From assembly GCA_964106915.2 (NCBI GenBank), contig OZ066922.1: a stretch of 64,000 nucleotides of DNA. One strand, written 5' to 3'. Positions within the stretch are counted from its first letter, which is position 1. Every line of letters begins with the position of its first letter. A program made the position numbers and the translations under genes. The DNA is from Podarcis gaigeae (lineage: Eukaryota). This document shows positions 1-64,000 of this stretch, in pieces. The notes below the pieces were generated by a model. That model ran no database searches. It had not been told where the DNA came from and saw only the letters and a list, made by a program, of their open reading frames with translations.

Positions 1-127
1 TATACTGACAAAGTATTTGCTTTGTGTACACTGTATTTCCAAGGGCAGGCAGATATTATACATGCCACCCCAATCTCTGAGCAGTTTGAGAGTCAAGGGG
101 TTCCATGAGCTTTCAAGCAGAAATTGA

Positions 128-130
<3 letters not shown>

Positions 131-183
<53 letters not shown>
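131..183. repeat. (TC)n microsatellite
   Basis: Perfect dinucleotide run. Confidence 0.98.
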
Positions 184-185
<2 letters not shown>

Positions 186-458
186 TTGCTGCTTTCCTTC
201 TAGCTCACATCCACTGCTCTAGACTCTAGACTCTGGCTTTGTCCTTCTAATGATCTGAGAGTTGAAGGAAGGGCCCCACCCATTTGCCATCTCACACAGA
301 GCCTCCCTTTGCTTTGCTTCCCTTAATGGCCCATCACCCAGGCGATCACCTCATCAGGAAGCTAGCCTGGCTTATATTTTAACACCTGTTGGATCCAGGC
401 GTTAGAGGGGTCTGGCATCCAGTTTAAGACACACCAAACTCATAACTACACACGCGTG

Positions 459-484
<26 letters not shown>
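459..484. repeat. (CA)n microsatellite
   Basis: Perfect dinucleotide run. Confidence 0.95.
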
Positions 485-489
<5 letters not shown>

Positions 490-1133
490 ACACACCAATC
501 CTAGTGTTTTTTGTTGATACCTAGGGTTACATCTGTAGGGTTGTTTGATTGAATGTGTTGTTTGATTTTATGTTCATAAAATTATGTTCATTTTATGCCC
601 ATTTTTAATGCGCATTTTGTTGTTGCCAAGGGGACAATGCTTCTTTTAAGAATCAGAGCACAATGAACACAGAAATGGGATGAAGGCTAAAGATTTTATT
701 AAATAGCAAGAGAAAGTTTCAAAGCATTGGCATTATCTTACTCCCTTATGGTCTATAGTTGATGAGAGTCCTGCCAACAGCAGCTGTGATCCCTGAAGAT
801 GGAGCTGGAGCTGTGGTCTGCGCACGCCACTTTCTGCTGTCCAGCCTGTGCAGAGGTTCTCATGAACAGATGTGTTATTGGTTCTTATTCCCATCAAAGT
901 GACTCTTGCAGCTACATAAGCCACAGCTGGTGTTCGCTTGACATATCAGTTTCCCATCAGAATGAAAGACTAGCTAGTACTTGGCAGGTAGTCAGCACAG
1001 ATAACTTCCAAGGAGCCCTCCTTACTCCAAATGCCATTCTCACACAGTGACATCTCAACAAAACTAGATGTGAGAACTAACTAGGGAATAATCATTGAGA
1101 GGAGCAATTGCTGAGCGCCACACCTCTCTCAAT

Positions 1134-1405
1134 GAGAGCCAGTGTGGTCTAGTGGTTAAGAGCGATAGACTCCTAATCCTGGGGAACCAGGTTCGCATCT
1201 CCGCTCCTCCACACGCAGCTGCTGGGTGACCTTGGGCTAGTCTCCTTGCATGCTGTGTCTAGTCTCTCAGCTCCACTTACCTCACAGAGTGTTTGTTGTG
1301 GGGGAGAAAGGGAAAGAAGAATGTTAGCCACTTTGAGACTCCTTGAGGTAGTGATAAAGCAGGATATCAAATCCAAACTCTTCTTCTTCTTCTTCTTCTT
1401 CTTCT
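1134..1405 (+). mobile_element. tRNA-derived CORE-SINE (Squam3-type) with (CTT)n tail
   Basis: The tRNA-like head has an A box (TGGTCTAGTGG) and a B box (GGTTCGCATCT). It is followed by a MIR/CORE-like GGGTGACCTTGGGC segment and a (TTC)n tail. Three further copies lie in the window. Confidence 0.88.
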
Positions 1406-2671
1406 CCTTAATATAACAAAAGTCTTCCGTAAAACAGCAATACAATATTCTGGGAGACAGATTCTGCTCTTGAGCAGGTCTAGCAAGTGGCAGCAAGAGA
1501 AAGACTTTTTCATTGGCAGTGCCAACTGTGGAATTTGTTGCTTGGGGGTATTTATCTGGATGTTTTAGATCTGAGGAAATGTGGAGGCTCTGCTTCCACA
1601 ACAGGCTTCCTTGCATACAAAGGAATTTCCTCTTCCCCTCCTGTTTCCCCCCAGCAGCACCCTTCTCACCCTCAAAATCAGCTCTGCAGGACTGGGTTGT
1701 TGTTGTGTTTTTTTTCTGGGATGGGGGGGGCAGAAGGAGAGGAAATGGAAGCTCTGTTATCAATTTGCATTGTGAATTTCTGCGCTGGTGAAGGGTGATG
1801 TGCAAATGCTGCCAATAAATAAATGTAATATTGTTGGGTGTACTTCAAATGGTCGGAGTCCTCAGCTTGAGAGGCAAACTAGCAATGCACTTCCTGCTAA
1901 ATTCTCACTCTTATCAGCAGCACTCATATGCTCAGGCAGTACCTGAGATCATTGGTCTTGAACAATTTAGCAGACTCTGCGTTCTCATCCTGTACTTACA
2001 TCTTTTATGCACAGAAAGTGAGGCATAATAATATCATGTGCACTTCAGGCAATCTTGTGAGATAGTTGGATAATTCGTGTGTAGTGTAAAATCAATGATA
2101 GAGTGACTTTGGATAGGTCTTTTGTGGATAACAAGAGTGGAGGAAATTAGGCCTCTTATTTTTCTAGTACATCTCAAACAGACCAACACCACCTTCCATC
2201 CATGTTAGAGTCTATAACAAAAGAACTTTTATTTAGCTTTCCTGCTCTTCTTTTTTTTTTTTTAATAGGGTGGAGTGAACTTATTGATTCCTCTGGTGGC
2301 CTCAGAGAATGCATTCCCTTCACCTATAAAGTTCAAAGACCATTATCTCCATTTGAGTGTTCTGAGGGCTTCCTGTGCTGGAAAAATCTAGACCTAAAAC
2401 AAATATTCACCACAAAAGTTAGAAAGATCAATACATGAGCCAATGATGCATAGCCAATTCATTTATTACATGTCCTGGTAAATATTTAAAATTCAAATAC
2501 AGTATTTTGAATATCAGTTTAGAATGTTTGCCTTATTACTTTGATATTTGAGTTGCCTCGGCAAGATTAGATCTCCCCAACATCTTAAGGCCTGAAAAGA
2601 ACACTCTGTCCTGCTGAAGGAAGAAAACAAAAAAGGAGATTGACTAGGCATGCATCTCTATAAAATAATGC

Positions 2672-2674
<3 letters not shown>

Positions 2675-2730
<56 letters not shown>
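2675..2730. repeat. (GA)n microsatellite
   Basis: Perfect dinucleotide run. Confidence 0.98.
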
Positions 2731-2733
<3 letters not shown>

Positions 2734-4002
2734 TTTTCTCCTCTCATAATACTAGAACTCATGGAGATCCAATGAAGCTGAATGTTGAAAGACTCAGGAC
2801 AGATTAACAAAATAATTGCTTCACACAGTGCATAAATTACAGAACTTGTTCCCACAAAAAGTAGCAATAGCTACTAAGTAAGTCCCCCCCCCCCTTTGAA
2901 TTGTATGGTTTTATTTAGTTTTAGGAGGTATCACTGAGTAGTTCCATACACACATATCTTTTCTAAATTACTGTACCTCAACATAATTCCTAATAAGAGG
3001 ATCAAATCATATCACCTAATGATGCCTTGATGTGCTTTTCTGGTTCTGTGATTAAATTGGACCTTTGTCCATAAAATCCATATCAGTCAACCATTTTTTT
3101 TTTCTGGTTAGCCTTCAGGATTTTATTAATGCTGTAAAAAACAAAGTCATCTATCCCGTATTATTCTATCTCTCAACTTGATAGGGCACCACTGTAATGA
3201 GTTGGTTCATTGTCAATGAACACTATATAATGTTGTCTTAATCACAGACTCTGCCAGTGGGGACCACTCATTCATACTTTTACTGGAGCCTGTATCATAT
3301 CTGCCATGAAATTAAGTTGGCTGAGCTCCACAGATCTTGATGATTCATGGTGTTGCCCTTGATTTTCTGTACTTCACTGCAGCTTTTCTGAGGTCATCCA
3401 TTTGCAAAACTGTACCTTTTGAGCACATCATTTTTTGTGTGTGTGACACGGTGTCACTCATTTTATGAGTTCAGAGTCATTGGTCCTTTGAACAGATGTC
3501 TGAGTATTTTACTGGAAATGGTGGGATATTATTACCCAAGAAGTTCATTTGAACTGAAAAACCTCCAGGGTAATTATCAGGGATCTGCTATCATTTTCTA
3601 TAGTGGATGGAAGAACAGAATAACTAAGGTAGAAGCAAGGGGTTGTGAAAACCCCTTTTCCAAGTTGTGAAGTGACATAAAACCATTTCTTAATGTTTAT
3701 TTAAGCCATTATGCTAACGGTTCTATATTTCATAAAAATGTAAAAGTGCATTCTATTGCAATCACTTTAATTGATTGAAGTGTATGATTGCTTGTGTTGT
3801 GTGTGTGTGGTGCCCGCTACAGTTTCTCCTGTTTGCAAATGTGCCCATGGTCCAAAAATATTAGCAACCCCAAACCTAACAGGACAGGTTCAGAATGCAA
3901 CCAAGATTTGACATGCCACGTTGCGAATATGTAGGGCATATTTTCTTTTGACGTGAGGCTGCAACTAATCCATACTTACTATATGTACTCCAGACTTAAC
4001 TA

Positions 4003-4260
4003 CAGTGGTACCTTGGGTTACATACGCTTCAGGTTACATACACTTCATCTTACATACACTTCAGGTTACAGACTCTGCTAACCCAGAAATAGTACCTTGG
4101 GTTAAGAACTTTGCTTCAGGATGAGAACAGAAATCATGCTCCGGTGGTGCGGCAGCAGCGGGAGGCCCCATTAGCTAAAGTGGTGCTTCAGGTTCAGAAC
4201 AGTTTCAGGCTAAGAACGGAGCTCCGGAACAAATTAAGTACTTAACCCAAGGTACCACTA
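4003..4260. mobile_element. Tc1/mariner (Tigger/pogo-like) non-autonomous MITE, family A
   Basis: TIRs CAGTGGTACCTTGGGTTA...TAACCCAAGGTACCACTA with TA on both flanks. Homologous copies start at 7768, 9778 and 39199. Confidence 0.9.
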
Positions 4261-5672
4261 TAATGCCAAAATCCTGAAGAAAAAAGCATTATTGTATCCT
4301 GTGTATTTTATAAAAGGATATTTCACCAGCACTTTAAATATATACATAAGGAAAGAAAGGGAAGAAAGGGTGACATAGGAATTAAAGATTGCTAAACTTG
4401 CAATCTTTTTTAAAAAACAGCAGCCATTTTGGGGATCATTTGCATAATACGTTTGTTTTCTTTTATTATTATTAGCCACCTTTTCCCCTGACAGGGACTC
4501 AAGGGGGCTTACAGATAAAATAAGAACAGCTAAAAAAAAATAGAAAACATGTTCTTATAACGTTCAATACAATCACAGAAATCCCTGCTATTGACTCTAC
4601 ATTACTTTTGCCCATTCACAAAATGATATATCACTAGACTAAAGCATTACATAGTTTCAGGAACATTTAACATCTTGGTGGTTGAATTAGGGGATGTGTT
4701 CATGTCCAGTGTTCCATTTCATTGCTGTCCCATGGCTTGGATCAACTGCACATTCCATTCTCCCCTACATTCTGCTTTAACTTTCTATATTTCCTTTCAG
4801 AACTGATGCACCCTTCATTTATAGCAGTTTTCAGTTCACATCTTTCTTCCCTGCTGGTCACGAATTGACACTAGTGCATGTAAGCATCTGAGGACAGTTC
4901 AGTTCAGAAATAAAAAATGGAAGAATGGTGGCTTGCTAGTGCATTGGTGCTGCTCCACATTTGGAGTCCCCAAATACCTGCGATAAATTTATATTTGGGA
5001 GAATTTCATAAGCATCCCTACTTTTAAATTGCAAAGGCAGGGGAAAGAGTGCCATCTCTGCTTTTGATGTATAGCTGGAACAAATAATTTTTCTAGATGT
5101 GGAACAAACATTAAATCAATACCACTGAGATTGGTTGTATCTATTTTCTTGACACTGCTCCTGGTGCCAAATGAGTTAAATCTCTCCTTAAGCATCAAGG
5201 ATATACCATTTAGTTGTACAGATTTCTGCAGAGTCCAATTAAGTACCAAACGTTAAAGGGGGGAAGAAAGGAGTTCCTAGTACTTGTGTCATCACCTTAA
5301 AAAACAAAACAAAAAGAGGCATGGACATTCTGGACTGTTAATTAGCTAACCTGATGAACTGAGACAGCTAAAAATGATACTCACTTAATCAACATTTCTC
5401 TATTGAGCTGGCATCCCTGGAAGCTATGGCTTTACTGAGCAGTTAAGCATTTTCCAAAAGAAATAAATCTGCTTTGAAAACTATACTTTTAAAAAGTAAT
5501 GAAAAGTAAAGAGTGATTTGAGACCATGTCCTATTTGTTTCCAGTCTTTCCATCCAATTTCTCTGTCTCCCTGATTTTATAGTCAGCAACAGAGTATGTT
5601 TAGACCTCACTGGGCTGCTTTTGAGTGAGTTTCTACACTTAACCCTTCCTTCCTTCCTTCACTCCCTCCCTC

Positions 5673-5675
5673 TTT

Positions 5676-5722
<47 letters not shown>
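5673..5722. repeat. (TTTC)n microsatellite
   Basis: Tetranucleotide run within a pyrimidine tract. Confidence 0.95.
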
Positions 5723-5723
<1 letters not shown>

Positions 5724-6560
5724 GCGGTTCCCTCAGAGCCCACCCTCCCATTAGGCTGGGTGAGGCAGCCACCTCAGGCAACATCCCCCCAAGGCACATC
5801 ACCCCAGTTCCAACACCCAGCTTTCCTCCTGGTCTCCCCAGTCCTTAGGGGCAGAGAAGGACTGGTGGCAAAGCTCTGCTGAATACTTCCCCTCCTGCCT
5901 ATTCAGCAAGAAGGGAAACATTCCAAAATGCCTCTGGCCACCCCCGGGTTCCCTCAAGCCTCCTCATTTTTCCTGCAATGCTATTTTAGCTACATAAGGC
6001 TTGCCACATAGATAATTGAGTTGGGTGTTATGGTCTCTCCTTTAATTTACATTTGGTGCTATTGCCCTGCTTCCTAAATTATGGACACTAATATGCCATT
6101 TAAAAAAGAAAACTGTTAAGGCTGTGTACACACTATACCTTTGAATTATCTGTTCTTACATGGCCTGCCCAGCACAGTGGCACACAGTTTACACTGTGAA
6201 CTTCATGACCCAGGATTTAGCCCATATCTCCTGGGCCCTAGTCCAATTAATATATCTCCACCTTATTCCACATTTGGGGAAAGAAGACAGCAGTTAATAA
6301 GCTTAGGGAAGGGAATAATATTTTCCAGTAGGCCTGGAAATTTATGTGGTCGCAGTCCTGTACATATTAGGGCGCAAACCCTAATGTATGGTGTCTTTGG
6401 TACCAACCCACAACTGAAATTGTGGCAAGGTGTTAAGTGTCCATGGTATTTTGTAGGGGGAGAAGGGTAAGGAGAAAACACTCCTGTGACCTCATTGGCC
6501 ATGCCCACATGAATCCTTAGCAGCCAGATCTAATGGACACCAGCCGACACTACCCAGTAG

Positions 6561-7033
6561 TATTAATAATAAATAATAATAAATTTTATTTATACCCCGC
6601 CCTCCTCAGCCAAGACCGGGCTCAGGGCGGCTAACAACCAATAATAAAAACAAATTGATTGAAATGCAACTTAAAAAACAAGATTAAAATACAACATTAA
6701 AACATTAAAATGCAGCCTCATCACAGGAGGAGAAAGGAAAAAAGAAAGAGGGGGAGGGAATCAAATTGATTCCAAGCCAAAGGCCAGGTGGAACAACTCT
6801 GTCTTACAGGCCCTGCGGAAAGAAATCAGATCCTGCAGGGCCCTGGTCTCATGAGACAGAGCGTTCCTCCAGGCCAGAGCCAATGTTGAAAAGGCCCTGA
6901 CTCTGGTTGAGGCTAATCTAACTTCCTTAGGGGCCCGGGACCTCTAAGGTGTTGCTGTTTATGGACCTAAAGGTCCTCCCTGGGGCATACCAGGAAAGGT
7001 GGTCCCATAGGTACGAGGGTCCTAGGCTGTGAA
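6561..7033 (-). mobile_element. L2 LINE 3' fragment
   Basis: The minus strand encodes RLASTRVRAFSTLALAWRNALSHETRALQDLISFRRACKTELFHLAF, matching the L2 ORF2 C-terminal pattern RAFS...WN.LP...F+..KT.LF..AF. A 3'UTR and (TTA)n-like tail follow. Confidence 0.85.
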
Positions 7034-7134
7034 GTTGAGGGTTGGGTTGAAGCTGAGAGATGACGACAACCTTGCAGTGTTGCCCATTGCTTTTATCTCC
7101 ACATTGCAGGTAGACTTGAGAGAGTGGTATACAA

Positions 7135-7285
7135 TGGTTTTGCAGTGAAGTATAAAATTGTAGAGTTAGAAGGGACCACGAGGATTATGATGTCCAACCC
7201 CCTTCAATTAAGGAATACTTCACCCAACTTGGGGCTCAAGCCTGAGATTAAGAGTCTCATATTCTGGAGACTAAATAGTATTATC
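7135..7285 (-). mobile_element. Degraded tRNA-head/CR1-tail SINE (POM/Squam2-like)
   Basis: CR1-type tail (AGAGTTAGAAGGGACC...TCCAACCCCC on +) next to a tRNA-like remnant (TGAGATTAAGAGTCTCA). Confidence 0.55.
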
Positions 7286-7767
7286 TGTAGCAGGAAGAGA
7301 GGGGTTTGCTGAGAATGAGTAGCTTGCAGCAGCCTTGGAATGCAGTCTACTGCTCATATTGTAAGTCTGAAGTCAGCCTGAAACTGGTCTGGATTGCCAG
7401 TCAATAATTCTCTATTCATTGTCCCACCCCCAAAATCTCCTTCCAGGCAAATCAAGCGTATCAATTTTCTGCAGAAGCTTCATGTTCCCTTGACGTACAT
7501 GCAGATTGGTTGCACTTTCAAATGTTAAAAAACAAAAGCAGAGGATAATAGATGCACATGAGGGAAGAGCAGGGTCTTCCTGTTCTTAATGGGCAGGATT
7601 CCCAACAACAACAACAACAACCCATCTTAGCCACAGGCTTAGGTAACTCATACACGCCAGGGATACTTGTTTTATATATATGTGTAGCTTAAGGCAATTT
7701 GAGTCTTTAAAGTCTGCATTCATGTTGGCGAGTCAATTCATGCTAGATGTTTGAGCAATTTTAAGTA

Positions 7768-7985
7768 CAGTGGTACCTTGGGTTACAGATGTTTCAGGTT
7801 AAAGACTCCGCTAACCCAGAAATAGTACCTCTGGTTAAGAATTTTGCTTCAGGACGACAACAGAAATTGTGCGGCAGTGGCAGCAGGAGGCCCCATTAGC
7901 TAAAGTGGTACCTCAGGTTAAGAACAGTTTTGGGTTACGAACAGACCTCCAGAACAAATTAAGTTCTTAACAAGAGGTACCACTG
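7768..7985. mobile_element. Tigger-like MITE, family A
   Basis: TA|CAGTGGTACCTTGG...GAGGTACCACTG|TA. Confidence 0.9.
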
Positions 7986-8635
7986 TATTCAGAGCTGCTG
8001 TTGCTATCCGCAATATTTGCTCATTCCAGCTACAGTGGCGTGAGTTGGGTGTTCCTGAAAAGCAAGCTCTGGGATTGTAAGCCATTTTGTACATATAATT
8101 AACTACTTAATACTTAAGTCTTAGCATTTTGCTTGCTGGCAGGCAGCATTAAAGAAATAAAAATACACAGAGGAGGAAAAACCTTGTTTTCTTTATTGGA
8201 TGCCATGCCTATCAAACTCCCCTCAGAACAACTCTGGCATGGCAGCTCATATCTGAATGGCAGAAACAACCCTTATCTGCTTGTTGTTGATACAGAATTA
8301 AGGAGAAAATGGCAATAATCAAAAGTATATTGGGAAAAGATGCTGAATTGACCTGGTACTGGATAAATGCAGATGTCTGGAGGGACCCTTGATAACCTGC
8401 ATCATCTTGCCTGATAGTAAGGAGACTTTTACCATGCATCACTCATTAATGTGTTGCAAAATACATGGCAGACCATTTGGTATAATGGCTTCCTTTATCC
8501 ACCCATGTGATCCAGTTACTCCTTGGTGAGCAAATTCCATCAGGGGTAGCTTGGTTGTCTTTATGGACTGCTTGTTAAAAATACTCAGGTGAATCCATGG
8601 TTTAATCCCTAGAAAAGATCAACTAGAGTGCAATT

Positions 8636-9007
8636 TGTTGTTTAGTCATTTAGTCGTGTCCGACTCTTCAAGACCCCATGGACCAGAGCACGCCAGGCAC
8701 TCCTGTCTTCCACTGCCTCCCGCAGTTTGGTCAAACTCATGTTGGCAGCTTCGAGAACAGTGTCCAACCATCTCGTCCTTTGTCGTCCCCTTCTCCTTGT
8801 GCCCTCAAACTTTCCCAGTCACTGCCTTGTTGTGGTGAAGGGGCTTGAATAACTCAGAGAAGCTATGAGCTATGCCATGCAGGGCCACCCAAGACGGACA
8901 GGTAATAGTGGACCAAATTTTTTTTGACCAAACATGATCCACCTGGAGCTGGAACTGGCAAGCCACTCCAGTATCCCTGGCAAGAAAATTCCATGGACAA
9001 AGACAAC
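8636..9007 (-). mobile_element. Bov-B (RTE) insertion: 3' end on the minus strand (8636-8818) fused to an inverted 5' segment (8819-9007)
   Basis: The left part is the reverse complement of the Bov-B 3' terminus (AGTCGTGTCCGACTCTT...CCCCATGGAC). The right part matches the Bov-B 5' region in + orientation (CACTGCCTTGTTGTGGTGAAGGGGCTTG...AGGGCCACCCAAGACGGACAGG). Flanking TSD AGAGTGCAATT / AGAGTACAATT. Confidence 0.85.
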
Positions 9008-9777
9008 AGAGTACAATTAGCAAATCATAAAATGGGGGGGCAGGAGAGAGAGGAGTGAATAAACTGTTTGGATATGTGCATCTAATGTACAAAATGAATG
9101 CATCTCAAAGGAATTTGTGGGCAAGTCGTCTAGGGCAAATTTGGAGGCCACATATGTTTAAAGACTTATGGTCTGCTGCATAGTGGATGTAAAACATGTT
9201 GGCTGATGCCCTTTCCCCTCTTTGTGGGCTCTGTTAAGCAACTCCTATGGACAGGCCACTTTTAATATTTAGGTTTAGGTGGGGTGCTATTATGCTGATA
9301 TATTTTCTGTCATCTGCTTTATTTGATATTATGGAACTGTACTAATATGAATTAATGCTTCTCTCAAAGTGCCTATTGAAATGCACAGCTGATACTGTTT
9401 CTCATTTGAAGATAAAGGTATAGGTGTTACAAATGTTCGTTTCTGGGGCTTCCTGTTAATTAGCGTGAAAATATACATGCCTCCAGACTCTCTGAGAATC
9501 TAGTGGAAATTAGTTGATGAGTTCATGTGGAGCAAAAGTAGACCTAGAATGAAAGCCTCTACAATCAAGAGACTCATAAATAAGAATGGGGATTGGGGGG
9601 GGGGGGGACACACACAGGGACAAAATGTAGGTCTTTATTATTCACTTCAGATAAGGCCTAGTTCTCCTCTCTGTCTTTTTAGAATATGCTTTACTGAGAT
9701 TAAAAAAAAGTAACAAACAAGCTTAACCAAAAGGAAGAAAGAATGTAGTGAAATTTGTTACATCATATCACACAATA

Positions 9778-9875
9778 CAGTGGTACCTCGGGTTACAGAC
9801 ACTTCAGTTTACAGACTCCACTAACCCAGAAATAGTACCTCGGGTTAAGAACTTTGCTTCAGGATGAGAACAGAA
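9778..9875. mobile_element. Tigger-like MITE family A, left half only
   Basis: Starts TA|CAGTGGTACCTCGGGTTACA; homology to the other copies stops at GAGAACAGAA. Confidence 0.85.
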
Positions 9876-10260
9876 CCTTCCCGTCACCCCATCATACAAC
9901 TACCACTTAATCTATCTAGCATACTATGTATTTTCATTTTCTTTTATTAATTTTCATCAATATTATATTCTCTTATGATTTTCACACCACAGAAATCATA
10001 CAAACCCTGCCACTGACGTCATGTTATTACAGTAATCCTTAAGGTATTTTTCACACATGTCCCATTTCCTAATAAATGTTTGATCAGTAAGCCGTCTCAG
10101 TTTTTCTGTAATTTTTGCCAATTTGGCATATTCCAGCAATTTACCTTGCCACTCCAGCTTTGTTAGGGTTCTCTCTCCTTTCCAATTTGTGGCGATTAAT
10201 ATTCTTGCAGCTACCATAGCATACAATAATATTTCTCTCACACTTTTAGGCCTAGTTCTT
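9876..10260 (-). mobile_element. L1-clade LINE 3' fragment (ORF2 C-terminus and 3'UTR)
   Basis: ORF 9996-10322(-) contains LLYAMVAARILIATNWK...KLEWQGKLLEYAKLAK...FIRKWD, typical of the non-mammalian L1 ORF2 C-terminus. It is homologous to the fragment at 35584-35856. Confidence 0.8.
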
Positions 10261-10327
10261 CTCATGGAGGTGGCGGACCAGTCTTTGGGCTTCACCATTA
10301 CAGACAGTAGACAGGAGCTCATGTAAA

Positions 10328-10490
10328 CAGTGGCATAGCGTGGGGGTGCAGGGGGGGGCTGGCCGCACCGGGCGCAACATCCGGGGGGGCGCTTGCACTC
10401 GCAGCTCTCTGCCCCTACTAAAATCCACGGGTTAGGGTGCGCAAATTACTTGCCTTGCCCCGGGTGCTGACAACCCACGCTATGCCACTG
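10328..10490. mobile_element. hAT-superfamily MITE, 163 bp, apparently young
   Basis: Perfect 17-bp TIRs (CAGTGGCATAGCGTGGG / CCCACGCTATGCCACTG), perfect 8-bp TSD CATGTAAA, CpG-rich interior. Confidence 0.95.
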
Positions 10491-11388
10491 CATGTAAATA
10501 AGAATTCCTCCATATAAAAATGAAAATAAATCTGTATGTAGAAAGCTAGATGTCAGTAGGCTACATCCAACTATGGAAAAGTCAGAGGGGGGAAGTCCAA
10601 AGGACACATAGAGACGCCTGGAGGCTTTCCCACCTTTGCCATACAGAAACATTCAGCCATGTGAACTAGGCGTAAGACTCGAGACTTGGGTTCAGTTGGC
10701 CCATGGATAAATTCTGGAAACTCCTGGAAAAAATGGAAGTGGTGGAGGGTTAGTAACAGCAAGCATATACTTCAGATGGTACAGATCTTTGTCCCATTCC
10801 TAAGCTTACCAGATGAGTGCCGAAGTAGGATATCTGTAATTATCCAGAGTCCTAGCATTATGCAAGGACTGCAAAGTGGTAGTGATTTTGTAACAAATGT
10901 ATCTTGTGGATAAGCTTGCAAACAAAATGAAATGGGTTCCTAGTTTAAGATGTATGTTTTAAATGGAAGTCTGCATCTCACTGTGAAAAAGGGGATTTAA
11001 TTAGCCCTATGTGACCTCTTTTGTTATAATATTATGGGGCAGCATATTGAATACCCTGCTCACTATTACTCCCTCAGACGAAATTGAATCCTAATCTAAT
11101 TAACTTTTTTATTTTTTTTATTTGGTCAAAGGGCACTTATAATAAGAAACAGCTTTTACTTTTCACAGAAAGCTGCTGCACTGCTCCTCATATAAATAAA
11201 TGGACAATGAAAGATATAAGATTAGAAAGTTGCCCTGCTGGTCCACATTGCACTCTGTTACTAATCACCTGGAGGTAAAAGATTTGATTAGTTCTTTAAG
11301 ATCATGTCCATGACAAAATTTCACTAATAAAATTATTATCATACTTATGGACTGGGATGGGAGTCAGTCAGCTCAGGGAATATGCCTA

Positions 11389-11748
11389 CAGACCCCCCCA
11401 AATGTCCCTATTTTCCAGTGACATTCCTGGATTTACAGAAGCAATCCTGGTTTCTGATTTGATGCTGGAATGTCCCACTTTTCCTGAGGACATCCCTATT
11501 TTCAGTGGAGAAATGTTGGAGGGTTTGGCATTATCCAACCTCCAAACCATCTAAAGGCAGCCCTGTATGGGGAAGTTTATTAATGTTTCATGTTCTATTA
11601 TGTTTTATATATGCTGGAAGCCGCTCAGAGTGGCTGGACAACCCAGCCAAATGGGTGGAGTATAAATGGTAAAATGATGATGATGGTGGTGATGATGATG
11701 GAGGAATAGGGTGTCCCTATTTTCATTGGCGAAATGTTGGAGGGTATG
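11389..11748. mobile_element. Composite hAT-like MITE with a duplicated end and an embedded L2 3' tail
   Basis: A 35-bp terminal segment TCCCTATTTTCA..GG.GAAATGTTGGAGGGT.TG occurs twice (11493-11527 and 11714-11748). The two copies bracket an L2 tail (GGAAGCCGCTCAGAGTGGCTGG...) that also occurs near 18265 and 35900. Confidence 0.7.
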
Positions 11749-12250
11749 TGGGATCAAGACCATCCAAACTGTGCCATAAACCAAAAATGGGAACAAATAA
11801 ACAGCACTCAGAGTGAATTTGAGCCATAGACTATAAAACAAACCCATATATATACAGTATGGTGCATGTGTGTGTTTAGATGGAAGAATAATGAGTGATG
11901 AACTAAAATTGATGTGGCACTGAAAAGGGCATCTAAAATGGGGAGTGAGATAGGTTTCAGGGAGACAGAGCTTTCCAAAGTTGTTCAGGACAAAACTTAC
12001 CATTGGCAGATGGGTGACATGGAGGTTTCTTCTTCTGTCTAATGCCCCCCACCCCCCAAGGTCTCTCCTTGGATGACCCTGGAATCAAAGCAGTGCCAAA
12101 TTGTAGCATCACTTGAAGGAAGATTGCTGGGAGGAAAGTGGTGGCTCCCAGTTGGACTTGATGTAGCATTGATCCAGAGGCATTATGGGAAAGAAGAGTG
12201 GGGGCTTCTGTAAGGAGCTCCACCACTGCCTTTCCTTGGCTACTTCTATA

Positions 12251-12322
12251 CAGTGGAACCTTGACTGTCGCACACTTAGAAAGTTGAACGTTTCGGGTTT
12301 CGAACGCCGACAACCTGGAAGT
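12251..12322. mobile_element. Tigger-like MITE left-end fragment
   Basis: TA|CAGTGGAACCTTGA...GAACGTTTCGGGTTTCGAACGCC, similar to the element at 13635. Confidence 0.65.
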
Positions 12323-12356
12323 GGAAGGGACACAGGTGGCGCTGTGGGTAAAACCT

Positions 12357-12602
12357 CAATAGGACAATAGGATCCAGAAGCAGCAGTCTGATTGGTCCGC
12401 AGGAGCCACCCAATCCAGCTCCAGGTGGAAGTGAATCCGCAACCTGATTGGCCTACAGGAGAATCCCGGAATTAGCCAATCATGTGGGGCCCATTGTGTA
12501 AATAATGTATATAAAGCAGACACTTTGGGGGAACTGGCATTCCTCAAAACTATGAGCTGAATAAAGAGCATGAAACCCACACTCGACTCAGAGTATATTT
12601 CA
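12357..12602 (+). mobile_element. 5'-truncated solo-LTR-like fragment
   Basis: Repeated CCAAT/ATTGG boxes, TATATAAA (about 12508), AATAAA (about 12560) and an end in TATATTTCA. Confidence 0.6.
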
Positions 12603-13634
12603 GCCCAGCTCCTGTCTTCTGAGGCAGCCACCTCACTCTTCCTAATGGTAGGTTTAGCCATGCCATCTACATTGAAGCTATAGCTGGTGATGGTTGGTAC
12701 CCATTGGGATTGATGGGTCAGAAAGCATAGAAACCAACAGTAGGCGGGGGCCAGAGCCAATGACTGGCAGATCCAACATATTCTAGTTTTGTCACTATCC
12801 TCCTCCTCATTGAGTTCTGCACAGGGCACACTGGCACTAAGGAGGAGGCAGCAGCTGATAGCCATACTGGACTGGTTGGGACAGTGGGGGATGCCTGAGG
12901 GCAGATTGGGGTTGGTGTGGCAGCCCCTGTTTGCCATAACGGACCCCCCTCCACCGGTTGCAACACATACATCATTAATGCATCATTTATGTCTATCCTC
13001 GAATCCGACACAGCCAGCATGCTTGCAAATAAAGGGAGTTTCATGAACAAATAGGAACTTAACCAAACTGTGCATGCAAGTACTTTATAAGCCATTTGTC
13101 TGTATCGTTCTGCTGTGTGGCGCACAGAGTCCTTTATCATACTTCTGCACCTGGTTAGAATTCTGAGGAAGAAGGGAAATGATAACATTTCTCCTTCACC
13201 CCTTGGCAGCATGATGCAGTGGTGCAAGCTGCCTCAAGGCTGCAAAATCCCATCCAGTAGTCAAGACAACAGTTCACCGGTCAGATCTTTGGTGATCTTG
13301 CCCATCAGCTTCTCCAAGCCCTTTAGAAAAACAGAAATATTCTGAATGCATTTATTTATGCTATGAACACACATTTTTTTGGCTCTTACGTAGTGGTTTT
13401 ATACAAGGGTTATTGATTTTTAACTGTAATAAATATGTTGTAGAAACTCTCCACCTGAAAGGCAATTAAGATGATGCTATCTGAATGTTCAATGCAAACA
13501 GCTTTATTGATTCTTAGAAATTTTTTTTAATCCACTTCACATTCTTGTCCAAAGTGCCAAGGGGCAGATGCCTGCTTCCTCTTACCTTGTCAGAGGGCCA
13601 AACTGCGTGTGAGAGTATTTTGCGTTTTTCTGTA

Positions 13635-13872
13635 TAGTGGTACCTCGGTTTTCGAATATCTCTGTTGACGAACATTTCGGTTTTCGAACGCCATAAACCA
13701 AGAAGTAAATACTTCTGTTTTCAAACACGCCTCAGAATTTGAACACGCCATGTGGCTTCCGCTGAGTGCAAGATCCTGAGGCCTAGCTGCTGGCTGTTGA
13801 GTTTTCAGTTTTTGAATGTTTCAGAACTCAGACTTCTGGAACGGATTACATTTGAAAACCAAGGTACCACTG
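13635..13872. mobile_element. Tigger-like MITE, family B
   Basis: TA|TAGTGGTACCTCGGTTTTCGAA...TTTGAAAACCAAGGTACCACTG|TA. Confidence 0.88.
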
Positions 13873-14845
13873 TATTGCAGTTTCTTCCCAATACAAATAG
13901 CAGCTGGGGGTTTATACAGGACCACCAAAGGGTGAGAATCCCGACAATTATCAGCCCCAATCCCACAGCACCCCACAGCAGCAGACATTGCTTGCATTTA
14001 AAAATAATTTTAAAAACTTGCATGTTCAATGCAAAGACCCATTTAAAGTCACCTCCAAATTGGCCTTAAAGTTGATACCAAAATATATAAAACACCTCAG
14101 ACTGTCAATATTTTGATTCGTCACCAAAAAATAATGAGACAGCTACTTCAGAGAGCATTTTCAAGTCAACCCTGGCTGATGTTTCGATACCTTTAAAGAT
14201 CATGGGGAAGAGGTTTTGTTGTTGTTTTCTTGACAGATAATGTGCTTGTCCTTTCAGGGCCTTTTTGTTTGTGTTTGAAGAGACTTTGAGAAGCACCCTA
14301 GAGTTTTGATCATTACTCATTTGCCTAGACACTTCATAGCAGTGTCAGTTTTCTTTGATGGCCAAGAAGCAAAGGATAGCAACTAGGAATGTTGTATGCG
14401 AGTTACGGCTGCAGAAAATGTTCAGCTAAAGCATATCGACTAACACATCTCTCAGAAATCCCACCAGTTTGGTTAATGTATCTCCTAGGATACATTGCTC
14501 CTAGGAGTAACCTTGCTTGCCTCCTAACAATAAATAGTAATGCGATTTTTGAATTTTAGAAGTTTGTTCATTTATAATGTAATTATTTCAAGAATATAAG
14601 GTTCCGTAGAAAAAAAGGACAGCTTGCTCTGCCTTTTCTTTTCATTGCTTGGTCAGCTTCATACATTAAGGTGGCAATGTTATTGTCACTGAGAAGTCTT
14701 ACATGTTCAGGGGAATAATCTGACCATGCATGTTGTAACATATGTAACCGACTTCCCATTGGTGATAAGTTGGAACTTGAACACTGTGGCTGAACTGAAA
14801 GGTTAACTGAAAACTATGAGCAATCCAGTCTTGGGAAACAGATTA

Positions 14846-15095
14846 CCGTATTTTTCACTCTATAAGACACACCAGACCACAAGACGCACCTAGTTTTTGG
14901 AGGAGGAAAACAAGAAAAAAAATATTCTGAATCTCAGAAGCCAGAACAGCAAGAGGGGTCGCTGCACAGTGAAAGCAGCAATCCCTCTTGCTGTTCTGGC
15001 TTCTGGGATAGCTGCATTCGCTCCACAAGACGCACACACATTTCCCCTTACCTTTTAGGGGGGGAAAAGTGAGTCTTACAGAGCAAAAAATATGG
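14846..15095. mobile_element. Tc1/mariner-superfamily MITE (CCGTATTTTT TIR) with an internal palindrome
   Basis: TA|CCGTATTTTTCACTCTATAAGAC...GTCTTACAGAGCAAAAAATATGG|TA. Related elements start at 27789 and 54035. Confidence 0.88.
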
Positions 15096-16679
15096 TACAT
15101 ACGCTGCAGCAATCATGTGAGTGGGGAGCATTTTTTTTACTGGCAACTATTATGCTATCACTTGGTGGCTGAACATCTGGTTTATGTGGAGAGGTCCCGA
15201 GTTCAACTCCTGACATCACCAGGTCAGGCTAGGAGAAAACCCTGCTTGACACCTCAGAGTTGCTTCCAGTCTAATCCAGACCCAGGACCCATTTTAGACT
15301 CTCGGCCAGGAACATGGGACCTACCTCCACATTTTCGCTTTTCTTTTGGCATAGTATTTTTTTCATTAGTTCAGGTATTGGCCGTGAAACTTTTGAACCC
15401 TCTTAATAGTTGTATCCTCTCTTTGGCTTCCATCCCACCCCTTTCAGTTAAGCCTATGGTTGATGCTGAGCAAGAGGGCAATTCGTTTTAATCTGTTTCA
15501 GATTTTCACTTTTGTACGTTTGAAAATATGCTCATGAATTTTCCTTGGTTTTATCTTTCTGTAAACTGTTTTGAAGCCACAGAGAACTGTAAACTGTTTT
15601 GAAGCCACAATCAAGCCACAGAGAAATTTTATGAAATAAATACATAATCACAACCATTTATGCATGTGTTTTGGTACCCAAAAAAGCTTTTGGACCACTT
15701 TCTATAACTTTTCGCTACCTTCTTTCTTTCTGCTGCCTTTTTCCTCCATCACTGGTCCTGCCTTTGTTCTTTCACCTTCCACCTGTGCTTCCTCCCTGCA
15801 TTTTCTCAGTTCTTTTTCGGTTGCCACATGCCCTCGGCTCCCCTTCTTTCACAAGTCTGTCTGTTTCCTCTTTCTCTCTGCTCTTGTCATCTTCTGCTTT
15901 CTCTTTACCTTCTCAAACTTCTATACTTTCTTCCTTCTACTCCATTTCACCTTCTTGATATTTCCTTCCTCTCTCATTTCCCTTTTGCTCACTTTCTTCC
16001 ACATTGTGTCACCTTTTGTGCCATCTTTAAATTCACCTTTCAGTTGCCCTTGCTCCTTGCTAATGTCAACTTGCCTGAAATAAAAAGGAACAGGATTTCT
16101 GGGGAAGGTTCATCACCCCCAGAACCTAATATAGACGGCAGTTGTTCTTCGCTGTCCCTGTTGGATGATGGCTTCTCCCACACTGAAATAATGTCCAGTT
16201 ATAGTTCCAAAACAAAATGTGTTTTTTCTTTTACTTTGCAAAGTCTTGCCATTTCCCATTTCTTTCTTTTTTTAACAAGCAATTAAATAAAACTAATTTT
16301 CATTCCAAATCAACCCATATTAAAGTTGAGTACTTATTTGAGAGTAAGTCCCATTAAAATAAATGGACCTTTCTTCTGAGTAGAGATGCATAGGATTTGC
16401 ATATTAATTTAATTAACTTTAACTAAGCATCTCCTTCCCTGGGGACCCGAGTCTCCTCTTCCTTTCCTGCATTCCACCCTGTTTTGTCCCTCTGTCACAA
16501 CTACTCATCTATCTGCTCTCGCCTTGTATCAACATGCTTGAAATCAAGGGTACAGAAAATAAATCTGAAAAAGTTTCAGTACTCTCAGAACCTTATCTGG
16601 ACAGTAGATGTTTGCTGCTGTCCTAAACTATTCCCATTTAAACAAAATGACTTTACTTCTGAGTAAATTGCAAGAATGA

Positions 16680-16762
16680 GCAACCCTAACCAGGTCTACA
16701 CAGAAGGAAGTCCTGCTGAATTCAATGGGCCTTACACCCAGGAATGTGGGATTAGGATTGTA
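16680..16762. repeat. Short (about 80 bp) quasi-palindromic interspersed repeat; other copies near 16310-16400, 33362-33425, 35310-35380, 47055-47140 and 51205-51272
   Basis: Shared layout CAAYCCTA...GTAAGTCCCA.TGA..TCAATGGG.CTTAC...TAGGATTG with inverted ends. Confidence 0.65.
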
Positions 16763-18164
16763 ATTTTACTTCTGAATAAACCAACTGAAAAGTTGCAATA
16801 ATCCTATTATACTTGCTCTCAGGTAAACTCATATCGATCCAGATCAGGCTGTAAAGCTGCCACAATCCTACCAGGACACATTTTAGCCGCTCTGTGAGCC
16901 TCAGGGAAGGAATTTAGCGGTGGGGCCATTTTTGTGAACTGGCTAGGGGAGGGATGTGAGGCAAAGAGGTCTGTTGTAAAATGGTGGGTTATGAGAATGC
17001 ACTGCAAAGAAGCACTGAAAGTATCTCCTGTGGAAGTCACTTTGATAAGAGTAATAGTTTCATTAGTGATTCTAAGCCATCGGGCAACTACTTGAGGTTC
17101 TGTACATTTACCAGAATGGGGTGGAAACTTTGAGGTGACTGTTTGGGCTGGCCAATATTGCAAGGATCATTCATATAGGGAAACCAAAGCCAAACCAAGC
17201 CATAGTCGACGCCAGTGTGACATTTGTCTGGCTGAGCCAATTGCTGTCCACCAGCCACTTATTATGGTTTGCTGACAACACTTTCCCCCTCGTCTTTGCA
17301 ATCCCAGGCAGGCAGGAGTTTTATCAAGCCCCCATGCGCCATTATACATGGCTGGAAGACTCTCTTTAGCTTGGTGAGTCCACTGTAACATGGCAGCACA
17401 TTTTCCTCTGGACAGTAAGGACAGGAAAACATCAGACTTGAGCTTTTCACCTTTATGTCCTTGAAGCAAAAATACTGTGCTTCCCATTTTAGATTCTCGC
17501 TTATGGGATCTAAGGTGATAACTAGCTATTTGCTTTTGAAAACCTTGTTACCCAATCACTTAAAGATGGTTTTATGGTATACCATTATTTTATGTGAGGG
17601 GTTCTTAGTTTAGTTAATTGTTCAGACCTTAGGTCTGGGTAAGGCATATGTGTACTCCTCCCTAGGACCAGAGGCCATTGTCCAGTCAGGATCCTGCCTT
17701 CAGTCCAAGAGGGAGGGCACTACCCACTACCCAATCACTTGTTGGACTGTCTGCATCTGGAGAGCACAGAAAGGAAACTCAACAGTGAGTATTCATTTTC
17801 CTTTTCAGAGCCAGATTGCACCAACCATTTAGCTTGCAGTGGACTACAGAACCATATTGCTACCATTAACATGGATATATATACATATATAGTTCTCAAG
17901 ATCCTAAGCACCATGTATGGCCTTTTCAGTCACCCCATCCTTGTGCTGTACCCCATGCCCCACTCCCAAGTTGTCCCTAACCATCAAGGGACCACTTACC
18001 TCAGCATTTCATTGGGTGTAAAGGGCTACAACAATGAGGGAAAATCAGCAACCCCTCCATACTTTGCCTCTGTACATAGGTCTCATTTGATCCTGGCCAG
18101 TATATATTTATATTAAGTAACTGGGCAAAAATCCCCTCGTGGTAGATTTAAAGTGGTTGTGGGA

Positions 18165-18337
18165 AGAGATAAACAACTACCTGACATTTAGAAGACATCT
18201 GAAGGCAGCCCTGTTCAGGGAAGTTTTTAATGTGTGACATTTGAATGTATTTTTCATCTTTGTTGGAAGCTGCCCAGAGTGGCTGGGGAAACCCAGCCAG
18301 ATGGGCAGGGTACAAATAATAAATTACTATTACTATT
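18165..18337 (+). mobile_element. L2 LINE 3' terminus
   Basis: AGAAGACATCTGAAGGCAGCCCTGTT...GGAAGCTGCCCAGAGTGGCTGGGGAAACCCAGCCAGATGGG followed by a (TTA)-like tail; same family as the copy at 35855. Confidence 0.8.
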
Positions 18338-18355
18338 AGGGGAGTAGGTTTAGAG

Positions 18356-18491
18356 CAGGGTTTCCCAAACTTGGTCTCCAGCTGTTTTTGGACTACAACT
18401 CCCATCATCCCCAGCTAAGGAAGACCAGTGGTCAGGGATGATGGGAATTGTAGTCCAAAAGCAGCTGGAGACCCAAGTATGGGAAATCCTG
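18356..18491. mobile_element. Palindromic hAT (Charlie/URR1-like) MITE
   Basis: Foldback arms around GGACTACAACTCCCATCATCCC / GGGATGATGGGAATTGTAGTCC, with a perfect 8-bp TSD GTTTAGAG. Confidence 0.92.
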
Positions 18492-20104
18492 GTTTAGAGG
18501 ATAAATGTAAATAAATAGATAACAAGGGTCAAGAAGGACTATAGCCTTCTTTTCACAAGTTGCCTTCTAATTGAGACACGTCTTACATTACACTTCTGTG
18601 GGCCAGTTCTAACAGGACTCTATCTCTCACACACACATTTGCTTTTAAGATGCAAGCATGGAAGAGAGCAAGTGTAGTAACATCAGAACAGTAAGGTACA
18701 GGTTTAACACATACACTTTTGTAGAGAAGCCTCAGATGGTCTACAACAGGGATAGCCGACACCAGCTATGCCGTCTGGGGCTGATGAGAGTCTTAGTCCA
18801 GCGGCATCTTGAACTGGTCTTCAGTTTTGAGAGCAGTGATTCATAAAGGGTGGCCTTTAACATCAACACAATAAGCACCACTAAGAATCGAAATGGAACC
18901 CAAGGTGAACTGCTAACCTATAAATTGCAGGGGTTGGATGAGATGACCCTCTGGGTACCTTCCAACTCTACAGTTCTATGACTCCATGAGATTAGAATTG
19001 AAGCCAGCCCTATCATTTACGCAGAATGAGGCTGCCAACTTCAGACAGCAGATTTTGAGGTACAATGGAAGGTTAGCAAATGGTCAGTTATTTAGTTTTC
19101 ACATTTAAAAGACACCCACAATTGCAGGAACCATTTGGATTTTCTGCCTCAGGCACCCAAATGTCTAGGGCAATTTCTGGCTTAGAGCCATCTCAGTTCA
19201 ATTCCTGCATGTTGTCCGTTCCATTTATGAATGCCTAATGAGCATATATGACTGATGAATGCTGCAGAGGAATTATAGGCGCTGTCAAATATTAAAAATA
19301 GTTCCTTGCGGCTGGTTTGTTGTTAAAAACCAATGAAATGCTTTTTAAAACCTTTTTTAAATGAAAGCTAATGCTTATTATAGTTTGCGTGATTTAAGTA
19401 GAAATCAGAATTGGCTGACAGCATTAAAAACGGGTGTTTGAAAAATGTCAAGCCAATTGACTTAAGAAAGCTTGCACACCTACTACATAAATAATATTTG
19501 TACCCCATTTAGCATAACTTCATACTGGATTTCTTATTCAAAGAGGTTATTTTCTTATGTTATAAATGTCATACAGTTGAAAGATGCTTTTCATTTTGCC
19601 TTTCATCCAACCGACATTTATCGAAATTCTACTGGATATTTTTTATCTGCTAAACTCTCCCTGCCCAAACCCTTTGCCACAGTAAATATATTGGATATTT
19701 GAAGGAAATGACCTATTTATAATTAGTTGGAATGATGTGATCATGTAAGCCAGCTTGTTTAATCATGTGTGAATTCCTAATTATAAATCCCAGGAGGCCA
19801 TATGTGGCCAAACACAATTACCAAATTATTAAAATACGATGAAGGTGCAAAGATAGATTTCACCACTCTTCCTTTGAACTATGGTCATGCTTTGACAGTG
19901 ATTTTACAAAGATGGTAACATTTTAAGGATGGTCATATTAAAAATATCAGAACAGTTTAAGACATCGGTGCTAACTTATCTGGCTTCTTTTAAAAATTAT
20001 TATTTTCTTATTTTAAGAAGAAACCAGATTGTTGAGGGGCTTCTGGGAGCACCAGGAATTGCTTGAGTGGGAACTGAATATGACTTAACTGCTATGGGTT
20101 AACC

Positions 20105-20240
20105 CAAGCATAGGCAAACTCCAGCCCTCCAGATGTTTGGGACTACAATTCCCACCATCGCTGACCACTGGTCCTGTTAGCTAGAGATGGCGGGAATTGT
20201 AGTCGCAAACATCTGGAGGGCCGGAGTTTGCCTATGCCTG
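20105..20240. mobile_element. Palindromic hAT MITE
   Basis: CAAGCATAGGCAAACTCC...GGAGTTTGCCTATGCCTG; TSD GGTTAACC/AGTTAACC. Confidence 0.9.
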
Positions 20241-20506
20241 AGTTAACCACTCATGTCTCAAACTGTTTCATTAAAAAAAAAAAAACCAGTCTTCAAATTT
20301 TACCATCTTCATAAACTTACTGGAAATTGCTGGGGGGCGGAGCAGGCTTGTGGGTATCATCATCATAATCATCATTACTGAATTAACCAGCAGGTGGTGA
20401 TGTGAGCTCTACAAACATGCTGGTGAGAGCAGAAAGGGGGGGGGCAGTGTCACCTCTTTTACCTTTGCAAATGGACCCCTTCTCCCTCTTGACACAGTAC
20501 AATTCT

Positions 20507-20749
20507 GAAGAATTTGGATTTGATATCCCGCTTTATCACTAAACAAAGGAGTCTCAAAGCGGCTAACATTCTCCTTTCCCTTCCTCCCCCACAACAAACA
20601 CTCTGTGAGGTGAGTGGGGCTGAGAGACTTCAGAGAAATGTGACTAGCCCAAGGTTACCCAGCAGCTGCATGCGGAAGAGCAGAGACGCGAACCCGGTTC
20701 CCCAGATTACGAGACTACCGCTCTTAACCACTATACCACACCAGCTCTC
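20507..20749 (-). mobile_element. Squam3-type CORE-SINE
   Basis: Reverse complement of the element at 1134-1405. Confidence 0.88.
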
Positions 20750-20879
20750 ACCAGTGAGAGGTTTCAGTGAGGTTCAGGAAACAGAAAGAAGCATGCCTTC
20801 CTCTATCCTCACCAAAATAAACCCTTTTTTAAAAGCTGAACACCATGAGAATGGGACTTCTATGCAGTGGCTCCCCCTT

Positions 20880-21150
20880 CGTGGAATGTTCTCCCTAGGG
20901 AGACTTGCCTGGCACCTTCATTACGTATCTTTAGGCACCAAACAGCAACGTTTCTCTATAACCAGGATTCTGGTTGGTTGAAATTCTATGACCTTTTAAA
21001 TGTGTTTGGGGGGGGTCTTTGGTTTGTTGTTTTTTTGCTTTGTTTTATCATGCATTTTGTGACCCTACTTTCTATTTGTATGTTGTGAACTGCCCTGTGA
21101 TCTTCGGATGAAGGACAGTATACAAAATAAATGAATGATTGAATGAACGA
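20880..21150 (+). mobile_element. L2 LINE 3' terminus (second family)
   Basis: TGTGAACTGCCCTGTGATCTTCGGATGAAGGACAGTATACAAA stem-loop end followed by a (TGAA)-like tail. Confidence 0.65.
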
Positions 21151-22791
21151 ATGGAAAAAAACCAGTCCTGGTTTAAGAAATATGATAAATGAACAAAAAC
21201 TACTGAAAAATGCCATATATTGAATGTAGACATATGTTTGGGGCATAGTTGGGAGATAGGCTAGGGTTCCAAAATGTACTTTATGGATGCCAAAATCTGC
21301 TATTCCTTTTCAAAAATGTATTCTCCTTTGGGCAGCAAGCTTCCAATCCCATATCACAATCTGTTTTGAAAAGTGTACTTACTTTCAAAAGCTCTTTGCT
21401 ATGCAGCTGATGGGTGGTACTTATCTGAGAAAACCAAGACCCCCCAGAACACATGAAGCTAGTTGTGGATAATAATATATGGACTAGTAATTTTTGTATG
21501 TGACACTTCACATGTCACACGTTTTCCCATTTTGACCTGCTTTCCACATTAAACTGCAAGTTGTTGGGTTTTTTTAAAAAGCATTTACATATGAAAATCA
21601 GACATGCTTTCACTAGAAATAGGCATTTCTCGAATGGATTTCCTCTCAAAATAGGCATTTTGATGCATTTTTTATTTTAAAAAATCTGTATTGCAAAATT
21701 CTGAAAAGTATAATGGATTTGTTCCCATCCACACATCAGTCCAGGAGAAGCAGATCAGATCAATTGATTTTGGAATTCGCAGAGATCAATTTCTTCAAAT
21801 CCCCCTAGTTGTTCACTTATTTGGATCCCAAACACACCACATGATTCTGATCCATATTTCCTTATGGATTGAAATACTATTTTCTTACGCTAATAACTAC
21901 GGCAGGAGATTGCCTGAAGAATGTATTGTAATAGCAAATTTGAAATTGATACTAAGAGTAGTTAAATAAGATTTCTTTTCATACATCTTTTTCCTAATGA
22001 AAGGTAGAAATGGGATATAGAAAAGAGGCATAGCTGGTTTAATTTTCCTCAATAATGCCAGTATTGATGGTTAAATTTACAGGCTTTGTATCCAAAGTTT
22101 TGTGTTGTCAAAAACAGGGGTAAAAAACAAAAAAACAAAGAGCACAACCCTTGGCAGCTGGCACTTGGATAAAAGCAAGCTTTACTTTATGCAGGAATGC
22201 TTGCAAATGATTTATTGGCCAAGGTAATTTTCTACTAGATTATAGCAATTAGAATAAATATGAACTGCCAGTATGCCAGCTGATTTTGTGTTGACCTTTC
22301 AAAAGCCAAGTGCACATAGGCATATAGGACAATTGGCATAAAGGCAGCTCAAGGGCGTCTGTGATATGATACTTGTCATCTTATCTCCTTCCGAGACAAT
22401 GAATTAGACTAATTATTAACTGTTTTGGCAAGTCGCAGCTTTCTGGAATCATATTGTTTTAGAAGTCTGCTCACTTTTTTCGGTGAGCGGTGTTGCAGCC
22501 AGACACCCGAAGTTGATGCCCCCCCTTGTGCCATCCAGGCCACGTCACTGGCGCTGGGCAGGGCCCCACTGGCCAATCAGTGCTGGTAGGGGGCGTGACT
22601 GTGGGAAATTTAACTCTGGCATGGCTGGGGTTGGAACTGTCATCAGAATCAACCGCTACGTATGCTACACATCAAGGTAGCAATGTTATGATGACAGAAG
22701 AATTTCTTATCACAATAAAATGGAGAATATAATGAGCTGAACAAATGATATTGGGGTTGGCAAGTGGGGATTGAGCCAGTGCATTACAGTT

Positions 22792-23110
22792 CGGGATGGA
22801 GGACAAACTGGATTCAACATGCATTTAAAAGTGAAGTTACCTAATTTGCAGCTTTCCAAAACCATATAGGAACTGAAACAGAGTCACCCTTCAAACTTCG
22901 CACTTCACATTTTGCAGAGCAGTTCTTCATCCAAGCATTGCATGCAAACAATTAAGAATGCACTATATTGAGGTAAAATCATGTTCCAAAAAGGTGGAAA
23001 AATTCACACAAAAATGCTGATGAATTTCCATGAGGATTTTTTTTTTTCTTAACCAAAACTGATGTGGAAATGTGGAGAATTGAATTTAGGAGTGGGGGCA
23101 AAGGAGAAAG
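22792..23110. mobile_element. Unclassified interspersed repeat (GGGATG.../...CATCCCTA end); relatives at about 34890-35288 and 21520-21808
   Basis: Reverse-complement similarity, e.g. CCTAATTTGCAGCTTTCCAAA vs TTTGAAAAGTGCAAATTAGG, and ATGCTGATGAATTTCCATGAGGA vs TCCTCATGAAAATTCATCAGAAT. Confidence 0.6.
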
Positions 23111-23178
23111 TGTGAGAAAGTGAAACTGGCGATTCACTCATCCCTAACTGCAACCTATTTCTGTGCAACAAGGAAATA

Positions 23179-23400
23179 CAATCATACCTTGGAAGTTGAA
23201 CGAAATCTGTTCCGGAAGTCCGTTCAACTTCCAAAATGTTCGAAAACCAAATCACAGCTTCTGATTGGCTGCAGGAAGCCCCATTGGACATTCAGGTTTC
23301 AAAAGGATGTTTGCAAACCGGAACAACCACTTCCAGGTTTGCAGTGTTCAGGAGCCAAAATGTCTGAGTTCCAGGGTGTTTGACAACCAAGGTACAACTG
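23179..23400. mobile_element. Tigger-like MITE, family C
   Basis: TA|CAATCATACCTTGG...CCAAGGTACAACTG|TA. Confidence 0.8.
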
Positions 23401-26400
23401 TAACTGTAAGGAGATCAGCTACACCAGCTAGGAAACCTTTTTATAATAATATGCGGGCTGGCCCACTCATGAGGCAAGGTGAGACAACTTGGGCAGCAGT
23501 GTTCACAAGGTACAGCAGATCTGGCCTCCAAGGCATGTATCACCAGCTGACACCACTGCCTTTAAAAATTAAAAAATTAAAAAATGGAAGGGCTTTCAAA
23601 TAGTGCAGTGATGTTTCTGCTCTCTGTAATTTAATAGATCAGTTTTTATATTACTTTCATTCTATTATAGTTTTGCATAGTTGCCTTATGCAAATTAAAG
23701 CAACACCGACAGAATATAGAAGGCTACAAACATATAAAAGATCATAGTTTAAAAGTAATTAAAATATGATCTTTCATATCTTTTTAGCCTTCTGTATTTT
23801 ATCAGTGTTGTTTCAATTTGCATAAGCCACAACAATAATAGTGTGGAGGTTAAAATTGCCTTTAAAATAATGGCAGTCTTTTTAAAATTCTCTTTCCAGA
23901 CCTTTTTTATTTTATGTGATAGATATTATGGAGGAAACACTGAAGGGCCAAAAGGTAAATATGGGGCTGTAGGTGGGTTGAGACAAAGTGGTACATCACC
24001 ACCCACTGCTAAGCACTGCCAGACTTCAAATTCACCCTCCGAGGCAGCTGAATTATTGGCGATTATCTCAACTGTTTTCAAATCATGCACTCAAAAGAGT
24101 AAACCTCTTTTGGAGACCTGCTGGCTGCCAGAATTTTCTGTGCAGCTTTGGCAGCAGCTGCTTACAACAGATAGACAAAGAAAAGCCACAGGCAAATGTC
24201 ACTGAAATGAAATCCATTGTTAGATAAAACCAACACTTTAAAATATACTTTTTAATAATAATTAGAGGTTTGAAAGTCTAGTCTCTGTTTGAATTGCTCA
24301 GCAGCAAATGAGGGGCTTGACCTTCAAAGCATCACTGGGTGTGATGTACCACAGCAGCTAAAAGTGTATCAAATGAGGAGAGATGGAGGATTCTTCTCCC
24401 CACTCTCCAGCCTGAATACTAAAGGTATCACCTCAAGTAGAGCAAGAAGCATAGACACCATTGGGGTGGGAGGCCAAACTTGTCCCCTGTCTACTGGGCA
24501 GGTGAGATAATTGCCCCATGCATTAGCTAACTGGGGATAACTTTTACTACCAAGTTCTGTGTGTTCTTGCTCAGTTGGCTTAGCTAGTTATTTGTTGATT
24601 TGAGGAAGTACTGTGGCTTGTGATTGGTGAGAAACTGAGAGATGGGTGCTCCTCAGCAACACCATTGGTGTAGAAGGACTGGTTCCTCACAGGTTCCTGG
24701 GAAACACAGACTGCATTCCAGCAAAGGAATAGCAACTGGACCATGTTAGTGGTGATTAATGAAGATGGGGAAAAAGGCAGCAGAGCAGGTTGTGGGGGAA
24801 AGAGGCAGTTCCGTGTGACAGGATCTTGGAGGAGGAGATCAACTCAGGCCTTGTTGCTTTAGAGGCCACCACAACGGAAATAGAAGTCTTAAATTTTAAA
24901 ATAAATTCAGCATGATCCAGTCAAAGCTAAGCAGATTTTGGGATGCAAACATGCTTAATATTGGCTGAATTCTCCTTGTGGTGTTTATCGTTCTTTATCT
25001 TTGAGCTTTAGGAGCTGATTGCCTTTGTATGTCCATTTAAGAGTGTTCCTTCATCATATCAAAGGGAGTTTAGAAAACAATTGGTGTGATTAGCATACTT
25101 ATTTGATTATAGAGATGATTGTTTCAGTGGAAGTGGGGGTTTTTCCAGTGGAAGCTCCTGCTCTGCCCCTTAAAAAGAGCAAGGAGGGAAGACAGAACTC
25201 TCCCTATGAAAGCAGATCTGACCATCTCTTGTGCTGTTGGGCTTACTGCAACATTTCTGACAATTCACACCCCATCTGCAGCCAGTAGCCAACTCCACAC
25301 CATCCTGATTCCCACCCCAATCGGATGGAGGGCCGACTGGCTGTGCTGCAAATGGCTGGACACAATACAGTGGATGCTTCGCATAACAGCAGCATCTCCA
25401 CACAGGGTCAGCCTCATGAGGAACAGGGTTCTGTTTAATTTCTACTAGGGGTGAAATTCCCTCACCGTTCTGTTGACAGCCCTCAAAGCAGAAAGAAGTG
25501 GGGGACTTTCGGGTATCAGTGCAGAGAGTTACTTTCTGCCCAAAGGCTTGCTAGTGAATTATTTCTTTCCTTTCTCTCATTATCCCATATCACAAACAAC
25601 GACTGCAACATCCTCAGGTTTAATAAAGAAGGTTTGCATTTTGAGGGGAAGAAGGAACTCACAGAAAACCACAAATCCAACATTCAGTCCCCTTTGGACA
25701 TTCTTGTGACATTCTCTGGATGTTAGTGAATGTCTTTTCTGTGTTGTAAGAGAACAGTCTGCAACTGGATGGGAATCTGTCTCGAAATGTGGGGTTGGGG
25801 TTGGGGGGGGGAGTCTTTTATGCATTCTTTTTTGAATTTTGTTTACATTTGCTCAGGTTAGTATATGTAATAAAGCATTTTCGTAGATCCATGGTGGTGA
25901 ATTAAAATTGTTGTTAATAAACTGAGTTTGGTTTGTGTTTTAAGGGTGGGGGGAGTGTGAGTATTGAGACCTCCATTTGGCAGGATTAATAGGGGCAGTA
26001 ACAGAAGCATAATTGTGGTTGTTGCTACTGGCAACTACCTTTATGTCCTGTATGAAGAGTCTGTACAAAGATATTTGAGGACCATTTTCTTTCAGTAAAT
26101 GCAGACCACATGCCAAGGACATCATAGTTAGTGATCTTAACATAGGCACTGCATCAAAGATATTAAAATTACTATTCATGTATAATAATGGAGACTTTAA
26201 AAAAAAAAAAGTTCTGAAGTGGCAAGTTATCATGAGAAAAGACATTCAGATGTCTGTCTGTTTGCAGATTAGGGAAAAATGGGAGGCAATGTGTATTAAA
26301 ACAACAGTATTACAGACTTGATTCCTCTCCCTTCTGTCATACACACAGAACTTCAATTCCTTTGTTTTCTGTAGCCTTACGATAGGATATTACACTAAGT

Positions 26401-26492
26401 ATGTCAGCATAAGTGGCCTTAAATTAAGGCTTAAAGTGGGGGGGGGGAATCCATGGAGGATGGTTCTAGCAATGGCTTTTAGTGGTAACTAA

Positions 26493-26848
26493 GGGACGCG
26501 GGTGGTGCTGTGGGTTTAACCACAGAGCCTAGGGCTTGCCAATCAGAAGGCCGGCGGTTCGAATCCCCGTGACGGGGTGAGGTCCCATTGCTCGGTCCCT
26601 GCTCCTGCCAACCTAGCAGTTCAAAAGCACGTCAAAGTGCAAGTAGATAAATAGGTACCACTCCGTCAGGAAGTAAACGGCGTTTCCGTGCACTGCTCTG
26701 GTTCACCAGAAGCAGCTTAGTCATGCTGGCCACGTGACCCGGAAGCTGTACGCCGGCTCCCTCGGCCAGTAAAGCGAGATGAGCGCCGCAACCCCAGAGT
26801 CAGTCACGACTGGAGCTAATGGTCAGGGGTCCCTTTACATTTACCTTT
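26493..26848 (+). mobile_element. Sauria SINE, full length
   Basis: GGGACGCGGGTGG head, B box GGTTCGAATCCC, body GTGCAAGTAGATAAATAGGTACC and an (ACCTTT)n tail. Confidence 0.93.
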
Positions 26849-27072
26849 AAGGAAGAAGCTGTCATCATATATAAGCAATTTGTCTTTGAGTTCCAGGTGT
26901 TCAGAATAAGCATAGGAATAATGTCTGTATTCATCTTGCTCTGTTTCTGAGCTTCTTTATGCCACTTGGCTACTTACTACATAGCAAGGTAAGATGGTTG
27001 CATCATGGCAATTCTTATTTCTGTAGGCTGCCACAAAACATGAAATGAATCAGAGGTGTTTACTATCTAGGG

Positions 27073-27210
27073 AAGCGGTTCTCAACCTGTGGGTCCCCGG
27101 ATGTTGTTGGACTACAACTCCCATCATCCCTGAGCTCTGGCCTTGCTAGCTAGGGGTGATGGGAGTTGTAGTTCAACAACATCTGGGGACCCACAGGTTG
27201 AGAAAGGCTG
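27073..27210. mobile_element. Palindromic hAT MITE
   Basis: Foldback TTCTCAACCTGTGGGTCCCC / GGGGACCCACAGGTTGAGAA; TSD ATCTAGGG/ATCAAGGG. Confidence 0.9.
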
Positions 27211-27517
27211 ATCAAGGGCAAAAGGCTGCCAACCCACTCCAAATTTGGACACTAGGCTGAAAACTGATCTGATGCTGCTTCAGAACAAAATGTGGCTGTC
27301 TATCCAGATGGAAGGCAGATGTAGGCAGGGACAATTTGTAACTATAGGAACTCATCTTGTACTTCACTTAACAAGTCTTTAGAAAGTTCCTAAGTTATAT
27401 TCCAGCAGTGACTGAAACCAAATGAGACGGCCTGTCCTATCCTAAACTCACTTATTTGGATGTGGTCCCGGCTTAAAATGATCAAATGTTCGTCACCAAA
27501 TTAATCTGTGGGGAAAC

Positions 27518-27656
27518 CAGTGTTGTTGTTTTTCAGCCAGCACTTACCAGAACTCAGTTCTGGCACCTTTCAGGTGGGCACTATTGCCATTATAAGAGAA
27601 CAAGTAAACCATTCATGGTGAGTTCTGGCACCTCTTTTTTGAGAAAAACAGCACAG
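27518..27656. mobile_element. hAT MITE
   Basis: Ends CAGTGTTGTT / AACAGCACAG, 8-bp TSD GGGGAAAC, internal repeat AGTTCTGGCACCT present twice. Confidence 0.8.
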
Positions 27657-27788
27657 GGGGAAACCATTTGTTTCAGCAGAAGCAAGGTGGTATAACTGAG
27701 CTAACATTTAGCTAAAAGTTCTAAATGCAATTTGTGGGCCCAGGCACAGTGAACCTGTGAATGCCAGGGGCAACCCAGGGACAGAGTA

Positions 27789-28525
27789 CCGTATTTTTTG
27801 CTCCACAACACACACTTTTTTCCTCCTAAAAAGTAAGGGGAAATGTCTGTGCGTCTTATGAAGCGAATGCTGCGTGGAGGAGGAACGGACGGGAGCCATG
27901 GCTCCCATCCTTCCCTCCTCTCTGGCTCGCTTCAAAGCAGCAAAGCAGGACAGGAGCTCCTTACACGGGTGTAAAGCAAGCACAGCAGGAGCTGTGTAAT
28001 CCCTCCACCTTTCTTTGCAGAAGTGTGAAATTTGAAGGGTGGCTGTGGTTTGGTCCTTGTGTTGTGTACGAAGGTGTGACTTAGGTAGGTTTGACTTTAA
28101 ATGGGAATTGAATCAGATTTCTCCCACATTCTTCCCTCATATGAAAGCCCCCAGAGCTCTCTGCAATGAACAGAAAGGAAGAAAGTCCCACTTCTTTTGG
28201 CTTTATTCAAATAATTGTGTAGGGCCAAACCATACAGTCCTTAGATCTAAGGGTCTCAATGTGGGAAGCTCATATATTTCCATTGCTTGCCCCCTTACTA
28301 GGGGATAAAGTCTCTCTTCATTTGTTAACGACAGTGATGATGGTTCTTAATGCCACTGTTGACTGCTGTTCACTTTACATGGTTGAAATATTATTCTGAT
28401 ATACCGGCAGTTTATTAAATAGTTTAGTACAACATTTGATTCAGAATATTTATTTTCTTGTCTTCCTCCTTTAAAAACTAGGTGCATCTTATGGTCAGGT
28501 GTGTCTTATAGAGTGAAAAATATGA
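27789..28525. mobile_element. Tc1/mariner-superfamily non-autonomous element (CCGTATTTTT TIR), longer version
   Basis: Both ends are the reverse complement of the ends of the element at 14846-15095. Confidence 0.82.
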
Positions 28526-28529
28526 TAAT

Positions 28530-29660
28530 AAAGAAACAATAAAGGCAGTTCTTGGGATTAAATTGGCCACAACTTTATTGAGTGCAGTTGTAATATGCTC
28601 TTGGCTTAGGTGCATATTTTGTATTAACCAGTCCAATTTGTTGGCTGATTATTCCATCATGGCTTAAGGACCACCCCATGACACACATCAAATGGAGGAG
28701 TCCCTCCAGGTTGTCATTTTGTAGAGGGTCTGAGGCCTGTCAGCCCACAACTGGATATACGGACAGAGGCTGTTAGGATATTCCATTCCACTTTAAGTAC
28801 AGGCATGACTGTTGTATGTCACATGCCTATTTACACTCCATCACAGATTTCTGGGAACTTCCATTTGTGTATAGCTATTGCTTATGCTGCTTGCTTGGAC
28901 ACAGAGGAGAGAAGACATGTTTTCATCTTATCCTGATGTATGCTGAATAAACTGCTTGTAAATATGCTCATCACAGCCTCTCCCTGCCACTTCTGTTGTG
29001 CAGCGTTATTTACTCTGCTGAGTGTGCGTGCTCAGCTTCTGAAGGCTTTGAAAACTAGAGTCGTAGTTTCATGCTGATCCAAGGACTGGAAATCGCCCGG
29101 GACACTGGCCGGTGGGCTGGGGCCACCTGGGGACCTGTCAAATGCCCTTGATTTCTTGGCTGCATCCCAACAGAGGCATCCCCACCAGACCCCTTTACTA
29201 GGGGGTCTATTTCAAAAAGTGAAAATTTGGACGCAATGCAATTCAGTGCCTTATCTGCCAACCCATTACTATGAGGCAGGCAAAAGCCCCAGACAGGTCC
29301 AATTAGTCTGCAAACAAATTCTTCCCTGGCCCCAACTATGGTGACCAAATAACTCCACAGCAAGGCCAAAACATGCCCTGCCCACTCACCCTCGGGTGTA
29401 GTGTCATAAAGGGAGGGAGGGTGGGAAATCCAATGCCAACCTCCACTGCTGGGTGCCAGCAGAGTCAGAATTTACGAGCAATTGGAGGACCTGACTGAAG
29501 CCAGGTTAGAGCTGGTCTAGAACCAGGGTGCCACCACTCCCTGCCTGCCAGCTCAAATTTAAAATCGGCAGGGAGAGTCCTGACCACCCCCCACCCCCCC
29601 AGCAGCCAATGGAGGAGCTGATTTCATCTGTTGGCTGTGCAGGAAGCCAATGGATGCTCC
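28530..29660 (-). mobile_element. Diverged copy of the structured non-coding element (family of 43902-44690), interrupted by a solo LTR
   Basis: Shares TGGCCACAACTTTATTGA, TTGGCTTAGG, GAGGCAGGCAAAA, CCAATTAG and AAAGGGAGGGAGGGTGGGAAA blocks with 43902-44690, in the same order. The right boundary is approximate. Confidence 0.75.
28771..29172 (+). mobile_element. Solo LTR, 402 bp
   Basis: TG...CA termini with short inverted ends (TGTTAGGAT / ATCCCAACA), perfect 5-bp TSD GAGGC, AATAAA at about 28946. Confidence 0.88.
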
Positions 29661-31384
29661 CAAACCTTTGGAGGCTGGGCTGGGCTGCAGTGGTCATTTC
29701 CAGTTAATGCCGGTAAGCAGTCCTTTTCTATGAAAATGGAGAATTGGAAGAAACAAGGGGGTGGGGATGGAAAGTACCCCCCCCCCCATTTTTGAAAATA
29801 TTTTTTCTTCTGCTTTTTTGGAGGGGTGCCCAAATGCCCCACCATCCAATCTGTAAATGGGCTTGCGGGCATATTCGGTTCAGCCCTGCTTTGAGTTACA
29901 AATGTGAAAGTACAGGTCTCATACTAAATATTTTACATGGATGTAGAGGAGGGGACAGATCAGCTCATGAAGGATGCAGGAAATCATTTGTAAAGTGGTG
30001 TATTTGGGGTGACGTTTGAAACCCACTGACATGTCCTTGGTGAACATCTTACATTTGTTTAAAGCACAAATAGGAAAACCTATTTTCCAACCAATATTTA
30101 TTTTGAGAAAGTGACATTTTGACTTTGCTCTGATGTTTGTTGCTGGCGGTGGTTAGACCCGCACATAGCATGTGAGACTTGGATCATTCTTGAGGCAGAA
30201 TCCTTCAAGGTTTTCTTGAATCAGGAAAAGCAGGACATTGCCAGTTGTATCTTGTAGAATAAATTATTTCCATATTAAATTATGTCTCTGCAAGTTTGAG
30301 CGGCTCATAGATTTAATTTAAGAATAATAATTTTCCAGAGCCTAGAATTTGTAGATTGTGCGTTTTATTTCCATAGCCTCACAGCTTTTACCTGTTAAAT
30401 TATTTGGATCCTGAAGTACTTTCAAGAGGAAATAAAAGCCCAGATAATTTCGCCTGCTGCAATCCACTCTTTAAATCTTTTTAAAGCTGTTAAGTGGGTG
30501 ATTCACCTGAGAGGAGAACATACCATGCTAAAGTGATTGGCTGCCCTAGGCATGCAGAAAGGGAATACAAATGAAATCTTCATGTGGTTGTCATGACTTG
30601 TTCCACTTAAAAGGGTTTCACAAGCTTTGTGCTGCTGCTTCCATACTTCATAAATGTAGGCAATTTGAAATGAAAGTCTATACACTGTACTGTCTGCAGC
30701 ATTTTAATCATAAATTGTTATAGCTGTAGAGAGTGTGGACAGCGGTTTTTCAAGGATGCAGCTTTTGTTATCTCCCAACATCCTGAAATATATGTGAGAC
30801 TGTAGAACTTGTGGCTTTGCTATCAGCCCAAATATTAACCAGTTGTTCTAGTATAGCAGTAATCCAGATTAATCTGCTTTATTCCTACACTGGCTGGCAA
30901 AACATTAAAAAAAAACCTACCCTCCCAACAGAGATTCAGTCCTTATTGGCCCCCGCTGCACCTGTTGTTTGCATTCTAAAGAAACATTTACATAATGGGT
31001 GCTGACACATCTAGTTTGCCCCCCTATCCCTTTGAATTTGAGCAAAATAATTAGTTGAAATCCATCCAGATAAATCCAGCGATGCTCCCGACATTTGGGA
31101 CCCCCTCTCTGGGTCTAGACATTGTTCTGGAGATTTCAGATCCGGGACTCTGGTAGTGAAAACAATACCCCTTTCTCTTTGTTTCCAGAACAGCAGTTTG
31201 CCAGAACAGCAGTTGAGTCTTCTCTCCACTGGGTTTCAGTAATATCTCTGTGCATGGCTAGAGGGTGGTGGGTATGGTTGCTGCTACCAATTGAGCAGTG
31301 GTCAGGCATTACACACATCCAATCAGTTCTGATCTGATAATATAAAACTTCTTGACTGTGTCCAGTCTGAGCAAGTAATTACTT

Positions 31385-31680
31385 GGGAAGGGATATGGCT
31401 CAGTGGTACAGCACATACTTCACTTGTGAAGGTCCTGGGTTCACTGGGAGAGACCCGCTCCCGATCTGAAATTATGGAGGACTTCTTTCAGACAGTGTAG
31501 ACCAGGAGTGGGGAACTTATGGCCCTCCAGATGTTGCTGAACTAGAACCCCCATCAGCACCAAGTAGCATAGCAAGTGGTCAGGGATTATGGGAATTGTG
31601 GCCCAGAGACATCTTGTTCCCCACCCTTAGTATGGACAATACTGAACTACATGGACCAGTATAAGGCAACTTACATTCCT
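31385..31680 (+). mobile_element. Old tRNA-derived SINE with a degraded palindromic hAT MITE nested at about 31503-31628
   Basis: Head TGGCTCAGTGGTACAGCAC...GGTCCTGGGTTCA. The insert resembles the 20105 MITE and is flanked by GTGTAGAC/GTATGGAC. A related SINE lies on the minus strand at about 60405-60565. Confidence 0.6.
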
Positions 31681-31772
31681 AGGTACAGCTTTCAGATAGC
31701 ATATTACTGCCGACTGGCTTAATTTGCTAGCTGCTCAGCTGCTCAGCTCAATACCTGCCTGGTTGGTATCTA

Positions 31773-32123
31773 AAGGTAAAGGTAAAGGGACCCCTGACCA
31801 TTAGGTCCAGTCGTGGCCAACTCTGGGGTTGCGGCTCTCATCTTGCTTTATTGGCCGAGGGAGCCGGTGTACAGCTTCCTGGTCATGTGGCCAGCATGAC
31901 TAAGCCGCTTCTGGTGAACCAGAGCAGCAGCACACGGAAACACTGTTTACCTTCCCGCCGGAGTGGTACCTATTTATCTACTTGCACTTTGACGTGCTTT
32001 CGAACTGCTGGGTTGGCAGGAGCAGGGACCGAGCAATGGGAGCTCACCCCGTCATGGGGTTTCAAACCGCTGACCTTCTGATCAGCAAGTGCTAGGCTCT
32101 GTGGTTTAACCAACCTGCGTCCC
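31773..32123 (-). mobile_element. Sauria SINE, full length
   Basis: Runs from an (AAAGGT)n tail to the GCGTCCC head; perfect 12-bp TSD GGTTGGTATCTA. Confidence 0.95.
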
Positions 32124-35100
32124 GGTTGGTATCTACTTTCCTGCAAACTACGGTCTCTGTTGGGCCATGCCAATTCCTTGCTGATCCAAATAGATTAGCG
32201 GGGGGCGCCAACACAAATGGCAAAGTTGAAATAATAACTGTAGTGCCAAACTCTCAACCTAGTTGTTATGCCTGCAGCTGAACTACCTTCCTCTTCTTCC
32301 CACTTTAGCAGAAGTCCCTGTTATCTGGAAGTTCCTTTCACACTTCTTATCGTTGCAGAAACCCTCAGAAGGAGATTAAAGTCTATTCTTTTTCTGCTCC
32401 ATTTGTACATTCTAATAGTTTGTAAAAAAAAATCAAAACCCTATCTTAATTAACTTCTGTTTACTAATTACATTGGCTAACCTGCAATGAAAGTAAACTC
32501 TGGTTTCATCTATTAATTTGGCTCATTTGGAGTTCAATTGCTAAGTACATAGTTTAGGAAACCTGATGGAAGAGGTGAACATATAATTTTGGGGAAAAAC
32601 ACAAAGAAACCGATCATAGCAAAGGTGAGCAACTTAAGTGATACAGGCCAACAGTGGTAGAGAGGGAGATTTGGACCCCCGAATGAGTGGTGGTTTGAGT
32701 TGTGTTGATTACTTGCATGTGTTGATGCTGTTTTCACATGTCCTGTTCGGTGTGTGAAAAGCACATTTTCATCCAAGCTATAACATGCTTTCTTTCTCGC
32801 CTGAATCTTGCTCAGCAACGTAATTGTAGGAAAGCCTTTCCTAGCTCCAAGATTCCAGATAATGTTTATAAATCAGTCCTTTCATTAAATGCCAGTGTAA
32901 AAATGCTTTGCCTATATAAAAATAACCAGCACTTGCTATTTTAAAAATGGTCTGGAGATTACAATGCTCTCAGTTGACAATTTATTGGATAGTAAATTAA
33001 ACAGGAGAAAGTTAGACCTTGATATTGAATCTCGATGTGAAATAGGGTTTCAGTAGATTATTTTCTTTAGCTATCTGGATGACATGATAAGGGAACAGAA
33101 CAAGCCCACAACAAATCCAGAGCTATCTGATATTTATTCAAGTTTATCTCCACTATCTAGCATTTAACCTGCTTTGTTGATCTTCCAAACACAACTGATT
33201 TGATTAATAGATATGATTTTTCTAACCTTATAAAAACTTATTGAGAAGACAAGAAAAAGAAAGCTGTGAAACTGAAAATCCATTAATACTGGATGATAAA
33301 TTAAGCAAGTATTTCAAAAGAAATAAGAAAAATATATTTTGAACTAGATAAATTGTCTAGGACTGTAATCCTATACACATTAGCCTGGACGTAAGTAAAA
33401 GTTGAGTAAACATTTATAGGGTTACTATATAAATAAGTATACATAATACCCAGAGACTGAAGACCTAAAAGGAATTCGCTTCACTTAGGGTGGCTTGTTG
33501 GACATGCTCACAGTTAACTCTTGAAATTCATTGTTGTCAGGAACTTAAATATATTGATTTCAAAGAGTTTACACTGAGTATGACATAGTTGGACATCACC
33601 CTTAATATCCAAGTAATCTAAAAACTGAGCACTTACCATAGTGCTCAAAATCTAACTCATAATGACTTCATTGAAATAATACTGTCATGGAAGTAGCGTG
33701 ACTAATTTTGAATTCCACTCATCAAGTGACTTTAAAGAGCCTAGAGGATATAAGGAAGTCAATGATAGGAGCCTGCAGGACCATCCCAAAATAAATATTA
33801 GGCTACATAATATACCATACTAATTAATTTCTGTTTTCACAAAGATGAAACGGAGACTTCTTAAAGAACAGATGTCACAGTCCAGCACAAGGTAAAGAAC
33901 GCTTAAGCCCATTGGGACCAAAGGTCTTAAGTACAACTAATTCTCTGCTGCATTGTGGAAAGGAACCTCACATTCTTAGCCGGGGGTGGGGTGGGAGAGA
34001 CACCTTTTTCTTTTTCATTAGATTAATGAGCATATAATGTATTCAAATAAGCTCTGTTTATTTTAATGTGCTTCTAAATTCCAGTTAGAAACAATGGATT
34101 CATTCAGGCAACGTCAAGTTGAAATCAAAGATAATCTGTACCCCTGCAGTTTAATGACAAAATGCATTAATACCAATCAAATGACAGAGAGATAGAAACT
34201 GGAAATATGACTCTCACGTGTTGTTCTTTGGTAGTGGGAGGGTCCCTCCCCAAGCTAAGTGCTATAAACAACAAAGTGGTTCTTTGAGGATGTATTTTGA
34301 TACCTCAGCCATTAAGTCATTTATTACTGCGTACTCTTTTGCCAGACCAGCAGTCACTGGCTAACAAATTTCAAAAAGTCCATAAGGGGCATGAAAAAAA
34401 TAATAATCACTACTTAGGAAAAATATCCCTAGCAGCTGCTTGGGTTGCCATCAAGTCCCTGGGCAATGTTCATATTCTCAGCCCAAATGATTGCTTTCGG
34501 CATGGACACTCCCAAACAGTCATGGCTCTGCAGCTGGAAAGATGGACAAGCCAAAAAGCCCCTTCCATCTGCCAAGCTGCAGGAGGGCAAGCTGTTTGAC
34601 AAACTATTAAATAAATCAACTGCAGAGGGGAGGAAGAGGAGAACATACAATGCACTTGACATCCTAGGAAGGAGCTCACCATGACTTCACACGTTCCCAT
34701 TTGCAAGTTAATGAACTGATGGAAGCAGCCTAGAAGCCTTTCCTCTGGGAAGAAGACTCCATGTTGGAGAGTCAAGAGTAACATCTAGTCATTATCTAAC
34801 ATTTTGTTGAACTTAACTTACTTTGTTTACTCAGAAGAGTAATAGAAGAGATAGGATGCTTACTTCCAGTAAGCATGCTTGAAGAAAGGTGAAATGGTCA
34901 TTTTCAGCTTTTCATTTTTACAAAATTAAATTCAGTTCTCCACGTTTCCAAGTCAGTCTTTAAAAAAAAAAAAAGTCCTCATGAAAATTCATCAGAATTT
35001 TAGCTCAATTTCTCCTAAAATGCACATTTTTCTCTAAAATACACATTTTTGCAAAGCAGTGTCCCCTAATTTAATGTATTCTTGAATAATCGTGAATTTG

Positions 35101-35414
35101 TATGCAGACTTTGTCCTAGAATGTACACTTTTGAAACACTTTACTTGGCTGGAGAATTTCATTGCAAAATTCAGAGAAGTGCAAAATTCAAGGAACAACT
35201 GTTTTGGGCCACACATTAGTTTGAAAAGTGCAAATTAGGGAGGTTCACCTTTAGCTGTGAACTGAATCAAATTTCTACCCCATCCCTAAGTATACCAAGC
35301 CAAGCACATATATGCATACACAGATACAAACCCCATTGGTTTCAACAGGACTTAACAGGTAATCACATATAGGATTGTAACCTAAATTATTTCTTCACAC
35401 ACAGACATGCACAC

Positions 35415-35852
35415 ACTGTTTTACAATTTTGAATACTCATTTAAACATTAAAATATCAATGACTTCCCTTCCTCTCTTTCCATTGTTAATTTTGCAAACC
35501 ATAAATCCCTGCATATTTTACATAAACTAAACCATTCAATATTCTATTATTACATCCATCAAAACTTATTTACACTGTTGAATTTATGTTAATGCTGCCA
35601 GTGTTTTCAAGTGTATACAATTACCCCCCATATATTCAGTAAACATTTTCCAATCTTCTCTAAACATATGTTCTTTTTCTCTTAATCTATATGCTAAGTC
35701 TGCAAGCTGTGCATATTCCATCAGTTTAAGTTGCCACTCTTCTTTCTTTGGGACCTCACTCATTTTCCATTTTGGGGCTAACAAAACATGGGCTGTAGTA
35801 GTGGCATACATAAATAACATGTTTTTATACCTGGGAATTTCCATCTGAATTA
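35415..35852 (-). mobile_element. L1-clade LINE 3' fragment
   Basis: ORF 35584-35856(-) reads FMYATTTAHVLLAPKWK..EVPKKEEWQLKLMEYAQLA...FREDWKMFTEY and aligns with the peptide at 9996-10322. Confidence 0.82.
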
Positions 35853-35854
35853 TC

Positions 35855-36160
35855 AATAATAATAATAATAATAATAATAATTATACCCCACCCAACTTGC
35901 TGGGCCTCCCCAGCCACTCTGGGTGGCTTTAAACAGGATATTAAAAATATGATAAAACATCAAACATTAAAAACATCCCTAAACAGGGCTGCCTTCAGCT
36001 GTCTTCTAAAAGTCAGATAGTTGCTTATTTCCTTGACATCTGATGGGAGGGTGTTCCACAGGGCAGGCACCACTACCGAGAAGGCCCACTGCCTGGTTCC
36101 CTGTGATCTCACTTCTCACAGTTAGGGAACCACCAGAAGGCCCTTGGAACCGGACATCAG
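35855..36160 (-). mobile_element. L2 LINE 3' fragment with (AAT)n tail
   Basis: Reverse complement of the 18165 family, extending into ORF2: GTTCCACAGGGCAGGCACCACTACCGAGAAGGCCC reads RAFSVVVPALWN on the minus strand. Confidence 0.85.
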
Positions 36161-38534
36161 AACTCTTGTGTGTGTGTGTGTGTTTTCAATAATTTTTAAA
36201 AAATATTTTTGCAGTCATTATGGATTATACCCTTTTACAGGTCCATAATTAGCATGACAGAAGGGAAATCAGGAGCAATGCTTTGCTCTTTTTTCAGATT
36301 AGAAAAATGGAAAGTGTCCATAGAAAAGGCCAGATGGCATTAAATTGTTTTAAATCACCAACCAAATATGTCCTTCACTTGGACTAAGCTATTTTCTAAA
36401 AGCAGTTAAAAGTCATGGGGTTGGAAGGACTGCTTCAGAATCCAACCCTCTGCAACAAGATGTTTCAGACATAACATATGCAACAATTCAGCCCTCGTGC
36501 CTAAATTGCAGTGTGTGAGACACGCTTTAAATGCCTTCAGCTGTTGAGCTATAGAAGATTCTTTTTTTGTGTGACAAGTTAAACAAATTATATGGAAGAA
36601 AATTTTGGTGTGGTGTTTTTACCACCATGAAGAGATTTTAATTGTTTCAGCAGATATAGATACGGAGTAGGTAAGAGAAGACCCCAAAAAACAATCTCAA
36701 TTGCCTAATAAAGAATGAGGACTATTAGGAAAACTATGGCACCACGCAAAAGTAGCAAATGGACAGGGAAAAATCAACTTTTTATGTTATCATGGAGACG
36801 GTTTATTAACTTTGCAGAAATCAACACACACATAGCAAGGTAGTTAAATAAGTTTGAAGCTTTTCATCTCTCCTAATATTACAAAAATAAACCAAATTAA
36901 GTAGTTAGATTTGAATTTTAATGACTATTTTTATGTGAAGTTTTTCCTATTATTTCCTGTAGAAGTTGCAAAAGATTGGTTTGACTTGATGATCTGTATT
37001 TATTTTTTCCTGTAAAAGAATTGCCATTGTACCTGATTTTAGAAGAGAAATAAAACAATTTAGGTTTTTTTTAAAAAAAGTATCATCAAATTAAAAAGAA
37101 GCTGTGAGGTAGCCTGATTAGCAGGAGAATATCTGAACTTAACTGATAACATTTAAAATTTATCCAGGCATTTGCATATAGCTAACAGATGTTAGCAAGG
37201 ACAGGTGGTCTTCTGTGCTCTTTATAATACACCAGATTTCTATCCATTCTGAGGATTAATGCTAAAACAGCAAACCACTGATGAGACTGCAGTAAATAAC
37301 AAAGTTGATAGATTACATTGCAGGCTTAAAAACAGCCACTAATTTCCTTACCTGTACTTCGTTAAAAAAACTGTTTCCATGCACTCATGATTGAAAGCTT
37401 TTATGAAGTTGATATTTTATTTCCTCTAAAAGATTATTATAAGTATGTGTGTGTGTCCATGGCGTAGAAAATATTTTTATTTGCTAAGCTGTCATAGCAA
37501 CTGCACACTGTTCTGTGCCTCATTCAGTGGGAAAGCAGTTGGGGAGAGATTACTAATGCTGGCATCAGTCTGTCTTGAGAGACAATGGCCATCAGGAGTG
37601 CTATCCAGGAGGTACAGTCAAACTGCTGGAGAGTTATAGCGCCTGCTGTGGCAGTAGAGACCAATACAGGAGAGACATGTTTTATTGCAGCTGGGGCAGG
37701 TGAAGGTGCCTGGTTTTGTTGTTCCAGGTACACCATGGTGTTTCTTCTCTCTGTGCTCCTCCCAGCGGTTTAGATTACTAAATGTGCATTAACAAGAATG
37801 TTTATTCATTTGAGTCCTGGGCTGAACGTTCCCCAAGGAGATCTTTCAGCCACATTTGGGAGGTGGGAAATTACTTCATTATGTTTGCATTTGGCTGCCT
37901 TGTGGAGGGTAGCAAAATAGCACTATCGCTCTGTCTAGCGATGTGGAGTCACACAAAGTGGGTTCTTGGAGACCAGTGCCATCCTCCCTTCTGAAACATA
38001 CACCACCAGTTATCAGTTGATGACCATTGAAAGGGGGTGTTGCTTGCGCCCCACCACTGCTAAGCCCCTTCCCTGTATCTTTTAAACTTAACTCATTTCC
38101 TGCCTGGTGCCAAAATATTCCCCTCCTCATTTTTGCTAGCTGTTAGCAGGTTGCTTAAAATGTTTGTGCGTATTGGGAGGTGAGAGATTTAACAAGCCTA
38201 ATTGATTTAGCAAGAGCTCCATATCAATCAGCTCCATGCTGATTCAAGGGTAGTCATAAGCCTCAACAGAGCTTCTCCATATCGATAAGTTCTGATCAGG
38301 CTTATGACTACACTCTCATCAGCATGCAGTCCTTTCCCCCAAGTTCTCCTCCACCCCACCCCACCCGGTTTCTGTGGTAGCTGTTTTTGACTCTAGAAAC
38401 AGATAGGGCCATTTAACAAGCATCACAGTTGCTTCTCTGGTTGAAGCGGAGAGAAAGTGCCTCTTCCTATGACTTGAGCAATCTCAAAGCTGTGACAAAA
38501 AGCGAGGTCCTACACATGGTTCTGCTATTTTTTA

Positions 38535-38656
38535 ATCACAGAATTATAGAGTTGGAAGGGACCATGCAGGTCATCTAGTTCAACCCCTTGCAATGCAGGA
38601 ATCTCAAATAAGCATCCATGACAGATGGCCATCTGACCTCTGCTTAAAAACCTCTG
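38535..38656 (-). mobile_element. CR1 LINE 3' terminus
   Basis: ATCACAGAATTATAGAGTTGGAAGGGACC...GGTCATCTAGTTCAACCCC is the inverted CR1 tail. Similar tails lie at about 18925-18990 (+) and 58050-58120 (-). Confidence 0.8.
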
Positions 38657-38707
38657 ATGTGCATCTGTGTATATCATGGGATTTTTGACTGCATGTACTT
38701 TATGTGT

Positions 38708-39070
38708 GGGACGCAGGTGGCGCTGTGGGTTAAAGCCTCAGCGCCTAGGACTTGCCGATCGAAAGGTCGGCGGTTCGAATCCCTGCGGCGGGGTGCGCTC
38801 CAGTCGTTCGGTTCCAGCGCCTGCCAACCTAGCAGTTCGAAAGCACCCCCGGGTGCAAGTAGATAAATAGGGACCGCTTACCAGCAGGAAGGTAAACGGC
38901 GTTTCCGTGTGCGGCTCTGGCTCGCCAGAGCAGCGATGTCACACTGGCCACGTGACCCGGAAGTGTCTCCGGACAGCGCTGGCCCCTGGCCTCTTGAGTG
39001 AGATGGGCGCACAACCCCAGAGTCTGGCAAGACTGGCCCGTATGGGCAGGGGTACCTTTACCTTTACCTT
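38708..39070 (+). mobile_element. Sauria SINE, full length, distinct subfamily
   Basis: Head GGGACGCAGGTGGCGCTG, (ACCTTT)n tail, 12-bp TSD TACTTTATGTGT, and diagnostic differences from the other copies. Confidence 0.95.
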
Positions 39071-39198
39071 TACTTTATGTGTGGTCCAGTTCACATAGAC
39101 ACACCAAGCTGAATGAATCCTTCCTGCACTGGTGTTATCTGGTGTTGTTACAATTGCAACGTAAAATATCTGAGGTGTTATGGGTCCAGTCAGGTATA

Positions 39199-39436
39199 CT
39201 GTGGTACCTCGGGTTACATATGCTTCAGGTTACGCTTCAGGTTACACACTTCGCTAACCCAGAAATAGTGCTTCAGGTTAAGAACTTTGCTTCAGGATAA
39301 GAACAGAAATCGTGCTCCGGTGGTGCGGCAGCAGCAGGAGGCCCCATTAGCTAAAGTGGTGCTTCAGGTTAAGAACAGTTTCAGGTTAAGTACGGACCTC
39401 CGGAACTTATTAACTACTTAACCTGAGGTACCACTG
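39199..39436. mobile_element. Tigger-like MITE, family A
   Basis: TA|CTGTGGTACCTCGGGTTA...TAACCTGAGGTACCACTG|TA. Confidence 0.9.
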
Positions 39437-41693
39437 TATCTTACATATCCACCAAGAGAGAGCCAGGGAATGGATGCATTCAAGCTTAAATGACAAACAA
39501 TAAGAAAAGCCAGTATACTGTACTTTTGCTGTGATTACTTATTACCTCATAATAGTGATGTCAGTGCTATCAGCTCAGCTCAGTCACCTCTCCTCCTTTT
39601 CATGAAGTAGAGAGATGTGTGTCTTTACTACACATTCCTAATATGGAGACTTGTTTCATTGCATTGAGTGATTCCACTTTGTGGAACCAGTGACTCAGTA
39701 ATATTTTTAATCTATTCTAAAACTACCTTATCATTTAAATAGATCGATTAAAGCTTTTTAAAGCAGCTGTTCATGATAGCCTCAACAATTGCCTTGTATT
39801 TTGACATTTCCAGAGATTCAGAGTATAGACAACTTTGTTGTCCACCTGTCATCTTTCTCTAACTTATACCGTGTCCGTCAATTCAGTCAGAGAAACTTGC
39901 CTCCTGCACTCTAAACAGGCTTTCTACTGAACGTGATAGGCCTGTTCTCATTTTTCCACCATCTTTGAGTGGTTGCCCTTTGGCTGCTGTCAAAAGATGA
40001 ACAGTCGTCTCCAAAGCATCAGAAGCAGCTATGTATTTTAGATCTCCAAATACAACCAGAGGCTGGATTGAATGCTGTATCATAACCAGTCGCTTCCCTA
40101 ACATTTCTCATAACTAATTTCTATTACGGTGTAGTGCTAGGACAGTTCCAGAAATCATTAAAGCAAATCAGCTACAATTTTGTCCGTCTCCAGTTTATCC
40201 CATATCCCAATCGAAGACACAATCAATAATGGGTTTTCCTGAGATTTGTACAGCGTGTTAACCATGTAGCCATCATCAGACCCAAGCATTGTTTGCACAG
40301 CAATGCATGCTTGCTGAGAAATAGCCACACATGTTCTGAATCTAGAGATGCCAACTTCATCCAGTGCCCGTAGTTATCTCTTAAACACCAAGTTGATCTG
40401 CAGCAATTAAACAGGTAATAATGTATAGCTCCATGTCATTAAAAAAATTGCCTGCTCTTTTCAATAAACCAAACCTATCTTAAAGGCACAGGGGCAAACC
40501 AGGCTAATTTATTTCTGGCTGGTTGGCAGCTCTTTCTCTTAGGTAGGCGTAGAGAAAACGGTTTAACCTGTCCTCCCTAAATGTGATCTTTCCCACAAAA
40601 TAAGGTATATGGTTTCTAAATTGAACACCTTTGCAATTTGAACATAAAAAAAGAAATAAAGGATAAAAGAAAAAGTGTAGACATCTCTACAATTTATTTA
40701 TTATCTTTAAAATGTTATGCTGCATTTCTAAAAAAAACCCAAAATGAAATGAAATGTAACTACTTTGATCACAAAAGCAAAATGAGATCTACTACCAATA
40801 TAAGTTAGAACTAACCCAAAACTGCTTGTATTAGAATTTTTGAATGATTTTGAGAGGAGGTGGGGCAGAGAAGGTGATAATTACCTTTTTTTTTTGTATT
40901 TTCTAGGGGCAGAGTAAACATTTGGGGGAAAATATTCACAGGCACTCACATGGCCTCCATTCAGCTTGCTACCACTTGTCTTTTTTCTTGCCCAGATGCC
41001 TCTGAGCAGTGTTTCAGTCACTGCAAAAGCAGCTGTGTAAAGTGGAAGCAGATTCCAACTCAAACCTAGTAGCAGCATAAGAAAGAATGCAGGAAGCCCA
41101 AGGCTCTCTGAAAGCCTGGCAAAAAGGCCACCATGTTCGCCATTCACCTGGCTGTGTCATAATTTCTTATGCTTCCAGTTGGGTCAACTGGAGGTAGCCT
41201 CCCCAAGCGATCTTTATTCAGCCCACGTTCTGCTGTTTTGAATAGTGTACCCTCCCATGCAACCAGAATGCCAGGTTTTCAGACATCAGCAGCCAATGCC
41301 ACACCCCTTTTCATACTAAGGATCCCTTAATGACCATTCTCTTAGCAGTAGCATTGCCTTTAGTGTCAGAAATATACCAGAAAATAGTGGCTTTGGTTGC
41401 TGATACACACCCAAATTGCAGCTTTTCAAGTGGGCATATAAACACAATGGCACCAAATGCTTGGCACCGAACGATGAGTCACTTTGTAGGCCTGTGTCTC
41501 TGATTCTGAATGCAGTTATGTAAGGGAGCCATTTCAGAATTTAAAAAACCTTGGAATAGCTCAGAAATCAAATTCTGTGTCTTCAATTTCATGTGATTCT
41601 AGCCAACCTGGCGACCTTTAGAAGTTGTTGGACTACAGTTCCCATAATCCCTAAGCATTAGCCATCTTGGCGACAGCTAATGAGTGTTGCAGT

Positions 41694-41894
41694 CAGGGCC
41701 GGCCCACCTATGAGGCAAGTTGAGGCAACCACCTCAGGTGGCAGGATCCACAAGGACATCCAATCCCAATGCAGATCTTTATTCCCCTCTTTGTTCCCGA
41801 TGTAGATCTTCACTCACCCCTTCTTCCCTGGTTTGGAGGGGCGGCACCATTTTGTGGCCTACCTCAGGTGCTAAAATGTCTTGGGCCGGACCTG
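41694..41894. mobile_element. hAT MITE nested in an older palindromic MITE (about 41600-41910)
   Basis: TIRs CAGGGCCGGCCC / GGGCCGGACCTG and TSD GTTGCAGT/GTTGTAGT. The host arms GTTGGACTACAG and TTGTAGTCCAAC flank it. Confidence 0.85.
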
Positions 41895-42059
41895 GTTGTA
41901 GTCCAACAGAATTTGAATGGTACTCCATGGTTATAGCTGATATCAGCAAGACTGTGCTGTTTTGACTAGACCTCACCAGCATACTTGTGTGTCAATCGTT
42001 ATAGCTTGACTCTGCTATATTTTTCCCTCTCATTTCCTTATCTTATACATGTTTCCCAG

Positions 42060-42147
42060 GATAGCCCTCTGGTCTTACAGTCTGACAGGAATGTAACAGT
42101 GAATGCAAGAAACCACATGGGACAGTTAACGGGACAGCTGACTGTAG
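42060..42147 (+). CDS. SGCZ: Internal coding exon (88 nt, phase 0 to phase 1) of zeta-sarcoglycan, extracellular domain
   Basis: A polypyrimidine tract ends in TTTCCCAG (AG at 42058-42059). The exon reads DSPLVLQSDRNVTVNARNHMGQLTGQLTV-G and is followed by the donor GTAAGT at 42148. The peptide matches my recollection of vertebrate SGCZ (DSPLVLQSDRNVTVNARNHMGQLTGQLTIG) and is clearly different from the SGCG and SGCD paralogous segments. It contains the conserved N-V-T glycosylation sequon. Confidence 0.95.
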
Positions 42148-44260
42148 GTAAGTCTTATTCTCTAATGAAGCTTTTGTGTATCATGTTAAGATTGCAGACA
42201 CCATTTCTTTTAAATATAGTGTGTAGCAGGAAGGATGCAGGAAAGGATTAACCAAGTTCAGTGCACTCTAAATGTCCTTAGCTGCAATTTTAGCAGAATT
42301 TAGCTCTGCAATGGTAATTCAATAAAAAAAGATAATCTATCCCAACAAATAATTGATCGGATAAAATGAGGATTAACCCTATTAGAAAATCTTATTGCAC
42401 TTCAACCTTTTCACAGGCAGATTAATCTAGAATTCTTCTAGCCTTTTAGTAAAGCGAGTTATAATTTTCATGCCACAGCAATGGTACAAAATGTGTGGGA
42501 ATTATTTGCTAATATCAGAGGATTTTCTTTTATGATTATGAACACAAAACTCACAGCCTCTTCAAGAAAGAGGGAAAACATTCTGAACACAGTCTCAGTA
42601 AGATACTGGGGAGGATAGGAAGCCTTTGGACTGTATTTCCACATATCGTGGGAATGTTGTTCAGAAAAATAAGCATTTACTTTTAGACATCATGTGTTGT
42701 ATTGCAGAGTGTGCATGTAAATATATGTGGGTGTGTAACAACAGGATTTCCAAATCAGAAAGCTTGCTTCCCTCTCCAATTTTATTAATTATAGCCAAAA
42801 TAATTAGCACACTGCTGGAGATGAGAGCCACAGTGTCACTGTAACAGTGGTTCTGCCACTTTTGGGATATATTAGTGGCGGAGGAAATAACTTTGCTCTT
42901 TGAACGACAAATCATCAAGTAATCAGATATCAGGTGATGCATGTGCCTATTTTCAATCTGCCTCATTATCCTCTGTTGGTTTGGAGTGCTCTTTGTTCTT
43001 CTTCATTTATAGTTACGTTTTATAATGCTGAGTTAGTATGGAACTTTAACAGGTCTCCCCCCCCCAAAAAAAAGAGATACAGATTTTTTTTAGTAAGAAG
43101 AATCTTTCAATTCTGCAGAAAAACACATAGAAAACCTTTACTGCATATTTAAATAATGACGTCCCTTGTGAGCATATGCCATGCAGTATGTTAGGTTTTT
43201 ATTAATGTTCAGGGAGAATTTCTATGGTTCAGAATGATTTTTATCATAAATCATCCTCTGATGTCAGGGTACTGTTCTTCTTTACAATTCTGTCATTCCC
43301 AGTTGTCCCAATTCAGTTGCTATCATTGCAGTGGCTTTATTGTAATGCCATCTCAAATATTTTTTAGTGGTCACTTTACATATTAAAAGGATTGCAATAT
43401 TTAGTTGATTAATCTGTTAGATTAATCAACTAAAATCTCCTAAGAGGCAATGCATTTCTGTGTGTTTCAAATAATGTCAACTATTTTAATACAAGTACTT
43501 GTAAAAAAAACCCTTTGTATTCATCACCTTACAAGCAAAGACCCCTTTCCCCCTGTTCTTCAGAATTGTTATTTTGTTCATATGGAAACACCTGCAGATT
43601 TAATGGATGAGTTAACTGATTGAAACTTATATCAACTAGCATTTCTAAAGCAGCAAATTTAATTGAGACCACAAGATCCGTCACTAGACTGATGGTTTTT
43701 GACTAGTGAGTTTTGAAAATTACAACAAATAATCATGTTCTATAAGCAATCTCCTAAATCCAAAAACCTTAGCCAGTTAATGAGCAGAGAAGACACTGCC
43801 CACTTTTGAAAGGCAACACAAGTAAACATCTTAGTTTCTCTGATCATCTCTGTTAGCTTTTGACTCCTGCTGCCAGACATAAGAGGTCCAGGGGAGGGTG
43901 TTTGCGTGGCTATTCCCTCCCCTCCCACAAGTGTGATAAATAAAGACACCGGACACAAGAGTTTAGAGTTAATGGGCGAAAATGGCCACAACTTTATTGA
44001 TTACAGGTATGAGAGGTATTGGCTTAGGCATTGGCCCCTAACCGACTATCCGGTCTAACCGGGAAGGGTTAAACACCAACAGGGGGAGCTACCCGAGATG
44101 CGTATCCCTAGGCGCTCCCCGAGGGGTTACCGCTCGGGGGCGCGCTTTAGGCCCTAGCCTCCGTAGGTTTCGGACGAGGCGACGCCCCTCGGAGTCCTTT
44201 AACGAACTACCCTTCAAGCATTGGGGGAGGTGATGGCGCTCCTCCCCCCCCCCCGTCCTC

Positions 44261-44275
44261 ATTTGCATAACAATA
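44261..44275. promoter_or_regulatory. OCT4-SOX2 composite motif match
   Basis: ATTTGCATAACAATA versus the canonical ATTTGCATAACAATG (14/15). This is a motif match only; function is untested. Confidence 0.55.
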
Positions 44276-44509
44276 CCCCGGCCAATGCCTACCGCCAAAA
44301 CCAAGGGAGTTGTGACGATTTGCTACGAGGTAGGCAAAAAAACCAAGTGGCTTCCACATGCCAATTAGCCAAATGGAAAAACTCCTACCAGGCCCCTTGC
44401 GGCGACCAGCCGAAGCCCATAGCAAGTCGATGGCGAAGCCTAAAGGGCGGGTGGGCGGGAAACCAGGATCGCTGCAAGGGGAGAAAAGGGGCGAGCCGAG
44501 GGCTGCCCC

Positions 44510-44581
44510 AACCTTAAGTGGCCTATTGAAGGCCCGCCCCCGCCGCCAGCCGATTGGCTGGTGCCGCGGGGGGATGCAAAT
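44510..44581 (-). promoter_or_regulatory. Putative Pol II promoter of the element (octamer, CCAAT box, GC box, TATA-like)
   Basis: On the minus strand, in order: ATTTGCAT (44581-44574), CAGCCAATCGG, GGGGGCGGG, then CACTTAAGG. Confidence 0.45.
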
Positions 44582-45692
44582 TGAGGGAATCCCCGCTTCC
44601 CGCGAGGCTGGGGCTAGCCTCGCGGGAGTGTGGGGCGGGATCGGGAGCCCGCAACCCCCCCTCCTCATGAAATCGGTAGTGGCATTATAAACCTCTTTTC
44701 CTTCATGGCCACTCAAGAAAATGACTTCAGACCCTACCTTGAAAAACTGCCAGTATACTATGGGACTGTAGCAAGACCTTAATCCTACTCTCTTGATTAT
44801 CCCTTTCTTTTCCAATGGGGTTTTTTTTATTGGGGGGGGGGTGTGAGTCTCACTGTTCATTATCTTGTTTTCTGCAAAAAGCCTTTTTGAGTACATATAA
44901 TGTACATATAATATTCATTTAAGATTAAGGGGGAAAGGGCTTCTCGGATAGGAGGTCTGGAGCCTGCTACCTCTCTCTTTTTTAGAAATGAATTGCTGAG
45001 CTTTCCCCCCCTTCATCTGATGAAGGGATTGTTGTTTTGTTCATATAGTTATTCTACCTGAGGCATGGCAGTGTAATATGCAAAGACACAGCATCTGTGA
45101 TGATTGCCCTAAACGGTTGTGTCAAAGGCAGCCAGGCATGGTGGCAGATACAAATGGATGCAAATTAAGCCAGCACCTTTCCTAGCCATTTTGCACTTGC
45201 TGCTTCTGGTAAATACATTATTTAAACATTTAGCTCTAGCGGTATTTAAAGTTAGGTTTCTTCTGACACTCAATTGAATGCAATATAGGGAAGCAATCTG
45301 AAACTCAGATTGAAGGAATGGCAATTTGTTGAGTTTTACCCTGCAAGTGTGACTAAATAGGTGTGAGAGCAGCGTCCAGTTGGCTTGACAATACAGTGTT
45401 TGCACTTAATCCTCTAAATAGTTCAGATGCTTTAAAGCAACACATGTTCTCTTGTTAGTCATTACTGCAAACACCTGTGAACTATTTAATTAGCCATCGC
45501 AGTTGGTGCAGATTGTCGGAGGAGTCTACTGATTAAAATGTATCATAGTTACGTTCCATTTCACTTCTCTTGCTTTCTAATTCTGGTGAAATCTCTGCAG
45601 GGTCAGTTTACTTTTCAATAGTATCAAGCCCTCAAAGTTACCTCAGTCATAAGTGCAATCTGGCTGTGGGGAGGTATGTAAGCATCTGTAAA

Positions 45693-46047
45693 AGTAAAGG
45701 TAAAGGGACCCCTGACCATTAGGTCCAGTCGTGGCCGACTCTGGGGTTGCGGCGCTCATCTCGCTTTATTGGCCGAGGGAGCCGGCGTAAAGCTTCCGTG
45801 TCATGTGGACAGCATGACTAAGCCACTTCTGGCGAACCAGAGCAGCGCACGGAAACGCCGTTTACCTTCCCGCTGGAGATAAAACCTATTTATCTACTTG
45901 CCCTTTGATGTGCTTTTGAACTGCTAGGTTGGCAGGAGCGGGGACTGAGCAATGGGAGCTCACCCCGTTGCGGGGATTCGAACAGCCGACCTTCTGATCG
46001 GCAAGTCCTAGGCTCTGTGGTTTAACCCACAGCGCCACCCGCATCCC
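45693..46047 (-). mobile_element. Sauria SINE, full length
   Basis: Runs from a GTAAAGGTAAAGG tail to the GCATCCC head; approximately 18-bp TSD TATGTAAGCATCTGTAAA / TATGCAGGCATCTGTAAA. Confidence 0.95.
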
Positions 46048-46916
46048 TTATGCAGGCATCTGTAAACACCCTCTAAAACTCGGTACAATCGGATTGCAGT
46101 TACAAAGGCTCATGGGATTTCTTGCTGGTTTTGCACCATTTTTGCAGTTTTCCTGCTCTTTGGGGGGCTGGACAGTTGTTGTTTTGTGCTTTTCACACTA
46201 TTTTTCAGTTTAAATCAATTTATTTAATTTTCCCCCAGCGCCACACATATACATAGTTGTGCACGACTTGAACGAAGCTAAGTGAGGAGATGCTGCACAC
46301 CTGCCATTTCCACAGCACGTTGGGAATGTTCAGAGCACTTTGTATAGCGCATGTACTAAGTCACAAGAGGCCTGCACCAAAACAGTGCAGTGAGACATAC
46401 TCTTGTTCAGTATGCGAGCCAGCCAGTCATGTATTCTGTATGGATGCCCCATTCCATTCTCTCCCCACCCTATTTTCTGTTGTCCTGCCCCACCTCCCAC
46501 CAGTCAACTTACTGTGCCCACTGAACATTTTCAGTCCTCACTGGGCTGGGTTTTTGGGGAAGGAGGTGTGTTCTTAATATATTTTTGTTCCCCCATGACT
46601 CCCACATGGATGATACTGTTTGCGATACATAAGGATCCACATTCAGAGAATAACTTCACTGATAGCATAGCAGATCTTTTCTATATCTGGTGCTTTATAT
46701 AATCTGTGGCTCTGTAGCTATCGTCAATGAATATAGATGAACTATTCTTTTCTTCTGTATAACATTTCGCCGCTAAATAAAGATAACAAAAATTGGAAGG
46801 AAAAAAATCCATAAGGACATTTTTGCAAAAATCCCTAGCTGATTTCAAAAGTCCTTTCTGGTCCAGCCTTCTTTCTCCAGTAGTAGCTAGGTGCATCTAG
46901 GAAGCTCACAAGCAGA

Positions 46917-46964
<48 letters not shown>
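46917..46964. repeat. (ATT)n microsatellite
   Basis: Perfect trinucleotide run. Confidence 0.97.
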
Positions 46965-46966
<2 letters not shown>

Positions 46967-47424
46967 ACTGTTCGCTTCTAGGAACTTATTTACTGAAGTA
47001 AACCTGAATATGGGAGATTCCATTTTGCTATCCATGCAAAAAGCCGTTGATACACTGCAACCCTAGACTCACCTCCCTGGGAGTAACTCCCATTGAACTC
47101 AGTAGAACTTCTAAGTGGACATGTGTGAGATTGTGCTATCCTCCTCCTTGAGTTTGCCTCATTCTCTTGGAAAGCCATCTATGGTTGTGGCCCTTACTAC
47201 ATCTATCAGGAGTTAATTCTGTTTCTTATAAGATCATTGTATGAAATAAGTGCAATCGTATGAATGATGGACAGCAGATTTCAGCCAATCATAAGGAAAC
47301 AACTTGATGGTAAGAGCAGTTTGACAGTGTGTGTAGAGGGAGAATGTGTAAATGTTGATACAAGACTGGGGTCAGATGGGCATTGGTGCTGGTTGACTGT
47401 CATCATAAGGTGAGACATAAGACA

Positions 47425-47590
47425 TAAAAACATAATAAGAGTCCTGCTGGATCAGACCAATGGTCTAGTAATTAGTCCAGTGGCCAACCAGATGCTTATG
47501 GGGACCCCACAAGTAAGCCATGAGCTTACCCAGCAATTGGTATTCAGAGAGAGATCTGAATCACAGCCATCATTATGGGTAGCCACACCA
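47425..47590 (-). mobile_element. Old CR1-type 3' end fragment
   Basis: CATAATAAGAGTCCTGCTGGATCAGACCAATGG...TAGTCCAG is an inverted CR1 terminal motif. Confidence 0.6.
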
Positions 47591-50450
47591 GACCAAGTTG
47601 TGGTTCACAGTTCTGCAGCTTAAGATAAGGTACCCAAGAGGTTGACGATTGGAAGTAAGCTTTTAGAATTTAGAAACCAGTGTTTTGTCAAACATGGATG
47701 TGGTAGATAGATGTAGTATCAACAGAAGCAACAGAACCTGGAGAAGATTGGGGCTGAAAGACCAAGGGGGGGGGGAAGTGTAGATACATGGAGGCTACGT
47801 TGTAAGTGGGCGCATGGTGTGACACTCCCGATGGCTACTGTTTACATGGCACAGAACAGAAATTAAAGCTAGTGCCTTCACTTAAAACTTTCATCCTTTT
47901 TGGTGCATTTGTGACTAACTCTTCTCTTAAGTTAAATATTTTTTTAATCTTAGAATGACATTTTAATTCTTAAATGTAGACGACCGTGAGCACTGGAAAA
48001 ACACGGAATCAAAATAGTTTCAGTAGATAAAAACATGGGCGGGGGCAGAAAAAAAACTTAAAATGTATGGGACTAAATATTTGATTACTATTCTCACACC
48101 CTGTTCTTCATTCACTCATTTCAGGGTAGGGTGATGTGTTGTTCTGAGGAGCATGGTGCCTGTTATGTAAATGGCACAATGTGAATCGATGGCTTGGGGT
48201 ATTTTTCTTCTTCTCAATAACAGCAAAGCTCTGCCTGCTATTACTGTCTAGTACGAGTTGTCCTGATGTTATCACCGTGAAAATTGCAGGTGTAGCTTCT
48301 CTCTGCGCTTGTTCCTTGGGCTGGGCTATGTTGAATCTGGGGTGGGGGGTGTGTGTGTGTGTGTGTGTGGAGGGAGGAACACCCAGGTGCATAATGTGGA
48401 AAAGGATATGTGATGTTTGCGTGGATGTTAGCAATAAACGCATTGAGAAGTATGTTAAGAAGCCTTCATTTTGTGTAATGAAAGCCTGGCTTTAGTTTAT
48501 AGGTCTGTTATAAAAGTCACAATAATGCAGAGATTAGTTCCAGTGACTGAGCGGAATGGGCACAGAAGACTGGCTTAGCATAACAATGCCGGCAAGGCAT
48601 TGATCATTTGGTGGCGGCGGCATTGTGCTCAGAATGAAGTGGGGGAGGGAATCCTAATGCTAAGGAGATGCCTGCACATAGTAACACCTGCCATGCTTTT
48701 CCTTTTACATTATTCAGTTGGCCCACTGAAATTAAAAGACCTATCTCACAGCAGACTATGACATTCAGTAAGAGGTGCTTAAAGTGATGTTCAGAACATC
48801 CTGTTTCTGGACACTCCAGAAGACATACATCTACAGGTGAGATCTGTCAGAAAGAAGGGAGTGGTAAAGGAAACCTAAAGCTTTCCTATATATTGTGATC
48901 ACTCTGGCATGTATCCTGCACCAATTACATTGAAATTTCACAGCCTCATCCGAGCCGCATTAGCATTGTTTTACAGCACTGCTGCTCCTTGCTTCACTAA
49001 CTCATATATATTGTTTAACATAGCTGATACTTTTATAGGGGAACCTGCACTTAGTGCATTAGGAGAAGGGAGTTGCAGATCAATTAGGATTTAGGAAAAC
49101 CACCCCGAAAGCATGGGGAGGGGGGTTCAATCCTGGTTGAGTTTGAGAACAATATTGGACAATTAAAAAATTGGCATCTGCTTTATTATTGGAGTCCTCT
49201 TAAGCACAGATAGTAAGCCACTGCCAGAAAAAGGTTTAATGAGGATAAGTACTTATTTTTCTGACTTCTGAGACCCCCTCCAAACGAGAAAACAAATATT
49301 ATTCAGATAGCACTGAATCTGTTTGGGGTGATTTAATACACCTCTTCCAAAGACCTTCCATTTAAATGGCTTGTTTCATATATATTAACTACTAATGCTT
49401 AGCTACTAGGACAGATGCTATGTGACTGTCATGACATTCAGAAAGCTGCTGCCGGGCGTTAAGTACAGTTAAATTATTTCCAGCATCTGGCTCTATAACA
49501 AGTCTCCGACAGGATATTAAATTTTTATTTTTGCTCTCTCTCCGCCCCTTCTGACATTCAGACATCTCATTAATTTTGGCAAAACTATATATCCTGCGTG
49601 CAAACTGGAGAAAGCCGTTAAAGAGGGCAAGTACATTTAGTGCCATGTTATAACTTAACATTATATCTGGAGAACATGTTGTCATTCCCACATGCCTCTG
49701 ACTTAACCTTTAAACTGTCATTGGCAAACAGCTCTGTGGGATGTTATGATGGTAGCAAATGGATATGGATCGCTGTAAAAGGATTGCATTTATTCAATCT
49801 GTCCATGCATCTTTCTAGTTAGGGGATGGGAGGAATTTGCGACCATCTGGAAGTAGCTGTACTAAAACTGTCGTCATCCTTGAGCAATGTCCGTGCTCGC
49901 TGGAGATCATGGGAGTTGTGTTGGAGTCCAACACCATTGGGAGCACACCATATTGGCTACCCTTCACTATCTAGCTTTCCTTCCACAAAATTACAGGGCT
50001 TCCATATTTGTTTCTCTGTGTGGTGAACCAGCTCCACACCATTTATTTATTTTTTAAAAAATAGCATCCACTTCCTCAAAAGAAATTATCCAAGGCCACA
50101 AATTTCTTATTATGGAGACATTGATCTCACACCTTGTTTTGTTTTCCCTACTTTAGTCTAAAATCTTCTACTTCTTTTTCTTTTTACTGCAGTCAACATG
50201 TATCTAAATGCAAAGTCAGTTGTATAGCTCAGTTCATCCACCAGTAGCTATGGATGAGCTTGGTGCAAAACTCAGTCTCCACAATGTGAATTGTGTTTTA
50301 TTTTAAGCAGCTACTAACATAAAGCAACTGGCGATGTTGATATATGTTGGTTTCTGTTTCTATAACTCAGAACAGTTGTGCTGCATCGCTGTGTTTCTTT
50401 AAGAAAGTAGCTCTGAGAGATTCAGTTCTTCCCTCGGTCTGTATATAAAG

Positions 50451-50702
50451 CATGGGTAGGCAAACTAAGGCCCAGGGGCCGGAACAGGCCCAATCACCTT
50501 CTCAATCCAGCCCGCGTACAGTCTGGGAATCAGGGTGTTTTTACATGAGTAGAATGTGTGCTTTTATTTAAAATGCATCTCTGGGTTATTTGTGGGGCAT
50601 AGGAATTCGTTCTTTTCCTTTTTTCAAAATGTAGTCTGTCCCCCGCCAAAGGTCTGAGGGACAGTGGACCGGCCCCCTGCTGAAAAAGTTTGCTGACCCC
50701 TG
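50451..50702. mobile_element. hAT-Charlie MITE (OposCharlie/OC1-like end)
   Basis: CATGGGTAGGCAAACT...AGTTTGCTGACCCCTG with a perfect 8-bp TSD ATATAAAG. A second copy starts at 62924. Confidence 0.92.
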
Positions 50703-51036
50703 ATATAAAGGCACAACCTCACTCTCAGTGTTGTCTTTGTTTCAAGATCATGTGAAATGGCAATTATACAGCCAGTCTGCCACCTGCTGATCTTGCTGTT
50801 GATACCTTGTATATAAATCAAGATAGTTTGTGTACAGTTGATCCTTTACATGCAATAATGTGGATTCCGTTTTACCTACCTTTAAAACAAAACTTTACCA
50901 CAGAAATAGAATTGGGCAGCGGTGGGTAGAGGGAGGGAATGGTTTATCGACAGATTGTCCTTACGATTTATGTCCTACAATTCACCCAGAAGTTACAGGG
51001 CAGGTTACAGCAACACACAACAGGGGAAAATATAAT

Positions 51037-51152
51037 GGGATAGCTCAGTTGGTAGAGCATGACCCCACGTTGTTCAAAAGATCCCTGCATTGCAGGGGGT
51101 TGGCCTAGATGACCTTTGTGTTGCTTTCCAGCTCTATAATTCTATGATTCTA
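51037..51152 (+). mobile_element. tRNA-head/CR1-tail SINE (POM/Squam2-like), internally deleted
   Basis: GGGATAGCTCAGTTGGTAGAGCATGA head joined to the CR1 tail CCTGCATTGCAGGGGGTTGG...ATTCTATGATTCTA. A related SINE with a different tRNA head lies at about 62555-62690. Confidence 0.75.
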
Positions 51153-51496
51153 AGTTTAATGTACTGTGGCCTAGATAAGAGTGGTCAGATACTATATATG
51201 CAACAGCCCAATGTCTGTTTGTCTTAGACTAAGTACCACTGAACTCAACAGGGCTTACTTCTGAGTAGACATGTGTCAATTTGTTTTATTTAAACAATGG
51301 ATATGCTGCTCAACTAAAACCATCTCTAAACAGTGTAGAACAAATACAGCACCAAAGACATAAGAATTGGTTAATACGCTAAAATCAGCATTCAGTGAAA
51401 AGCCTGCTGGAAGAAAATAGTCTTCATCAGCCACCAAAAGTTCAATGGGGAAAGGATCTATCAGACCTCAGCTGGAAGGAAGCTGGACCCACAATA

Positions 51497-52129
51497 AATT
51501 TTAAGAGGCAAAGGACCCCATGACGGTTAAGTCCAGTCAAAGGTGACTATGGGGTCGCAGCGCTTATCTCGCTTTCAGGCCAAGGGAGTCGACGTTTGTC
51601 CACAGACAGCTTTCTGGGTCATGTGGCCAGCATGACTAAACCACTTCTGGTGCAACAAGACACAGTGGCGTAAACCAGAGCGCATGGAAATGCCGTTTAC
51701 CTTCCCACCACAGTGGTACCTATTTACTGGAGAGCCAGTATGGTGTAGTGGTTAAGAGCGGTAGTCTCGTAATCTGGGAAACCGCTCCTCCACATGCAGC
51801 TGCTGGGTGACCTTGGGCCAGTCACACTTCTTTGAAGTCTCTCAGCCCCACTCACCCCACAGAGTGTTTGTTGTGGGGGAGGAAGGGAAAGGAGAATGTT
51901 AGCCGCTTTGAGACTTCTTAAAGGGAGTGAAAGGCGGGATATCAAATCCAAACTCTTCTTCTTCTTCTTCTTATCTCCTTGCACTGGTATGCTTTCAAAC
52001 TGCTAGGTTGGCAGGAGCTAGGACAGAGCAATGGGAGCTCACCCCGTCGCAGGGATTCAAACCGCCGACCTTCTGATCGGCAAGCCCAAGAGGCTCAGTG
52101 GTTTAGACCACAGCGCCAACCGCATCCAA
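51497..52129 (-). mobile_element. Sauria SINE interrupted by a Squam3-type SINE and inserted in an old L2-like fragment
   Basis: The two Sauria halves join seamlessly across 51729-51970. An 11-bp TSD GACCCACAATA lies at 51486-51496 and 52130-52140. Confidence 0.9.
51729..51970 (+). mobile_element. Squam3-type CORE-SINE (B box deleted), nested
   Basis: GGAGAGCCAGTATGGTGTAGTGGTTAAGAGC...(TTC)n, with a short TTA(T)CT duplication at the flanks. Confidence 0.9.
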
Positions 52130-52204
52130 GACCCACAATACTGAACACACAGCTCCTGTGTGTCATGCATCCAAGCCACAAGGAAGCACCAACAGTGACT
52201 CCTC

Positions 52205-52678
52205 CCAAAAAATTGGCACTGGCCATTCGGTTTTTGCCAATCTCATAGCAATAATCACAACTTTGTGTGGCTAAGCATTGAATAAACCATAGTCTTGGCT
52301 GGAGCAGAGGTTGTAGCCTCTGGCTCCCCACTCCCCAGTTAAGGGTGTCTCATTAAAGAGATCCACAAGGAGTGGCTTCTGTCCAATGGCCAGGTGGGGG
52401 CTAGGGCCATATCACTCCTCCAACTGGGACCCATCTGGGTGGGACCCCTATTTGTCCCACCCAGTCCCCCTCCCCTAATATGTGGTTTACCCTTAGATGC
52501 ACTCCCAGCAGTCAGGCTGGAGTGGAACAATTGGCTTCACCCAATGCCTATGCCAAACCACTCACATCTGTAACCAATAAAGTTGTAGCCTATTTGAACC
52601 TCCAAAACTGTATGCTGCTATCTTACCTGTTTCTTCATCATCTATGGAACTGCAGGGTCATGGGGCTTTGACACACAA
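52205..52678 (+). mobile_element. 3' half of another copy of the 43902-44690 family
   Basis: CCAATGCCTATGCCAAACCACTCACATCTGTAACCAATAAAGTTGTAGCC matches the reverse complement of 43984-44035. It also shares CTCATAGCAA..ATCACAACT, GGCTAGGGCC and the terminal CAC(A/G)CAA. Confidence 0.8.
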
Positions 52679-52904
52679 CCAGCTATGAAATGAATGATAC
52701 TGACTGCTCACTGCATTTTACTAGCTTCTTCTAGCTGCTTCTTTGGTTGCTGAATTTTAAGTTTATCAGCTTTTGTTTCCAAAAAAACATGTGTGTACAC
52801 ACACACATCCATTGAAGGCTTTCTGAAGCTTGATGTTGATTGCAAGACTGGAGCAGTCAAGTGATGGAATCAGAACAGAAAAGGTTAAGGAATGCTTAAT
52901 GTAA

Positions 52905-53185
52905 GCATATTTCAAAACCTCAAGCCTTGTAGTGAAATTCACCTTACAGCGTTAGAGCAGCTAGCAGGAAAGGGATTGGCACCACTATTAGCAATTATTT
53001 TTGAGAACTCAGGGATGACAGGTAAGGTCTCTGAGGGCTGCAGCAGGTCAAACTCCATGCCTATTTTTAATAAGAAAGAAAGGGGCGAAAAACAAGGATC
53101 CGGGGATTACATTCAAGTAAGTTTAATTTAACACCTGGCAAATTTTGAGAGTAACTAATAGAGCAGTCAATCAGTAAGCAATGCA
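52905..53185 (+). mobile_element. Ancient CR1 ORF2 (reverse transcriptase N-terminal) fragment
   Basis: EIHLTALEQLA...LLAIIFENSGMTGKVSEG..SNSMPIFNKK...GDYIQVSL corresponds to CR1 IHPRVLKELA..PLSIIFEKSWRTGEVPEDW..ANVVPIFKK...GNYRPVSL. Confidence 0.8.
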
Positions 53186-54034
53186 CCTAGAGGAAAACAA
53201 GATGAACAACAGTAAGACAATGTGACTGGGCTCTGTTGAAGAATGACTGCTGTAATGAATTCTGAAAAGATTTCCTGTGTTTCCAATCAAGTATTTGGGT
53301 ATGGGTGAGACTCTGACTTTGTATAATACTGCGAAGATTTTAAATTAAACATTATTTTGTGCTCGTACCTTTAAGGAAGTAGCTGCATCCAAGGGCACAT
53401 TGATCTGGCCCACAGAAGCAAATCATTACACAGAGATCTGCCGCATTTGCTCTGTTCTTTCTAAGTTTTGCAGCCAATCTAATTTTCATTCCAAATTGCT
53501 CAAGATCAAGGTAGTCCATGGGAGATAATCAGAGAGTGGGTGGAAAGAGCGAGGAAAAAGGGAGGGATAGGCAGAGAGCAGGGAAAAGTGAAGGGGTGCA
53601 TATGATTGATGATGATGGTAGCTGACTAATCATATTAAATAAAGAGGTTATCATATTCACAAAATTCTAAAGTAATAATAATTTGATATCATGAAAATCC
53701 ACAGAAATGCACTTTCCAGCAAACTTGGGGGCAGTTTGGTGCCCAGCCGGGTTGTAGTAAATGTCTCCACCATTCCTAGAAACCACGAAGGGGTGTCCTC
53801 CTTATGTTAGGAAGCTGGCAGGGTGGTTTGGGAGTACAGGATCTCTGGACCAAACCAGCAACACTTCGAATTGTGCCCAAATGGCAACCATTGCCAGGAT
53901 AGTTGTAACATGGTTCCATGAGTGTGTACCAGTTGGCATCCTTCTTATTGCATTATGGACCATGTGCAAGCTTCCAAAGGCGCCTCAAAAGGAGCCACAT
54001 GTAGAGGGTATTGCATTGGTTCAATTTCAGCGTA

Positions 54035-54476
54035 CCATATTTTTCCGTCTATAAAACAATGTGGGGGGACTGAAAGTTCAGAAAATGGGGGGAGATGGCA
54101 AAAAGTTGTTGAGTTTTTTTGGGGGGGGATTGCCCAGAGTTCTTGAGCTTTTCGGGGGGGAGGGATTAGTGAGGGTTGTTGAGCTTTTTTTAGGGGGGAA
54201 TGCCAAAAATTGTTCACCCACATGCGTCACAAAGTCCATCTCCTGTCTGTCCCCTTGCTGGCAGAAGCTGCCAATCGCCCGCACAATTGCCGCAGCGTCG
54301 GCCAATCAATACCACCCATTGATGCAGCAACCAATAACACACACTGAAGCCACTGACAGCCGCTGCAGAAACCAATCAAACGTCCACCCTATGCACTACC
54401 CATGTATGAGACGACCCCCACTTTTTAGCATGATTTTTAATGAGGACAACCTTGTCTTATACATGGAAAAGTACGG
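54035..54476. mobile_element. Tc1/mariner-superfamily MITE with internal tandem repeats of roughly 35 bp
   Basis: TA|CCATATTTTTCCGTCTATAA...TTATACATGGAAAAGTACGG|TA, with internal repeats of GTTGTTGAGCTTTTT.GGGGGG. Confidence 0.8.
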
Positions 54477-54566
54477 TAACTAAGGCATATGTTAAATTTA
54501 TTCAGATCTGATGTTCTGGGCCTAGCTAATAACCACGCCCCTCTCTCCTACAATTAGAGAAGCTTA

Positions 54567-54813
54567 NNNNNNNNNNNNNNNNNNNNNNNNNNNNNNNNNN
54601 NNNNNNNNNNNNNNNNNNNNNNNNNNNNNNNNNNNNNNNNNNNNNNNNNNNNNNNNNNNNNNNNNNNNNNNNNNNNNNNNNNNNNNNNNNNNNNNNNNNN
54701 NNNNNNNNNNNNNNNNNNNNNNNNNNNNNNNNNNNNNNNNNNNNNNNNNNNNNNNNNNNNNNNNNNNNNNNNNNNNNNNNNNNNNNNNNNNNNNNNNNNN
54801 NNNNNNNNNNNNN
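54567..54813. other. Assembly gap (247 N)
   Basis: Run of N. Confidence 1.
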
Positions 54814-55894
54814 AAACTTATATAAATCTAAGTGTATGGACCTTTGTTGCTGATCTTATAATTCTTCTTTCCTCATCACTTTCTTTCCTTTCTAAAAGCA
54901 TGCAAATAAACTTTTTATCTCCCCCAAAATGGTGAATAAAACATCAGTTACGAACCTAGCATAACTAGATTATTTTACTGAGTGTGTTCTTAATCTATTA
55001 ATCTGAAGCAATTTCACTGAAGCAAGCTTTGCTTCTGTGGTGCTGTTGCTGAGCCAGCAGCGGAATGAGACTAACATCTATTGAAGCCTATGAGAAAAAT
55101 CTAATTGCACTGAATGAGAGTCAGATCAAGATCAAGAACGTGTACAGGAAATGCAGCGCATACGCTGTGTATTTGGAATTTAATAAGGTGTCTGCAGTGT
55201 ACATTTAAAGCAATATCATGCCACTTTAAATAGTCGTGGCTACCACAATTTCCAATGTGGTATAGCAATCAATCCATCTTCCCAGGTAATTCTGGGAATC
55301 CTATTTCTCTGAGGGGAATAAGGGTCTCCCAACATCTCTCAGCACCCTTAACAAACTACAGTTCCCAGGATTTGGGGGGGAGGGGCACATGACATTGATA
55401 CTGCTTTATATGTGTATATATAAAGAGAGAGAGAGAGCAGATGAGGCCAAAGTACAAGTGGAATCCAGTTGAGTCATTCAGAAATCTTGTTTGAATTGCC
55501 CATTCCGTAGTCATGCCCCTGTTATTATAAGTGCCATGTTCCAAATTCATTTTAGTATGTATCTACATAATAAATGCCAGAAAGGAGAACCAGACATTCA
55601 AGGACAGATTGGGTTGCATTAATCATAAGGTCATTTTAATGGTTTGCAGGTGGTGATATGAATCCGAGATACATTTTCCCTCTGTTTCCTGTTTATTCTT
55701 TGTTAAAAGTGATGGTTCAGTACAGATAATAAATAGTCTCCTCACCCCCATCCTGAGCTGAAACTGATAGGGCAGAGGCATTATATACCTATTTATCCCA
55801 CTAGTTTTCAGTTTTCATGTTTTGGGGTACCTTGCGAAATTCTGCTCTAGTGAGCATTTGGGGGATTGCCACCATGTAGTGTTACTGACTAAAC

Positions 55895-56418
55895 TTGAGT
55901 CAGTGGAGTGTTGCAGCAACAAAAAAGGCTAAGGCAATTCTGTGTATTGTCAACAGATGTATAGTATCCAGATTGCGAGAAGCAATGGTACCGTTCTTTC
56001 CGCCTTTGACAGACGTCACCTACAGTAATGTGACCTGTTCTGAGCACCACAAACCATGTCAGAGGGCAAAGGATGTTCATGGGCCTACAGATTGTTCTGT
56101 GAGGAAGGTTGAAGGAGTTGTGTAGCCTGAGGGGAAGACTATGGAAAGTGCTATGAAAGAGAGCCTTCTTAATAGGTGTTGTTCCAGAGGGTAGAACCTG
56201 AATTCAGTAGGTTCAAATGAAAACAAAAGGGATTCAGACTAAACACTAGGAAGACGTCCCTGCCAATGTGAGCTGTTTGCCAGTGGTACACATTGCCAAG
56301 AAAAATGGTAGAATATCCTTGTTAAGGTTTTTAAGCAGTTTTTAAGCTATCAAGGATGCTGCAGTAGATGGGTTTCCTGCATTGGCAGCGGGTGGACTAG
56401 ATATCTTTTGAGGTTCTT
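55895..56418 (+). mobile_element. Old CR1 LINE 3' fragment
   Basis: SQWSVAATKKAKAILCIVNRCIVSRLREAMVPF corresponds to CR1 ORF2 QC..AAKKAN.ILGCI.R...SRSREVI.PL. It ends with the CR1 tail CCTGCATTGGCAGCGGGTGGACTAGAT. Confidence 0.82.
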
Positions 56419-56427
56419 GTTTTCACC

Positions 56428-56973
56428 TGTAAGTGATGTGCCCATTGATGAATCAATATATTGGCCTTAAGGTATGACGTTAACATATGAGAGAGCGCTG
56501 GAGGTGAAATAGTTAAACAGGTTGCCCAGTCAGGACCCAGGGGGCTGGAGTCAGTGGGACTATAAAACCAGCTCTGGGAGGGGCAAAAGGGGGAGTTCAT
56601 TGGGAATTGGGTGGTTGGTTGGGGTTGGAGTGAATTGGGTAGAGTTGTGGGTAGGTTCAGTTGGTGTAACGAAATAGACTGAGTCAGGAACAGTTAGGGG
56701 CTAGGCAGACAAGTAAATATCAGAGAGGTGGTTTAGTGAGTGAGAGCAGGTAGCGAAAGTTATAGGTTTGGATAGGCACCCCATTAATGTAATTGACTGA
56801 TACTGTTTATGAAACTACACGCTTGTTAAACTGCAATAAATAAACAAAAGTTTATGTTTCAATTTAACCCTGACTGGACTCAGTATTGTCTCAGGTAGGG
56901 CAGTGAGAAATAAAGTGGTGGCACAGGCATCAATAGACAGTGAAACGTCCAGGGACCCTGTGCGATCGCCACA
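56428..56973 (+). mobile_element. Solo-LTR-like element
   Basis: TATAAAA at 56561, a GT-rich transcribed-like region, AATAAA at 56835 and an end in GATCGCCACA. The left end and TSD are not resolved. Confidence 0.55.
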
Positions 56974-58525
56974 GAAGGTTTTATACAGTTTTGTACATAT
57001 TTTGCATTCTTGTTGCAGATAGGATTTTGGTGTTTTTTTACATACACAGTCATAGTTTTTATGGGAATTTTTTGGATGGGGCTAGTTTGGGGCCTGGTAC
57101 CCACAAGGCCATGATTTATAAATAGCTGAATAGTGTGACATAAATCTTAGAACTTCAGCTGAGAATAAAGCGTAGCTATTCTAAGAAGCAGTCATTGTTT
57201 CCCCTTGTGATCAAAAGCTAATTCCAAATACATCTGAATCCTCTAGTGCCTATACATTTATATTCAATCATAGGGGCTTAACATGATTTTGATTCAATAT
57301 TCTAGGGTGCCCCCAATCTACATCTTAAACTGAAGGCCTTTAGCAGTAGCTTACGTAGATGTTTCTAATGTGCCAGTGAAATTAAAATTCCACACACTTA
57401 TATTCAGTTAACATAGTGTGTCTCATGCTTTCATATTTCACAAAATGGCAAAGCCCACTGGTGGCCAATCATACTTGAAGCTTCATCAATATTAACCCCA
57501 AATCCTGCATCTTTGAAGATATATTTGACATTATAATTTTAAAGATTGAGCTTAGGTTCTGCCAAGGATTACCTCATTATTAAAACACATGCTATCTCTG
57601 TGATTCCTTCTGTCACTGAGAATCAATACATTTCAAATGACTTTTTTTTCTAATATCATTGGAATTATTCCTTATTTCATACACAATTAAGCAAACAAAC
57701 AAAAAGCAATCCAAAAGATTATTTAATTAGTGTGTAATTTGCTTTGGCATATGCAAATCTCATTTGTTTTGGCATTATCAAATCTCAGTAATTTACTTAC
57801 AGCTCCCTCCTTTGGTGAGGAAAGCTCATCCGCTTGAACAGCTTTCTATGCTGGAGCTGCAAATAAATATAGACTTGTAGCAAGTATCCCAGTGGTGGGT
57901 GGGTAATGCTTGCATCTACCCAGTAATATAAATCCAAAGAGGCAGCACATTCTTTACATTTACTGAAAACCAGCAAATCCAGATTCTGACGCTCCTCTTA
58001 GATGCAAGTCCCCCTTCTGTCTCCCAAGAATCAGGTTCTCTCAAGTTGGAATTCATAGAATCATAGAGTTGGAAGAGACCACAAGGGCCATCGAGTCCAA
58101 CCCCCTGCAAAGCAGGAAACAAATTGTTGAAGGCAAAGTTAGTTTCTCACAGAGAATACAGATGGTAGCCCAGTTAGGTAATTCTAGATTCTGGACTTAA
58201 TAATGGTTCTTTAGATGGTGGCATGTATTTCTTCACTTCAAAATGTGCAAGGCCAACCCCTTTCCATTTGGCTATCTGGTTCATTCTGCTGACTTCCAGC
58301 CCCAAAGTCTTGCCCTCATAACACCACTGGATGCAGAAGCAGAATCACTTTCTTGCCCACGCCAATGAGCAAGCCTGACCAGGGAATATCACATGACCCA
58401 CTCTTAAACGGATGGTTTCATGCCATTCCTTCCATTGCAGAATGGAATGATGGTACACAGGATAAAATCTTTCCTGGCATCGCCTGCTTCAGACTCCAGT
58501 CTGGAGATACATTCAAAGAGGCCAA

Positions 58526-58802
58526 AGAAGAAGAAGAGGAGGAGGAGGAGGAGGAGGAGGAGGAGTAGTTTGGATTTGATATACTGCTTTATCACTACCC
58601 GAAGGAGTCTCAAAGCGGCTAACATTCTCCTTTCCCTTCCTCCCCCACAACAAACACTCTGTGAGGTGAGTGAGGCTGAGAGACTTCAAGAAGTGTGACT
58701 AGCCCAAGGTCACCCAGCAGCTGCATGTGGAGGAGTGAGGAAGTGAACCCGGTTCACCAGATTACGAGACTACCGCTCTTAACCACTACACCACACTGGC
58801 TC
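58526..58802 (-). mobile_element. Squam3-type CORE-SINE whose tail has expanded as (GAG)n
   Basis: Reverse complement of the element at 1134-1405; the tail reads (GAA)3 then (GAG)n on the + strand. Confidence 0.9.
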
Positions 58803-61434
58803 CGTACTGCGGGCTCATAGTAAACTCCCCCCCCCCCTTTTTTAACCATGTGAGTTGATGGCACTTAAAGAACTATTTTCTGATGTCCTGAGTAGAGAAC
58901 TGTAGGATGTTTCCACTCAACCTAGTACATGTTGCTTCTAAATCTGTACGGGAGCTCTTCATCTTTCTAAGTCGCTCAATGTCTCTTTAGATGGCTTCAA
59001 TTATTAGCGCTCCTTTATTTTTATAGTCAAATATGTCAGTCTGGATAGGCAGATCTCTTGTGATTCATCCCATGAATCATAAGTTTCCCATGCCTTAATG
59101 TCAGGGTCAATTTAAGTGTGACAGCGGTAGCTGGGTGGAGGTCAGCAAAACCCCCAAACCTACACCTGTGGGTGCCCCATGCGATGGGTCTCATAGTTAA
59201 AATAGTGCCAGAATTAAATGGTTCTGATGACGTGCTGGTCCTATGAGGGTTGCAGGACTTCTTGTATCGAGGTTATTAATATTGTGCATATGGAAGCAAT
59301 TTGGATGAATAAAAAACTGACTCTTCTTTGAAATAAAAATTCTCCAGTTCAAAATGATGATTCAGAAGCTTTACTTACAGAATTCAAACTCCAATCAACT
59401 TAAAACAAATAAAGTTACATTCGGTTAGATACATAATTTCTAATACTGATCCCAATATAGGTATTATGCATACTCTAAGCTAAAAATCAAAGCTGTCTCT
59501 CCTCCATGCCAGCCTCCATTAGCTTGAAGGTGTTTTCCTGGAGAGAGATTAGCCTGTTCATTCTGTTCAGCAGCTTGAGAACAAAGAACCCCAACATCCA
59601 AAAAAGGATGGCTACAGATTAGCATATGCAGAGACTTGTAATAGTATATCTTTTTGTGGCTGAGCCACAAAGATACAGTCCTACTTAATCATTAATTTGT
59701 TAGTCTCTCTCTTCAGCTCCATTGGAAATTTCCATGCCGTGCTTCACAGCATACATACAGACAAAATGCAGAGTTATTTTCCATCCCAATGTACATTACA
59801 CAACACTTAACAGTTGGTGCCCCATCTTTCAGTCACTCACACCAATCAGGCCAATTCTCTTGAAACATGGCAGCATCAAAGAAGAGGCATTTTGCAGATG
59901 TTTGTATGACAGCAAGCAGAGCTTCTAACAAACTTATACACAACTGTAATGTAATCTACCGTGTCAATAACAAGATGTATAGTTTCTTATCTACCTAAGT
60001 ATTTACTGTACAGTGCTTTCTGGATAAATGGATGTTTTCCCACATGACATTTGTAATCAGTGGCATTCCACCCCCTCAAAGTCAGCTGTTTTCAGATATT
60101 TCCAGACAAACTTCCTTAAAGCACAACATGTGGCTTGGTGGCTTCATCAATTACAGATTAACCGGTTTCGCTGGCTCATATAGCTGCATGAATTTATTTC
60201 CAACACTCTCAACACATTCCTTGCATATGTGCTGGTGAGCCACAGGCAGTTGCAGCTGATAATGTACCCAGTGTACACTCTGAGAACTGGTCTATATATT
60301 AACTTTACCATCAAAGACTTTCTTTGGTCCACCACTTTGCTGGTACCCACCAGTGATATGGATTGGAAGACAGGTATCTCACAGTTATCACCCAACCCAT
60401 GAGTCTATTCCTATACATCAGACCACTGGTCCAACTAAGTTAGTTCCATCTACATTGACTGGCATTGTAGGGATATTTTCCAGCCTGACCTGAAGATGTG
60501 AGGAATGAGCCTGGGATCTTTTGCATTCAAAGCATGTGCTCTGTCACTGATCTATGGCTGTTGCCTGATTCTTTCAGATAAGCTTTTCAACTCTCTTCAG
60601 GTAAAGTCCCCTTTTCAGCCTCACTTCCACTAAAAATAATAATAACCATGAGACTAAGTCAGTATTGTGTTCCTATTATTGCTACTGTCTGAGCCTGATT
60701 TGCTCCTATAATCTGTTTTTTTACCACTGTTGAAAGGATGTCCACAGTTCCTTAAACACAGCTAGTAGTAGAGCCCAGGTTTTGAATATATAAGGTCTTA
60801 GTTTGGCACCTCAAACTGAAAGAAAGCAGACAGCAAGCCTGGGAAATATTGCTGTTTGAGACATTGGAGAGGGATTTCCAACCATGTTTCATATCTGTTA
60901 TATCACTATGGTTGATATTGTAGTGGGATCATTAATAATATTTGTTGTTTGAATGTGCCATGCTCTGACTGCACTGATCCACACATTTCACCTTTTGTGT
61001 GTCTGTGCAACATTGCTTTAAAAAGCTATATCCATGTTTGAGAACTGGTTTGGAAAGATCTATGCGTCCTGTACAGAAACCGGTAAGTGGTTGGCTGTGG
61101 GATAAGTAACAAGTTGTTCTGACTGGCAATCCAGATAAGAAGACCTTTGTAAAACTAGGTGGAACCATGTTGACTCTCCTAATCCCTGTGAGGTTATTTC
61201 CTGAAATACCTTATACGTCCATCATCAGTGATGGCGCTGCAGTGCCACAGAAAGCAGGCCAACAGCTTCTCCATTCTGGCAAGGTGACTCAGTGAGGTGC
61301 TGAGCCAGGATCCTACTACCAGAACCCCTGGTTCAAGACCCCGGGCACTTTACAGGCTCCATTTTATGTTCATACATGATTTCAAATCGTATGAGGCAAG
61401 TGGGAGTGCACCATGTAGCTTCACATCACCTTTT

Positions 61435-61560
61435 CTAAGCAAGCTATCGCCAGCTGTTTTTGGACTACAATTCCCATCATCCCTGACCCCTGGTCTTGCT
61501 AACTAGGGAGGTTGGAAGTTGTAGTCCAAAAACAGCTGGAGACTCAAGTTCGAGAGACTC
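61435..61560. mobile_element. Palindromic hAT MITE
   Basis: CCAGCTGTTTTTGGACTACAATTCCCA / TGGAAGTTGTAGTCCAAAAACAGCTGG; same family as the copy at 18356. Confidence 0.85.
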
Positions 61561-62923
61561 TACTCTAGAAGCTGGCTCTCAAACTTCTGTGGTGGGGAGA
61601 TTCCAGTACTTGGGTGGATTGTGCACAGGAATTGTGAAGGGTAGAACTCTCTCTCCTTCCCCTACTTCTTTAGAATCCCATGAGTAAACAGAATTATCAG
61701 ATATAACTGCATAGTATCTGTTTGCTGTTGGTGTTAAGAGATGATAACTATAGAAATTGTGAAGTGAGAGATCTGGCTTCAAATGAATATCCACAATACC
61801 ATATATATATATTTTCTATTGAAGTTCTATCAAAGGACACTAAGAGATTCACGGTATTCATGTAAGTGAGAATGTGTTGCTTTTCATCTTCTCATTAGCT
61901 CCTTGGAGATATCAATAAGAGATAATACTAGCACTGAACAACAACAACAACAACAACAGAGTGGAATCTATAGAACATAAACTGATTCAATATGCAGATA
62001 ATAGCCTATCATCAGTCATGGATTTCCACTTCAGAATCGAGAAGGTTGTGGACTTAACATAGAGAGCAGCATATTATATTGGGCTATAAAATAAATTCTT
62101 CTAAATGCCCTTATCCATTACTTTGCTTTCAGCCATGGTTTGCAGTCAGCAAATCTAAATGGGGAAAGAGCTAAGGAATCAATTCAAAAGAAAGCTCAGT
62201 AGCATTGTAAAACACTTGCGAAACAATTACTGTGAGGATTAGTGGTTAAGTTGAGAGGTGGAGAACTGTCAGTCTTTGGCTTGATAGAGAAAATGAATGT
62301 TCTGCTGGAACTAGCTTCTAAGCATAAGATATCATGAAAAGGTTTAGGCTTAATATTACAAAACTAGAGTTTAGGGAAATGTCCTAAGCTTGCTCCAGTT
62401 TGTGGATATGAAAGGAAACTTATACTGGTGATCAGCCTACGAGACTTTTATTTGAAGAATTGGCAGTGTTGCTTAATTGCCCCCAATTCAAGGGATGCTG
62501 ATGGGCAAGATGTCTTGAACCAACCTGCTGGTCTTTACATTCCAAAGGGGACAGCACAGAATAGATCAGTTGGTTAGAGCATGGTGCTGATGATGCCAGT
62601 GTTGCAGGTTCAATCCCCATATGGGACAGCTGCATATTCAGGTTATGCAGATTGTGTACTAGATTATTCTTGTTATGATTCTGTGATTCTCTGCTGTCCC
62701 TTACAAAAAGTGATGGGTGTGCTCCTCCTAGCTCATCTCACAATTAGCTCAGTTTTCCAGGTTTTCTCAGAGAACTCTTGCGGGGAGGTTATCTGCCCCC
62801 CCCCAATAATTAAGTTCATAATAGTCATGTAACCACCAATCTTCCCTTCTAGTCCTGCCTTCCCAACAATTAAGCTTGTGAAGATACGGTAGCAGCAATA
62901 AGGGTGATGCAAAGAGTTTACTG

Positions 62924-63174
62924 CATGGGCAGGCAAACTAAGGCCCGGGGGCCGGATCTGGCCCAATCGCCTTCTCAATCCGGCTCGTGGACGGTCCAGG
63001 AATCAGCGTGTTTTTACATGTGTAGAATGTGTGCTTTTATTTAAAATGCATCTCTGGGTTATTTGTGGAACATAGGAATTCATTCATTTTTTCCCTTCAG
63101 AATATAATCCAGCCCCCCACAAGGTCTGAGGGACAGTGGACCGGCCCCCTGCTGAAAAAAATTGCAGACCCCTG
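62924..63174. mobile_element. hAT-Charlie MITE (second copy)
   Basis: Colinear with 50451-50702; TSD GTTTACTG/GTTTACAG. Confidence 0.92.
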
Positions 63175-64000
63175 GTTTACAGCATTGGTGGAAGGCTCAT
63201 TTTTAAGACCTGGGTGGTGCTTGCTTGGCCAGGAATTTCTACAGCTTCCAGGGAGCTGGGGAAATGGAGTTTCCAGTGGCTCTGTGCTCAAAATGGGCTC
63301 TCATTCCCAGGATCCGTGACAGTGATAGATTTTTCTCCTTAAGCATTTGCTTGTCAAAATTCCTTCTCGTCCCCACTCATTCCCCTGGTTATAATCTGAG
63401 GGAAAGGGGGAAGAAAGAGTGTTGGCAGAAGGAAAGACTGGTGCTGGGACAAGTGGGGATGGGACCTTTATGCTCCAGGTATTTTGTAGGAGTTCTTGGC
63501 ATGGCTCAAAATGAGATTGAGAGTGACACACTCTGCATCCACTCCAGAGCTCAGTATTGGAATATAAAACTGTGAAAAGAAATTGCACCTTGTGTGCTGT
63601 GAGCCTGTCTCTCTTATTTTTCCTTATGCACCTCCTAAGTTTAACTCTTGCTGTTTCTTTTAATTCTGGTTTATTTCTTGCATTTTAGTACCTAACTGCT
63701 CATTTCTTCTGTTTCTTCTGCTAGTTTGCTAAATGTTCGAAGGAATTCAGACTTAAACCACACATTGCATATTGCTTGAGACTGTTCACAATAATTTTTT
63801 TCTCCTCAGGCATGTCAACAGGTTTCTTTATTTACTGGCCTTCCCTTTTCCACCCTCCAGACCTTCTAATATTGATCATTGCCTCTCCTTTGTTGCAGGC
63901 ACACATACACCCCATTTTCTCATTATGTTTAAGAACATTTTAAAGCACCAAGCTGTTCAGAAAATATTTTCAGTTAGCATTTTGTCTCAGCAAAAAATGA

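Follow-up and report, generated by a model that had tools for sequence, protein, structure and literature searches.

The insertion at positions 43902–44686 of the window (the whole 64-kb stretch of DNA that was analyzed) is young, has fixed ends with 2-nt AA cores, and probably represents a terminal AB unit left solo by a tyrosine-recombinase retrotransposon of the Ngaro type, i.e., a remnant that is most likely ordinary in kind and not a new mobile RNA. The element is read on the minus strand and consists of 783 nt net and one 2-nt core, as delimited by an empty site in a related organism, organism B. The block had a GC content of 59% and contained 52 CpG dinucleotides, and its observed-to-expected CpG ratio was 0.76 versus 0.13 and 0.18 in the flanks. 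A host sarcoglycan exon, which lies outside the element at 42060–42147 on the plus strand (Pfam PF04790, E-value = 2.7 × 10−6, below the curated cut-off; splice sites read from the window sequence) and presumably belongs to SGCZ, was found 1755 nt upstream. The motifs of the element are oriented opposite to the sarcoglycan gene, and the insertion is intronic and antisense. An earlier note made from the letters of this DNA had described a CpG-rich block of approximately 790 bp antisense to the sarcoglycan gene and 1.75 kb past the exon, and both the block and its position were recovered.

The ends of the insertion were established using contigs of four out of 24 listed sequencing runs, which were aligned with positions 43300–45300, namely, X1 and X3 (organism A), X4 (organism B), and X16; the contigs of X16, which is an RNA run by guess, were diverged relatives. 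In organism B, one contig of 2293 nt (X4 record 25) aligned with 43300–43901 and 44685–44879, its record positions 192 and 191 abutting at the 43901/44685 joint and its right-hand piece containing 8 gap positions. This empty site was represented by one contig in one of three DNA-type runs, and its exact joint is given by the borders of the alignment pieces. Filled junctions were found in both runs of organism A (on both sides in X1 and on the right side in X3). The insertion is 783 nt long and, as TT is present at both ends on the plus strand, can be written as 43902–44684 or as 43904–44686. The putative recombinase crossover cores are the AA dinucleotides of the minus strand at the 5' end (44685–44686 in the window sequence, with X1 record 5 ending at 44686) and at the 3' end (43902–43903 in the window sequence, with one such core carried by the joint found in X3). 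A target-site duplication of 4–6 bp was found at this locus under none of the four boundary choices, whereas TG (44684) ... CA (43903) can indeed be read over 782 nt of the minus strand; of the two absences reported in the earlier note, that of a target-site duplication holds for lengths of 4–6 bp, and that of LTR ends does not strictly hold. It should be noted that both the TG...CA reading and the TT ends in a T-rich target, the latter also being a Helentron signature, count against the Ngaro assignment. The left flank differed from that of organism B at 16 of 602 letters (2.7%), and since the site is empty in organism B, the insertion is younger than the split from that organism or is still polymorphic.

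According to the sequencing depth, the 5' border is shared by further copies. X1 record 5, a contig of 154 nt covering 44533–44686 with no differences, ended just after TT and had a depth of 499.9 versus 50–56 (a ratio of approximately 9), which suggests that several (about nine) identical copies have the same 5' border. The depth rose from approximately 50 in the flank to thousands inside the element, reaching 120–190 times the flank depth in the terminal bins and 2500–4400 times in two inner bins; summed contig depth is no copy number, and these values may be read only as a young subfamily inside a much larger old group.

A head-to-tail joint was detected in an X3 contig, in which position 44670 was followed by 14 letters resembling the outermost A sequence and then led straight into position 43901, with a depth of 52.3 versus 12–14 in the flanks (approximately fourfold). 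Read on the minus strand, this contig passes from the 3' end of the unit into its 5' start with only one AA at the fusion point, and a different base replaces the T of TG. Among the matches listed, the joint was present in one of the four runs, and it belongs to a sister subfamily, the 14 bridging letters differing from the window. This is the expected appearance of the B1–A2 joint in an A1-ORFs-B1-A2-B2 element or of a circle junction, and a tandem dimer would look identical. The empty site with a shared core of only 2 nt, together with the head-to-tail joint in other copies, argues for a tyrosine-recombinase origin.

No inverted terminal repeats were found (the ends matched at 0 of 15 and 3 of 30 positions), and neither terminal 16-mer had an internal match with up to four mismatches on either strand. 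Since the element has neither inverted ends nor an internal copy of its ends, it corresponds to the split-direct-repeat type (Ngaro/PAT/VIPER) and not to the DIRS type, which has ITRs (inverted terminal repeats) as well as an ICR (internal complementary region). Consequently, the earlier attribution to tyrosine-recombinase retroelements (DIRS/Ngaro) is retained as regards the recombinase, on the evidence of the empty site and the joint, but not as regards DIRS-type internal complementary repeats. PAT elements carry a methyltransferase domain, which is absent from Ngaro elements; in the latter, ORFs for gag-like, RT/RNase H, and tyrosine recombinase proteins (and SGNH hydrolase) are located between A1 and B1, and lizard repeat libraries contain Ngaro/DIRS families. 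Ngaro was preferred over PAT because it is the split-repeat type reported in Xenopus. The host is presumably a lizard, judging from its SINEs.

The minus strand carries promoter-like motifs, namely, CCAAT (44557), a GC box (44539), and the TATA-like TTAAG (44517), with no canonical TATA box in this region, followed by the body and a single polyA signal AATAAA (43993–43998, minus strand), which is present in all three copies of the window; promoter motifs followed by a structured body had also been described in the earlier note. The putative A repeat (44440–44686, minus strand) comprises the 5' hairpin region and the promoter-like motifs; its inner border is uncertain, with a depth step near 44439. 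The putative B repeat occupies at least 43902–44036 (minus strand), as judged from where the polyA signal and the terminus lie, and may extend further in the 5' direction. With these borders, which are guessed, the middle of approximately 400 nt far exceeds the 30-bp spacer of the SIRE element, which is a point against the Ngaro reading.

The block is non-coding, as the earlier note had held: 72 ORFs from the three window copies gave no match to transposon families in Pfam at an E-value of 0.1, and no transposon domain was found in the 133 window ORFs searched, which comprised these 72 (out of 87 ORFs of at least 25 aa overlapping the three copies) and 61 longer ORFs elsewhere. The element had no matches in Rfam at an E-value of 1. 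A full-length copy with RT/RNase H/recombinase/SGNH genes was not found among the window copies and the contigs examined, which weighs against the Ngaro reading. Motif scans for relatives with a coding context gave no matches in viral contigs, metagenomes, and prokaryote genomes; the matches obtained with shorter motifs (7 in metagenomes and 23 in viral contigs) were attributed to chance because homology was confined to the motif or its immediate surroundings. Motifs of the element were matched neither in paper texts nor in the supplements of PMC3266345 and PMC11303007.

The origin of such a unit may be envisaged as follows. A full A1-ORFs-B1-A2-B2 element would be copied through RNA, and the B1–A2 joint inside it would serve to restore the ends. 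Crossing of the circle junction with a target AA by the recombinase would then leave an AA on either side; the occupied site, its empty counterpart, and the joint are consistent with such a route and a core of 2 nt. Loss of the coding part would follow, either by recombination between A1 and A2 or by the recombinase acting from the left end to the internal joint, and A, the structured middle, and B would remain. In the parent, the polyA signal, the promoter-like motifs, and the long nested stem described below would have acted as cis-signals. If the monomer were transcribed from its internal promoter as far as the polyA signal, the RNA would be short of the 5' end by approximately 190 nt and of the 3' end by 70 nt. 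Because such a transcript misses both ends and there is no internal template, a lone monomer would be unable to rebuild its ends via RNA, and the idea of a non-autonomous family travelling as a structured RNA, put forward in the earlier note, is not upheld for a monomer that contains no internal copy of its ends.

Two older relatives are located in the same window, and both were found using nhmmer, in agreement with the two diverged, block-sharing relatives mentioned in the earlier note. The copy at 52205–52678 (plus strand; E-value = 1.4 × 10−17, for the match at 52211–52679, and 1.8 × 10−18) has no A region and reaches the same 3' end; its alignment with the young element starts in the middle, extends to that end, and has identical letters in 240 of its 425 columns. 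The copy at 28530–29698 (minus strand) was detected as nhmmer blocks only (E-value = 0.005 and 0.017 relative to the young element and 1.4 × 10−5 relative to the 52-kb copy); it contains approximately 420 nt of extra sequence inside, and its 3' end is cut by another repeat (28438–28529, matching 14842–14933). This copy apparently starts near 29698, with a similar AATG-start, and not at 29660 as proposed previously. The CpG observed-to-expected ratios of the 52-kb and 28.5-kb copies were 0.04 and 0.16, respectively, i.e., their CpGs have been lost.

Both of the principal stems reported in the earlier note are present. The long-range inverted repeat 44015–44036/44280–44302 was identical at 20 of 23 positions with one gap and contained a perfect 12-bp core, its blastn E-value being 2.3 when taken alone. 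The inverted-repeat search also recovered the perfect 12-bp stem with a 6-nt loop at 44598–44627 (arms 44598–44609 and 44616–44627), in which most relatives differed at loop positions 44611, 44612, and 44615 and at arm position 44620. Two perfect 12-bp inverted repeats were likewise obtained in 2 of 1000 dinucleotide shuffles, and when the window was divided into 785-nt tiles, 2 of the remaining 79 contained as many; 9-bp and 10-bp inverted repeats in the element showed no excess over shuffles (P = 0.57 and 0.11, respectively). The fold of the whole element had a z-score of −3.0, with none of 20 shuffles as stable. On each strand, six of seven 150-nt windows were of ordinary stability, the exception being the window at the 5' (A) end; the z-score for 44545–44686 was −3.7. 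For the 3' domain (44345–43975), the z-scores were −2.8 as RNA and −2.7 as DNA, attained through long-range pairs.

The long nested stem, delimited by inverted-repeat and duplex analysis, is formed on the minus strand by the 5' arms a and b (44280–44321) and the 3' arms b' and a' (43980–44036), the latter including the polyA signal block and corresponding to the bin with the second-highest depth. The highest depth was found in the bin 44305–44371, and the two deepest bins thus coincide with the arms of the stem. Between the arms lies an inner domain of 243 nt (44037–44279, minus strand) with short hairpins, which is variable between subfamilies, as many related contigs had loose ends or skips there. 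The duplex of the young copy had a z-score of −5.2, with none of 500 shuffles as good, for arms that were picked after inspection; with the same choice of arms, the 52-kb copy exceeded 497 of 500 shuffles, and the 28.5-kb copy was better than only 35 of 500 (z = +1.3; 465/500). In the related contigs, the stem arms were kept and the inner domain was replaced. The unphased consensuses of the loose ends had an agreement of 0.82 and 0.75 before 44291 in X1 and X3, respectively, and of 0.43 behind 44034 in X4, and a G>T substitution was observed at 44280, at the inner end of the stem. As an unphased hint only, these data suggest that other subfamilies may alter both sides of this inner end in a complementary manner.

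Complementary blocks were conserved, and covariation was not seen in the stems. Between the two alignable copies, no covariation was found in the 12 core pairs, all of which were invariant, and no weight was given to the 13 of 65 double changes reported by RNAalifold, for which the input was an alignment of two sequences with 56% identity. The young 5' arm paired with the 3' arm of the 52-kb copy at −40.4 versus −20.4 for the 52-kb copy's own arm. Since the foreign arm pairs better than the native one and the arms of the 28.5-kb copy are no better than shuffles, no co-adaptation of the arms was seen. The selection on RNA or single-stranded DNA structure that the earlier note had read from the conserved motif blocks therefore does not follow, as the core pairs are invariant (12 of 12) and one relative, at 28.5 kb, is unpaired.

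The bases following AATAAA lie within the nested stem; the hexamer itself is largely accessible in the young copy (unpaired probability 0.54–0.99) and partly covered in the 52-kb copy (0.37–0.64). Simple occlusion of the polyA signal by the stem was therefore dropped as an explanation. The putative role of the nested stem is probably that of a cis-signal in the parent element's packaging or reverse transcription.

The rival closest to the idea of the earlier note is that the AB unit itself is mobile, either as a DNA circle of approximately 783 bp cut between the B1–A2 joint and the right end and re-inserted at AA, or as AB–AB dimers copied through RNA with an autonomous partner, in a SIRE-like manner; we consider this rather unlikely. 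Its ends and core would be identical to those of a solo remnant, the relatives keep the stem arms while swapping the inner domains, and the mobility of SIRE is an open question according to PMC6681497. However, the ends are not repeated inside the monomer, and neither a circle nor a donor site lacking A2–B2 was found among the contigs examined. The terminal bins at 120–190 times the flank depth versus one listed joint at approximately fourfold suggest, very roughly, that lone units are more numerous than full elements, but summed contig depth is no copy number, joints are hidden by short contigs, and plain recombination also makes solo units outnumber full elements. In LTR elements, solo units do outnumber full elements. 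It is doubtful that a vertebrate Ngaro AB unit spreads as a recombinase-excised 783-bp minicircle with an exact AA junction and without reverse transcription, with thousands of relatives keeping an RNA stem that clamps the polyA-adjacent sequence.

A non-autonomous Penelope-like element (PLE), in which the unit would be a pseudo-LTR, the tandems would be copied head-to-tail from RNA, and a hammerhead ribozyme would have decayed, is very improbable. The head-to-tail joint in X3, the missing 5' part of the 52-kb copy, and the hammerhead-like appearance of 44265–44168 on the minus strand are consistent with it. Head-to-tail copies, typical of these elements as well, weigh against the Ngaro reading, and head-to-tail insertions are known for non-autonomous PLEs according to PMC8557442. 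However, PLE insertions are described there as strongly 5'-truncated with tails of 30–40 bp, whereas approximately nine copies share one exact 5' border here; moreover, neither the element nor the 52-kb copy contains the CTGANGA core. The hammerhead reading itself was ruled out by the absence of this core and by the zero Rfam matches at an E-value of 1.

There is equally little probability that the insertion, read on the plus strand, is a non-autonomous Helentron of the HINE/DINE-1-like kind, with a rolling-circle transposase mobilizing it in the form of single-stranded DNA. TT at both ends, a T-rich target, and the lack of a target-site duplication are found in HINEs as well, according to PMC4067079, and an inverted match of 10 of 12 letters (43908–43919/44583–44594; P approximately 0.03, the best of four tests) is followed by a palindrome. 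In HINEs, however, sub-terminal inverted repeats of 12–15 bp lie 38–60 bp, and the palindrome 8–35 bp, from the 3' end (PMC4067079), while here the corresponding distances are approximately 92 and 59 nt. Furthermore, the match is imperfect and was not significant in the other three tests, and the best-kept blocks are internal, including the polyA signal, and not terminal. The least probable of all is a conventional solo LTR, derived from a Gypsy element or an endogenous retrovirus, whose target duplication was aberrant. The TG...CA reading of the minus strand over 782 nt and the U3-R-U5-like order of motifs would suit it, but the empty site has room for one extra nucleotide and not for 4–6, the AA beyond TG is common to sister copies (X1 record 5), and the T of TG is replaced in the joint variant.

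With the Ngaro-type solo AB unit as the preferred reading, the crossover core (AA) of a young vertebrate element with split direct repeats can be derived from the occupied and empty sites taken together with the joint; the nested stem is a candidate cis-signal in a class of elements for which replication has hardly been put to the test. The approximately nine identical young copies and the cross-species empty site make a practical system for determining whether lone AB units are dead or mobile. A description of solo AB units in reptiles was not among the papers listed in searches of the open literature.

Among known systems, DIRS-1-like elements, as presented in PMC7192593, are similar in having a short core at both ends after insertion by the recombinase and no integrase-type target-site duplication, whereas they have ITRs and an ICR with a 3-nt core, compared with neither repeat and a 2-nt core here. 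The Ngaro-like DIRS-53_XT of Xenopus is a split-direct-repeat element with an A repeat of 236 bp and a B repeat of 152 bp (10.1101/2021.08.05.455354). These sizes, which are only suggestive, are close to those of the promoter region (approximately 245 nt) and the polyA region (135 nt) of the element, although DIRS-53_XT, according to the same source, is a full coding element and the unit described here is non-coding. SIRE of Trypanosoma cruzi, which PMC6681497 identifies as the A2–B2 region of VIPER with a size of approximately 430 bp and a 30-bp spacer, is likewise a short interspersed non-coding unit (A, spacer, and B) of a split-direct-repeat recombinase retroelement, but it belongs to another superfamily and kingdom, and the present element has 783 nt with a folded middle of approximately 400 nt. 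In Cafeteria burkhardae, solo AB repeats of Ngaro retrotransposons with a parent of the form A1-ORFs-B1A2B2 are described in PMC8547959; such solo AB remnants are already on record. The present element differs from the Cafeteria repeats in its vertebrate host, its long structured middle, and the unseen ORFs of its parent, and resembles them in being an isolated non-coding A-then-B unit with a head-to-tail joint in other copies.

Within the element (the young CpG-rich, non-coding insertion at 43902-44686, minus strand), a stretch at 44265-44168 (-) had, judging from its sequence, a hammerhead-like appearance, with a near-core heptamer followed by a 5-bp stem closing approximately 75 nt and then by GAAAC. 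The stretch differed from the canonical hammerhead core by two mismatches, one of which was absent in some relatives (related contigs from public sequencing runs) owing to a change at position 44263; no match for this stretch was found in Rfam. Two oppositely oriented octamer motifs (ATGCAAAT) were also present within the element, at 44268 (-) and 44572-44581 (+). Most relatives carried C at position 44620, which belongs to the perfect 12-bp stem (44598-44609/44616-44627). This would convert an A-U pair of the stem into G-U on the minus-strand RNA if the partner 44605 is unchanged, a reading conditional on that position, which was absent from the relative-comparison rows shown.

Elsewhere in the window, an LTR-like block at ~12260-12602 (+) ends in TTTCA and contains CCAAT motifs together with TATAAA and AATAAA; a search within 800 nt revealed no TG start accompanied by a 4-6 bp duplication. 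A further, GC-richer block at ~12740-13150 (+) carries both CCAAT and AATAAA motifs and has the appearance of a terminal repeat in decay. The inner segment (28770-29190, ~420 nt) of the old, diverged 28.5-kb relative (28530-29698, -) had no match elsewhere in the window or in Pfam. Five copies of one SINE-like repeat (26490-26849, 31771-32114, 38708-39073, 45689-46050, and 51971-52127; identity 76-90%) were detected, one of them lying shortly before the other old copy, the 52-kb relative (52205-52678, +). Neither of two ORFs, 9996-10445 (-) and 35584-35880 (-), which are presumably similar to the C terminus of L1/Tx1 ORF2, matched Pfam at E 0.1. A run of N at ~54560-54810 marks an assembly gap.

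At both ends of the element (43904-43912 and 44676-44684), the pentamer GCCAC lies beside the 2-nt AA/TT core; thus, in a head-to-tail joint, where the 3′ end is fused to the 5′ start over one core, the two pentamers stand 10 nt from each other as direct repeats, not as the inverted arms that tyrosine-recombinase sites usually have.
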